A stretch of 62,769 bases of DNA, the filler included, from Choristocarpus tenellus KU-1152 (lineage: Eukaryota; Protista; Phaeophyceae): NCBI GenBank assembly GCA_964200185.2. It is 9 parts of 9 records of this genome, joined end to end, with 100 filler letters (N's around TTAATTAATTAA, not from the genome) between each part and the next. Parts side by side here need not be neighbours in the genome. Positions count along the whole stretch, not along the records: positions 20,326 to 35,944 come from CAXNAD020000959.1; 8 more parts are not named here. One strand, given 5' to 3'. Under the pieces are notes generated by a model. The model did no database searches. It was given only the letters and a program-made list of their open reading frames with translations, and was not told the DNA's origin. Every line of letters begins with the position of its first letter. Within the stretch, counting starts at the first letter, position 1. The position numbers were made by a program, and so were the translations under genes. Shown here in pieces: positions 1-62,769 of the stretch.

Positions 1-122
1 CCACTGTACTGCAGATCATTTGGACTCTTTTTACCCCCCCCCCTGCCCTCCATCTGTTTACACGCCTTTTCCTTGGCCAACAACACCCAACAAATGCATA
101 AGAAAAACAATTAGGCACATTA

Positions 123-3100
123 TCATGACAAACGGTTTCCAGATCCTTGGAAAGCTCCCGCCTGGAGCTTTTTCGTCTTTGCCCACTTGCCCGGTTGGGA
201 ACGGATACCCCCTCCCAGTTGCGGCTTCCCCTTTGCACCCTCTGATGCTGAGGCAGAAGCTGCTGCCCTAACTTCCGCTGCCGCAGCCATAGCTGAATTC
301 ATGAGTTATAATGGGCAAAAGGTGATGGGGACGGCACAGAGAGGGGTTCTCAGAACAGAGTCAAATGACCACGTGATGTTCAATGTCTGCGTAACCAATC
401 AACATATTTTTTGGGGGGGTATCAAAAAGAAAAAGAGATGAAGAACACCGGGTTGAACCTGATAAACCACATTGCAAAAGTCACCATGACTGTGAATGAG
501 ACATGTTGGAATAAATCGACATCTTCCCATTCAACCTCATCCGATATTGCCTGAAAAAAAATATATCTGGACATGCATGCATGCTGGGACTAATGCTATC
601 ACTCGTCAAGCACATCATGTAAAGCCTTGCATACACTCCAACACATTCACGGCACATTTGGCAAGTACTATACACACAAAATTTGCATATCTATATATAT
701 CTATATATGGATATTCTGCTCCTAATCCTTGACACAAATAATCGAATTTCTTATCATGCGTACCGTTTAATTACAGAGTAAAAATATCCCACCTTGACAA
801 CATGACACTTTAGTAACTCTATGTTAACAATTCACAAGCTGCTAAGTACATAATGTATGTATCATTTGGTCATGAGGTGTTTCAGGCACTACATACATAG
901 TGTTGCATATATATTAGCTGTCAGTGTTATGGGTGTAACATAGTGTTGCACTATTTATGTAACACAGAACATAGGCTGTAACACTACGTTATGTTGTAAT
1001 AAGAATGTTTTAAAAAAACAGTGCAATATCACAGTGGCGAGTGTAATCGCATGGCAGAGGGGTATCAATATGAGATTCACAACACCAATGAAAGGAAATG
1101 GTACATCTGGATTTGCCATTACACATTGCACATCGAAGTCACCACCACACAACAATTAAAAAAACACTTGAAAACCACCTCTGTCCATCAAGCCTTCAAT
1201 AAGAAGTTCAATATTTCCTCTATCAAACGAACAACTTGTACTGGTATGACACAACACAACACAATGGAGTGCTATCACAACACTTTGGAGAGTGTTGAGT
1301 CATAACATCATAACACAATGTTAGAACATTACATTTTTTGTTGTGTCATAATGCTTGTTACAGTAAAAGTAGCAACGTGCATCACACACATTTTGGACCG
1401 GAGTCCCGCAAGCATTACAGTCTTGTATTCCAGTATATGCTTTGGTCCAGGGTAGTATGGGCACTACATCGTATATATTCTGGACTGGGGTGTGATGGGC
1501 AATATGAGGTGTCGCATATGTTTTCACTGTCGGTGTTAGGAGAATAACATAGTTTGGGTGTTTTTTTTTTCTAGTATCTTTCACACCTCGAACAACATAA
1601 TACTAGAAAAATAGAATGGCAATCACCTTTGCCTATCTCTTCCTGAACTCCTCTGACACCATTATCTTCCCCCCCTGAAATATTATTCCGTCTATTTTCA
1701 TAGCCCCTAAGCCCTTGCCACCACGAAAAAAGCAACAGCCATAGTTTAACCTACAGAGTTATCAATGTCAGGGCTACAACACTGCCCAATAGACAACAAC
1801 GAGCAACACCTCCCTCCCCCCTCCCCAATATAGATTTCCCACCACTCCGTGCTGTGGGCTCTCTTCCTTCCTTTGACTCCTCTGTAGATGCTAGGGTAGG
1901 AGCCTTTTTCCCATCCAACCGTGCCCCTCCTCCTGCAAATGGGACAAACTTTGGCTCTTCTGGCTGTGCCTTGATGGCCTTGCCTGTGAATAAATGGGGG
2001 GGGGGGGAGGGGGAATGAACGATTCAAAATGAGAATCTCGCTTTGGCCATGTGTCCCTGGGATCTATCCAATCCATAGTTTGCATGTAATTAAATCCGTT
2101 ATTATTCAGAATGCACTGCCATCCACTCTACAGTTTCGTCCAATGCTTCATTTACTCTATTTCCAGCATCAACAAAACCCACTACTGCTTTAAGGATTGC
2201 GTATTTCAATATTCTACAGTCATCTTCATCTTGTTCTGTGACACTCCTCTTCCACAAAGGGAAAACCCTCCGAATATTGGAAAGATCAAATAACAATGCT
2301 GAGATGCAATGTATAAATATGTTGATCAGGCGTTTCTCACAGTAGGATACACACATCTTTCATCACACGCTAACAAGAATCTTATTCGCAATCCACAACT
2401 CCTTTTGTAACTGGCACCACACACCTTTTGAATGACACCTCACAAAATACACACATTAACACACAGCCTGTACTCTGGAGTACTTCAAAGTGAATACCTT
2501 AAAATGATGGAAAAATTCAGTACTACTAATGGCGACAAACTGAAACTCAAAATTACTCACACTGCGAGTGAGAACAGACAACCCCTACAATTGTGCCCCC
2601 AACACTTACTTCTTTGAGAGTGTTCCACACACACAGTACACACACCTCTCTCTAGTGATGTTAGGGAACCAGTGGGAAATGTGAGTGTTTGCGTAGTCAC
2701 TACTTGGAATCATAGGAGTACACCAACTTCCAGTCAAAAAAATCTGTTGCATACATTTACAATGTATGTGTAGTTGCCACTCTGTACTGGAGTACATACA
2801 TAATTCCAACATTCAGAGTGGATATTACGAGAGTAGAGGACTACAACATCTGCACGTTCACAGGGTAGGGGAGGATACAGGATGAGTGCATCTCACTAAC
2901 TCAAATGCAATACACTGGACATCCCATGGGTGCAAATATTGCCATTCACAAAATGTTTCCCCACCCCTCAATTATCTAACCCCCCTTCCCAAGAATACGA
3001 CTATCGATCTTGGCACTAAAAAAACCCCTCCAGAGTGTATCCTTTATTTAAAAAAAGGAGAGGAATTACAGTACCATAAGAACTCACTGGTGCACAAAAT

Positions 3101-5264
3101 CTGTTGAAGACAAAACAAGACATCATGTACATAATGAATAGGACAAAACACCCCTCCCGGCCAACCAAGGCCAAGGATGAGCACGTCCTTACTGTGCATC
3201 TCTTTTCCCATCGCCGCAGCTCTACAGCACAGAGTAGTAGAGCTAAAACCACAATAAAGCATCTGAATAGTTGGACCTGAGAACATCATGTAGTACATTT
3301 CACAACCACTACCACTGGTGATTAAGACGAATGAATGTACCCCATCATATTAAATAAGAGGACACAATACATATATAAACACCAAACCTAGACCCTCGCT
3401 CAAATCTAACTAGAATGGTTAGGGGGCCTGGCAAGGAAGAGCTGGGAGGGACCATTTCCCACACAAAAAGTACAAGTTCTCCTGGATAGTTGCAATCAAA
3501 AGAGCTCAGCATTTATGCATGAAAATTGAACCTAAAAGTGCACAAGGGTCAGTGTAGGTGCTCCAACTGCAAGAGTTTTCATCATACCGTGGAAAAATAA
3601 TAATAATAAACATGAGGAGAACTCACAAACAGTGCAGAGAGGATAGCTATGGTACACACAAACACACACACACACAAAACTTTGAAATCCTAAATTTGTA
3701 AACAAATGTGGACCCCAATGACAGGGGGCACCTAGAGACACCAATTCCACTTTCAACATTGCCTCCATCCATGCATTACCATTTATTTAGAATCAGAGTG
3801 CAAAAGCCAAACGGCAGACCTGGTCCTCATCGATCAAGAAGTAGAGGAAACTGGTATCACCAACATGTACTGCTGTCTTGCCTGTCAGCTTTACTGTAAG
3901 TCTTTACGATGTACTGCAATTATAAAGTACACAAGGAACACTCATTGACTGAAGTGAATCACTGACACACAGTGACGCAAACAATCATATTCTAATTCAT
4001 TGCGGCCTAACTCTTGGACCAGCAACACTACCAACTCCTATCTGCCATCTCAGAAATATCATTTTTCCTTCTCAACTTCCAGTCTTTCCAAGCACACACA
4101 AACACAAACATGCATACACACACAAACACACACACAGGCTTGAGTGTGAAGCCTTTCTCCACGAAAGCCTGTACCTGAAGCAAACAAGGATATGCCATAC
4201 ACAACTTGGCAATAACAACAACAGCAAACAACTGCTTGAGCATCTTTCAAAAAAGAGGTCACCAAGAAACATGCAACATTGTACCAGTAGGTCACCTTCA
4301 TCAATTACCCTATACCACACCCACCTGATGCAGGTGCTGGCAGCTGCATCCCCGCACCAATTCCTCCACCCCCGGTCCCAGAAGCCCCAGCATTGCCTTG
4401 CCCTGCCGCCGCCGCAGCTGCTTGTGCCGCATCATAGCCAACAGGTGCGTCAAAATCAACATTAAGATCCGTCTCCACTATACCACCTGCCTCTGCCGGC
4501 TTGAGGTCCTTCACCTCAAAGTAATACTTCTGTTCACACCAAACGAGAGAGCAAAACGAAACCATAGCCCATACAGTACAGGAACCATATCATGTGAGAC
4601 AGGGTCTCTCTCTGTGTGTGTGTGTGTGCGTGTGTGTGTGTGCGTGACGCAATGGGCAAAGGTGAGATGGCGTGACAGAGTTCAATTTAGAATGAGGGTT
4701 TTACTCTCCATTTTCAATGGTTGCCTGGTTGTTGCAAGGTTATGAACCAAATGCATGTAAGGGGGTTAGGGCAAAGCACGGGCTGGATTCATATGGACTC
4801 GAAGGAGTGTCTCACTCACTGCTGAACAATATAGGGATTGGGTTGAGGGTGAGGCTTGGGTTGCCACGTGAATGTCAGCACCAAATACTTCATCCCGGGG
4901 GAAGGATAAACAAGTTGACTCATGGCATTTCTCATGTTGCAATGAAACAAGACATCAACCAGCAAACATAAAATATGTGCACGCATCAGGGTACAAGCAG
5001 GTGCACCGGTCTCCTTCCGATACACAAGGTAGAACATGCATAAAGTTACACTAGGACAAGTACCACAATATACCAGAACATATCAAGCAGCAGAATGAAG
5101 TGGCATGTGCACAAACTTTCACCCACCCGGTTGTTGTAAGGAATGCAAATGTGGTCACCCTCAGTGAGGCAGGAGAAGTGCCGCAGGGTGGTCTCAAGGA
5201 CTGCCCGAGGGTTGCTGATTTCAAGAAAGTCGACTGATTGTGGCTGGAACTTAACATATGTAGC
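123..5264 (-). CDS. UFD1: Ubiquitin fusion degradation protein 1 (Cdc48/p97 cofactor), 5'-truncated; exons 5264-5127, 4529-4325, 1983-1843, 292-123
   Basis: Spliced translation [46 protein letters not shown]|[32 protein letters not shown] is the UFD1 UT3 domain. Two SHP boxes follow ([13 protein letters not shown] and terminal [10 protein letters not shown]). All junctions are GT-AG and phase-compatible, with a TACTAAC branch point before exon 5264. Confidence 0.95.
4606..4645. repeat. (CT)n(GT)n microsatellite in UFD1 intron
   Basis: ctctctctgtgtgtgtgtgtgtgcgtgtgtgtgtgtgcgt. Confidence 0.85.
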
Positions 5265-5345
5265 CTGACGTGGGTTAGTAGGGGGGGGGGGAGAGAGAGC
5301 AGGAGTGCGTAAGAAATAAGCTTATCTGTTGGCCCATACCCTCAA

Positions 5346-5445
5346 NNNNNNNNNNNNNNNNNNNNNNNNNNNNNNNNNNNNNNNNNNNNTTAATTAATTA
5401 ANNNNNNNNNNNNNNNNNNNNNNNNNNNNNNNNNNNNNNNNNNNN
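5346..5445. other. Artificial contig linker (N44-TTAATTAATTAA-N44, stops in all six frames)
   Basis: The identical 100-bp spacer occurs eight times in the window. Confidence 0.98.
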
Positions 5446-5648
5446 CTTTCTTTTTTGTGTGGGGCACCCAGCGGATTTGAGGTGGGGGGGGGGGGGGGAG
5501 GTGGGAAGCTGATCCCCAAGAGGTTCCATAAAAAAAACGGTGCATACTATGTTGGAAGGACTGTGTACAACTTACGGCAACCCCTGTGCATACTGCCCTG
5601 TTAAGCTCCTCTTGCTCCTCTTCTAGTGGTGTGCACATATCTTCTCAC

Positions 5649-8600
5649 CTCATCAGCATGACCAAGCCTTGACCGTCGTGGGGCGTCCTGAACACAGCTC
5701 TTGAGGTCCCCTGTGAGCTCAAAACCAGCCTCATCCACAATAGAGTGACGTGTCAGGCAAGCCTGGAGCCAGCCAGGGTGTACCGCCCACTTACCTGCAG
5801 CCACAGCCCGGAGGTACTTTGCACTACGTACCTTGGCCACCTTGGTGCCCTGCTCCACAGCACAAACTACATGAGTCACCTCATTTGTGTACTTGCTTAC
5901 TAACTTGCATCCATAGCTTTTAGGGTTGGTCAGCAGAGGGGGAGGGGAGGGGGGATTAGGGTGGTATTTGGATAGTACAGAGGGGTGAGACTTTAGGTTC
6001 TAATCATATCAAGGCTTTCGGGCTGCCCATTTTAGGGAGTCCTGGTTAAAAACAAGGAGAAAAAAGAGAAAAAAGAGACCTGTTGATCGAATAAAAAAAA
6101 ACGCGCTGAGTATTTTTCCTGGCACTGTTTCCATGTGGATAAAACATAGGAATGGGAACAGAACTAAACCTGCTACATGGGTCAGTCCTTACGCTTGTGA
6201 GCAGATACTTGTCTCCTGCTTGCTTTCGATATGGACCACGGCGTGTTCCAGACTTACTTTACTGGTGACGATGTGGGTGGTGTTCCATACAATACAAATA
6301 CACACACCTGGAGGCCATCTGCATGGCCTTTGCATGCACTGAAGTTGAAACGGAGCTCAAAACAATCACAATCCCAGGACGTCCCGGCTCACGATCCTTG
6401 CTCAACCCTTTCTCCCTTCGAACCCGACGACCACGTGGTGCATTGCCAGTGACAGGCAATGTCCGACCCACAGCCTCCCCCTCCCCCCCCTTGTCAACAA
6501 GTCTCGGATGAGCGGGAACCGCAGGCGCATCTGCAGTGTGTTCAGTCCTTCGCTTCTTCACTATCACTTTATCCTCCCCTACTTTAGTGGTCAGCAGGTG
6601 CTTGTTTAGACCACTGGCACCTCCTGGAGTCACAGTCACAGCAGGGATCTCAGCAGCTATTGCCCTCTGGGCTTCTCCCTCTCCCTTCGGCAGAACCTCT
6701 ATTTCCACCTGAGGGTCCTTCACAACCATTTCCACTGCCTTCCTCTCTTGGACATCCTCCATCCCCTCCACCCCAGGGCCCTGGAACTGCACAGGAGTAT
6801 TCCTCTTGGTGCTCCTCCCCACCTCAGCTTCCTTTCTCTCTGTGCTCCTGCCCCTGCTATTGGTACTTCCATGACTTGTACACTGTCCAAATGCTACATC
6901 CGGATCCAGATCCAAGCCGATGTCTGGGTCGATCACCAGGTCTGGGTGCTGTGTGTCTCCCAGTAAGTGACTGAGAAACCTTGCATTTGCCAATCCTGCA
7001 GCCACATCTGGTGGTGGACGCCTCCTGCTCATCCGCCTTGCACGCTGTTGCCTCTCCTCTGGTTCAGGACTCTTACTGCTGCAACCAGAAACATCCATAC
7101 CATCAACACCATATTTTCTATCACCATTGTTGTTGCTGCTAGGACTGCCCTGTGAAGTTAGTAATGAAAGGAGATTTGCTGGAAGGCCACTCTCACCACC
7201 ACGGCTTACAACATATTTAACATCATATGTGCCATCGTCTCTGACTCGTGATACCCTTGCCACACCCCCAGGACGGTTCAGGCCTGGGCTTGTCCGTGCC
7301 TGCACATCAACAATATCGCCAACACCAAAGCATGCTGCATTTGTAGCCCCAATCATGGATGGAGTTGTGGGCAAGGTAGTCGATAAAGACATACCTCCAG
7401 AGCATACACGGCGACGCTTATGTTTTGCTCCAGCTAGTGTGGGTTCAACCATATGTGGAACAGGAGATGATAAGGGAAAGGAACTGGAAATAGATTGAGA
7501 GTTGGTGGCAGATCCTGTAAGGTGAAGGAGAGGGGAGGTGTGCTTCTCCTGTGGGACAGTGGGGAAGCTGACTGGTTCAGCAGTAGTCTCTGCCTTCAGT
7601 AATAACGCCTTGGGGCATCTTGTGTGCTTGGTTGACGAGTCCAGTCCAAGCTCAGGTTGTGAGCTTTCCCGCTTCTCCATACCCTCTTCTCTATAACCCT
7701 TTCTTGATGGTATCATTTCATTGTCGTCCATCCCAACCTCTGCAACAACATTACTGGCTGCTAATGCCTTAATAGATGACATCCTGTTTCTCTCATGATC
7801 AGTGGTTGTTGCCATTGCTTCCATCACCTGCAAAGCTTGACCATAATTGTTTCTCTCATCTGGTGCAAATTCTTTAGCACCACTGTTCTGCATAAGGTTT
7901 TGTTTATCAGATATGCCTCTGCTCCCCAAGCCCCCTTGGTTGTTTTGCCCATTAACAAGGCACTCTCCATAGTCTATCCTCATGCCCTCCTCCAGCCCCC
8001 TCCCGAAGCCCTCTCTCGAAGTTCCACCCTTTTCTGGAGTAGCAATCTCTTCCGTGTCTCTTTGACCTATAGTATGGGAAGTATCCTGGGGTAGTATGCC
8101 GCTGTTATTGCCTGACATGGAGACATTTGCACTGGCAGATGGAAGCACTGGGTTCCGCCTCTTCCTTTTAGGTTGTTCCCCCAACCTGTGCTCAGGAATG
8201 CTGGCAGAGGACACCACCGACCTGACCGAAATGCCCCCTCTACGCGAGCGTATTCTAGGCTCGTCTTGAGGGAAGATATGCGGTCGGATAAACTTGGCTT
8301 CCACACCCTTCTCTGAACGGTTGCCCACTGAGTACTTGACATTGTATCGCTCGCCTCCACCAAGGACAGCCTTGATTATGGCAACCCCGCCATGCTTGTT
8401 GCTTCCTGCCCATGTCCTGTTCATCACTTCCACACAATCGCCAACCACCATGGATTTGTGAGAATCTTCCTGATGTCCCCAACCTTTCTCCTCAGGGTCT
8501 GAATGAACCTCTTCAACCGTAACACGAGGTCGTTGAGAAATTATCGACCGACGGGGTAGCGTCAGTGATAATGCTGGTGATGATGCGGAGGTCGAACCTC

Positions 8601-9340
8601 CATGAGCCTCATTAGGTAAGCGGGACGCCTTAGGCTGCATCCACTTGCCACTGTTTGTAACCTCTTTACAACTCCCCAGTCCCTTCCCCGCACCACAACT
8701 TCTGTCTCCATCTCCAGCGCTGCGTACCCGATGCTGTAGTTTTCTGGCTTTGCCCTTCGGTTGCGGTCGGTTATGCTGTCCTGGAGGCACTGAGGCATCA
8801 TGGAAGACGAATATGGAGAAGAACGATGAGTCGGAAGGGGTTATTTTTGCAATCTCTTGATGGGCTTCGGAGTAGTTGAACACCCTCAGACGTATGATCT
8901 GTTCTCTCACCTGGAGCATGCTGTGTGAGGTCCAATCCAAACTCATCCAAGCACTCCTTGTAGGCATTGACCACTCGAAGGATCCACTTGTTTCGACCGA
9001 TAGTACGGGCGTTGTGGATTGGCGTTTTGCAGAGGGGACAACGCTGAGAGTGCTTTAGTGTCGCTCTCACACACCCCATGCACATCGCATGATTACATGG
9101 CAGCATTGTTGGCTCGGTAAAGTAGCTTCGTCAAGGATTGCAGGGAGGACGGGTGTTGGTGATGTTGACGAGTCAGTTTCACGGAAGTTCGTAAGGAGGG
9201 TAGCTCCCACAGGGCAACTTACTCGTTTCATTCACCTATAGCAAATTTTACCTGAGACAAATGCAGCATTTGAGTTCATTGCCGACCGCCGTCTCCAGTT
9301 TCCTGCCAAGAATTTCAACGCATGGTTGATAATAATCCAT
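5649..9340 (-). CDS. BRCA1/BARD1-like protein: RING finger, two Tudor/SH3-barrel-like repeats, BRCT; 3'-truncated; exons 9340-9252, 9125-8911, 8789-6308, 5916-5649
   Basis: C3HC4 RING ELKCCICLS|YFTEPTMLPCNHAMCMGCV...CPLCK. BRCT1 IVIVLSS...VTHVV...RSAKYLRAVAAGKWAVHPGWLQAC plus linker APRRSR (compare BRCA1 RTLKY/GPKRAR and BARD1 GPRRSR). Introns are GT-AG and phase-consistent. Confidence 0.88.
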
Positions 9341-9638
9341 TACTATTCGTTCTTTGGTGACTGGTTTTTGCTAGGGTCACCAAGGAAGTAGTCCTTGCCT
9401 CAACCCGTTGTTGTTTTCAACCCCCTTTGTACTGAACGCAAATTTGAAAGAGGTATAGTTGATAAATGATGCAAAGGCGTTTACAAGCTGACTCTTTCGT
9501 AGTCCGAAAACAACCTAACGGTTTAGAGAGTTGGTACCTCCACCGTTTGAGCTACTCTTCTCTATTTTGGGTGATGTTGAAGAGTTTTAGGTTTAGCGGG
9601 CAGTGAAAGTCGCTCTCCTTTATAACGCAGACTTTCTA
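9341..9638. promoter_or_regulatory. Putative bidirectional promoter between BRCA1-like gene and SKA1
   Basis: Divergent ATGs at 9340(-) and 9639(+), 298 bp apart within one contig. Confidence 0.6.
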
Positions 9639-12600
9639 ATGACTCAAAAGAGCGAGAGTGCGGAGGCCTTGGCAGTCGCGTTTGGTGACATGGTGAGAAC
9701 ATTGTCGAGTCAATCGCAGAAACTCTCCCGTCTCGCTCTTTTGTCAAACCTTCTCGATGAGGGGCGCACAGAAAAATCGTCGATGCCACATGCCTATGGT
9801 CCTGCAAGAGCGAAGGTCCTGGACCAAATGAGGTCTTTGGATGCCATCGTCGCAGACTTGACAAGGAAGTTGGCTATGGCACGTGAATTTGTAGACGACG
9901 AACGAAGGGCGTTGGTGGAACTCGAGGAGATGTCTAAGGATGCTTTCACATTGAACTCAGATCTACAAGCAATGCTATCTTGCCTACCTAAGCACCTACC
10001 AGGGGACTCTGTATCCGTGGAAGTGGTAAGGGTTGCATCAGACGGGACACATCGTGTTGGGCAAGTGGGAAACCAATCAAAGGTGCCAGTGGAAGCCTCA
10101 ACTGAATCTCACGCCGTAGCAACCGGATTGCCAGAGATGGAACTTGTGACGCTTGGAGAATTGGAGAGGGTACCTAAGACCACACGTGGACGCCTCAGCC
10201 TGGAGCAAGTTAACGCCGCTATTGTCGAGATCCAGACTACCATAGAGCGCAGGTGATTCACTCGTTATTTTGCTTGTCGAAGGGTGATAGTATCTTCCAC
10301 CAGATCCTCTTCAAGCTCCATTATTTCTTATTTTTTCTGTGATTTGTTGTGTCATGCATACCATCTGCTTACATTCCCACTTGCCCCCATCTGTGCATGA
10401 AACAGTGGTGAGAAGTTATAAATACTCAACGCGATTCACAACGCTTGTACTTCCTTCGCCCTACCTGTTCGTTTTCATTATATATTCAGAAGTTATTAAC
10501 GGTATTGACTTGGCTGCGATGGCCACCACCTGTCAATGTGACATAGTGTAACTTATTGCAGTTCTCCACGTTTTTAGTCTTATCTCGTTGTGTGCACTAT
10601 TCTGTTGCTGGCTAGTGTACGAATCTTTGAATGATCTGGGATTTCTATTCTGGGTGCAAAAAGTTTTGATCGTGCTGGTTAAAACAAGAATTAAGAGTCA
10701 AATTTGAAAAACGTAACAAAGTTTACCAGCTGAAGCTCCCTGTTCTACCCTAACAAACCTTTAGTACCATAAGACTATGTACTGACTATGGCCTGGCTAC
10801 ATACCTTTAGCAGAATTTCGTGCCCACTCTATCATAGCATCCAAAGCATGTCCCTTAACACAACCACCCTCCTGGTCTCTCCAAGTCAACCCCATCCCAC
10901 CCCAATGGGCAACCCACGGCACCGGTCAAAGTTCCACCGTCAACACAGAGTCAAAGCCGTAAAACATCCATGACCTCAATCTGTCAGTGATGGAATGGTA
11001 GAGCGTAATTTTCATTTGACCTCTTTTTATCGAAAGGCCTAGTTGCACCTTTTTTTTTCAATATCTGGTTTCGATCTCTGTAAGTATTGTCAATGAGTTA
11101 GGGAAGGAAACATGTGGACTGTCTGGCAATGTCCACTACTGCCCCCCCCCAAGTGGTCATAATCACTTGAGCTGCTCTCAGACCATGATGCATACAGGAG
11201 GTTTTGCTGACCCATTGGGGAATTTCAACCTGGTCGAAATTGTATTAGTATTGCAGTAGCAAAGATGGATAGTGAGTCAAATGTATCTTAAAGCACACGA
11301 CAACATTTGTGAGAAGATTCAGCATACTCTGAATCCGTTACGTAAAAAAATATAACAGTATCCACCATGAACGTTGTCTTCTAGGCACACATTTCTGTCC
11401 AAACCAAGGTCAAAGCTGTCAGATAAGATGCGAATAAAGCAGGACAGCATGAAAGCGCAGGGAGTGCCCGATCACAATGGGGCTCCCTTCATCACGGAGG
11501 CTGAGCTGCAGGCCTGTCCAACATCCAAGAAGATGGGAAAGGTATGAAAGGAGAAGAGTCAAAGCGTATTAGTTTGAGTTGTGTACTCATAAGCAATCGC
11601 TTTGGATGTGCAGGCATGACATATTTGTATAGTTTTGTTCCTCTGCTGAGGTTACAACCTCTTCACCTGTTTTTTTTCTTTTCTTTTTTCGTTTTCTTAC
11701 CCTCTGGAGTGTGACTCCATCCCCTGCAGTTGTCGTTCAGTGTGATTCGTGTCACATTTGCCCAACTACAAGTATTTTGTGGTCCCCTTGTTTTGTGATA
11801 ACACTTGACTAGTGTGCCATTCCTACTTCCCCCACCACTTACAACACACACAGACACCCTCCCCCAGAATCTGTTTCAAAAAGTTATCTCCTTGGCCAGT
11901 AGGCATGGATTCCCTCCCCACTAACCTTGTACTGCTACAAGATCACTGTGATGATACCTTGAAGGACAACATATCCATTTGCAAGATCCTATCCCCTTGT
12001 CTCTAGCACTCAATCATGGACCTCAGGTTGCATTAGAGTTAAACGTCTCAATTAAGAAATAAAATAAAATGTGTGGGCGTAGTGCTGTGGATCATTACAT
12101 CGTATTGATTCAATTTGAGAGGTCAGAGGAGGGCAAGGCTCGATGGCCTTGATTGGAGGTTAAGGGTTGGGGGGGGGGGTGCATGGGGGTGATCTTGGTG
12201 TCTGTGAGCTGTGAATACGGGCATTTTGATCGTGCATGGTACAAGGATGTTTATGTAAGGATGGATTAAGCGTAACAACAGCAAGGAGAGAAGTCGGCCT
12301 ACTCATTCATGTGCTTCATTCGTTGGTATTATTATTTTCTGGTGAAACAACAAGTCTTGGCATGTCAGGTAGACTTACCTCACGATTTTTCGTTGTACGA
12401 CATCTAGAGGAATATTCAATGACCCCTACCAGCCCACCCACATATTGGTAAATGTATTCAACATCTGTATTTTTTTAGAAGTGTATTCATGGAAAGTAAT
12501 GTAGAAAAAAGAGCAACTGGCTCTCTTTGCAACCCCAAGGGGTTTGTTACCACCTGGTTCCTGGATTTGTTCACAAGAACGTGCTGCTGGTGTAGTCCAC

Positions 12601-12922
12601 ACCCCTCTTAGTTCCAAGTTTAGTTCAAGACAAAATTCAGCTGCATTCGACTTCTGTGTTTTTGCAGTTTTAGGTTTGATAATCTCCTTTCAGAGGAAGT
12701 GGTTCTGAAAGAGTACCATTGCCTTTCTCGTGTTGGAGAACGAGTCCGTCACATTACCTTACTGCGGGCATCACCTCTCATGCGCTCATTGCGTCTTCCT
12801 GCCTAACCCTTGTGCATCCTCAGGCATCTGCAATGGCTCTTACAAGCACTCTGCGAAGCCTCAAGAGACTTAAGTCTGTTCGGGGAATAAACACTATGAC
12901 CTATGTTGTTCAGGGTGGCTGA
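9639..12922 (+). CDS. SKA1: Spindle and kinetochore-associated protein 1; exons 9639-10252, 11385-11541, 12824-12922
   Basis: N-terminal coiled coil, then the Ska1 microtubule-binding domain VTLGELERVPKTTRGRLSLEQVNAAIVEI...KPRSKL...PFITEAEL...TLRSLKRLKSVRGINTMTYVV*. Introns are phase-consistent. Confidence 0.9.
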
Positions 12923-13564
12923 GTGGCGGCAGTTGACACACGTGTGTTTCTGGGTGGGTATAGAGCCATCCATGCTAGTGTTCTTCGTTTTTTGCTGTAG
13001 ATAGTCTTGCACTCCACACATTATGTACATACATGTCCTTTGAAGTATGTTTCTCACATACAGTTTGTATTGTGTAGACAGGCATCTGGGTGGTATTCAG
13101 TTGTGATCTGCCAAGTCTTTGAGAAGTGCTTCACAGATGAAACACCCACCATGAGATCTTAACCACTACCAGAGGTGTGAAATGAATAGAGCCATTACTA
13201 GAGACGGAGTAGTTTTGATATTTTTTGCTTGGAGTGGTGCCAAAGTACAATGAAATGATCCAATATACTGGTGAGGAATCCAACAACAAAAATATTGTCC
13301 TTTTTTTTTTGTCTTCTCAAGCAATAACCTCAGCAAAGTTGGTCACAGCTACCTGGTACTTCAAGGCTAATAGTCGCAGGTCTCCATGAGACTACTGATC
13401 AACATTAAGAAAAGAAATAAAAAAAATAAGAGATGCTTGAGAGCTGGTGTCTGTTGGCTGATGTGGTCTTCCTTGAGTCGCTTTGTTCCTCTGTTGTGTT
13501 TGGTATTTGCACATGTTCTCTTTTCCTGACAAATGGAACTTTGGCAGTGGAACATAGCAATGGT

Positions 13565-13626
13565 GAGCCAAAGTATCTTAGAGGGTAGAGCCGCGTCCAT
13601 TTGGGGGCCAAAATCCAATGTTACGA
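13565..13626. mobile_element. MITE family A, partial (contig end)
   Basis: gagccaaagtatcttagagggtagagccgcgtccatttggggg matches the terminus of the full copies. Confidence 0.85.
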
Positions 13627-13726
13627 NNNNNNNNNNNNNNNNNNNNNNNNNNNNNNNNNNNNNNNNNNNNTTAATTAATTAANNNNNNNNNNNNNNNNNN
13701 NNNNNNNNNNNNNNNNNNNNNNNNNN
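13627..13726. other. Artificial contig linker
   Basis: N44-TTAATTAATTAA-N44. Confidence 0.98.
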
Positions 13727-14149
13727 AATAAATAATAAACAAGCAATGAGAAGAGACCATACAGAGGTCACTCTTCCAATTACAACCATGTAATCACGTT
13801 CAGCAAAGGGGGTCGTGTGAGGCTTCACACCTTCTTCACTACTAACAAATAGCATTACCTCCCAAGGTAATTTGCACACCCCCAACCAACCAGAATTCTT
13901 CGGCCCACAAAACTCAGATCACTTCATAAACTTTCTCCTTCGTTGGCAGTGCAGAACAATTTAATATTAAAAATGCTTGGAGTACTCTGATCGTACTTTG
14001 ATTACTCCAAGTGTTGCTTGGTCATCTTTCAAATTCATTATTATAGTACCAGCTCATATTTGTCAGCTACAACGTTGTCATTGTTGCCATCTTCTACCAT
14101 GACTTCACATCGTAATCCTCCTGCAAAATCTTCTCATCTACTCCCCCCT

Positions 14150-14880
14150 AGACAGCATACATACGTTGGTCTCGCCAATTGTTTGTATCTTTCGGCTCAT
14201 GTAGAGCATTCATTAGGTTGATTGTCTCCCCCTAATGTATTTTCCTCTGTCTTGATGTATTTTGTCAACCCCCTCTTCTGGGCATGGGCCATCAGCTTGC
14301 CACAGTCTGCTGGTTTCCATCCACCCACAATCCATTCCCAGTTAGGGCCATCATACCACCCCACCCTTATCTGATCTCCTACTTGGCTATCGTTCTCCCC
14401 TTTGCATACCAAAAGCTAGTGTTCTCTTCCTATACGGCCAAAACAACTGTATCGGCTGAAACTTGGACAGATAAGGTGATGCCCAAAATCATGTCCCAGC
14501 CCTTCTTCCTCATGAACGACTCTGCCTGCTCAAGGAGCTTGTCTGGATAGTGACTCTGAAAAGCTCTCATCGTAGCGGCAAAACCTCCTCTTTACTCTGG
14601 CCGTTCCCATAACGAGAATTACCCTTTGGAAAGGTCCTCACAGTTGTCACTTCAAAATTGTGGTCTTTCCTTCCCCGCCTAATTTTGACTAGTTCAACCT
14701 TGTACATACGCAACAGCTCGGTGTTGTACCCCTTGGAGTTTGCCTCAGGAGACTTCACCTCCTTATCAAAACTACGGTGGTAAGATGCATTGTCAAGGCA
14801 GAATAGTCTTCTTCTCAGGGTACCTCAACATTAATTCGAGAGCAAGGTGTTTCATCGTCCACTTCATGAGCATAACATCG
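14150..14880 (-). pseudogene. Decayed IS630/Tc1-mariner-type transposase
   Basis: LFCLDNASYHRSF (DNAxxH catalytic Asp) and, after a frameshift, GWDMI...SPYLSKFQPIQLFW (PPYxPxxxPIE-W motif). Stops and frameshifts are present. Confidence 0.7.
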
Positions 14881-15839
14881 TCCATTGACACATGATAATC
14901 GTCTTTACTTGTTCTAGTCGACCACCACAATCCTGTTGTCGCAGTCTCAGCAAAATCTCGTTGTCGCAATATTGCAGCGAAGAACCCTTTTCTTCCTCGC
15001 TACAGTCGTCTGGGCATTTGCCTGGTCTTTCCTTGGCCTTCCCCTCTTGTTTTGCAGCGTCCCCACATCTACCAGGGTTTCTGTGCCTAACCATGATCTC
15101 TTCCTGTTATTTTCCGCCATCCTGGGGCTCCTTTGTTGGGGTGCTGGTAACTTGAGATTGGCTTTGAGTCAGGAAAATGCTCTGTTACAGTTGTTTGTCT
15201 ACTCCCATTCTCCCCAACCAAGTATGGTATTCTGTACTGTTCTTGTGCCATCTAGAAAATCCGAGACCGATTAGGACTTCCAAAAAGGCCCCTCAATATT
15301 TGAGCGGATGACAACAGCTGATATTTAGAGATAGAAGTCAAGTGTTACACTGACTTGAAGCTGAAATCTCGATTGGTTCTTCCCTCCAAAAATGTGGATC
15401 ATGAGGATCATGAGGATCCTCCAGCACATGAACGTATGTGTCTATGACTTTGTAGAATACCCTACATTCTACTTGGAGGCAGCATTAGATACAGACTATC
15501 ATGTCTTTGTCATCGTTGTCAGAATTGCTCACGAGGCTGGCATTGTTGCTCTTGCTGTATGACCCCATCCTGATGAGACATCATTGTCATCCCACTTTGC
15601 GCCCTCAATAGCTTGTGCCTTTTCATCCTTCATGTGCTCCCAATGCATCGATTAAGGTTGACAAGCACATACACAGTACTTGCCATGGTATTTCGGCACA
15701 TATGTGAGTGCTTGCCTCCTATGACTCCTTTGTACATACTCTAATAGTTGCACTCGAAGGCAGCAGCAGCTACCAGCATTTAGAGTACATATAGGGCCGC
15801 AGTAGCCAACCCCTACTGCCACTCCTTGCCAAGGGTGTT

Positions 15840-16620
15840 CCACTATATGCCCCTGTCACGTTCTACACCAAATCCAGTTGATTACTACCCTTAAAAGAAT
15901 CACCCTTGTACATTGAAGCTGCATCATGCACTTGCCTCCAGGCCCCCTCCATGCATATTCATAGCATTTGTTCTGGATATCAAACAGCAGAACATCTGAC
16001 CACTTTTCCACCTCAACCAAGTGTAAGCCCTTCTTGATGTTCGTAACCTCCTGGTAGAGGCGGGTGGTGGACAAAGTGGTCCGGTGTTCTGCTATCCAGC
16101 AAGGGTCTTTGTTCGCAACTCTCGAGAAATTCTCAACAACAAATTATTATTGCTGGCTCTAATACATTGCCCAGTGTCATACACCCATTGTCATAGGCCT
16201 GGTCCACAAGCTTTTCTTGTCTCTTTCTCCTGTATATCAAGCAACCTCATTTGCAGAAATGAACATTCTCTTACTCAATGGTCTGCCTTTCGTGGTGGGC
16301 ACCCCTAGCCTCCATACCGTCCCAATACTTCATGGCCACCTCCATTGTGTCTCGATGAGGAATTAGCAAGTTCTAACACCATGATCGATTTTGGCAAAAC
16401 ATACTTCACTCGATCCATACACATCTTGAAGGAGAGGTTGCAGAAGGAGCATGTCCCTGTGCACCCAGTGGCAGTTCCTGCCTGAACAGGTGTGATGTCC
16501 AAGAACTGAGCGAGCTCCTTGCTCAGGAGGATCTGGCTTTGGGTTCATGCAACCCATTTCACACCAATGATGCCCTCAGGAATTGATAAGCACTGCTTGA
16601 TCATTGCCACAATGTGACCC
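15840..16620 (-). pseudogene. Decayed pogo/Tigger-like (DDE_1) transposase fragment
   Basis: ITPVQAGTATGCT / LLQPLLQDVYGS resembles the PxGxTxxLQPLDxxV motif, but the region is heavily disrupted. Confidence 0.4.
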
Positions 16621-16774
16621 TGAGGCTTAGAGGTTACAGGTTCACAGTTGGTTTCTCACTTTGGCATGTGGTGTTGGTGTGGACTGGTGGATTGGTGGAG
16701 TGGACAAGACCATACACGATACCAAATATGTACATGGGTTTCCACATGTATGGGAAGGCGATCTTCGCAGTTGA

Positions 16775-16804
16775 GGGTCAAAGTATCTGGGAGGGGGGTG
16801 TCGG
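16775..16804. mobile_element. MITE family B terminus (contig end)
   Basis: gggtcaaagtatctgggagggg. Confidence 0.7.
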
Positions 16805-16904
16805 NNNNNNNNNNNNNNNNNNNNNNNNNNNNNNNNNNNNNNNNNNNNTTAATTAATTAANNNNNNNNNNNNNNNNNNNNNNNNNNNNNNNNNNNNNNNN
16901 NNNN
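16805..16904. other. Artificial contig linker
   Basis: N44-TTAATTAATTAA-N44. Confidence 0.98.
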
Positions 16905-17375
16905 GGGGGGGGGGCGGGGGGGGTGGTGGGGGGGGGGGGGGGGGGGGGGGGGGGTGGAGTTGGGGGTCACAAAAAAGTGGTTTGACTGTTGGAAATCTGT
17001 GTGTTTGTGCGGAGGAAAGGACTCAAAAACAGTGAAAGTCCTTCTTAGAAGCAACGTAAGTACGATTGCGTGTCCATTCTGAGGTCTCATATGAGCTTGA
17101 GAGGGGAATTAGTTCCATGTCACCACCTGTAAATCAAGGTTTGGTAGCTTCACACACTACAGGGCACTCTGCTACTAGTGATACTGCGTGGTAGGCAGAT
17201 CATTACACTTCGTGGGAAGATTTTGTATGTTAGTAATTCAAAAGACGTCACCATAATGTGGATCGATTTGACTGCCGACGAGGTCATGTTGGCAATCTAC
17301 TCTGAAGAAATCTGAGGTTTCGAAAGGGACAGAGTTCATTCCTATCGTATGCAATCGCAATGAATAACATCTTAC

Positions 17376-18103
17376 CAAGAATGGGTACTAGTACTTCTTG
17401 TGACGGCCGAAGGAGTTGCAGCACCCCCCAACCCTCCCGAACGAAATTGTCATAGGTTAATGTGCCCTGAACAGATCAGTTGTTTGCGAGATTATGTCAG
17501 GTCAAGATGAGTTCATCGTGGATTCCTAAACAACCCCAAAAATACTCTCAAGACAGGACCGCACGTTGGCCTTCCTCTTGCTACGAGGGCTGCAATGCCC
17601 TACCCTAAAAAGGTGGAGCCTATGCGCCAACTCTTACTTTACTCTCATCCTTTTGATCACCAACTGCGCGCACCTTGTAGAGTGAAACAACCCAAAGAAT
17701 CTCTGGCTCAATGCTGACTGGAGTTGTGAAGGTCACGATATTCATATTGGTCGTACCCGCCTCGTTCATTGTGGCCAAGCTAAACACTGGGACACTAAGC
17801 TGTGGCAGCATACAGGCGAGCAGATTGTTGTCTGTGCTAAGATGATTTTAACGAGACGGCATGCATTTCAGTAGATGAGAAAGAGTCTAACTTGAAACGA
17901 GTGCTGACCTTGGGTGGGCTGGAAAGCTTTGAGATCTCAAACTTGACAGGTTGATTGGCATGAAAGGGTGGTAACTCCATTGTCAATTTATCTCTATTCC
18001 AACATCGGTGAGAACTGGCACCATGCAGGTGACCCAGTGAGATAAGAGCATTGCTAAGGTGAATAACTTGAAAGACAAGTAGGCAAGTTGTTATAAACCT
18101 CAT
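17376..18103 (-). CDS. Flavin-reductase-like FMN-binding split-barrel protein with N-terminal signal peptide; 3'-incomplete; exons 18103-17909, 17799-17674, 17466-17376
   Basis: LSVPVFSLATMNEAGTTNMNIVTFTTPVSIEPEILWVVSLYK|GTLTYDNFVREGWGVLQLL...VPILG, with hydrophobic leader MRFITTCLLVFQVIHLSNA. Confidence 0.8.
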
Positions 18104-18394
18104 TGTGATCACGGTCATGACGAGGTAGGAGGCATTGGGCAGAGAACAGGACAGATATGTGTTTGTCATGAAAGAGCGAGTTCTCGTAACCTTTCATATT
18201 CTTTTTGTTTAGTCGCAATCACAAACATTTCGATAGAGCCAGTTTTGCCACATGTAATTCTGCCCTAACCCTCAATTGCGTGTCACAACGCTATGTACAG
18301 TCATTGTGGTCACAGCTCAGGTTGACTTCTGAGTTATACTCACCATCCCCATTGTGCACCAGACTCGCACAGTTGCCACAAACCCATAGTCGTG
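18104..18394. promoter_or_regulatory. Putative bidirectional promoter (flavin-reductase-like gene / THF1)
   Basis: Divergent ATGs 291 bp apart within one contig. Confidence 0.55.
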
Positions 18395-20225
18395 ATGAAG
18401 TCCACAACATTCCTCTGTCTATCTGGCCTGGCTTCATCAGCAGTTGCCTTCTCCCCCCCAACTATCCGTCAGCCTCGACTTTCGTCCACATGGACTGGTC
18501 AAACCCCTCCCGCATGGTACGCATCTTGCAAAGTTTGGATTGGGCGCAAGGAATGGATGAATGCCACGATTTCCTCTGAAGAAGCTGTGTCGCTATTCCA
18601 TGATGCCATATCTCATCCACCTTGATCCTGTCTGCATAGTAACAATTTCCTGTTCCCCCCCATCCCAGTTCTGGTGCCCTTTCGCAAGGAACCTCTGCTA
18701 CTTGGAGACGCCTTGATGCCACGGCAACAACGGTGAGAGGAAGTTTTTCATTCCCGACTATCAGTGATATAGTTTACGAAACTGTATAGGTCGAACATAA
18801 TGGTGGCATGTCTAGGTTACACAAGGTCCATCATGTCGTCATCCATCATGTCATATTTCCCCTCTATTCACTATGCGATGTTGTCAGTAGCTGAAACAGG
18901 TATGCAAACTCCGTAACACCAGAATACTCTATGCTCTATGGTAATCTTGACCCTCTGCTCTGTGTCCCCTGCTCTGTGTCCCCTTTTTTATTGCTCTTGA
19001 CCTCGGCGATGCCCAGGACATGGACCCTATGGAGGCGATGGAGTCGTCCATCCCTGACACCCCCATGACGCGCAAGTTCGGCCACCTGAGGGGTGTAGAG
19101 GTGCCCACTGTGGACCAGACTGTCAAATCCTTCTACGACAAGGTGACACCTCCTTCGTTGTTGACTGGAGTAGAAAATAAAAGAAGTCAGGGATTTCGTC
19201 TCGGTACATATTGCAGTCAGAAAAGACGTGACCACTGTATTGCTTCTGCATTGTAGGGAATGTTTTCTTCGTCGCCTTTGCTATATCCATACAAATTTCA
19301 CAGTATGAAACATAGCTCTGTCCACATGAGCATGCACAAACTCTCTGCCTGCTCCTTTTGTGGGTTTCCATTGGCAGTACAAGAGGGTTATTCTTCCCCA
19401 GTTCCGGACCATCGTCACCGAGTTTCTGATGAGTACCCATCTCATTGTGTACGATGCTCGCTTCAAATATGATGCGCTCTTTGGGGCAGGGTTTTACTCC
19501 AGCTTCATGAGGTGAGTTTACCTTTTATTGTGGAAGATCGTGGTGGGTGATTGAGAGGAGAGGGTGGGGTGCTCTCCAAGATAACGTTTTCTGCATGCCT
19601 TGTGAAATACATTCTCCCATTCTGGGCCAATTGTCCACGTAGGTTATGACGAGCCAGATAATGGACTACAATAGAAAGTGTTTATACATGGACCTCTGTA
19701 GTGCGGTGTTTACAAATTCTGATTACCCTTCTGAAGATATAATTTTAGTAACCAAACGTTAAAAGGGTTGTGGGGTGGTCACTATATTGTCTGCACTGAT
19801 GTACATTGATTGTTATGCTTATAGTGACAAAGGAAAGCCCTATGTGAACCCCTTGCATGCATGCATATAACCATTGGTTATCATGTCAACAGAGAAAGGT
19901 TCGGGGCGTTGCAAGCCAAAGATAACTCATCAGCTCAATTTGTTGTGGTTATTGCTGAGTACATGTGTTACAGTTAGCAATAATATTTGTGTCAACCTGT
20001 TGGCAACGCCCCTCCCATGCTCTCGCTCCCACCCCGGCCTCTCTTCTCAAGGTTCATGAGGTCGTACCCAGCACCAGGGCAAAAGGAGTTGATCTTTGCA
20101 GCCATGTCAGATGCACTTGGATTGGACAGCAAGCAGATGGAAATAGATGCCAAGAGGGTTGAGGAGTGGGGGGAGGGTAAGACTGAGGAGGATGTCATCA
20201 AGGCGTTGAAGGGGGAGGGGGAGAG
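18395..20225 (+). CDS. THF1: Thylakoid formation protein THF1/Psb29, plastid-targeted, 3'-truncated; exons 18395-18516, 18669-18732, 19017-19142, 19378-19511, 20052-20225
   Basis: Signal peptide MKSTTFLCLSGLASSAVA-F (ASAFAP-type). Core PTVDQTVKSFYDK|YKRVILPQFRTIVTEFLMSTHLIVYDARFKYDALFGAGFYSSFMR|FMRSYP...IFAAMSDALGLDSKQMEIDAKRVEEW. Confidence 0.93.
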
Positions 20226-20325
20226 NNNNNNNNNNNNNNNNNNNNNNNNNNNNNNNNNNNNNNNNNNNNTTAATTAATTAANNNNNNNNNNNNNNNNNNN
20301 NNNNNNNNNNNNNNNNNNNNNNNNN
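20226..20325. other. Artificial contig linker
   Basis: N44-TTAATTAATTAA-N44. Confidence 0.98.
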
Positions 20326-20408
20326 TAATGTAAAATCACTTTTCCCGATTTTGGTCCAAAATAGACACCCTGGTTTAGACCCCACCCCCCTCCCAGATAC
20401 TTTGTGTC
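20326..20408. mobile_element. MITE family B, partial (contig start)
   Basis: ...ggtccaaaatagacaccctggtttagacccc...ccagatactttgtgtc. Confidence 0.8.
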
Positions 20409-22774
20409 TGGATTCGGTGTTAGAGGCAGAACTAGAGGATTATTATCTGCAGAGATCAATTGTTGCACAACCCACTGGTCCGTTACCTGGAAATCTGTGC
20501 CGAGGAAGATTCCTGACGATTTTTAGAGAATTTCCTCCCATCCTCTATACGAAAAACTCATTGAAGGAATGAGGGTCTTCGTCACGAAATGGTGGTAAAA
20601 GGTGTTCAGTTCGCTTGTTTTCCTTGAATTCCTCCTCCATGAAGATTCAAGAATGGTTCTCAGTGGAGTGGAAATTGGGGTTTTGTCTCCTTGATCGACC
20701 ATATGCCAACTGGAATGATGCGGCACATGTACACAGGGCAGGTATATGGTGTTCAAAGAATGGGCAACGTGTTTCAGCACACTCCAAACAGCTTACCTCC
20801 ACAGGATGTATAGCTCCAATCCACAGGCCTATAGATGGTGCTGATGCTCGTACAAACCTCCCAGGATACTACGGCACAGTCAAAAGGTTCAACGAGGATA
20901 ATGAATATCAGGTCAGCAGATAAAGTGCACCTTCTGAATCAATAGCCACTTAGATAAAAAATATGGTGTCAGTCAAAATCAGAAAGTGAGGTATGGGGTC
21001 ACTGTTTTGCATCATCCACCGTTTCCTTTATACTTTAGCTTACAGACGTCAAAATACATCTGCAAACCGTTGCATACATTCCCAACTTATAGTAAATCGG
21101 AGTTCCCCCTTAAGGGGTTCCCTACGCGTGCATGCTGCTCGCGCTTATTAGAGCGCGGGAAGAAATACTTGTACTATTTGCCTGTAACAAATGTACTAAA
21201 GTATTCTCCCACTTCAGAACTGCTGCATGGTCGTCGCCACCGTGAAACAGGTGGAAACCGACAGACAGATGTTTCAGACTGAAGGGAAGGGGAAAGACCA
21301 ACAGGAGGAACACAAGGGAGATAGACAGGGCAGGAGGCTCAGCAACCTTAAGCAATGTCACTAAAGAAACGAGTGAACAAGGAAAGTAAGTGAGAGGGGT
21401 TTGTAAACTATGTTCAACAACCCATATTGACGTCATCACCAAGCAATCTTGATGTCGTGTCTTCTACATGGAACCCTTGGTACCACACAGGTTGAACTGT
21501 AATATGAATTTGGTACGTCTTCTTCAAGTCAGAAGAGTGCCCAAAGCCACTTCGATCTTGTTTTGTGCAACAAAATAAAGAAATGATTCTAGTGAATAAC
21601 AGAGGACAAAATGTTGTTCAAGGCAGAGAAGTGAAATGTGATAACAACAGTGCTCAACCAAGAAGATGGAGTCCTTGCGTTTTACCATCCTGTCCAAGTG
21701 ACTCCAACATGATAATATCAAGAATGTGACTTCATTATCTTTTTTTGGTGTGCCTGTTAACCCCAGGTGATACAAGCCTGAATGAAGCAAAGCTTCAAAC
21801 GGAGAAAAAGACAGGCTCTCTCTTCAACTAAAATAATCATATGAAAAGGATGGGCAAATCGAACAATCTTTAATCTTCCACGACTTCTCCACATAAGGGG
21901 GCATTTTTCTTGAACACAACTTCAATAATTTCTCAAAACCAACTCTACACCTTTCATCCCTCTGTGGTGTGGCAAGAATGTTGAAATCGAAGGATGAGGG
22001 AAACAGAAGTGAATATCAATAGTTTGTTCTTGAAGTATCAAGCAATGACAACAAAATTGTGTTTAATTAGACCATGTCCTCATAACAGTCGTAAGGCCAA
22101 GCTCATCACACATATATCCACACGAAGTAAGGTCAAGGGATATTATTCATTAGTTTGATCTTCTCAAACCTGTTAACAGAGGATGTAAACTAGACAAGAA
22201 AAATATAAGAGCAGTGTGGTAGAATATATCGAAGAGGAAATCTGGCAGGGACCGGACCTAGTAATAATGAAGGTTCAATGATGTGTATCTACTTGTTCTA
22301 GGAAAATGCCACGGCAGCACCCAGGTCCAATTCCCAGAAAAAAACTGGGTTCTAAGTATCCCCCATCAACTATTTAGAATACAAGTGTAAACGACAACAA
22401 TAAACAATAAAATGAGTAAGTCGTAAGCACCCACATTTCTATATAATGATAACACACTCTACCACCAATATTATTAATGTGTGCTCATAACAATTTTTGT
22501 GTTACACTGATCTCCCAACAACATGAACGTATTTCACCACTCCGAACACAAAAAACACACTCGGACGCCCACCTTCCAAAGGAAGGACCCTTTGAAGGTA
22601 TACCTTGGCGGGGAGGTGATTGTCACTTTCATAACCTTGTTCATGTGACATATTATTTACTCGTTTGATCGTTATTCACAGTGTGCAGACCCATACTTTA
22701 TCACTGTCACGTACAGTTCCCTCTTCGGGGTGATTTTCGATCATTGACGTCCAGGAATCACTCGGAGCACAAGG

Positions 22775-25700
22775 ATGAAAAAGTGGGAATCGATCATAGC
22801 CATGATCTGTTGCTCTGCCCTATCAGTCGATTGTGCAGGTTTGGGAGGAAGCGTAGCTGGTCTGGTTCTTGGAGTTTTTCTTGGCCGGTTTTCTCGGCAC
22901 AGTGACAAAGTAGAACCAAGTACTACGGCGAATGTGAAGCATTCGACTCAGGTGGGCTTTTATGAGGTCCTTGAAATTCGAAGAACCTCCCCAAGTTGAT
23001 GGATTCATTTTTTGGTCTTCTGAATGTTGTGTGTTTGGATGCGGTTGCGTGAGGTGTCAACAGGACTGCAGTCAGGTCAAGCAATAGGACTATTCTGTGG
23101 CGTTTGCTTTTTGCAGCACTATGATATCGCCTGTCCTTTGAACTAGCTATCCGCTTAAGCAAGTGTCTTCATGCGGACTCATCATCCAGGATCAACACCT
23201 ATTTCAGTCTGAGGGTTGGGAGGAGAGAAGGTCATACGCAGACTGGGAACCATTCCGGGAGCTGGGGAAAGACATGATCGATTACATCGTGAACTACTAT
23301 AAGGGAGTTGAGGCCCGCCCCGTGCGCGCCCAGGTGCAACCTGGGTACTTGAAGGTCAGATTGAACGTGTTCTGGTCTTTCTTTCTCTGCATGTCGATGT
23401 TTTACTCTCGTTCAAATTGCGTATCTCTATAACTCACATTTTTCCAACTGCACCGTGCAGACTCTACTACCGTCGAACAAGATCAGTGCCGTGGGGGAGA
23501 GGTGGAGTGACATTATGGTCGACGTGGAAACGAAGATCATGCCTGGGATGACACACTGGCAACACCCTCGGTTCTTTGCCTACTTTCCGGCAAACTCCTC
23601 ACCACCAGCTATCCTTGGCGAACTGGTAGCTAGTATGTTCAATGTGATTGGCTTCTCATGGGAAGCCAGTCCGGCAGCGACCGAGCTGGAGACGATTGTC
23701 ATGGGTGAGACGGAAATATTTGACAACGAAACCTTCCCTTAACTCCTCAGCTTGCAGGGGCAATGGCCTTGTGTTTCTCCTCTCTCATTACCCTTTCTGA
23801 TCGTTCCTAGATGGGATCTAGCACCAATTCTTTTATTTTTTCTCCACGTTATAAGGCTAGTATTGTGGTCAACACGTAATACTCCAGTCAAAACTTCCCA
23901 CCAATAATAGCTTGCTATCTATTATTGAGTCCAGTTACTGTGCCTCTCCTCTTTTCAACTCATTCACAACCCTATAGTACTTGACACCACGTTTTTACTT
24001 GAGTGGTTAGAGATTCCCCACAGGTTTACCCCACCCCTTCATTTACTTTTTGAATGAACCGTTGTTCAGACCTCCTTGCCAGAGAAATGGGGCTCCCATC
24101 ATATTTCCTGTCTGAAGGAGGGGGTGGAGGGGTTATTCAGGGCTCAGCCAGTGAGGCTACATTGGTAGCCATGCTGGCTGCCCGGACTCGAGCCCTGAAG
24201 CGCCTCCGTCAAGAAAGTCCAGACGCCAGTGATCAGGAGATTTTTGGCAGGATGACTGTGTATGCCTCAGATCAGGTTGGTAAAATATTTGGTGTGCCAA
24301 GTACTGAAAGAGGTCGGTATGTGCCAGGAGGTATTCATATTTGGGGGGGGTCATCGAGTGTAGTAAATGTCACTGTACAATAAGAAACAGTTTGAAAAAC
24401 TTGAGCATACCACAAGGTGTTTTTTTGCTTGCTGCCTGTGTCATCAAACAACTCCCTCTATTCTAGTGTTGATGTAGCAGCCCCAATCATGTCTTTTTTG
24501 GCCGCAAGGTAGTGGAGGGAAGCTACCTACACTGATACCACAGCATCCCCTTGTCTCAAAACCTCAGCTTTCATTTCCTCAATTTTCCTTGCCAACCCTC
24601 TTATCCACACACTATACCAACCCTTTGATCCATACCTTTGTTCATGGTGGACAATGCAATCCTCTTCTGTCATTGTGATCAGGCCCATTCATCAGTAAAG
24701 AAGGCAGCCCTCATTGCAGGTATCCAGTTTAGAACAGTGCCAACTTCAGCAATGAAAAACTTTGCCATGAGCTCAGCTGAACTGGAGCTAGCCATGGCAG
24801 AGGATCGTTCAAAAGGGTTCACACCAATTTTTGTGTGCTTCAATGTAGGATCTACGAACACCTGTGCGGTAGATCCTGTTCGGGCTCTGAGTGAAACATG
24901 TCGCAGGTGTGTGCTGAAGATGGAACGAAGGATTGGACTGCCTGTTGCCTATATTTATATTTTTCAAGGGTTATACTCCGTCAAGGGGCCAACAACCATG
25001 GTGGAAAGAAGCAACAACAGTTTTCCAAAAATAAATTGCTTAGTGCTAGGTGTGTGTTTCCTCTTTATTTCTGCGTTGTTGCTATAGTTGGTTGTAATGT
25101 TCCTTGCTCCTATTTGGTTCCTCAGTGTCATCTACAAAAAACTACTTGGATTAGAACTATCTCAAGAAAAACCCTGAGCCTAGAAGTTTATTGTTCTATT
25201 TTGTTACATAACAAGTACAACTTAACTGCTTGGATTGATTAAGTTTTTGACTGTGCTGTGTTTGGTGTCACTGCAGGCCCATGCTTCCTGCAGCAAGTGG
25301 GCAGAGCAAGGAAGCAAGCTTACACTGGTACAGTCACCTGTCCAACTCCCTTCACCACCTGCATCTCGTGCCATTCTCCCCACCTGTATGCATGCTACTT
25401 TCTGGAGCATAGCTGTGAACACAGGGGCTGTGAAACCATGGTGCCATGGCTGCACGTGGATGCTGCTTATGCTGGTGCTGCTGCCATCTGCCCAGAGAAC
25501 AGATGGATTCTGGATGGACTGGAGTTTATTGATAGCTTCAACTTTAACTTGCACAAGTGGTGAGCCACATGTAAGCACAGTTGAAGATTTTCATGTATAT
25601 ACTGCAAGGCGATCTGTATTCTCCAGTAACACAGTGTGGCTAATGTAAGCAGGATGGCTGGCAATTGCCGCATCAAATCAGGATGGTGAAAATGTAGTGT

Positions 25701-27545
25701 GGAGTGTGTGAACTTTGTTCTTCTGACTCAAAAGCCTTGTGCTGCAGGTTCCACTTATTGAGGCATAGTTCCTGACTTTTCCTTTCCCAACAATTCAGTA
25801 ATCTATTTTTACCCTTGGCATGATTGCCTTAGTGACTACACACCAGGCATATCCACTGCCCCACTTCTCATCCTGGCATGTTGATAACCCACTGGAACAA
25901 TGAGACAGGCTCCTGGTAAATTTTGACTGCTCTGGGATGTGGGTGAAAAATCGATCTTTCCTTGTGGATGCCCTGTCTGTGACACAGTCCATACTAAGCA
26001 CCAAGGAACACGAGCAGGGGCTGGTGATTGACTATAGGAACTGGCAGGTGATATTACCCTGTACATGTGTTTTTGCACTTCTTGTTATAGGACTTCACAA
26101 ACTTGTCCCCTCTACAAGATTGTTTTCTATTGATGAGATGTTGACTTCCCTTTGTGGTCTATCCTTATTCTTACATATCTAAAACACATGCATGGACAAT
26201 AATCCTGCACAGATCCCTCTTGGGCGAAAATTTCGCTCCCTCAAAATCTGGTTCACCCTTCGTGCCTTTGGATTGGAGAAGATCCAAGGGCATATTAGAC
26301 GCCACATTGCACTTGCCCTTGAATTGGAGACCCTCATCCGGATGGATAACAGGTAGTGAGGACACTAACCTTTATGGACTGGTTTTGGCAGCAGAGTTGC
26401 ATTATCATCATCATTGCAATAAACTTTCAGTCAGCAGAACAGTTCCTACAAACTGTTTCCCCTTGAGGAGTACCACTGTTGTATTGTAGACATTTCAGGG
26501 ACCTTTAAACTGTAATGATATTTTGCTAACTGCAGTAGTCACCCTCCCTGGATTGCTGTTAACAATCGTGCCAATGATCATGTGCAGGTTTGAGGTTGTG
26601 ACACCTACAGTATTTGGGCTTGTATGTTTCCGGCTCAGGGCTTCTGATTCTGCCAATCTCAAACTTAGGTGGGTGGTGGTATGGGGCATAATGCAAAGAA
26701 TGGGGAAGCAATACTCAGTATTCATCCTCTTAAGTATAATATCACTAAGTGTGTAGATTCTATTTTGGATATCTACACCTTAATTCGTGTACTATATGGT
26801 AGTGTACATTTCAATAATAATTTGAGTATATTGCATTTTTTGGAGTTTATTCAACTTCTACTCATAGTTGATTCAAAATTTGATTAACAACAAATGGTGC
26901 ATTTTAGAGCGATATGCAGGGCATATCTTTTTATTTGTTACTAGAATCCATTCCCCAGTAGGCTCCAGTAGGTGCAATGACCCAGAGTAAATGGTATTCT
27001 GACTCCTGGGATGCGAGTTATCTTGCCAAAGCTAATTTTAAAATATTTCATGGGCCTGCCTTGCAGCACTGTTGACATACTGGCAATTGTAAATTCCTGG
27101 TATAACATACCTGATCAAATGTTGGATTAAACCCTCACTAAATTAGAAGCAACGATGAGATACTGAAAACGTAAATATTAAGGCATCAAGATAGGATTGG
27201 CCAATGCTTGTCTTCTCATCCTGACCTATCCTCTTGTTTACCCCATTCCTTCCCTCCCAACATTTCAGGTCAGTTATTGTTGACTCTGGCCTAGCATATT
27301 TTGTGTCTACCACAATAGGAAGTCGTACTGTCCTGAGGATAGCTATTGGCTCGCCTGCTACAGAAAGGAAACATGTAATGGAGTTATGGCATGCATTGCA
27401 AGCAGCTGCTGGAAATGTGATAGAAGGGGATGAAGAGTGGGAAAGACATTTAGAAAGTGGAAGGGGAAAATATGGGGCACAAGATGCTGAGTTTCAGCAT
27501 GAGGACCAAAGCATACCAACAAGCATGGAGGAGGATACGACATAG
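22775..27545 (+). CDS. DDC: PLP-dependent group II aromatic-L-amino-acid decarboxylase family protein (DDC/TDC/TyDC/AAS); exons 22775-22951, 23208-23354, 23461-23704, 24070-24275, 24683-24906, 25413-25559, 25909-26047, 26213-26352, 26588-26668, 27269-27545
   Basis: [62 protein letters not shown]-lysine [32 protein letters not shown]. All introns are GT-AG and in phase. The first exon is the least certain. Confidence 0.95.
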
Positions 27546-28764
27546 GGGACACCAAAATAAGTTCCATTATATAGCACTCAACAAGAAACAGCTGATTTGT
27601 ACTCTGACTAGTTGCCTCCAGAGAATTCAGTACTTCAGGGTATCACATCTTGATTTGCACTTTTTTTTTTTCACCTTTCATATTGCATAGAGTACAACTC
27701 TATTAGAAAGTCAGAACTCATCTGCAATCAAGCTCTTCTTGCTTAAACCCCTGGACAACATACAGCGGAAGTGGCATTTCTATGTGTTGAGAGTAAAACT
27801 GATCTACTGTCTGAGAAAATCTATGAAGTTTTGCTCTACCCAGGACATAGTTTCAGGGGAGGACTAATTCCATGAATGCATCTGTTGAGTGGAGACAAGC
27901 AAAAAATATTTTTCTTTGCTCGTGAACTCGGGGTCCATGAATCAGCATTGTCTTTGGCTTCCATCCACTCTCCTCCTTCTCAACCAATGCAACCCCACTT
28001 CTTCCTTCCCTCCAACCACTATCCTTGTTACCCCACAAACTTGTGACCAATTCTGCATATCCAATGACCAACCAGTGCGACCAATCTTCGCCATTTGTTC
28101 CAGTCACCAACTAATGCGACCATTTTTCGCGAATCCACTCCACAATGCCCCACATTCACACAAGAACACCCCCCAATCATCCACTTCAATGCTGTGCCTT
28201 TGAACTATTAAGAAATCTACTCCAACTGAACTTTACGTCCACCCCCCACCCCAACATTCTGCTCAATCATGAGCAATCAAGAGGGTGGGAGGGTGGGACA
28301 GATTGCACTGAGGTTGCCTTGATCGTGCCCCTTCTGTCCTCCCACTCCGTTCTTGACTTTTACATTGTATTCTGCCCTGCCCCAGTCCTTCCTACCTTGC
28401 CTTTCCACTTACCCCTCGTTTCCCTTTAACTTCTTGATCACATGATCTGCCCCCCAGCCATCGCGTCTTCTCGTTTATCCTCCTATTCTCTTCTTTCCTT
28501 GCCAATACTCACCATACTGTACGTATTTCCCCTATTCGAGTTCTCCCGCCCACGAAACTCAGATTTCTTCAAAGGTTTCCCATTGTAGTATTCTCTCTGC
28601 ACAAGTGGTTTACATACAAAAACACTTTAAAGTGCATGAGGAACTTTAATGAAAGATTGACCAGATTATCCGTTGACACGTGCTGATTATTTCAGATTAC
28701 ATGAAGAGGTTCAAAAGAAATCCTCTTTCTTCACCCTCACATTTCAAGGCAACATCTAAAACAC

Positions 28765-29487
28765 TCAACCGAAGGACCACATTGCATTAAGTAGAGCTAT
28801 GCTCCCTACGCAGCTCTCTATGATATCCATGCTACTTGTATCTAGGGTACTACTCCATGAAAACGCGGGGTTGGTCAAGATAAGCCCTACGTACAACATG
28901 AGGCCGAAACGGCAGACGACTGCGTTCGCTCCCACCCACACTTCCGTCTCAATAGACAACTCTGTCCCCTCCAAAATTTGTGCGGGAAATCTCCGAGACT
29001 GACCATATTTCCCCTCCTGCTCCTGAATTTGCCCCATGGCATGATCGGCCAATTTCTGATGTAATGATGTTGTCGGACCCGTGAATATGAGACGCAATGT
29101 TGCCACGATTCTCTCTACCTGGTGGACCAAGCGGTCATAGCAGACCATGTAGTCGGAACTGTCGTACCCTATCGCACCAGTTTCAGGATTTAGTCGACAG
29201 GTATTCAGGATTTCGGCAAGTCGACCTGGAGTCACCAACACTGCGACAGACGCTGGGGTGGATGGTGGAAGTCTGACCCCCAACACAACTCTCACGGCAT
29301 CCCGCCAGCCTTTACTCACAAGCGAACACTCATATCCTGTTATACGGACAGCTACATTATCCTTGGGATGCTCAAGGAAATGAGGGAGGTAGTCCACAAT
29401 AACTGCCATTACATCATGACCCAATAGGTACGAGGCAGAAACTGCTTTATCAAGGGCAGGTTCGGATGGAGGAGTTGGGACTGTCAT
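28765..29487 (-). CDS. Intronless protein with N-terminal F-box-like motif and unknown C-terminal domain
   Basis: 291-codon open frame containing LLGHDVMAVIVDYLP...CSLVSKGWRDAV (F-box pattern LPxEILxxIFxYL...xxxVCKxW). Likely ATG at 29487. Confidence 0.6.
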   Translation of the reverse strand: MTVPTPPSEPALDKAVSASYLLGHDVMAVIVDYLPHFLEHPKDNVAVRITGYECSLVSKGWRDAVRVVLGVRLPPSTPASVAVLVTPGRLAEILNTCRLNPETGAIGYDSSDYMVCYDRLVHQVERIVATLRLIFTGPTTSLHQKLADHAMGQIQEQEGKYGQSRRFPAQILEGTELSIETEVWVGANAVVCRFGLMLYVGLILTNPAFSWSSTLDTSSMDIIESCVGSIALLNAMWSFG

Positions 29488-30292
29488 TCTGCAGCGACAC
29501 TTCCATGAAATAGGACAAAGGGATCGACAGAGAGAGAGCCGGAGGTCAGGTACAAGGCATGAAGCGCACGACGAACAGCGAGTTGCGGGAAAAATCGAAC
29601 TCATATTTATTTGCCCAACATTCGAACAAAATTTCCTCATCAGTCTATGCGCTTACCTACCCACCTGCAAGGTGGAAAAGCTTGCAATGGACTGTTGGGA
29701 TACTTCTTCATGTAGAACGGGGCATCTCACAGGGGGAGGGCGGCCAGCAACTTGTATATGGTGTCACCCTCTCACACAAGATGAACCGAGATTTTGATCA
29801 TGTTTCATCACATCGCGCGTCTCTCGCACTTTCCTACAACAAGTATACCAATTTCGAGCCGCGCGAGCTACTTCGAAGAAGTAGGTACTATTTTAGTTAT
29901 AACCGTTCAAACTTGGAAAAAATATGGATATAATATATTAAACCTTAATCATGAAGTCTACGGTATCGGAAGGGTCGAATTGAACGTGACTTCTCATTCA
30001 CCCATACAACCTCCTAAGTAAATGGAACTATTTGTTAAAATGTAGTAAGTTGAGGTGTCTGGGTCTCCTCTGTTAGCCGAGTCAGAACGTTTTTCTGTTG
30101 TGGTGTGAAGATTAGGTAGGAAGTTTAAGTCGCAAGCAAGGTAGGTGTATGAGTTGGAGAGTGGTGTGAATCTACCTACATGACCCCACCCACATCGTGA
30201 ATATGTAAGATTGCGTTGGGAAAGTCAATGCCTGTTGTGGAGAAAAGTTTGGGGTCTGAGGTAGATTGGAAGAAGTTTATGGTCATGAAGGT

Positions 30293-30551
30293 GAGTGAAA
30301 GTATCTTAGAGGGTACGAGTTTTGCCCTGTTTGTCCATTTGAGGCTTGGCTTCCCAAGGTTTTTTTTATGACGTCTTCCTACTCCAAAATGTTTCAGAGT
30401 AGGTAAAATGTATACCTTATGAAAAGGTGTGACCACAACATGGATATTGACACTTCCTAACAAACACTATGACCAAAATTACATCAAAATTGCAACATTG
30501 AATTTTGACCCCCAAATGGACGCGGCTGTACCCTCTAAGATAATTTGGCTC
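30293..30551. mobile_element. MITE family A, full length (259 bp), 4-bp TSD AGGT
   Basis: TIRs gagtgaaagtatcttagagggtac / gtaccctctaagataatttggctc, with AGGT on both flanks. Confidence 0.92.
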
Positions 30552-30595
30552 AGGTGTTTCTGCACTGACTGGGGTTGGGGTTGACTGGAAGAGCA

Positions 30596-31131
30596 TCACT
30601 ACAGTTTCAAATTTGATGCCCTTCCTGGTATTTATTACCATTAGAACCGTGTCCACACCACCTGTCAATAGTGGTATCACGAACATTTTCAAATTCGGTG
30701 CCCTGTATCTATCAGCATTATTAGAACCGTGTACATACTAGTTGTCAATAGTCTTCACACCAACATTTTCAAAACCGATACCCCTGTATCACCATCAGAA
30801 CCGTGTACACACCAGCTGTCATTAGTGGTATCACCAACATTTTCAAATCCGATGCCCCTCCCTGTATTTTGTAACATTAGAACCATGTACACACCAGCTG
30901 TCAAGAACGGTATCACCAACATTTTCAAACTCGATGCCTTGTATTTGTTACCATTAGAACCGTGCACACATCACCAGCTGTCAATAGTGGTCACAGCAAC
31001 AGTTTTAAATCCGATGCCCCTGTATCTATCACCATTAAAAACTTGTACACACCACCCGCCAATGGTGGTATCAACAACATTTTGAAATGCAATGCCCCTG
31101 TATCTATCACCATTAGAATCGTGCACACACA
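30596..31131. repeat. Minisatellite, ~78-bp unit, about 7 diverged copies
   Basis: Consensus CCATTAGAACCGTGTACACACCAGCTGTCAATAGTGGTATCACCAACATTTTCAAATCCGATGCCCCTGTATCTATCA. Confidence 0.9.
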
Positions 31132-31304
31132 TTGTGTACATTTCAACAAAGAGAATGGAGAAAGTTCGTTTGTTTGATGACACTCACGGCTTCAACATAA
31201 AAAAATTATGCTACATTCTGATATTCTTCCACTACTACCTGCACAGACACAAGCTCACAACATACCTCAGCCTTACACCACAACAACTGAGATTACAGTA
31301 TGCC

Positions 31305-34300
31305 TCAACCCCCTTGTACAACACGACCCGGCAAGCGCTTGTTAAGTTTGAGATAAGTATGAAAGATATCACCCATACAAGAGGAAGCTGTTGCCCCCTC
31401 ACCCACTCCAGCCATTGGATCAGAAGGAGGTAATCCATTTTCTGTATGAATTGGCGGAAGCAATGTACGGTGGGCCGTACTATTAAAACGTGATTCAACC
31501 GACAGCATCATGCTATGCGTTGCCCCTGCCATGTGATCCACTCTTTGTACTTCTCCATAGCAGCGAGTACCCACTCCATTTGGCTTGACACATCCTCGGG
31601 TAGGAGCATCAATAGCATACAGGGTGTGGATATGTTCCTCTCCATATGCACCAAGGCCTAGAAAATCACTACCAAATGTCTCTGACTCCTCTGGGTCATT
31701 CATGCTATATGCTATTTTGTCTGAATGAGCGTCCAGGGGAGATGGAAGAAGATGCCCTAGGAATGGGCCAAGTTGCACCTCCATTGGCACGGAGAATTTA
31801 CTTGATCCCAGCGAATTTGCAGCATTCACCCTGCACCAATATAGTTGAAAGGGTGACAATCAATGAAATATAAATATTTTGGAAATAGTACGGCACTTCA
31901 GCCATTGCTGCTACGATCATTCTATTCTGTTTAGTGGATGTAATTGCCTGAACAATCCTACCATGAACTACTCCTAGAGCTCTAGTTTTGCACTCAGTAA
32001 TATTTAGAACCAGACAGAATTGACACCACCCTTCACGACCAAGCTTCAGTGGACAAGCACAAGCATGTTTCATGAATAAAAAAAGTATGTTCAGTGTAGC
32101 ACCTGTAGCCAATGGTGAGCTGTTCTCTGGCCACCTTTTGCAGTATATCCACCGCTATTGTGCTCAGTGGTGCGTCCACAGCTTCACACACCTTATGAGA
32201 TCCGTTGGGGAAACGCTCCCAGCGTTCACTGCCAACTTTCCTCTCCACACAGTAACTGGATCCCACGCAATTGACAGAGAGAGCTAGCATGTTAGAGAAG
32301 CTGATGTTTACCAAGTCTTCTGTATATAAATGACTCGATTAATTCCCTTACTGGATTGGATATGTTGTAGATGAAGAAGGAATGAGAAAGGAGGAGTGAA
32401 TCTTCAAGCTCAAAGGGGGGGGGGGGGTCCTTGCCACCAAATTAATCCTATTCTATGGATCACCAATCACGAATCACAGACTACTTGCTAGAATGCTACT
32501 AAATCATGATGTCTTCTATATTCCAGTTCATTAACCCATGCCTATCTTCTATTCTCCAGCATACGAACCTGTTCTCCTTTCCATGAACTGATTGTTTCTT
32601 ACATAATCTACTTTTACATAAGAATAAAAAGTATGTTCTTGACGAGGAAGGTTGAACTGGCCGAGTGTGAGCAAGAATTAGCAAGGGTTGGCCTCCAGCA
32701 TCAAACCCCAGACCCAAAGCATTTAAGAGGGTAGGAGTTGTGACCTGTTTGTCCATTTGGGGCTTGGCTTCCCATGGGTTTGTTTTTCCCTTTTTCGGTT
32801 TTCTGTTTGAACACAATTACCTACTCCGGAACATTTTAGAGTATGACTATGAAGATGTGTACGGAGCAAGGATATTGACACTTGCTAACAAACAAAATAG
32901 CCAAAACTACATCAAAGTCGCAACATTGGATTTATAACCCCGAATGGACCTGGTCCTACCCTCTTAAATTCTTTGTCTCCTAGTCTAAGGAGGATATCCA
33001 GGGATGAATGCTCAATGAACTACACCTTTACCACACTGGACAATAAGAGGCACAAGAGAAGATTTTCCCCTCATCGTGCAATATGTTCTGGGATCTTGTG
33101 TATGCTATAGAATTTCTTGCTTCCAATCAGGCAAGCATTTCAATTGCTGATATTAGACACAATCAAAGACCTCACCCCTGAATAGTGAGCCCATTACTCT
33201 TTGGCAGGGACCATCGCAGTGAAATGATGGGTTCCGGGCGACCAGGAACACTAGTGTTTGTAGCGACATTGTAACCCATACCTACCAGTATATGGGGAGG
33301 GCGGATTAGTGTGCAACAGTGGCAGTTACTAGTGTATAGGTGGTCGAAGGTTTTTTCTGATATAATGAGAGGAGTAGGACCAGTTCAGGGAATATTAATG
33401 CAAAATGATAAGTAGGGGGGTACCACGAGAGTGAAATATTACAAACAATCGTGGGTGAGGCTGTGGTACACCCTTTAGGTGTCCTGGTTCAGACTCGACA
33501 TGCTGTTTGGGTGGTATAGTTTGGCTGCTTTAATTAGATTGGTTCAAGGAAAAAATCAATTGGATATTGGTGCTTCAAATGCCCAGTAAATTTCCTGTAC
33601 TGTATTGTGGTGATAATCAAGATGAACACTCTACTGCAAGCAAAGATTTCTGTCCGTGAGGGTTTTCCTGTTGGTGTGTGCTTTTCAAGGTGCACCATGT
33701 GCCAACAAAAGCCGCTATCGAGCCATGACCCACTCGTGATTTGTGTTGTGCACCTCAGAAGCACAAATATTTGAGTTTGTTCTGGAGCAGTAAGGTTCAT
33801 GAGTGAAAGTATCTTAGAGGGTACGAGTTTTGCCCTGTTCGTCCATTTGGGGCTTGGCTTCCGATGTTTTTTTAAATAATATTTTCCTACTCCAAAATGT
33901 TTCGGAGTAGGTAAAATGTATTTGTTGTGAGAAGGTGTGTCCGGAACAAGGATATTGACACTTCCTAACAAACATAATAGCAAAAACTACATGAAAAATC
34001 ATAACATTGAATTTTGGCCCCCAAATGGACGCGGCCCTACCCTCTAAGATGATTTGACTCTCATGTCAGTTCTTTTAGAGTAGTAACCAAACGGATTTTA
34101 CCACCATCCTATTTACCTGCAAGGGATGGATATGGAGATTGCCACTGACGCAAGCTCAAGACTTGTCCGGGATCAAATTGGTTTACTGCAGATGCGGAAA
34201 CTAACACCTGTGGTAGTAGTAGGGCATTGAGAGAGTTTCAAGACTTGAATCCCTTTTGGATCTTCTTTGAAATGCTCTGTAGGGGGCTGTTGGCGAAGCA

Positions 34301-34730
34301 ACAAGTTATCTTGAAGGTGTGGACAAACAACAATGTTTGGAAAAAGCGAGGGTATATTATTGAAATGATGTAGTGCTGTAATCAAAGGATGCTCTGAAGC
34401 ACTATGCACTATCCAAAAAATGGTTTTACTTGATCTTCGGTGTATGTTAATTTGTTTTACCCTTGAGGAACTATTCCTACACACCTTGCAGCTGAGCTGC
34501 GGGACTTCTGGTACGTCTGGCTTGGTTAGAATAGTCGATTGAGCGCGCCCTGTGAACACACCATTGATGCTTTCAATGTTTTGCAAGGCCTCTAGCGAGC
34601 GAACAGCATCTTCCATTCCATTTGTCCTACCCACAATTTCAGAGTCATCAATGCAGAAGGAGATGAGGGTAGAGTTTTTATCATGTTTGTAGCTGCTAGG
34701 GCCAAGTTTTAGCTGTTTCAAACATCTCAA
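31305..34730 (-). CDS. Multi-exon fibronectin type III domain protein (3' portion; exon structure only partly resolved, possibly degenerate)
   Basis: TKPDVPEVP (~34520), exon ~33250-33176 IISLRWSLPKSNGLTIQG (LxWxxPxxNGxxI), and last exon LSPFQLYWCRVNAANSLGSSKFS (LxPxxxYxxRVxAxNxxGxS). Confidence 0.65.
32711..32979. mobile_element. MITE family A variant (A'), intronic
   Basis: gacccaaagcatttaagagggtag ... ctaccctcttaaattctttgtctc, with the internal motifs of family A. Confidence 0.85.
33801..34060. mobile_element. MITE family A, full length (260 bp), 4-bp TSD TCAT
   Basis: TIRs gagtgaaagtatcttagagggta / taccctctaagatgatttgactc, with TCAT on both sides. Confidence 0.92.
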
Positions 34731-35048
34731 AGCTTACTTTCTGGTGTTATGAACCAATACACGCATCAATCAACTTCAGTTCAATGAACTGAGAATACTG
34801 TTAGTAGTTACACCATAAAGGTGTTCCAAAGGAAGTTATTGAAATGCAGCAGAAAGCAAGGAATTACGTTTGGAACTTTCAGGCGAAACAGTATATTCTA
34901 GAAGAAAAGATTCTAGATCTCTAGGAACCATTTCGAGTCATGAAGGAGCTCGAGAGGTTAGGGGTAAAGGTATCGAAATACCAGATTTTAGCATCAATAT
35001 CATTAATGGGCTATCCATGGAGTACAAGATGGAAACAAGAATGCTGCA

Positions 35049-35944
35049 GAGTCAAAGCATTTAAGAAGGAGGGAGTTTCACCCAGTTGGTCTGTTCGGGG
35101 CTTGGCTTCCCACGGAGATTTTATTCCCTTTTTCGTTTTTCTGTGTGAACACATTTACCTAAAATGTCTATAACTACAAAAGGTGTGTCTGGATCAAGGA
35201 TATGGACACTTGCTAAAAAACACGATAACCAAAATTCATCAAATCACAACATTGGATTTATGACCCCAAACAGACCTGGCCCTACCCTCTTAACTGTTTT
35301 GGGTATGGACAACAATGCATTACTTTCATGTGTGACGATTGACAGAGTGATTGCACAGTAATACGAGTGACATAAGAGTGAAAGTATCTTAGAGGGTATG
35401 AGTTTTGCCCTGTTTTTCCATTTGCGACTTGACTTTCCATGGATTCTTTTATTACATTTTCCTCCTCCAAAATATTTTGGAGTGGGGAAAGTGTATATGT
35501 TATGAAATGGTGTGTCCAGAACAGAGCCAATTTATCTTAGAGGGTAGAGCTGTGTCCATTTGGGGCCCAAAATTCAATGTTGCGATTTCGATGTAAATTT
35601 GGCTATCGTGTTTGTTAGGAAGTATCAATATCCTTGTTCCGGACACACCTTTTAATAACGTATACATTTTACCTACTCGGAAATATTTTGGAGTAGGAAA
35701 ATGTCATAAGAACCCTGAGGGAAGTCAAGCCCCAAATGGACAAACAGGGCAAGATTCAAAGTTTCTGGGGGGAGGGTGGCGGCTTTCCATTTGGGGAAAA
35801 ATTTTCATGTCGCGATTTTTGGGTGATTTGGTTCCATACGTTGGATGGATAATGAAATTGCACTTTTCCTGGTTTTGGTCCAGATGGACACTCTGGTGGA
35901 GACCTCCCCCCCCCCCCTGATACTTTGGGTCCAAAACTCGTACC
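35049..35944. mobile_element. MITE cluster: A' (35049-35305), A (35376-35523) interrupted by an inverted A (35524-35944), itself interrupted by B (35753-35931, TSD CAA)
   Basis: Termini and internal motifs match the isolated copies. Removing B and one CAA restores acagggcaaaactcgtacc. Confidence 0.88.
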
Positions 35945-36044
35945 NNNNNNNNNNNNNNNNNNNNNNNNNNNNNNNNNNNNNNNNNNNNTTAATTAATTAA
36001 NNNNNNNNNNNNNNNNNNNNNNNNNNNNNNNNNNNNNNNNNNNN
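35945..36044. other. Artificial contig linker
   Basis: N44-TTAATTAATTAA-N44. Confidence 0.98.
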
Positions 36045-36094
36045 ATATTGGCCCCCAAATGGACGCGGCTCTACCCTCTAAGATACTTTGACTC
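36045..36094. mobile_element. MITE family A terminus (contig start)
   Basis: ggcccccaaatggacgcggctctaccctctaagatactttgactc. Confidence 0.85.
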
Positions 36095-36740
36095 AAAGGA
36101 TTACCTGAGTGGCCTGAAAAGGGTGGCGGAACAAGTAGACACACTTGTGACGAAAGAAGTGCACCGGGGATGGATACTTGCTGTAAAATCAATAAATTGA
36201 GGAAAATCGAAAATCAAGAGAGTGCAGTGGGACGTACAGGCAACATCAAGGAGGTGAAATGGATGGGTTCATATTGTATTGGTTGAAGTGAAAGGATAGC
36301 CTGTTGGGAGATTGCATGACTGCAGGTGACTGGATGACTATGTAAACCTGCTTCCAAAGTAATTGGAGTGGATACATGCTACGCAAGGGGGCTGGTCAAC
36401 GTGAACAAGAGTGCTACTTCATAATTCCTGCATTATGTAGTCTATTTGAGGGAACCACTGCTAGAGAATAAAGAAACCTCACCATTTCAGTTTGCCAACC
36501 TGGAAACTGCTTGAGGGTGTTGTGAGGACTGCTCCCTCCAAGGGCTTCAGTCCATAAGATCTTCGTAGATCACTGAGGTATGTGGGATAAGACGTCTTTT
36601 AGGCCTGTATGGAAGAAGATGTAATGAATGATGGACAAGAGGGTTTTACTGGATGGAAGAAGATAAACCCTCACTGTAATGGGTTGCAACAAGGAACTAA
36701 TACAGTTCCCGCAAAGGAAGGTACACCATGGGCGCATTCA

Positions 36741-36922
36741 GACCCAAAGTATCTGGGGAGGGGGGGGGGGGTCTGCACCAGGGTGTCCATTTGGGCCATA
36801 ACCAGCAAAAGTGCTCTTACTTTATCCATCCAACATATGAAACCAAATCACCCAAAAATGGTGACATAAAAAAATTGGCTCCAAACGGACAGGTGCCACC
36901 CCCCCCCCAGATACTTTGAGCC
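36741..36922. mobile_element. MITE family B, full length (~180 bp)
   Basis: gacccaaagtatctgggg... / ...ccccagatactttgagcc. Confidence 0.88.
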
Positions 36923-37102
36923 AATGAAGAAATGCATACCTTGATGGAGAGGGTTTCTTAGGAAATTTTAACTCTGATTACATGCAAGTGTGCATCAGGT
37001 ACACTTAGTGCAGAGTGAGCTTGATGTATTATGAAGGGTAATGCCAGCCAAGAAAAATGATAACCAACACATGATGCACAACTGAAGACTTCTGATGCCT
37101 CT

Positions 37103-37359
37103 GAGTGAAAGTATCGTAGAGGGTACGAGGTTTGCCTTGTTCAATTTGGGACTTGGCTTCCCACGGGGGTTTTTTACGACATTTTCCTACTCCGAAATAT
37201 TTCGGGGTAGGAAACATGTATACGCTATGAAAAGGTGTGTCTGGAACAAGGATATTGACACTTCCCACCAAAAAAGATGGTCAAAATTGCATCAAAATCG
37301 CAACATTGGATTTTAATCCCCAAATGGACTCGGCTCTGCCCTCTAAGATACCTTGACTA
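37103..37359. mobile_element. MITE family A, full length
   Basis: gagtgaaagtatcgtagagggtac ... ccctctaagataccttgact. Confidence 0.88.
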
Positions 37360-37625
37360 GAGCATGAAAAGAAGAAGATTAAGAAGAAACAAGGAGACAA
37401 ACTTAATCAATATCCGACGGAACTCATGTGACGCATATTCTGTCTGTATGCGTGATAGGTAGCTACTGTTCTTGCGTTTCCTATATACTTTGATGTTCTA
37501 AAATGGGAGTGATGATATTGGGATGATGAGTTAGCCATGTGAGTGGAAATAAAGACCAGTACAATGGACTAATCAGCATTCAGTATGAATTGGTGATATT
37601 GTATCGTGTCAAGAACAAATGAGTA

Positions 37626-38245
37626 GTGTATGTTTTGACATCACAAAGTGGGGTATCTTACAAACACCTCATCAGAACTCCAAATGTACAAACTGAGCTA
37701 AACTCCACCCCATCCAAGATACTATGGGTCAAAAGTCCTTATCTTGCCAAAGACATGTGCGCCAGTCTGAGGATGCAAAGGCATCGCTCAACCTTCCTTA
37801 CAGAATAACACTTCACCAACACCAACCCAGATATATTACATTCACAACTCCTGATAACCGATTTAGTCGAAGCCATCCCCTGGGACATCCACATGAGCAA
37901 GAACGGGAAGGGACAGACAAACCCAAGAGTGGGTCCCTTTCCGGATTGGTACAACAATCGGGGAATCGGTTTTGCGATCTTGGACAAAAGTAGAGAGGAA
38001 TACAAGGTCTTGACGGAGGTTGCAGAGGAGATTGCCAGTCAGCACATGCCCAAGAGACTTGATTTGTGGCAAGCTTCATGATTTGGACTAAGTTGTCTCA
38101 ATACTGACAGCGACGTTCTTGGTTCAGGTTACTCACGGACAGACAAGTACAGCATGTCCCTCTAATTACGATTTAGAAGTGATATCAAGTTGTTTGAGAC
38201 GGTTAAGGGAGACAAGGCAAAGAACGCTGTAGGCTTTGCTAGTGA
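37626..38245 (+). pseudogene. Unidentified decayed intronless reading frame
   Basis: ORFs 37626-37808 and 37893-38081 share a frame that continues protein-like with only isolated stops (GPFPDWYNNRGIGFAILDKSREEYKVLTEVAEEIA). Confidence 0.4.
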
Positions 38246-38730
38246 GTCAAAATATCCTACTTAGTTGTGATCCAATGTATATTTGATGGCTCACGAAACA
38301 CACACATATGAAGTAAAAGACATGGGAAATCAACTCCTTATCCTTATCCAGATCTTTGCAATGCTTCTTTGGGATCTGACAACCCAACGAGTTGTCACTC
38401 AAACATGACAAAAGATTATGCACTTCAGCAACCATCTCAAGAACACCTCTCTAATCATCCTTTGGGGTTCAACCCGGTAGTTGACAAACCTTGAACAGGC
38501 TATCACTCAAATAGGTAACCTGATGATGCACTGGTGGGAGATCCATTCTATTTTAGAAACTACACTTGTAAGGGACGAGTTTTTACTGCCAAAGAGTTAC
38601 AATTCCCCTCCACAGTACAGCAGTGGCAATGTGCAGATGGGATTGAAGTGTCGTCTCTTCCAATTGCGACACTTGTGCAGAAATTTCCACCAATCAATCA
38701 TGGTTATTTCGCTCTGTTGGAATTAGGAAT

Positions 38731-38793
38731 GACCCAAAGTATCTGAGAGGGGGGGGGGGTCTACACCAGGGTGTCCATTCGGACCAAAATCAG
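38731..38793. mobile_element. MITE family B, partial (contig end)
   Basis: gacccaaagtatctgagagggggg...tctacaccagggtgtccattcggacc. Confidence 0.85.
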
Positions 38794-38893
38794 NNNNNNN
38801 NNNNNNNNNNNNNNNNNNNNNNNNNNNNNNNNNNNNNTTAATTAATTAANNNNNNNNNNNNNNNNNNNNNNNNNNNNNNNNNNNNNNNNNNNN
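38794..38893. other. Artificial contig linker
   Basis: N44-TTAATTAATTAA-N44. Confidence 0.98.
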
Positions 38894-39389
38894 CCTAGTT
38901 ACTTTGAGCCTTATTTTTGTCCATTACACATCTGAAGGGTAAGCAATAGCATCATTGGGGGGTATGTCTATAGGTAACTAGGGCTTTGCTGTGTAACCTG
39001 CCTTTTGTGGTGATTGTTCTATACCAAAACAAATATTTGAGTGTTCATCTATGCTGCTCCATCATCAGACGAACAACAATCTAACAACTTCATTCCACAC
39101 GAATTATTTATTTAAAAACTGGATTGAATTAGTCAGGAGACTTAAACAATTCCTTGAGGGTTCTCCACACAATCCTAACTTACCACTCGGTCCCCCTAAA
39201 ACACTGCATAATTGTTTTTTGAAGACATGCACATGATGAAAAGCATGTCAAGACCAACCCACCTTTAAACCATTTGAACTAATCCTACCAGGGGAAAACT
39301 TCTTCGAGCCTTCCACCTCACCTGTACATCCCATTGTACTGAACTTGCAGCTGATCTTGTTCAACCTTGTTGTGCACATACTTATTCAG

Positions 39390-42300
39390 GTGGATGAATT
39401 GAAGAGGAAAACAGACAGAGACTTTGAAAATTTTCTGCTGCAACCAGAAGTTAAGCAAGCTGCCCTGAGGATTGAGGTGAGATGCTAGGCAGCTATTGTG
39501 TTGCTCAAGTAATGTAGGCTGTAGGAATGGCTGTAGGACAATGTCCTACTAATGACGAGTCAAAATTAAAAAAAATATGGATTGTGCATATGGAATTGTT
39601 GGAGTATGGGCAAGATCTTGTCAGGGTTTTGAATGAAGCAGGTGAGATTTCCTCTGACTATACTATTGCTGTAAATCTCTCCTCCACAAGACCACCTCGT
39701 TGAGATTGTTGTGAGGACGGATTTATGTTGCTTTGTGCACTGAATATAATAGACTGCACTGAAGACATGCGGTCTTGGATGTTGTCAAAAAGATACATAC
39801 AATGCTCACCGGTGTGTATGCGCATACAAATTGGTGGTTATGTATATAAACATACTCCAGAGTACTAAATATAGCTCCAAAGAATATGTTGACCACTAAA
39901 TTGACCTTCTCATTTCCATCGTCTTCAATATTTATCCATTACAAACACTTGTTGCAACATCTGCTACCCTACGATCTGCACACATGAGTAGCGTGCATGG
40001 GATCGCCGGAAGCAGTTCCAGATCGCAACATATGGTGTATATCTTGGCCAAAATGTAAGTACCGCAAGGTCTTTGTTTCGCCCTAGGTCAAGGATTATTG
40101 ACCTCTCGGTCAGTCCTTTGTGGTGGCTATTGTATATAGTCCGATTGATGCAGGACAGGTTGAAAAGAAGAACACATAGCAGCAAAAAAAGCTTGGGCTC
40201 TTACTTCAAATGTGACCATGGCGTTGTGGCAAGATGGCAGGGTAGAATCTGAGATACTTGTGAAATGATTTGCACAAGAAGAACATCCTAATTGGCTTCT
40301 TGTTATCTCCGCCATCCCATTACATACTACTTTGTATTAGTAGTACCTGTGTGAAAGGTGAAGGGGAACACATGAAGAGTGACAACATTGAAATCACTTG
40401 CATACACTCTCTAAAAAGGATTTTTTGTTCATTGCAACATACCAGGTACTAAAGATCCCTAGAAACGAATGTACTCTATCTGCATAGCAGTCTGCCTTTG
40501 TGCACTACTGGATAAACCTGCTTCAAATTGTTATAGTGACAAAGAGTGTTGTACTTCATGTCACAACTGAAATTTCTGGATGAAAATATTATATATATAT
40601 ATATGTCGCGCCTTGAGTAACCATTGATTAATCCAAACGTAGATGGTGAGAAAGGCTTTTCTCGTAGCTGTAATTCATACTTCATATGTTCAAAACGCAA
40701 CCTGATGGGCGACTCTAATTCAGTCAAAGACCTTTGCTGTTTGCTCTATTCTGAAGCACCTATTTCTGATTTCCTCGCAACACTCCTCAGTAGACCATTT
40801 CGTATAGTCAGTGGAATTGCTTCGAAAAGTTTGTCCATTTTTTTTAGCAGAGATGATGGTAACCATAAAACTCCATATTCCAGTCTCAGAAGAGTATTTC
40901 CATTTTTTTGTGAACCTAGAAAATCGAAGACTAGCATAAAATATATCATTAAGCACCCCACTCACCAATACTTGTACTGGAGTTCATTTCTCACTGGTTA
41001 GATTCTTGAGACTGTTAACACTGAAAATTTGTACTCTGAAGTATATACCTATCAAGGTAGAGAACCAAACGCATTTCCACTCAACTGACATGTGTTTTGA
41101 TACTTTGGCTGCAATCAGACTATGTTGCTGCGGGAGGCACAGGCTTTAGTAGATCTTGAGCAAGGTCCTCCGAGAGTCCACGCTGATTCCAATGCAGGGT
41201 TGCAATCATTGTTATGTGACCATCACGAGGGTCAGGCAAATAAGAGACAGGAGGATACTGGAGTGATGGTGGGTGACGTGAATAACCTCCCTGATGGATG
41301 GTTCACAGAGCTTGACGAGGAGGGAAGGTAAGGGATCGGGCACAGGAAGAGGAGAGCAGGCTGTGGATTTCGCACAAATGAGTTCAGATATCCAAGTTTT
41401 CTATTACATGGTAATGATGGCGTCAGAACAGCACTACCAGTGGGTTGCCAAGAAAAATGGTACAACTGAAATTCATTGTTGGTCAAGGGCCCTATAGTAC
41501 ATTGCATGTGTTGATATATGAATTTGTTGCTATTTTTCAATCCGCAGTGGGTGCGTAGGGTGTAGGATGAAATAGGAACTTGGTCTTTCACTCGACAATG
41601 AGAATCATGGTTTCATATCTATGGGATCAAAGCTCATCAACAACAATGAAGACATTTCTCACAAACTGGTTGGGAAATGAAAACAAGTCAGTACATGCCT
41701 CGCACCACCCATTGTAATTGAAACACGACCTATCCCTTTTTGCAGGGATCGCTGACACCCCTTGCCCTACCAAATCGACCATGCAGAGAGACCACGCCAT
41801 TTGCACTACATTGGTGTGGTAGTCCCCATATGTAGTAGGAAGCACATACACATTCTATGCCTTGCAATGGATGTCTTAGCAAAACGTTTCTGTGACACTC
41901 TTCTGTTTTCTGTGGACTCTCTTGCACATTGCTGTTGTGTCTTTTGACTGAGTAGTTGAAGATATTGGGGAAATATTTTGAGAGTCACGAAATCTGTGAA
42001 GCAGCACACTGCAGTAACTCAAGACCTATGGTTGTGTATAATCGACGTTCTACTCAAATTTCTTGTGCAATTTGTGTTCTCAGGACGTATTTCTTCAACA
42101 TCGTGAGTGGAACAAGCCAATGGGAACACCCGAATTCCATCACTGTTCCACAAGATGTACCTACCCTTGAAGTGAATAACAAGAGTGAGGACGGGGGACA
42201 GGAACCAAGCTCAGTTTATGAACAACCAAGTGATGGTTTCCTTGAAAATGGGTCCAAGGATTGGAGTGAGGGGTGGGTGGGTGACTATAGGGAAGGTGAT

Positions 42301-42852
42301 ATTGAGAGCAATGTTGATAGTAGGAACGTCGTTCCTCTTCTGGCACCAGGGGTGATACTACCAGAAAATTGGCAAGCCGTGTCTGATGATGCTGGGTTGT
42401 ACTACTGGAATGTTGTAACAGGGGAGAGTCAATGGGAACCGCCAGAACCTCTAATTCCAGAGAGTGAAGAGGGAAAATCGGAAGAGAAATCCACAAATAT
42501 TGCTGTAACTTCTGTTCTTGAGAGGGAGGGATGGGGGGGACAGAAGGGTTTTGTCAGTGTGGAGATACCTATCGATGAGGGGTTGAAAGGGGAAGCATTA
42601 GAATGTGTGGAAGATGCAGTGAGGCACAACCCAGGGGTAGGGAGCGGTACATCCTTGCATGCTGAAGGTGAACTGATACTGTCTGAAGAAGTGGGTAGGG
42701 GAATAGGCGGTAGCGTCTCAGGAGAAGAGATGCCAACAACTGTAGCAGGAACTTGGAAAGAATGGGCTGAGTACCTTGATGAAAGTGGTAACATATACTA
42801 TTACAACCAAGCCACTGGAGAAAGTCAGTGGGACAACCCCCACTTGGAATAA
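39390..42852 (+). CDS. WW-domain protein, C-terminal part with three WW domains; exons 39390-39476, 41119-41327, 42084-42852
   Basis: LPDGWFTELDEEGR|TYFFNIVSGTSQWEHP; LPENWQAVSDDAGLYYWNVVTGESQWEPP; WAEYLDESGNIYYYNQATGESQWDNP*. Confidence 0.9.
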
Positions 42853-43899
42853 GCAAAGGAGTTTGGACTGAATTGGGGAGAGGCATGGGGTGTAGGGTGA
42901 ACCACTGGTTAATCTTGCCAGTGTGGTGATTGTGGGGATGGAGAGAGCTGGACCTTGCAGGGAGGAGGAGAGTAGAGGAGTCGAAGATACTACTATCTAG
43001 TAGCAGGGTTGTGCTTCTAGCATAGAAAAAAGAGGGAGCAATGCCAGTGATTTCATCAGATGCATGTATACCAGAAAGTCCATTGGAGATGCTAACACCG
43101 TAGAAAAATAATCCCAGAGAAATTTAATTTCCCTTCTCTTACCGTTATACTGATGGCGAAGAGATAGGTCGAGAAGGATGCAAGGACAAAATTTTGGTGG
43201 AATGAGATATGATCGTGGCTATCATGACAGAGGCAAGAGCTGGGCAAGTGCATCTCAATTCGTTACATATTTAATTTTTGCATTTCGCAGTTTTAATGCT
43301 CACTGCAGCGAGGCAGACACTCCATAGCTTTATTGTCCTCAAGAACAACTTTATGCTCAAGTGGATTCATGAGGGCATTGATTCTTGTTGCCGAGTCCAG
43401 ATGTGTGTAAGTTGATACTTTATTTGAGATTGACCCACTATTGTATTGCTGTTAAGAAACCTTTTTTTGCCTAAAACAAATGTTTGCAGACAGTCCACTC
43501 CATCTTTGCACCTATGGGTGCAAAGGGGTGACCTCACGTGAAAGAAACTGTGATGTGCTGGGGAAACAAGTCACTCTTTGACCTTAAGACTTGCACTGCG
43601 GTACAAAAAATCTAACCCTCTATTCATGTATATAGAAAATATCAAGACCATTTACCACTACTTTGCCTGATGTGTTGCATACCTTCGAGTTCTATAACCC
43701 ATCAACATCTCTGTAAGCACCCAGCAAAGACTATTGTCTTGCGCTTCTGAACTCCTGTGCATAAAAATGTACGTTTGTGTTACTGCGCTCACTATCAGTA
43801 TCGTTCATGCAGTGAGTTGTTTGGATGTTGCACACATACACACTTCTCGGTCCACCATTCATTTTACAAAACCCAATGCTTCCCTTAGTTTGGAAAGAG

Positions 43900-46450
43900 C
43901 CTCTTCGGATGATCTGGATATAGCTTCTATCTACATATGTATCTTCTACCAGGGTATTCCAGTTTCAAAGGGGTTCTTTAGGCTCCAGACAACTTCATAT
44001 TCTCCAGGTAGATGGGGTGTTGGATCCTCCGTAACAAGGTGTGCAATGCCTGTAGCATATAAATATATCTATAACTATCCCTTCATATTCTTGCAAAGAA
44101 AGCATCCCTTCCAAAGAGCTGCAATGTACAGGTTCTATGACTATTGTTGTCTCAGGAGTACATCCAAAGGTACAAGCCAATATATATAATAAATGTCACC
44201 AGACAAAGTTATCAATATTTAACTGCACAAAGAAAACGTTCTGTGTTGGAAACAAGTCCGAGAACCATTTTGAAGCAGGTACACCACACATACAGGTAAA
44301 GAACCAATTGTGTAGTCTTCTCAAAGAATGAAGAAGTTTGAGCTGTCTAGAACAAGCTGTTCACTGGTGCTCTCGGATGTTGTTGTAGGCTCACGTGTGG
44401 AGTTGAGCATTACACTTCTTGCTATCATCCGATTTCATCTCGTAGGGGAAGCTGAGCACCCGTGCTTCTCCGTATGCATAATGTAAAAGGGTTAGTACGT
44501 GTACAATGCGCCCTTCATCCATGGACGTTGAAACCACAGGTACAGCCCCCTGTCCACAATTATATTTCCAGGATACACTTATCGCGTTTCACTGGTCAGT
44601 GCAATGTTGGGGACCATCTATGGTTAAGGTTTTCCCTCATTAAGGGGCATAGCCACCAAACTGGGCTCTTTGAGGTTGCAAGGCTTGGTCTCCGTCTCTC
44701 GTCTTCTGGGCATCCCCCCTTCTCATCTTGTGCAGGCATGCTTCCTCATACTCCAGAGATTTCATTGCCCCTTGTTGACCTTCACTCGTATCTTTGCAAC
44801 ACCTTCCTCTAATTCTTCCTCCAGTATGAGGTTTTGTGCTCCCCATGGCACTTCTGTGCAGTCATATGTTAGTAGATAGTGCTGCTGATACACATAAACA
44901 CCACCGGTGGATAATGTATTAGGATGGAGAGCCAGTGACAGATATATAGTATGTACTGACTCATAGGGTTGATTGGTTTTTATATCATGTTCAAGATACA
45001 CTTTCTATACTTAAGACAAGTAAATAAGTGATTCATAGTAAATTAGTGTGGACGATTACAAACCCCAGACTGTAGAAATAATAATGGTTTAGGCTAGTCT
45101 CATCCACATGCTCAGTCAGCGGAATCGAGACCACAAGCCCCTTGAAATATTAACTTTGCTCATCTATATCAAGCTATTCTTTGTCCTTAATTAAAACACC
45201 AAAAGCCGCGGGTCCAGTGCGGGATACTTCAACATCATAGATAGCCATTATAGGCATCGTTTAACGTGTTAATGATTTTTCCTTTCTTTGAGGATGACAT
45301 CCCCACCACCACACAGTTTGAAACGTGTATCTTGACCAAACTGCGCTTACCATGTGTTTTTGCGCCTTTGCCTCTGAAGGAGACGATGGGAGGCCCACTG
45401 ATCATCTGGTGGTTGGACTCTGATGCGATTCTGTGATACTGTCCTGGATGGACAGTTGAGGTGGTTTTCTCATCAGGACGAAGAAGGTCATGGTCAGGCA
45501 AAAAAATGATCTGAAGTAGAACCACACATGGATACAGCAGCGTGTCCTGAAGAGCAGATACATTGACAGATAGAATGTAGGTAGGATGTTAAAAGGAAAA
45601 AATAAATGTTATTTTGCCAATCTCAGCAACAATCCATTTAGAGGTTGACAACGTAGACCTCTACTAGGAACGATGAAAATTCTATATTTCCCAATCTGTA
45701 CAAAGACAGGAAAGTGTGGAAATCTGAACTATTTGGGGATATCTATCTGTGAGGTTATTGAAGTTGCGTGTGCTGTTGAAGCGTGTTTACAAAATTGCAC
45801 ATGCACTGAAGTGTGTAGACAGGGCATGTCCAACTTTGTACATTCTTGGAGTCGGTAAAGAACATACACTGATCAAGCATGTCTACCATTGATAATGTGT
45901 CAACTATTCTTGCAATGTTTTTGTGAGGAATGCCCTCAGCTTATCCAAGCACACAAGTTTACTTGTCAATAGACCATCCATCCAGTTTGCATCAATTCAT
46001 TGAAGTTCTCCCAGTTAAAAAACATCTTATCACCAGGATCGAACTCTACCTCAGAGCTCGATTGCTGAGCTCATTTCATTAGACCGCCTCTGTCTGGTGA
46101 ATTCTGAAAGGAAGGAACCTCAACCCCCTGCACACAGATAGCTTGGTTTGGACCTTGCATATTTTGCTCTTCTCTGGCTCCCTCTCCTTTGTCAAGTGGC
46201 TCTGAACCTGGATGTCATCTGCTGGCATCACAGATGATGAGACGCTGAGGTCGATCCCCATAAATTGGAAGGACCTCTGTGAGGCAGAACTCCATCAACC
46301 TCTGGATACAATTAGAGTGGTGCTAAGAATTTTCAGGATATATTACACAGCCAAGTTCATATCCGGGCTCTCTTGGGTGATGAAGCATTGCGTGGACTTG
46401 ATGCCCTTAACACAGGTACCTGCGGATCATGTTATCCCCCCACACTGACC
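43900..46450 (-). pseudogene. Decayed Mutator/MULE-like transposase remnants with SWIM zinc-finger traces (probably two elements)
   Basis: SWTCPVYT..C.FCKHA (~45780-45850) and FTCMCGVP/QNGSRTCFQH (~44240-44310) resemble CxCxnCxH. Many stops and frameshifts. Confidence 0.45.
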
Positions 46451-46534
46451 TATCATTGACCTTGCCAGCCCAAATGTGCAATATCACCTGCTCTTTGATA
46501 ATGTTGGTATGAGGTAAAAACTACTTCCAGATCT

Positions 46535-46716
46535 GGCTCAAAGTTTATGGGGGGGGGTGCCACCTGTCCATTCGGGAACCCATTTTTCCATGTTGCGATT
46601 CTTGGGTGATTTGGTTGCATGCGTCGGATGGACAATGTTGGTACACCTTTCCTGGTTAGGGCCTGAATGGACACCCAGGTGTAGACCCCCCTCCGCCCCC
46701 AGAAACTTTTAGGCTC
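46535..46716. mobile_element. MITE family B, full length, 3-bp TSD TCT
   Basis: ggctcaaagtttatggggggg ... cccccagaaacttttaggctc, with TCT on both flanks. Confidence 0.85.
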
Positions 46717-46808
46717 TCTGTGCTCCACCCCATCTTTTGTGATTCCACACCTGACAAGAGCGTGGGGTATATCATAGTTGAGTATGAAATACTTTAGGAG
46801 CGTCTTGC

Positions 46809-47176
46809 AGTGCACAGGGGAACCCCCCTGTCTTCGGGAACCACCACAGCTTTTTTTTCTTCATTGCGCACATTTCGAAAGCCTAACCCTAGTCCTAACC
46901 CTAGTCCTAACGTTAACCCTAGCTTGCCTGTGGAAAATATCCATAACCAATCAAGGAAACCCTCTAGAAGTAGTGTAGCAGTACAGTGTGCACTGTGGAA
47001 CCACACCCTCTCACGGATTCATCACTTTTCGTTTATTTAAACATATTTCCGAAAACCTAACCCTAACCCTAACCCTAACCACTTACAAATTATGAAAAAA
47101 CTTAAACTTCGTTCGAAGAAGTGAAAAATATTCGACAGGGGTGGTTCCCCAAGATGGGGGAGTTTCCCTATGCACT
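46809..47176. mobile_element. ~370-bp non-autonomous element with ~36-bp imperfect inverted termini and two internal telomere-like (CCCTAA)n tracts
   Basis: agtgcacaggggaaccccctgtcttcgggaaccacc / ggtggttccccaagatgggggagtttccctatgcact, with cctaaccc tracts at 46882-46921 and 47054-47080. Confidence 0.8.
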
Positions 47177-49004
47177 AAAATGCTATAATACGACTCCAGA
47201 GCATAGGTTTGCAGGGATAGCTGAAGAATTCAGATATGTTCGGCCTCCGATTCCTCTGCTGGAAGGTGGGATTTCGTTGTAAGGGAAGGGCCACCGTTAG
47301 GATGGAGGGATTTATACATTCTCGGATATGTCCGAAAATAGATGTTTGTCTAGGAACTCGCAGTTTCATAAGCAAAGGAAACGGGTACTCTTGTACAAAT
47401 GGAATTTAACATCATGTGAACTTAAACAGTGTTCTTTGCGAAAACTCCCGAGGAATGTTGTGTGTACATTGTACGCAGTTTCTTCTTTTGACAAGAGAGT
47501 ACACAATTTCCATGAAATGTTCAGGTCGTAGAACTACATGTAATAGCGGATGGGCAACTGAAATTTGACCAAGAAAACGGAAACTCACATATATACACAC
47601 ACACCAACAAAACACACTGGTGAGTACTACTACTGCGACTTTGACAGGGAAAGGTATTGGCCTTTAACAAGACTACTCTTCCTGGGGTACCTTGGACGTC
47701 TCCAGCAGGATATATACTCTTGGGCAAGCACGTACTGGTAATCTTCTTGGTCACTTTGAGCATTTCAATCACGGAGAAGAAAACTAACAGCAGCATTTTG
47801 TGGGTGACTGAAATGAAGTGGAAAAACAGCAACCCACCACACTAAAGTGGATGCAGCCACCAGCATGACTTCGATGGTTTACTTTGCGGACTGACTGGAT
47901 GGCTGGACAAAATCTTTCTTCGACTAGGTTTTTCCTTTGGCGTGTTCTTGGTTGTTGTGATTCCTACATTTGCGACTTGTGAAGATTTTTGAACTGTTTT
48001 TTTCTTCCCCTTACAGTTTTGGGATATTTCTTGTAGTTCTTGAGGTTCACATGTTTGTTGGTTGGCGCAATTTTCTTGAGCTGAATGGATCCCTCCTGGC
48101 GAACTCTTGCACCTGGGGACTGTGGACCTAGTACAAATTGACATGTACTTCAGGTGTTTGTTGCCAACTGAAATCTCTTCCTTGCACACAATCTCAGGTA
48201 GTGATACATCTCAATTGTTTTTCAGAGTGGTTTGATATTTGGTATGTTACTGGTAAAAACTTGGATATGATACTATATTCTGAAAAGGTTAGGCAAAATG
48301 GGTAACTTTTTAGTGCTTCAACCTTTTGACATTTTTTTGTTGTATAACAGTAGGGGCTAAGAATATGAACATGTGCCGCTGGAATGAATCGGTAGCTTTG
48401 AGGTTCTTTTCTGTGGGTTTTACTAACAAAGCTTGAGAACGGGTATGATATAACAGTGTGCCTGTCATACATGAGTTGAAATAGAATGTAATTGTTGTCG
48501 TAATTGTTGTCACAAACGTTGTCACAATGACACTTTGACTTGGTGGTTGCGGTGATATGGATGATGCACGGTTAAGATGATTGGTGAATTAGTCATCACA
48601 CAAAAATTTCTGTGGTTCAATACTTCTTCCGCTATCTAGTTTTACTTGTCATCATCAGAAATGGAGGGGGTCTTGCGATCATGCCAGGCAATATAAACTT
48701 TGCAAAGGTGACAACAAAGAAGAGACTGGTGTACAAGAAAGCAATGTGGGGGATCATGAGGAGTTCATTGGTGAAGTTGAGGTATTGACTATGAAATTTT
48801 CCCCAGCATGAAGGAATGACCACAAGTACTTTGAAACTTCTTTCATAGGGGTGTTGAATGGCGTTTCAAGTTGAGGACTAAAAAATACGTTGTGTAGAAA
48901 TGTGGCTTTCAAATGTTGTGCTGGTCTACGATGAATCTTACCACACACGGATGAATAATTTGCATGGTAGTCTTGTGGCCTTTGTGAATGTAATGGAGAG
49001 GGAC

Positions 49005-49231
49005 AAGTAAGTGCCTTCAGAATATTGCCTTAAAGTACTTGGAACAGATACTACAGAAATTTTCTTGTTGAAAGCAAACAGAAGATGTTTGGTTGTTTCC
49101 TCACACATCGAATTATAGAAGTAAGTGCCTTCAGAATATTGCCTTAAAGTACTTCGAACAGATACTACAGAAATTTTATTGTGAAAGCAAACAGAAGATG
49201 TTTGGTTGTTTCCTCACACATTGAATTATAG
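49005..49231. repeat. Recent tandem duplication, 2 x ~113 bp
   Basis: aagtaagtgccttcagaatattgcc...cacacatcgaattatag repeated head-to-tail with very few differences. Confidence 0.95.
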
Positions 49232-49731
49232 GGTAAAAATGCAGGTAAGGTGAACTCATCAGGCCCATGGTATTCTAGGGGGGGGGTCAGGCATCTGTTC
49301 AGGGCCTTCCATGTCCTTTGAGTGAATGCGTCAGATTAAAGGGCAGTTTCCTCCATTTGTGTGTACCTTCCCTTTCCATTCCCTTGTGTGCACCGAATCC
49401 AAAGGAAAATCAACCGCAAAAAGGGTATCAAATTGGGGTGTTTTAGAACATCCCATCAGGCCCCGAAAGGACAACCTTCACTAATATGGGCCTCACTTCC
49501 ATCCAATATACAGGTACTGGGCCTAAATCGAAATTAAAGTAAAGAAGGTGGTGACTGAGCACAACCAACCCCTCAAGATGCTCAATGGGGACAACCTCCC
49601 TCTGGCACCTGACCATTCCACAGCACAATACTGACGACAAGCCCCTCTACAGTGTCGGGAGGCTGATATCTTCAATAATCACCATCACCACCTTAAAATT
49701 CACCCTAAAACAGAAAAAAAACATTTGCTAG

Positions 49732-51040
49732 CTATTTACCCTCACCACCTGAGGGTGAGGTACCGCTGGGTTGCATAACACTCCTTAATAATCGCACTGC
49801 TGACCGCCCAGCAGCAACATGTGGCTCATCCCTTTCCACAGGAAGTATCGATGGATAGTACCCTTCTCGGACACCCAGCAATCGACATACCTCAGCAGCA
49901 GCAGCCCTACCCTCCACAAGAGCCTTCTCCTGCCATTGCAGGGGTTGTAGGTAAGAGGATGATGGTAAAGACTTTCACTGAATGGTGTGAGATACGGAAA
50001 GGGGGTTGGGGGGGGGTATGCAGTGAGGGAAGGGAATAGAGGGTAATGCTCACTTGTGACCATGATCTGTGACCACCTCGATTGATCCAGTCGCCGCACA
50101 TGAGAAGATTCTCCACTGAGGTACTTGGTCTTGTTTCTGGAAGGTTCTGAAAGGCCCCTGGGAAAAAGTGACTCACCCCCTTGACCAGACACAACATTTG
50201 CACGAGGAATGAAGAGAGATCATCGTGATCTGAACCAATGTCACCGGACAGGAGCCTTAAGAGAGACAATGTGGTTGACGGAAACAAGAGGATTTCACTC
50301 ACCTTGTTTGGTGTTTGAACTGAGTGTGGAGTTGTTACATATGGCGCACGCCTATTCATAGAACCAGGCTCTAAAACTCCATTGGTGCGTGGTGAGCAAG
50401 AGGGGTGGCATGATACAAGGAATGACCAAGCCCAGAGATCTCAAAAGATATTTATCATAATTGTTCCGTGCTTTGATGAACAAACTGCCATGGGTAGACA
50501 CTTCAAAAACTGACACTTCGTGTACAGCATGCGGTCTGCCATGGCCAATTAATCGCTCAAGAGATTACTATTGAGCCAAGACAAAGTCAAACCCATTGTC
50601 CTACGGCCCAGATTTGGTTTCTCCAAGCTGATGCAAACAAAGCCTTACTGCTATCTGCATATACACCTTCTAGTCTATTGTCTAAACTATTCCAATATGC
50701 TATTCGAAGTACATGCATATGATGCATCACCATGAATTGAAACTGGTCTCCCAAGTGAAGTCACACTCCAACAGATGGATTGAACCACAAGCAGTATCCT
50801 AGACCAAAGTTGGACTATAACAATTGACATAATAGTGCTGTACTGTAACCTCCACATGCGATAAAATGGAGAGCAATTGAATCGAAGAAAAAAATATTGC
50901 AGCAAAATTTAGAACTAATGGACCACCACCTCCCACGCAATCCCAATGACACGTTCCAAGTTAACGTCAAAATATTCAGAAATATTACATGCACCAAAAC
51001 GTGATGTAACCCAAGTGTCCAATATCTCAGGGAGGCAGAG
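49732..51040 (-). CDS. FAD-dependent amine-oxidase / carotenoid-desaturase-like oxidoreductase, C-terminal exons (50179-50054, 49929-49732; upstream exon ~51040-50990 tentative)
   Basis: GVSHFFPGAFQNLPETRPSTSVENLLMCGDWINRGGHRSWSQ|EKALVEGRAAA...ILPVERDEPHV matches the NLFMSGDW...SWSQEKAxVTG...PVExDEPH tail of cyanobacterial/plastid-type flavin oxidoreductases. Confidence 0.85.
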
Positions 51041-51846
51041 ACCCAGTGCAAAATTGAAATTGTATATTGTTAGCAATGTAGAATAAAAAATGTCACACTT
51101 CCCCTCAACTCCCTGTGGAGCATTAGCCCTTAACACAAGGCGCTATGTGCTTATAAAAGGGAGGGACCAAAGACTATACTTGGAGTCTCCTTCCACTGTC
51201 ATTAGCAGAAAAACCATCTGAAAATGATCTACTCCTTTGGAATAGATTGCCCATCTGATCATGAATTACTGTTTGAGATATAATGTCCAACGTTTCAACC
51301 TCAGCAGACACAATTTTTTCCATCAGGAAAAGTATCTTTTCAATTCTCACCATGAAGCTACTCCACAAGGTGAGTTCTACAAAGTGCATCGCAGCATAGG
51401 TGTACCCTTACATAGCCCATACATTGGGAAAATGTAAAGGTTGTTGCTTCAATGTTCAAATCAACGCCACTGGGAGAGCACATAACAGATTAAAGGGAGG
51501 TGTGGGTGTAAACCAGCGATGGGATGACTTGATGTAACTCACAAGAAGCAAGAACACCACCAGAGGAGGTAGAGGTGATGGGGGGTTTTGTATAGAGCAG
51601 TTGCAGTTAACCTTTCGAGAAAAAAAGTGGGCTAATGGCAGTCCAGACTACAGATTGCTTAGCAAGTGTCATATTAATAAAAAATAATAATTAAAACCTC
51701 CCCTACATAAAAGTTCGAGCATGAGGATATTCATTATAACAAAATTAACAGAGAAGAGAAAATAAAAATATAATCTGAAGTACATAACGAACATTTTCTA
51801 GTGAATATAGTACAGAAATGTGTCTGGTACACAATATAAAAAAGAA

Positions 51847-51904
51847 GGCTCAAAGTATCTGGGGGGGGGGGGGAGGGGCGTATATGGCGGTGGCCCAGCG
51901 GCCC
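51847..51904. mobile_element. MITE family B-like terminus (contig end)
   Basis: ggctcaaagtatctgggggggg. Confidence 0.75.
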
Positions 51905-52004
51905 NNNNNNNNNNNNNNNNNNNNNNNNNNNNNNNNNNNNNNNNNNNNTTAATTAATTAANNNNNNNNNNNNNNNNNNNNNNNNNNNNNNNNNNNNNNNN
52001 NNNN
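51905..52004. other. Artificial contig linker
   Basis: N44-TTAATTAATTAA-N44. Confidence 0.98.
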
Positions 52005-53446
52005 GTCCTGTGCCCCCAGTCAACCAGAATTCTCCCGCCCACAAAACTCAGTTTACTTCATAAACTCTCACATTACATTGTGTTTGGATATCGTCCACAT
52101 AGTTGAATCGAAGTTCTCAGAACACAACCTCTATCAAAAACGTATCACACAGAAACCTGCATTTTCCATAATGTATGTGTCTGAGATAAAAAACAAAATC
52201 TATTCCTCTCAAAAATATTTTATCAACAACAAACAGATAATATGTGATGAAGTGATTTTCACATTTAGGACAGGTGTTACGTTTTAGGGTTTAGTCTGTG
52301 AATAGTTTTTGTTTTTTTTCCGACACATATTCGAAAATGTTAGAAGTGGAAAATAATATATATATATATATATGTGATATAGCCATCGCACACTATACAC
52401 CCATACACTAGCACTCTTCGTTCTTGATCCTGAATGAGAACTGAAAAGGATCTTAGATGAATGAATATTGGAACGTACTAAACTCATATTGTTTTGCTGT
52501 GTAAGGTCTATTTCCAGCAATCAAGTGACGTTTTGTTCAAGTTTAACTGGAACAGTTACACGATAATCCAACTGTCACCCAGACAAAAAGTACATACTTT
52601 AACTGACCGCACCCACTATCGTTCCTTTGAAGCCATTCATATGAAAGGATACCAAGTAGGGTTGGTTGCGTGCTCGGACTGCTGTTATACACAGGATTGG
52701 GACCAAAACGAAGAGGTAAGCTGTACGCAATCCCTTTTGATATCCGTCAACAGTAGTGTTGCTTCCGAGATATTTGGTTGGCATTGGGGGAGCGATATTT
52801 TGTAATGCTGAAGGACCAATCACAATTTCGGTGCATAGATTTGTTCCACACCTTCCAGGTCACAGGATGATATCCTGTCTTACAAGGTCTGGCATGACCT
52901 TTGATAATGTTGTTAGCGCATCAGCGTAGAGGACATCGATTGTGAAGGGTTGCCCTGCAGCCTTCAAACTGAACCTTGGGTTGAGGCACGTTAGATCAGA
53001 ACAGATTACCCCATGAGTCGCACTCGACTATCCGTTCCCCGAAGAGATGCTTCAAACCCCTCGAGGAGACATCGACTCTTCCCTTTATACTACCTCTTCG
53101 TTCCTTACTACTACCCTTACTACGTAATATTGTCTTTCTCCCTGGAAGAGTCCCTGATTGGTGCTGTGTTTACCTCTTCGTCTTTGGAACAGCTAATGAA
53201 CCCATACTTCTCTCGCCACGATGAACATGAACAGGTGACCTGACATTATCCGCTATTTACTTGTCTCCTTCAAAAAAGATTTCTTGAAAGCTCTAGAGTT
53301 TAGGGTTACAACTGCCAGCTCTTCTGACACATCAGCAACGAACCAAAATAATTGTGACGCAATTCATTTGTGAAACGAGGTGTGGACGTTTTTTTTAGTA
53401 AGACTTTTTAGACCCCTCTCCTTAGCATCGCTGGTACTCTCTCCAG

Positions 53447-56400
53447 ATGTCAGGAACGATTCACACGACTGAGAGGAAACCTCGTATGTTTACATTCCTG
53501 ACAGTATCTTCTGCTCTCTTGTGGATGGACACAGGTGCAAAAGCTGCCATGATTGTACAGTGCGTGCTAGTGCTTGTTCTATTCACGTCTCCAGCACTCA
53601 GGGCTGAAGCGACTGGTCTGTCAGTGAGGGACGGGCCTTCTGCGGTGCCGTTTTACATTTATGACCGTGATGAGTATCCTTCCTTGCAGCCCTTGACCAC
53701 TCTTTTGTCTGAGACAGAGATCAAGGAGCAATGCTCAGTGGCTCGTGAGAGACTATCTGTTCCCTATTGGGTAAGATCTTTTGGTTTGTGTCGTTCGTGC
53801 AACTACTGAGTCTATTATGTTCTTTTTGACAATGTTACATGCAGAGAACATAGAGTGTGTAGCATATTTTGATGGGGAAGAGGACTCCGAGGATATCAAT
53901 GTCTTCACTCGAAACGTAGCCTACAACTACATGCGCATGCTCTCTAATACATCTGTGTTGTGCACATGAGGATTTGCATAGAGTAAATCGTGACATTTTT
54001 GTCTTCAATCTTCACAACAATCCCCATCTTTCAGATTACAAATGTGGAGTGGCTCAAAAGCCTCTGGAACCACCCGTGGAGAAGAATGGATCCGGAGGAT
54101 GCAGAACTCTTTGTAATCCCGTTTGATGTAGAAGCGTCTTTTATTGCTGGAATATGCAGGGGGGAAAGTCATTATGACCGAACATCTAAAGCAGTACAGA
54201 CGGTGATATCCAGCCCATGGTATCAGCGAAATCATGGCCGAGATCATTTTTGGCCGGTGAGGTGCATACCTTTTATCTTTGTCTATTGCCTCCTGTAACA
54301 CATCAATCTGGGCCTTCAAAAAAAGGCCATCAAATCGCAGCTTGTCTTATGTGTGCTTATTGGTGTTATAGAATAGGCTGCTGAGCCAAAGAATCTTAGA
54401 GGGTTGGGCCGCGTCCATTTGGGGGCCAAAATCCAATGTTGCGATTTTGATGTAATTTTGGCTATCTTGTTTGTCAGAAAGTATCAATATCCTTGTTCCG
54501 GACACACCTTTCCATAACGTACATATTTTACATACTCCAACATATTTTCGAGTAGGAAAATGTCATGAAAAAAAACATGGAAAGCGAAGCCTCAAATGGA
54601 CAAACAGGGCAAAACTCGTACCCTCTAAGATACTTTCACTCTACTGAGTGTGTGTGTGAGTTGTGGTTACTCTGAACCTTCGCATGCAAATGACCCAATC
54701 TATGCTTGAGTGATTGTGGACGCTGCTTGTGGTGTGTCTCTGCTAAGGTATCCCTCCTCTCAACTTGCTGTATTTTTTGTTTAATGATGCAGATGTCTGA
54801 CTGGAAGCTTGAATTTGAGTACTTTGAATCCTATCCCAAATCCTTGAGGGAAGTCATACGCAATATGACAGTGGGTAGGTACATGGATGACCGCCAGAAC
54901 GTCCAGGATGTTTCCTACTGGGTGGATGATGCCAATTTGGCTGTACCATGGTGGAGGCAAAGGTGTAAATGGCGGTGTACCCTTTCAACACCAGTGAGGG
55001 CAGGACAGCAACTATTTAAGGATAACCTCTCCTATGAAGAATGGAACGCAAGAGGAGTCTTCTTGTTTTTCCGAGGGAGGTACAAAGATTGCAATGACCC
55101 ATCTGCTGCGTTATCTAGGTCAAAGGTCTTTGAGCTGAGCGTCCTCCCAAACGTGAGCATCTCCAAGTCCCATGCAAAGTCAATCGAGGTGAGAGGACTC
55201 ACATAAAGGTGATTAAAAGGTTTAGATGTATTTGTATTCAAACTTCCAACATGCTGTAAGGTTATGAATATAATTGAGGGGAGACAAGAATAGAAAAGTA
55301 CCTTTTCTAAATGCTGCTACTCTACTGTATTGGCACTGCATAAAATGTAGATAATCCACATCAATTAGAAGCTGTATGGCATACATGAAGAATCTGGTCA
55401 TGTAGCTGCCTTGATAGACCAGCATATAAAAGGCTAGATAAATATATCGTGTTCAAAACACCTTGCCAGTGACAGAGGACTCTGTGGTATGTTTTGCGTA
55501 AGATAAGAAACAAGTAAATGGAGGATATGGTGTCCAGTAGTGCTTGAAATTTGTGGATTTATACTCCATAGTATGTTAAGAATGACGTACAGATATCGAA
55601 GGTCAGGCATTCAGCTCAGTCCATTAATTGAGCTTTTCGGTTTGTTCCTTTTGAATATGTGTATACCCATCCTCTGTCGACGTTCAGGTCGCATTAGAGG
55701 TCAGTGTATAGAGTTAATTGATAAATACTGGGAGTGGCAAATATCAATCTCTTGCAGCAAAAATGCTTGTAATACAGACTGGCGAATGATCATTAGTGTT
55801 ATTCTGTTCTGATTAAGAATGGTGTCCAATAGATTTATGTGTTCGCTTATGTTTTCAGATATTTCATCCACCCTGACAAGACATCTGTGGAGAATGACAA
55901 GCAATAACTCCAATGTGGATTGGCAAGTAGCAATGGTCACGGTATCGCTGCTACCTAGGACAAGGGGGTAGATCTAGGCTTCACCTCAGCTGTTTGATTC
56001 AAAACATCAATCAAACTGTTGAAGACAGCAGTGACATGAATGGTCGCAATCTTTTGTTTGCGCTGCACTTCTTTATACATCCACAATTGAGGTCAGACTA
56101 CACAACCTCGACTGAATTTTCCGTTCACATTTTGCCTCTCAACTTTCTTAAGTTGCTTATTGCTACCCACTGTCAACCAGATTTCGTTCTGACTTCGTCC
56201 CATCAAGGAAGATGGTGCAGAGTGAGTTATAGAATTTGGCATTGATTCTCAAGGTGGAAGTCCGCATTGCTTCTTTATTTCTGAGTTGAAAGATGTATCA
56301 GAATTTGGTGAGCCTGTACGCTTATATCCGTCTAGTATAAAATTTACACCGAGTATTAATTGTTTATTTTCAAGTAACCAGTTGATGTTATTTCATTCTA

Positions 56401-57375
56401 CCACATGCATAGATTGAAATTCAACAATCCTCTTGCTGTCTCATAACAGTATGACAATCATATTCTGGACTTGATTGTAAAGAGAATCTAGTCCATATCA
56501 TTGATTTGAACGGGGTATCGTTTTTTGTAGTTTGTACTGATTTGAGTTTTATATGTAGACAGTTCATTGCCTCAAGGTTGGCATTGCACAATATTGCAAG
56601 ATGAAGGATACGCACAGATAACGAATTTTGGTCCCATTGACCAAAGTTGTGTGTCTAGCAGGATCTCTTGTGGTGGACACTATTGCATGAAATTGGATTG
56701 ATCAACTAACCACGGTCCTCTCAAGAAATATGCCTGAAATTGCTTCATCTATAGCACTATTATCAAAGGTCGATGAGGAGAACTGCATAGATTTTTCTTT
56801 TTCGTCCTATCCTATTTTGAGCAGGTTCAATACTCATTCCATTGCTTACAAACGATTGATGTTCCATGCCACTCTTTCCTCACAGAGCTTTGTCTCAGAG
56901 ATTCAAGATTCAAAGTTCTGCCTAGTCATATCTTGTGATGACCCGCAGACAAGCAGGTAAGTAGGTGAGGACAAAACAAATCATGGGCATTTTATGGCAA
57001 GACGTTCAACAGTATTAGACCCAACTGCTTAGCATCTAGAATTATGGAGTGTGGTGCCTAAAGATCAATCAACTGTTAGGTTTAATTTAATACCATGGTC
57101 CCAAGTATATCTTGACCAGGTTCAATAGAGTACGAACAATTGAATAGAGTGGAGAAAAATACAAGTCATGATGATATACTTGAAATTCAAACGTTTTATT
57201 ATTTATGACTTGAAATTTCTTCCTGATGGCCATGTACATATGAATTCACAGATACGCTACCGCCTTGGCAGCTGGGTGCATGCCCGTCATCATAGACAGT
57301 GGCTTCCGTTTGGCGGTCGCCCCATTCAACCGGTTGATAAATTACGATCAGATCATGATCACCGTGCCATCCCAG
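53447..57375 (+). CDS. Exostosin-family (GT47) glycosyltransferase, 3'-truncated; exons ~53447-53770, 54035-54256, 54793-55188, 56886-56956, 57252-57375
   Basis: Hydrophobic N-terminus, FYIYD, HPWRRMDPEDAELFVIP, SPWYQRNHGRDHFW, FLFFRG, SKFCLVISCDDPQTSR|YATALAAGCMPVII...PF...INY. Confidence 0.92.
54383..54641. mobile_element. MITE family A, full length, inverted, in GT47 intron 2
   Basis: gagccaaagaatcttagaggg ... ccctctaagatactttcactc, flanked by TGCT/TACT. Confidence 0.9.
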
Positions 57376-57591
57376 GTCAGGTCCTATACCCATGCATGAA
57401 GGAAAGAGGCGTCTATGAGAGTTGAGGTCCGCAATGTTGGTGCTGAACCCAAGCTATTTCAACTCCTGCCCTGGAACAATGCAACCTGTCTACGTGGTCT
57501 TGAGTTTGTCGTATATGGCATGGATCGAGGGCACAGAATATTATACATTAGACTGCACTGTTTGCTTGAGGCCTACTCTGACAAGGTTAGG

Positions 57592-57644
57592 GACCCAACG
57601 TATCCGAGAGGGGGGGGGGTGTCTACACCAGAGTGTGCATTTGG
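57592..57644. mobile_element. MITE family B, partial (contig end)
   Basis: gacccaacgtatccgagagggggg...tctacaccagagtgtgcatttgg. Confidence 0.8.
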
Positions 57645-57744
57645 NNNNNNNNNNNNNNNNNNNNNNNNNNNNNNNNNNNNNNNNNNNNTTAATTAATTAA
57701 NNNNNNNNNNNNNNNNNNNNNNNNNNNNNNNNNNNNNNNNNNNN
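57645..57744. other. Artificial contig linker
   Basis: N44-TTAATTAATTAA-N44. Confidence 0.98.
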
Positions 57745-58221
57745 TTAAAAAAACTTTCCTTCCTCCTTGTCGGGGCCCACCCGCCACCCCGGGGTGGCCC
57801 CCCCCCCCCCCCCCCCCCAGTTACTTTGAGCCTGATTGCATTGTAAAACTAATGACTAAGATACAAATGGGCAGGTTTGAAAAGGGTGTTCACATTCCCT
57901 TTGGCTTTAGCAATGGTCCCAACAGTCTATGTCTTATGAGTCATCTGTTTTCTGTCTGCTGAATGCATCAATAATATGCACATACATAGATTCATCCCAT
58001 GTGGTTATCCACTGTACAGAAGTGTGCCTGGAGCCTTCTGCCCTACAAATTCGCTTCTTTTTTTTTTCTATCACCTACGTTCAATAGTGGATGAGATCGC
58101 CAGTTCACATCCCTCACCATACCAGAGGATGACTGAACCCCTCTCATTCTACCTCTTCTCCCACCCCTCAAAAACTTGATTTGCCCCCTCCTGCCCCCAT
58201 CCCCATCCCCATCCTCATCAG

Positions 58222-58637
58222 TATTCTTGGTGCTCTTAGTAGCTGTGTACTTGATTTGGATAATTCATCTCTTGTACAGCAGTCGTGACCTTCTGGACCA
58301 CCTGTTCCGCAGCATCACCCTTCTGAACCGGTCCTTCTCGTACCTGGTCCTGTACTCCTTGAGCCTGTTTGCATGCGAATTGGTGCTGGTCGGGCTTATC
58401 ACGGCAAGCTTCTACCCTTACTCTACTTCAACGTCAGTATCGCTGGCTCTTCATGGGGTCATCAATATATACGTCTGGGGACTGGCCATTTGTTTCACCC
58501 CTGTAGAGAAGGTACGAAACGCATCTGTTGCTGGTGAGCACACGAATGGAGTGCAAGCGACTGAGGAGGCGGGTATGGCTGGGGTGTATCCTCCAGCAAC
58601 AACAAACTTTGATGTCACTGGGCCAAGCAACATTTGA
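58222..58637 (+). CDS. Last exon of a multipass membrane protein, TMEM181/Wntless (MIG-14)-like
   Basis: Three hydrophobic helices ending STSVSLALHGVINIYVWGLAICFTP (compare the family's GxxNxYxxxLAxxYxP terminal helix). Acceptor cctcatcag at 58221. Confidence 0.7.
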
Positions 58638-59184
58638 GCTAATGATGCAGTTACCTGAGCAGCAGATCTGGAAACCGATAAGGATCTGAAAATGCAATTG
58701 AGCCAGATGGAGGGGGGAGAGGGTTGCTGAGCATGGCCTTCATGGGGTTTTCAGTTGGGGTGGCGTCTATCTCTACCTGGGCTTATTCGCACTGCCTGGT
58801 GAGGGAGGGGGGGGGGAGTGATAGTTGATAGATAGTTTTGCTTGAAAGAGTAAGTCATGAATCATGCCTCGTAATGGCAAGGTCGCACATTTAGTTTGCT
58901 TAATGTAAACTGGACTGTTTAAGGAAGAAGACCATCATCCTGAGACTGGAGTATTGTTTTGGTATCATATTTCAATGTAGGATTTTATCTCTCCAGGTTT
59001 TTATAGTGGTATGTTATTTGACACAGATTTCTTAGTTGCTGGATGGTGTTATTGCCACTGTTTGAAGATGTGGTCTCTCCTTTTACTGTTCCCACCTTAT
59101 TGGTTTAGATGTCCAGCTTTATTATATCAGGTTTGTTTTGATAGATCCATTTACTATTCCTTTGTTTGATGCTCACTCATGTCG

Positions 59185-59361
59185 GACTCACAGTACCTGG
59201 GGGGTGGGGGGTCTACACCAGGGTGTCCATTTGGACTCTGACTATGAGATCTGCTTTTACATTATCCTTCTGATGCATGCAAGCAAAGCAACCAAAAATT
59301 GTGACATGGAAAAATGGGCCCCAAATGGATAGCCGCCACCCCCCCCTAGATTCTTTGAGCC
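59185..59361. mobile_element. MITE family B, full length
   Basis: gactcacagtacctgggggg ... cccctagattctttgagcc. Confidence 0.87.
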
Positions 59362-60399
59362 ACGTTTTTTTTTGTCTATGTAGGCTTGACTTGGGTAGAA
59401 ACCACAAGGCGTGGATGCTTCAGCAAATTGTCTCTTTCAGTGATCCTGTCACTTGCCCCCCATACTAGCCCATCCCACAATCACCTCCAAACCTGCGTTT
59501 TAGCTACTTGCTCTGTGATGTTTTTCCTTTAAGGGTTAGGGTTAGCCTAATTTTGACGATGTAATGTTTAGATCTTTCATGGTGTGTTGGATGAGTTGTA
59601 GTACTTATACCATTCCACAACAGAAAAATATCTCCAGAGTGGGATGGAAAGAGAGAGTGCAGAGCTTTTTTTTCAGTTTTGGAGTTTTACTGACCATTTT
59701 TTTCAACTTCCATGCTCTAAAGGAAGGATTGATGTGATAGGTTGAGACCCTGGGGTGAGAGGAGGGGGCTATTCAACAAACTAGACCAACAAAATTTACT
59801 CATTTGCTTGATTTGAGCTTCTGTTTCTTCACATGCTTTTTGTATTTTTAATGATGAGCTCCTCAAGAACCTTGTAGAAAAAATGATAAAGAGAATTCGT
59901 TGCAACCCATTGGAGTATTTATTGTCTTGGTACATAAATCACCTGCAAATGTCGGGAGAGATGTCAATTCTACCAGCTGCGCTATGTGATATGTTTTTTA
60001 AAACCAGAGGCTCCTCCACAACAAATTGACGTTTTTTTGTGTCTTGTTACTATCACAATTCATGGTACAATTCATGGTACAATTCATGGTATGAAAACCA
60101 CTCTTTGCTGAGCAAACATAGGAGTCACCCACCTTGTTCTTCGCAACAGAGGGTCTGATCTTGCATGAGACTGCACTCGTATTTTGACTACATGGTAAGT
60201 GGCAAGACTTGAATGTCAGCTCCTCCACTCCTTGATGGCAGTTGCTCTGAACACAAGAGGCATGATAAGTTAAGCTGCAATGTACTCTAGACTTGCTTCA
60301 ATTGCCTATCTCTGCTGGTTGGGTTATTGCCGGGATTGGAGGGGAATGGGGTGCACCAAAAGTTTGATTTTGTATCTCCATTTTGTCTTCCTATCAAAT

Positions 60400-61870
60400 A
60401 AGCAGCTCCCTTATCACCTCTTCTTTATGGGCTGCATTTTTTTTTAAAAAAATTGGAGGGGAATTGGACCACATGTTGCGGAGGATGACAGGGAACAGAG
60501 CCTTGGTTATCAATTGCAAGATGACAGAGTAGTGGTCATGTGTATCAGAGAACCATTGTTGTACAAGCTTGCAATGCTTCATCTAATGTGCAAAGACTAT
60601 ACTAGTCACAGTACACTGTCATTTCGCGGCTCTTTGTCATCGCCTGCATCCCAAGAAGACTGGTTCAAGTCACTCACACAGGGACCTATTAATTGTACCA
60701 ACAGCAAAAAGCAGTACCATACAGCTGCATCAAATAACGTGAAACTAGGCAGCAGGACAGTTAGTCTAGAGTTAAGGAAATAGAGTCAAAGGTGACCTTA
60801 TCATCTTCTTGAGGCGTAGTGAGGCACAAGTAATTCACAGTGTGGTGTCAGTTAATGCTTTCCATCCCCAAGAGTACCATAGTGTATTGCAGGCCCTTGC
60901 AACACAATTATCAAGATGTAGACAAAATATGAAGGATGAAGACCACACGGAAACTTTGGCAATGCAGCATACCTTCACCCTCGATCAAGCAATCTAACCA
61001 CAACTCATCCTGATTTCCCGAACATCCAACCCTGTACACTCATTTCATTATGTAAGAACGCTAATAATACATGAAGGTACATTCCTTAACCTCCATAGAA
61101 CTCAAAATCTGTATCTGATTCGAAACCGCAACATGTGAGGAGGATGAGGCTAGGGTCTAACTGGGTCCTTAGTTCATGAAAAAAAAGTGAAAGAGGAACC
61201 CATTTGGCATGTTCAGAGGTGCCTAAGCGAAAGAATTAGTTCATTTCGGAGTATTAAGAGTGGCCTGGGGTGTTTGATCAACTCCATGGTGTTGATTACA
61301 CCATAAAATATAATATCGGAGGAGACTTCTGCCCCTAACTCTCCCCCCTCGTCCATCAGGATGATGGTCAGAATGTCATGTGAGGTTGATTTTATGGTTG
61401 TGCATGGCATTCTCATTTACTTTGAAGTAGAAGAGAAGGAGTTTTATAGTACAATCTAGATGAAAAAGTCTACCATGCATCTCAACATCAGGGTTGCAGG
61501 GGCCTATATGGGAAGACAGTTTGCCTCCTACCAAATCTGTACGGCCTTGAGCAAACATCAACAGCATGAAGGACAAAACTTACTCATGTCAACGCTAAAT
61601 TCAGCACATTTGAGGAGTGCTTGATTAACCCCTCTCTTTGTGTCTAGAATGATCAAGCGTAGTTTTTTCCCTTTCATGTTAGGGTCCTGGAGTTCCATGT
61701 TGACAATATGCTCGCTACTACGTATGGTTTGGACCACACGTGATTCCTGCATTGTCCTCCACAGTACTCCACCCAAAATTTAGGTTTCCCGACCAAGAAA
61801 TTTGACTCAAGTGTGTTTTGCTTTCTGGTTACATGTACTTGACAAATAGGGAAATATCTGTACACTAAGC
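60400..61870 (-). pseudogene. Heavily decayed hAT-like transposase (tentative)
   Basis: FCLHLDNCVARAC (CxxHxLxxxV-like) followed by IR*S (RWS with TGG>TGA). Many stops. Confidence 0.3.
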
Positions 61871-62611
61871 ATGACCCCGACTGTCTTTCATTGATATCTT
61901 ACGTGACCTTTTCCTATCCGATTCACAAGCCCAATCTCTGTTGCCATCTCTAGAAAATGGAGCTCAAGGAGGAAAATGATGAAACCGAGGAATGAATGTT
62001 CCATGCAACAAGGTTCAGGAGATCACTGGGGGTGAGCAATGTGGATTGATCGATCGATTGATAAATCGATTGGTTGGTTGATCTACACACATTTACTAGT
62101 TCATTTTCTTGGACTCATAGTTGGAGGGCAGCAAAAACTGAGTGCAGATAATAATAATGACAACAAAAAGCAGAGTACATACAGAAGCGCAGAAAATGGA
62201 GGATTGTAATGCAAAAGTATATACTACTAGTATGTTATTAATAAAAATACAGTAGAAAAGTTAAATACACAACGTGGTACAATGGAAGGAACTACAAGAT
62301 ATAATAAACCTTGAAACTCAAATAATAGGCGTGAGATAAATAGGTCCAAAAAACCATATCCAAACAGATATCAGGTTCAGTTTCGAGGGCCACACGACAA
62401 GCAGAAGTATCCTATCCACCCTCATTCACATACCACAAATTATGTCAGTATCCATTTATCCAACCGGCTCCGCACCGACACATGCAACAACCACCAGTAT
62501 CAAGGATGAGCAACATGGCCCGAAAAATGTGACCAATGCAATGAGAGCAGTGTCTCGTCATTCTCATGCACACAGTATGGCGCATTGAAACACTGCGATT
62601 CACATCCTGAA

Positions 62612-62769
62612 GACTCAAAGTATCTGCGGGGGGGGTGACGGCTGTCCATTTGTGGTCAATTTTTTCATGTCGCGATTTTTGAGTGATTTGATTGCATACG
62701 TCGGATGGATAATGTAAATGCACTTTTCCTGGTTTTGGTCTAAATGGACACCCTGGTGTAGATCCCCCC
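62612..62769. mobile_element. MITE family B (runs off window end)
   Basis: gactcaaagtatctgcgggggggg...gtccatttgtgg...aaatggacaccctggtgtag. Confidence 0.88.

Follow-up and report, generated by a model that had tools for sequence, protein, structure and literature searches.

The brown alga Choristocarpus tenellus encodes a homologue of aromatic amino-acid decarboxylases (AADC) in which the tyrosine of the catalytic loop, Tyr332 in mammalian DDC, is replaced by isoleucine. Sequence comparisons give good support to a Tyr-to-Ile change that extends over the brown-algal clade, is constrained, and has been naturally reversed in Nemacystus. Our best reading, which we regard as probable though far from secure, is that the Ile enzymes of brown algae are aromatic acetaldehyde synthases (AAS), with a substrate among Phe, Trp and Tyr.

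Gene structure and active site

The gene lies, with all the features described here, on the + strand within positions 20326-35944 (15,619 bases) of the window, by which we mean the whole stretch of 62,769 nucleotides that was analysed. It is a single 11-exon homologue of the group II PLP-dependent aromatic amino-acid decarboxylases. Exons were placed by homology guidance and searched singly, and full-length comparisons were made with the deposited model P0156 ('unnamed protein product [Choristocarpus tenellus]') and with orthologues. Each of the 11 exons reads open between GT-AG borders, for a total of 617 codons plus a stop, in agreement with the undisrupted frame claimed in the original prediction. 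Exon 1 (21355-21385) carries the start codon and MSLKKRVNKE, residues 1-10 of P0156, and ends at a GTAAGT donor; exon 2 (22755-22933, AG/GT bounded) encodes an N-terminal extension with a hydrophobic segment at ~22784-22885, followed by RFSRHS; and exon 3 (23190-23366), placed by tblastn with P0156 and DDC-like proteins, opens the decarboxylase N-terminal domain.

The translations of the next six exons (exons 4-9, as ORFs) match PF00282 (Pyridoxal_deC) colinearly over profile positions 10-358, with E values from 3e-21 to 9e-6. They comprise exon 4 (23461-23704, E 3.3e-21), which holds substrate-pocket residues and has Rhodiola 4HPAAS (6eeq) and insect DHPAA synthase (6jrl) as its best PDB matches; exon 5 (24070-24275, E 1.2e-15, GT-AG); exons 6, 7 and 8, which hold the residues discussed below; and exon 9 (26213-26352, E 9.2e-11). 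Exon 10 (26588-26668, GT-AG), located by tblastn to orthologues, encodes the C-terminal small domain. Exon 11 (27269-27545) contains the stop codon, is 100% identical to P0156 residues 499-590, and encodes an acidic C-terminal tail that the orthologue alignment shows to be specific to Choristocarpus. The Pfam scan of the other long ORFs of 20326-35944 gave no match, and the NCBIfam scan returned sub-threshold prokaryotic decarboxylase models only.

Full-length orthologues also carry PF00282, and in sequence the gene stands nearest to AADC, TyDC and AAS, not to SDC, HDC or GAD. We infer a fold type I PLP-enzyme structure. The Schiff-base Lys303, the pyridine-N Asp271 and the ring-stacking His192 are all three present, as had been claimed. 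Exon 6 (24683-24910) aligns to DDC 186-246, with DQAHSS on DDC 189-194 and His192 at CAC 24686-24688; the same exon has an NVGST motif, with Asn and Ser where Thr242 and Thr245 are usual, that is specific to the clade. Exon 7 (25408-25559, donor GTGAGC at 25560) aligns to residues 265-303 of pig DDC (1js3): HVDAAY falls on DDC 265-274, with Asp271 at GAT 25459-25461, and the final residue of the exon (AAG 25555-25557) is the equivalent of Lys303. An AlphaFold2 model of the Ectocarpus orthologue, made from an 11-sequence alignment, had a mean pLDDT of 48.9, too low for loop geometry.

P0156 is ~100% identical to our exons and differs from them at the exon 7/8 junction. There it ends exon 7 at 25474 and takes 25475-25904 as an intron, which drops 29 residues including the PLP lysine (NLHKW) and makes the junction read ...HVDAAYA-DR-LLVNF.... 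An alternative intron at 25560-25908, with the donor GTGAGC, retains the lysine segment. Since the skipped segment is 77% identical to the exon of Discosporangium, and other orthologues have the equivalent stretch in their deposited protein models, the P0156 junction is taken as a prediction error. Short loop-bearing proteins in the database (P0003, P0004, P0007, P0008 and others) were considered as transcripts and rejected, being read-throughs of genomic exons.

The N-terminal extension, of ~60-90 residues, occurs in all full-length brown-algal members and in P0158, their sister in the tree described below, and is absent from DDC. Its hydrophobic stretch, ...ALAGLVVGVVAGRFS..., is followed by basic residues and has a Kyte-Doolittle 19-residue mean of 1.6-2.05 (the maximum in Choristocarpus being 1.82), which suggests a putative membrane anchor. 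To our knowledge, plant and animal AADCs have no such anchor.

Isoleucine at the loop position across brown algae

The catalytic loop is encoded by exon 8 (25909-26047). In phmmer its 46-residue translation (25910-26047) gave a gapless alignment over its full length to human DDC 305-350 (3rbf, E 4.8e-9), and this puts the Ile codon, ATA at 25991-25993, opposite Tyr332, exactly as proposed from the sequence at the outset. The Ile is flanked by two strongly conserved anchors, one of them DYRxWQ. Canonical amine-forming enzymes have Tyr here (Tyr332 in DDC, Tyr350 in PsTyDC and Tyr348 in CrTDC), and plant-type aldehyde synthases have Phe; the Choristocarpus enzyme shares with the latter the loss of the hydroxyl and not the residue. 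His192 is kept in all brown-algal members, which therefore lack the His-to-Asn change of the insect and Myrtaceae enzymes. Among 225 full-length homologues from outside the brown-algal clade, the loop residue is Tyr in 184, Phe in 41 and aliphatic in none. Rose PAAS reportedly has Val at the loop-Tyr site and would be an aliphatic precedent; it carries no weight in our argument.

Full-length searches yielded 14 brown-algal proteins: one each from Choristocarpus, Discosporangium, Ascophyllum, Laminaria, Pylaiella and Cladosiphon, two from Undaria, and three each from Ectocarpus and Nemacystus. In the orthologue comparison, a check that the original prediction had proposed, Ile occupies the site in 11 of these proteins, namely Choristocarpus and all 10 other readable orthologues, barring two paralogues of Nemacystus with Tyr (the Discosporangium contig ends before the loop exon). 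The Ile-bearing species belong to four orders, which are the Discosporangiales (Choristocarpus), the earliest-branching order of brown algae, the Fucales (Ascophyllum), the Laminariales (Laminaria and Undaria) and the Ectocarpales (Ectocarpus, Pylaiella, Cladosiphon and Nemacystus).

Genomic codons were read in five species: ATA in Choristocarpus, ATT in Laminaria and Pylaiella, and ATC in Ectocarpus and Ascophyllum. In all five genomes the loop exon has 46 codons with identical limits. The gene is under purifying selection, with a dN/dS of 0.07-0.11 among Laminaria, Ectocarpus, Pylaiella and Ascophyllum (summed exon by exon); in comparisons with Choristocarpus synonymous sites are saturated (pS 0.82-0.87) and pN is 0.23.

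A phmmer search with the loop exon against 1.84 billion representatives returned many fragments with ...ALSVTPEILRSKEY..., and a profile built from the clade alignment brought up no further clade members. Additional Ile or Val variants were seen among metagenomic homologues. In text searches of the literature, neither a brown-algal AADC or aldehyde synthase nor an Ile at this site came up in any paper.

Phylogeny and reversal in Nemacystus

A tree of 31 rows was built with IQ-TREE under LG+G4, with ultrafast bootstrap/SH-aLRT support; an earlier quick tree under a mixture model agrees with it. The brown-algal proteins are monophyletic (100/100), and their order inside the clade matches the species tree. 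We considered whether this is an animal gene, as the loop exon has its best solved-structure matches in mammalian DDC, but the tree puts it in brown algae. The clade also falls outside the plant clade. The independent origin that had been claimed for this enzyme thus holds in so far as it is separate from the plant aldehyde synthases in the tree; the Ile, however, belongs to the whole clade and did not arise in this gene on its own.

The sister of the brown-algal clade (100/99) is P0158, encoded by an intronless gene (locus L006) that lies beside kinesin and MRG genes on a eukaryotic contig of a JGI metagenome. At the site P0158 carries Phe, the hallmark of known aldehyde synthases, and the relatives that come next carry Tyr. 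Given the Phe of the sister, the simplest history is likely to be a change from Tyr to Phe before the brown algae, followed by Phe to Ile in the brown-algal stem, each requiring one nucleotide change.

The two Tyr-bearing proteins of Nemacystus, encoded by the tandem genes g1983 and g1984, are sisters of the Ile-type g1917 (96/91) deep within the Ectocarpales. As they are nested inside the Ile clade, we interpret their Tyr as a secondary reversal, one that costs two nucleotide changes from an Ile codon. The reversal is not limited to the loop. When set against the 225 outside homologues, the clade shows changes at residues that are >85% conserved elsewhere, amounting to about fourteen clade-specific positions, with Trp121 to Gln, Thr242 to Asn, Thr245 to Ser, Tyr346 to Phe, Arg356 to Lys and a few others. 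In g1983 and g1984 the canonical Thr is back at both 242 and 245, in addition to the Tyr at 332, and three of the clade-specific positions have therefore reverted jointly on one short branch; 242 and 245 adjoin Thr246, in the PLP pocket. Such a pattern speaks for cooperation among residues 242, 245 and 332 and is the one expected of a coordinated switch in reaction type; taken with the Phe-bearing sister, the reversal argues for site 332 as a functional switch.

Predicted reaction, substrate and alternatives

Protonation of C-alpha in DDC is attributed to Tyr332, and the Y332F enzyme makes no amine: it consumes O2 and forms aldehyde and ammonia (PMC7497351). Without O2 (low O2 or anaerobic conditions), the same mutant converts PLP to PMP and stalls (PMC7497351). 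PsTyDC Y350F gives aldehyde-derived tyrosol only; in plants, the Tyr-to-Phe change is both required and enough to make PsTyDC a 4HPAA synthase, and a second route runs through His to Asn (bioRxiv 10.1101/404970). The protonating role of the Tyr and the Tyr-to-Phe switch, on which the original prediction was built, are thus both found in the literature, where the experimental backing concerns Tyr-to-Phe and His-to-Asn only (PMC7497351, bioRxiv 10.1101/404970).

For an intact and constrained AADC homologue that lacks the loop Tyr and has Lys303, His192 and Asp271, aldehyde-synthase chemistry is the most economical prediction. The enzyme would still bind PLP and decarboxylate an aromatic L-amino acid. 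The resulting quinonoid would not be protonated at C-alpha by the loop, since Ile has no proton donor, and would react with O2 to give an arylacetaldehyde, NH3 and H2O2, i.e. the decarboxylation-dependent oxidative deamination of AAS, with the N-terminal hydrophobic segment anchoring the enzyme in a membrane. AAS chemistry would then have been reached naturally in three ways, by Tyr-to-Phe in plants, by His-to-Asn in insects and Myrtaceae, and by Ile in brown algae. Several considerations weigh against this reading. Phe may also pack or shape O2 access in a way that Ile may not reproduce, and the Ile enzyme could be slow or abortive, given that Y332F DDC stalls as PMP at low O2. The deposited P0156 has no PLP lysine, and the Tyr or His at +5 might donate the proton.

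It is unlikely that these proteins are ordinary amine-forming decarboxylases in which His192, Lys303, water or the Tyr/His five residues past the Ile protonates C-alpha. His192 is indeed retained, and some authors see it as the protonating group, with Tyr merely assisting (PMC7497351), yet Y332F DDC and Y350F PsTyDC lose amine formation despite an intact His192. Most members have Tyr or His at +5, which could in principle be an alternative proton donor. But Tyr is also found at +5 in the Tyr-bearing outgroups P0268 and P0275, and so is not compensatory, and the residue is His in Choristocarpus and in Undaria paralogue a. Moreover, the two-nucleotide reversal to Tyr in Nemacystus would be pointless if the Ile enzymes already gave amines.

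Loss of the general acid could also have left a crippled or non-enzymatic protein, either a PLP-binding regulator or an enzyme limited to abortive decarboxylation-dependent transamination to PMP, in the manner of Y332F DDC, which turns PLP to PMP anaerobically (PMC7497351). Changes at near-invariant residues (Trp121 to Gln, Arg356 to Lys, Thr242 to Asn and Thr245 to Ser) and the missing lysine of the deposited model P0156 would fit such a protein. We nonetheless find it quite improbable, given a dN/dS of ~0.1 and the strict conservation across brown algae of Lys303, His192, Asp271 and the aromatic pocket; the lysine segment that the model omits is also 77% conserved with Discosporangium and present in the models of orthologues.

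The aldehyde-synthase reading leaves the choice of substrate among Phe, Trp and Tyr. The pocket residues of CrTDC have equivalents at exact spacing (Trp, Tyr-Phe-Pro-Ala, Ile/Phe, His and Leu-Gly), the Leu-Gly of exon 9 standing at the positions of CrTDC Thr369/Gly370, a spacing of +21/+22 from the loop residue that matches CrTDC with its loop Tyr numbered 348. The pocket Gly noted in the original prediction is present (IPLGRKF, 26222-26224); the substrate argument drawn from it is weak, as Gly at the CrTDC-370 position would fit indolic or unsubstituted rings yet is also the common state across the family. The Ala of the FPA motif was dropped as a sign of an unhydroxylated substrate, the Tyr-specific Rhodiola 4HPAAS having Ala too. 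Laminaria has Gly (PLG), and Undaria paralogue a (P0026) has Ser (PLS), a phenolic signature; the other Undaria paralogue has a model that diverges upstream of the PLG/PLS motif. The candidates remain Phe, Trp and Tyr, with nothing to single out Trp.

An aldehyde synthase or decarboxylase acting on a non-aromatic amino acid (for example Met or Leu, on the model of the SDC-like acetaldehyde synthases of legumes) or on some other amino acid is very improbable in our judgement. In its favour, the substrate determinants are not confidently readable, several of the clade-specific changes are adjacent to the pocket, and SDC-like enzymes with the Phe signature take hydrophobic amino acids (PMC4177580). 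Against this, CrTDC Trp92, Phe100/101, Pro102, Phe124 and His318 are matched here by W, YF, P, F and H, and the nearest relatives are AADC, TyDC and AAS and not SDC, HDC or GAD. As for an assembly or sequencing error at the Ile codon, or a decaying pseudogene, which have nothing beyond the odd residue and the faulty deposited model in their favour, they are excluded for practical purposes by Ile in eleven brown-algal proteins, by three different Ile codons (ATT or ATC in the Laminaria, Ectocarpus, Ascophyllum and Pylaiella assemblies), by 11 open GT-AG exons and by a dN/dS of ~0.1.

Implications for auxin and enzyme annotation

Should the Ile enzymes prove to be aldehyde synthases, the Tyr-versus-Phe rule by which decarboxylases and aldehyde synthases are told apart would widen to aliphatic residues, and the annotation of AADC-like genes would change well beyond plants. 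The origin of arylacetic acid auxins in brown algae would gain a concrete enzyme. H2O2 and a reactive aldehyde would be released at the membrane, with a possible bearing, here speculative, on cell-wall cross-linking and haloperoxidase chemistry. The Ile and Tyr paralogues of Nemacystus are a natural comparison pair.

Joining all these elements gives a broader proposal, which as a whole we consider doubtful: that brown algae as a group converted an AADC-type enzyme into a membrane-anchored AAS through Tyr to (Phe to) Ile, and so acquired a one-step supply of arylacetaldehyde. Phenylacetaldehyde, 4-hydroxyphenylacetaldehyde or indole-3-acetaldehyde would then feed the PAA, 4-hydroxy-PAA and IAA reported from brown algae. 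Homologues of the IAA pathway are found in brown-algal genomes except for tryptophan aminotransferase (bioRxiv 10.1101/2024.02.19.579948), and the proposed supply would bypass this missing step. Under the same proposal, kelps would divide the work between Gly-type and Ser-type paralogues, and three active-site reversions would have given Nemacystus a true decarboxylase once more. The route through indole-3-acetaldehyde to auxin is possible but speculative.

Comparison with known systems

The plant AAS (AtPAAS 6eei, Rhodiola 4HPAAS 6eeq and petunia PAAS) likewise belong to PF00282, are altered at the same site and keep the Lys, His and Asp. They have Phe where the brown-algal enzymes have Ile, and are of separate origin; the brown-algal proteins add the N-terminal extension and the changes Trp121 to Gln, Thr242 to Asn, Thr245 to Ser and Arg356 to Lys. 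Insect DHPAA synthase (6jrl, among the best PDB matches) and Eucalyptus PAAS are of the same family and share the predicted outcome, but they keep the loop Tyr and change His192 to Asn, which is the reverse of what we find here.

Mammalian DDC is 42-47% identical overall and gapless over the loop exon, and its Y332F mutant is the model for the loss of the Tyr. In contrast to the brown-algal proteins, DDC naturally has Tyr, makes amines, is soluble and of ~480 residues, and has no N-terminal anchor. P0158 shares with the brown-algal clade both the N-terminal hydrophobic extension and the loss of the Tyr, and differs from it in having Phe at the site and Ser in place of His302.

Variation at the loop site

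Two tandem, recent paralogues of Nemacystus decipiens, g1983 and g1984 (P0151 and P0152, both with gene models that stop short of the full C-terminus), are nested within the clade of brown-algal decarboxylases carrying Ile at the position of DDC Tyr332, and have Tyr at this site. Both also show Asn to Thr at residue 242 and Ser to Thr at residue 245 (human DDC numbering), each a reversion, and in addition they have Leu in place of Trp349 and Ser in place of Pro352. Undaria pinnatifida has two Ile-type paralogues, P0026 (HiC_scaffold_2.g01072) and P0157 (g01074), on the same scaffold and two gene numbers apart. One member of this pair bears Ser for Gly in the PLG motif of the substrate pocket (PLS) and a divergent loop (KQDILYSKQH), a subtype to which the fragments P0032, P0057, and P0141 also belong.

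Four other, unrelated-looking AADC homologues from metagenomic and Logan assemblies (P0027, P0048, P0052, and P0101) likewise have Ile or Val where DDC has Tyr332, and hence the aliphatic replacement of this tyrosine seems to have had more than one origin. Another homologue, the 861-aa protein P0269 from a Logan assembly, combines the decarboxylase domain (PF00282) with an aromatic amino-acid hydroxylase domain (PF00351) in a single chain.

Gene structure and surroundings

The deposited Choristocarpus model, P0156, places an intron at 25475-25904, with a loss of 29 residues that include the PLP-binding lysine (NLHKW); the intron backed by homology at this locus is 25560-25908. Within 25475-25908, the deposited exon 7/8 junction is probably an annotation error, but could represent an alternative isoform. 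At the Ascophyllum nodosum locus (L004, 7206-81309), the loop exon of the orthologue is separated from the following exon by approximately 74 kb, so that the intron is truly giant or else the scaffolding is at fault.

Downstream of the Choristocarpus gene, the region 30290-35750 is filled by a dispersed repeat (at least six copies of ~200-260 nt in both orientations, 64-88% identity) that looks like a SINE or MITE. Irregular tandem repeats of ~78 nt (30600-31130; 62-81% identity) give rise to repetitive ORFs on both strands. The longest ORF of the piece outside the decarboxylase gene (291 residues; 28765-29640, minus strand) had no match in Pfam.

A conserved N-terminal extension

Exon 2 of the Choristocarpus gene encodes a hydrophobic segment (22784-22885) that is conserved at the N-termini of P0147-P0153 and of P0158, the metagenomic sister of the brown-algal clade. 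The extension, in which basic residues come after a single or double hydrophobic segment, resembles a membrane anchor or a signal anchor. Animal DDC lacks it.
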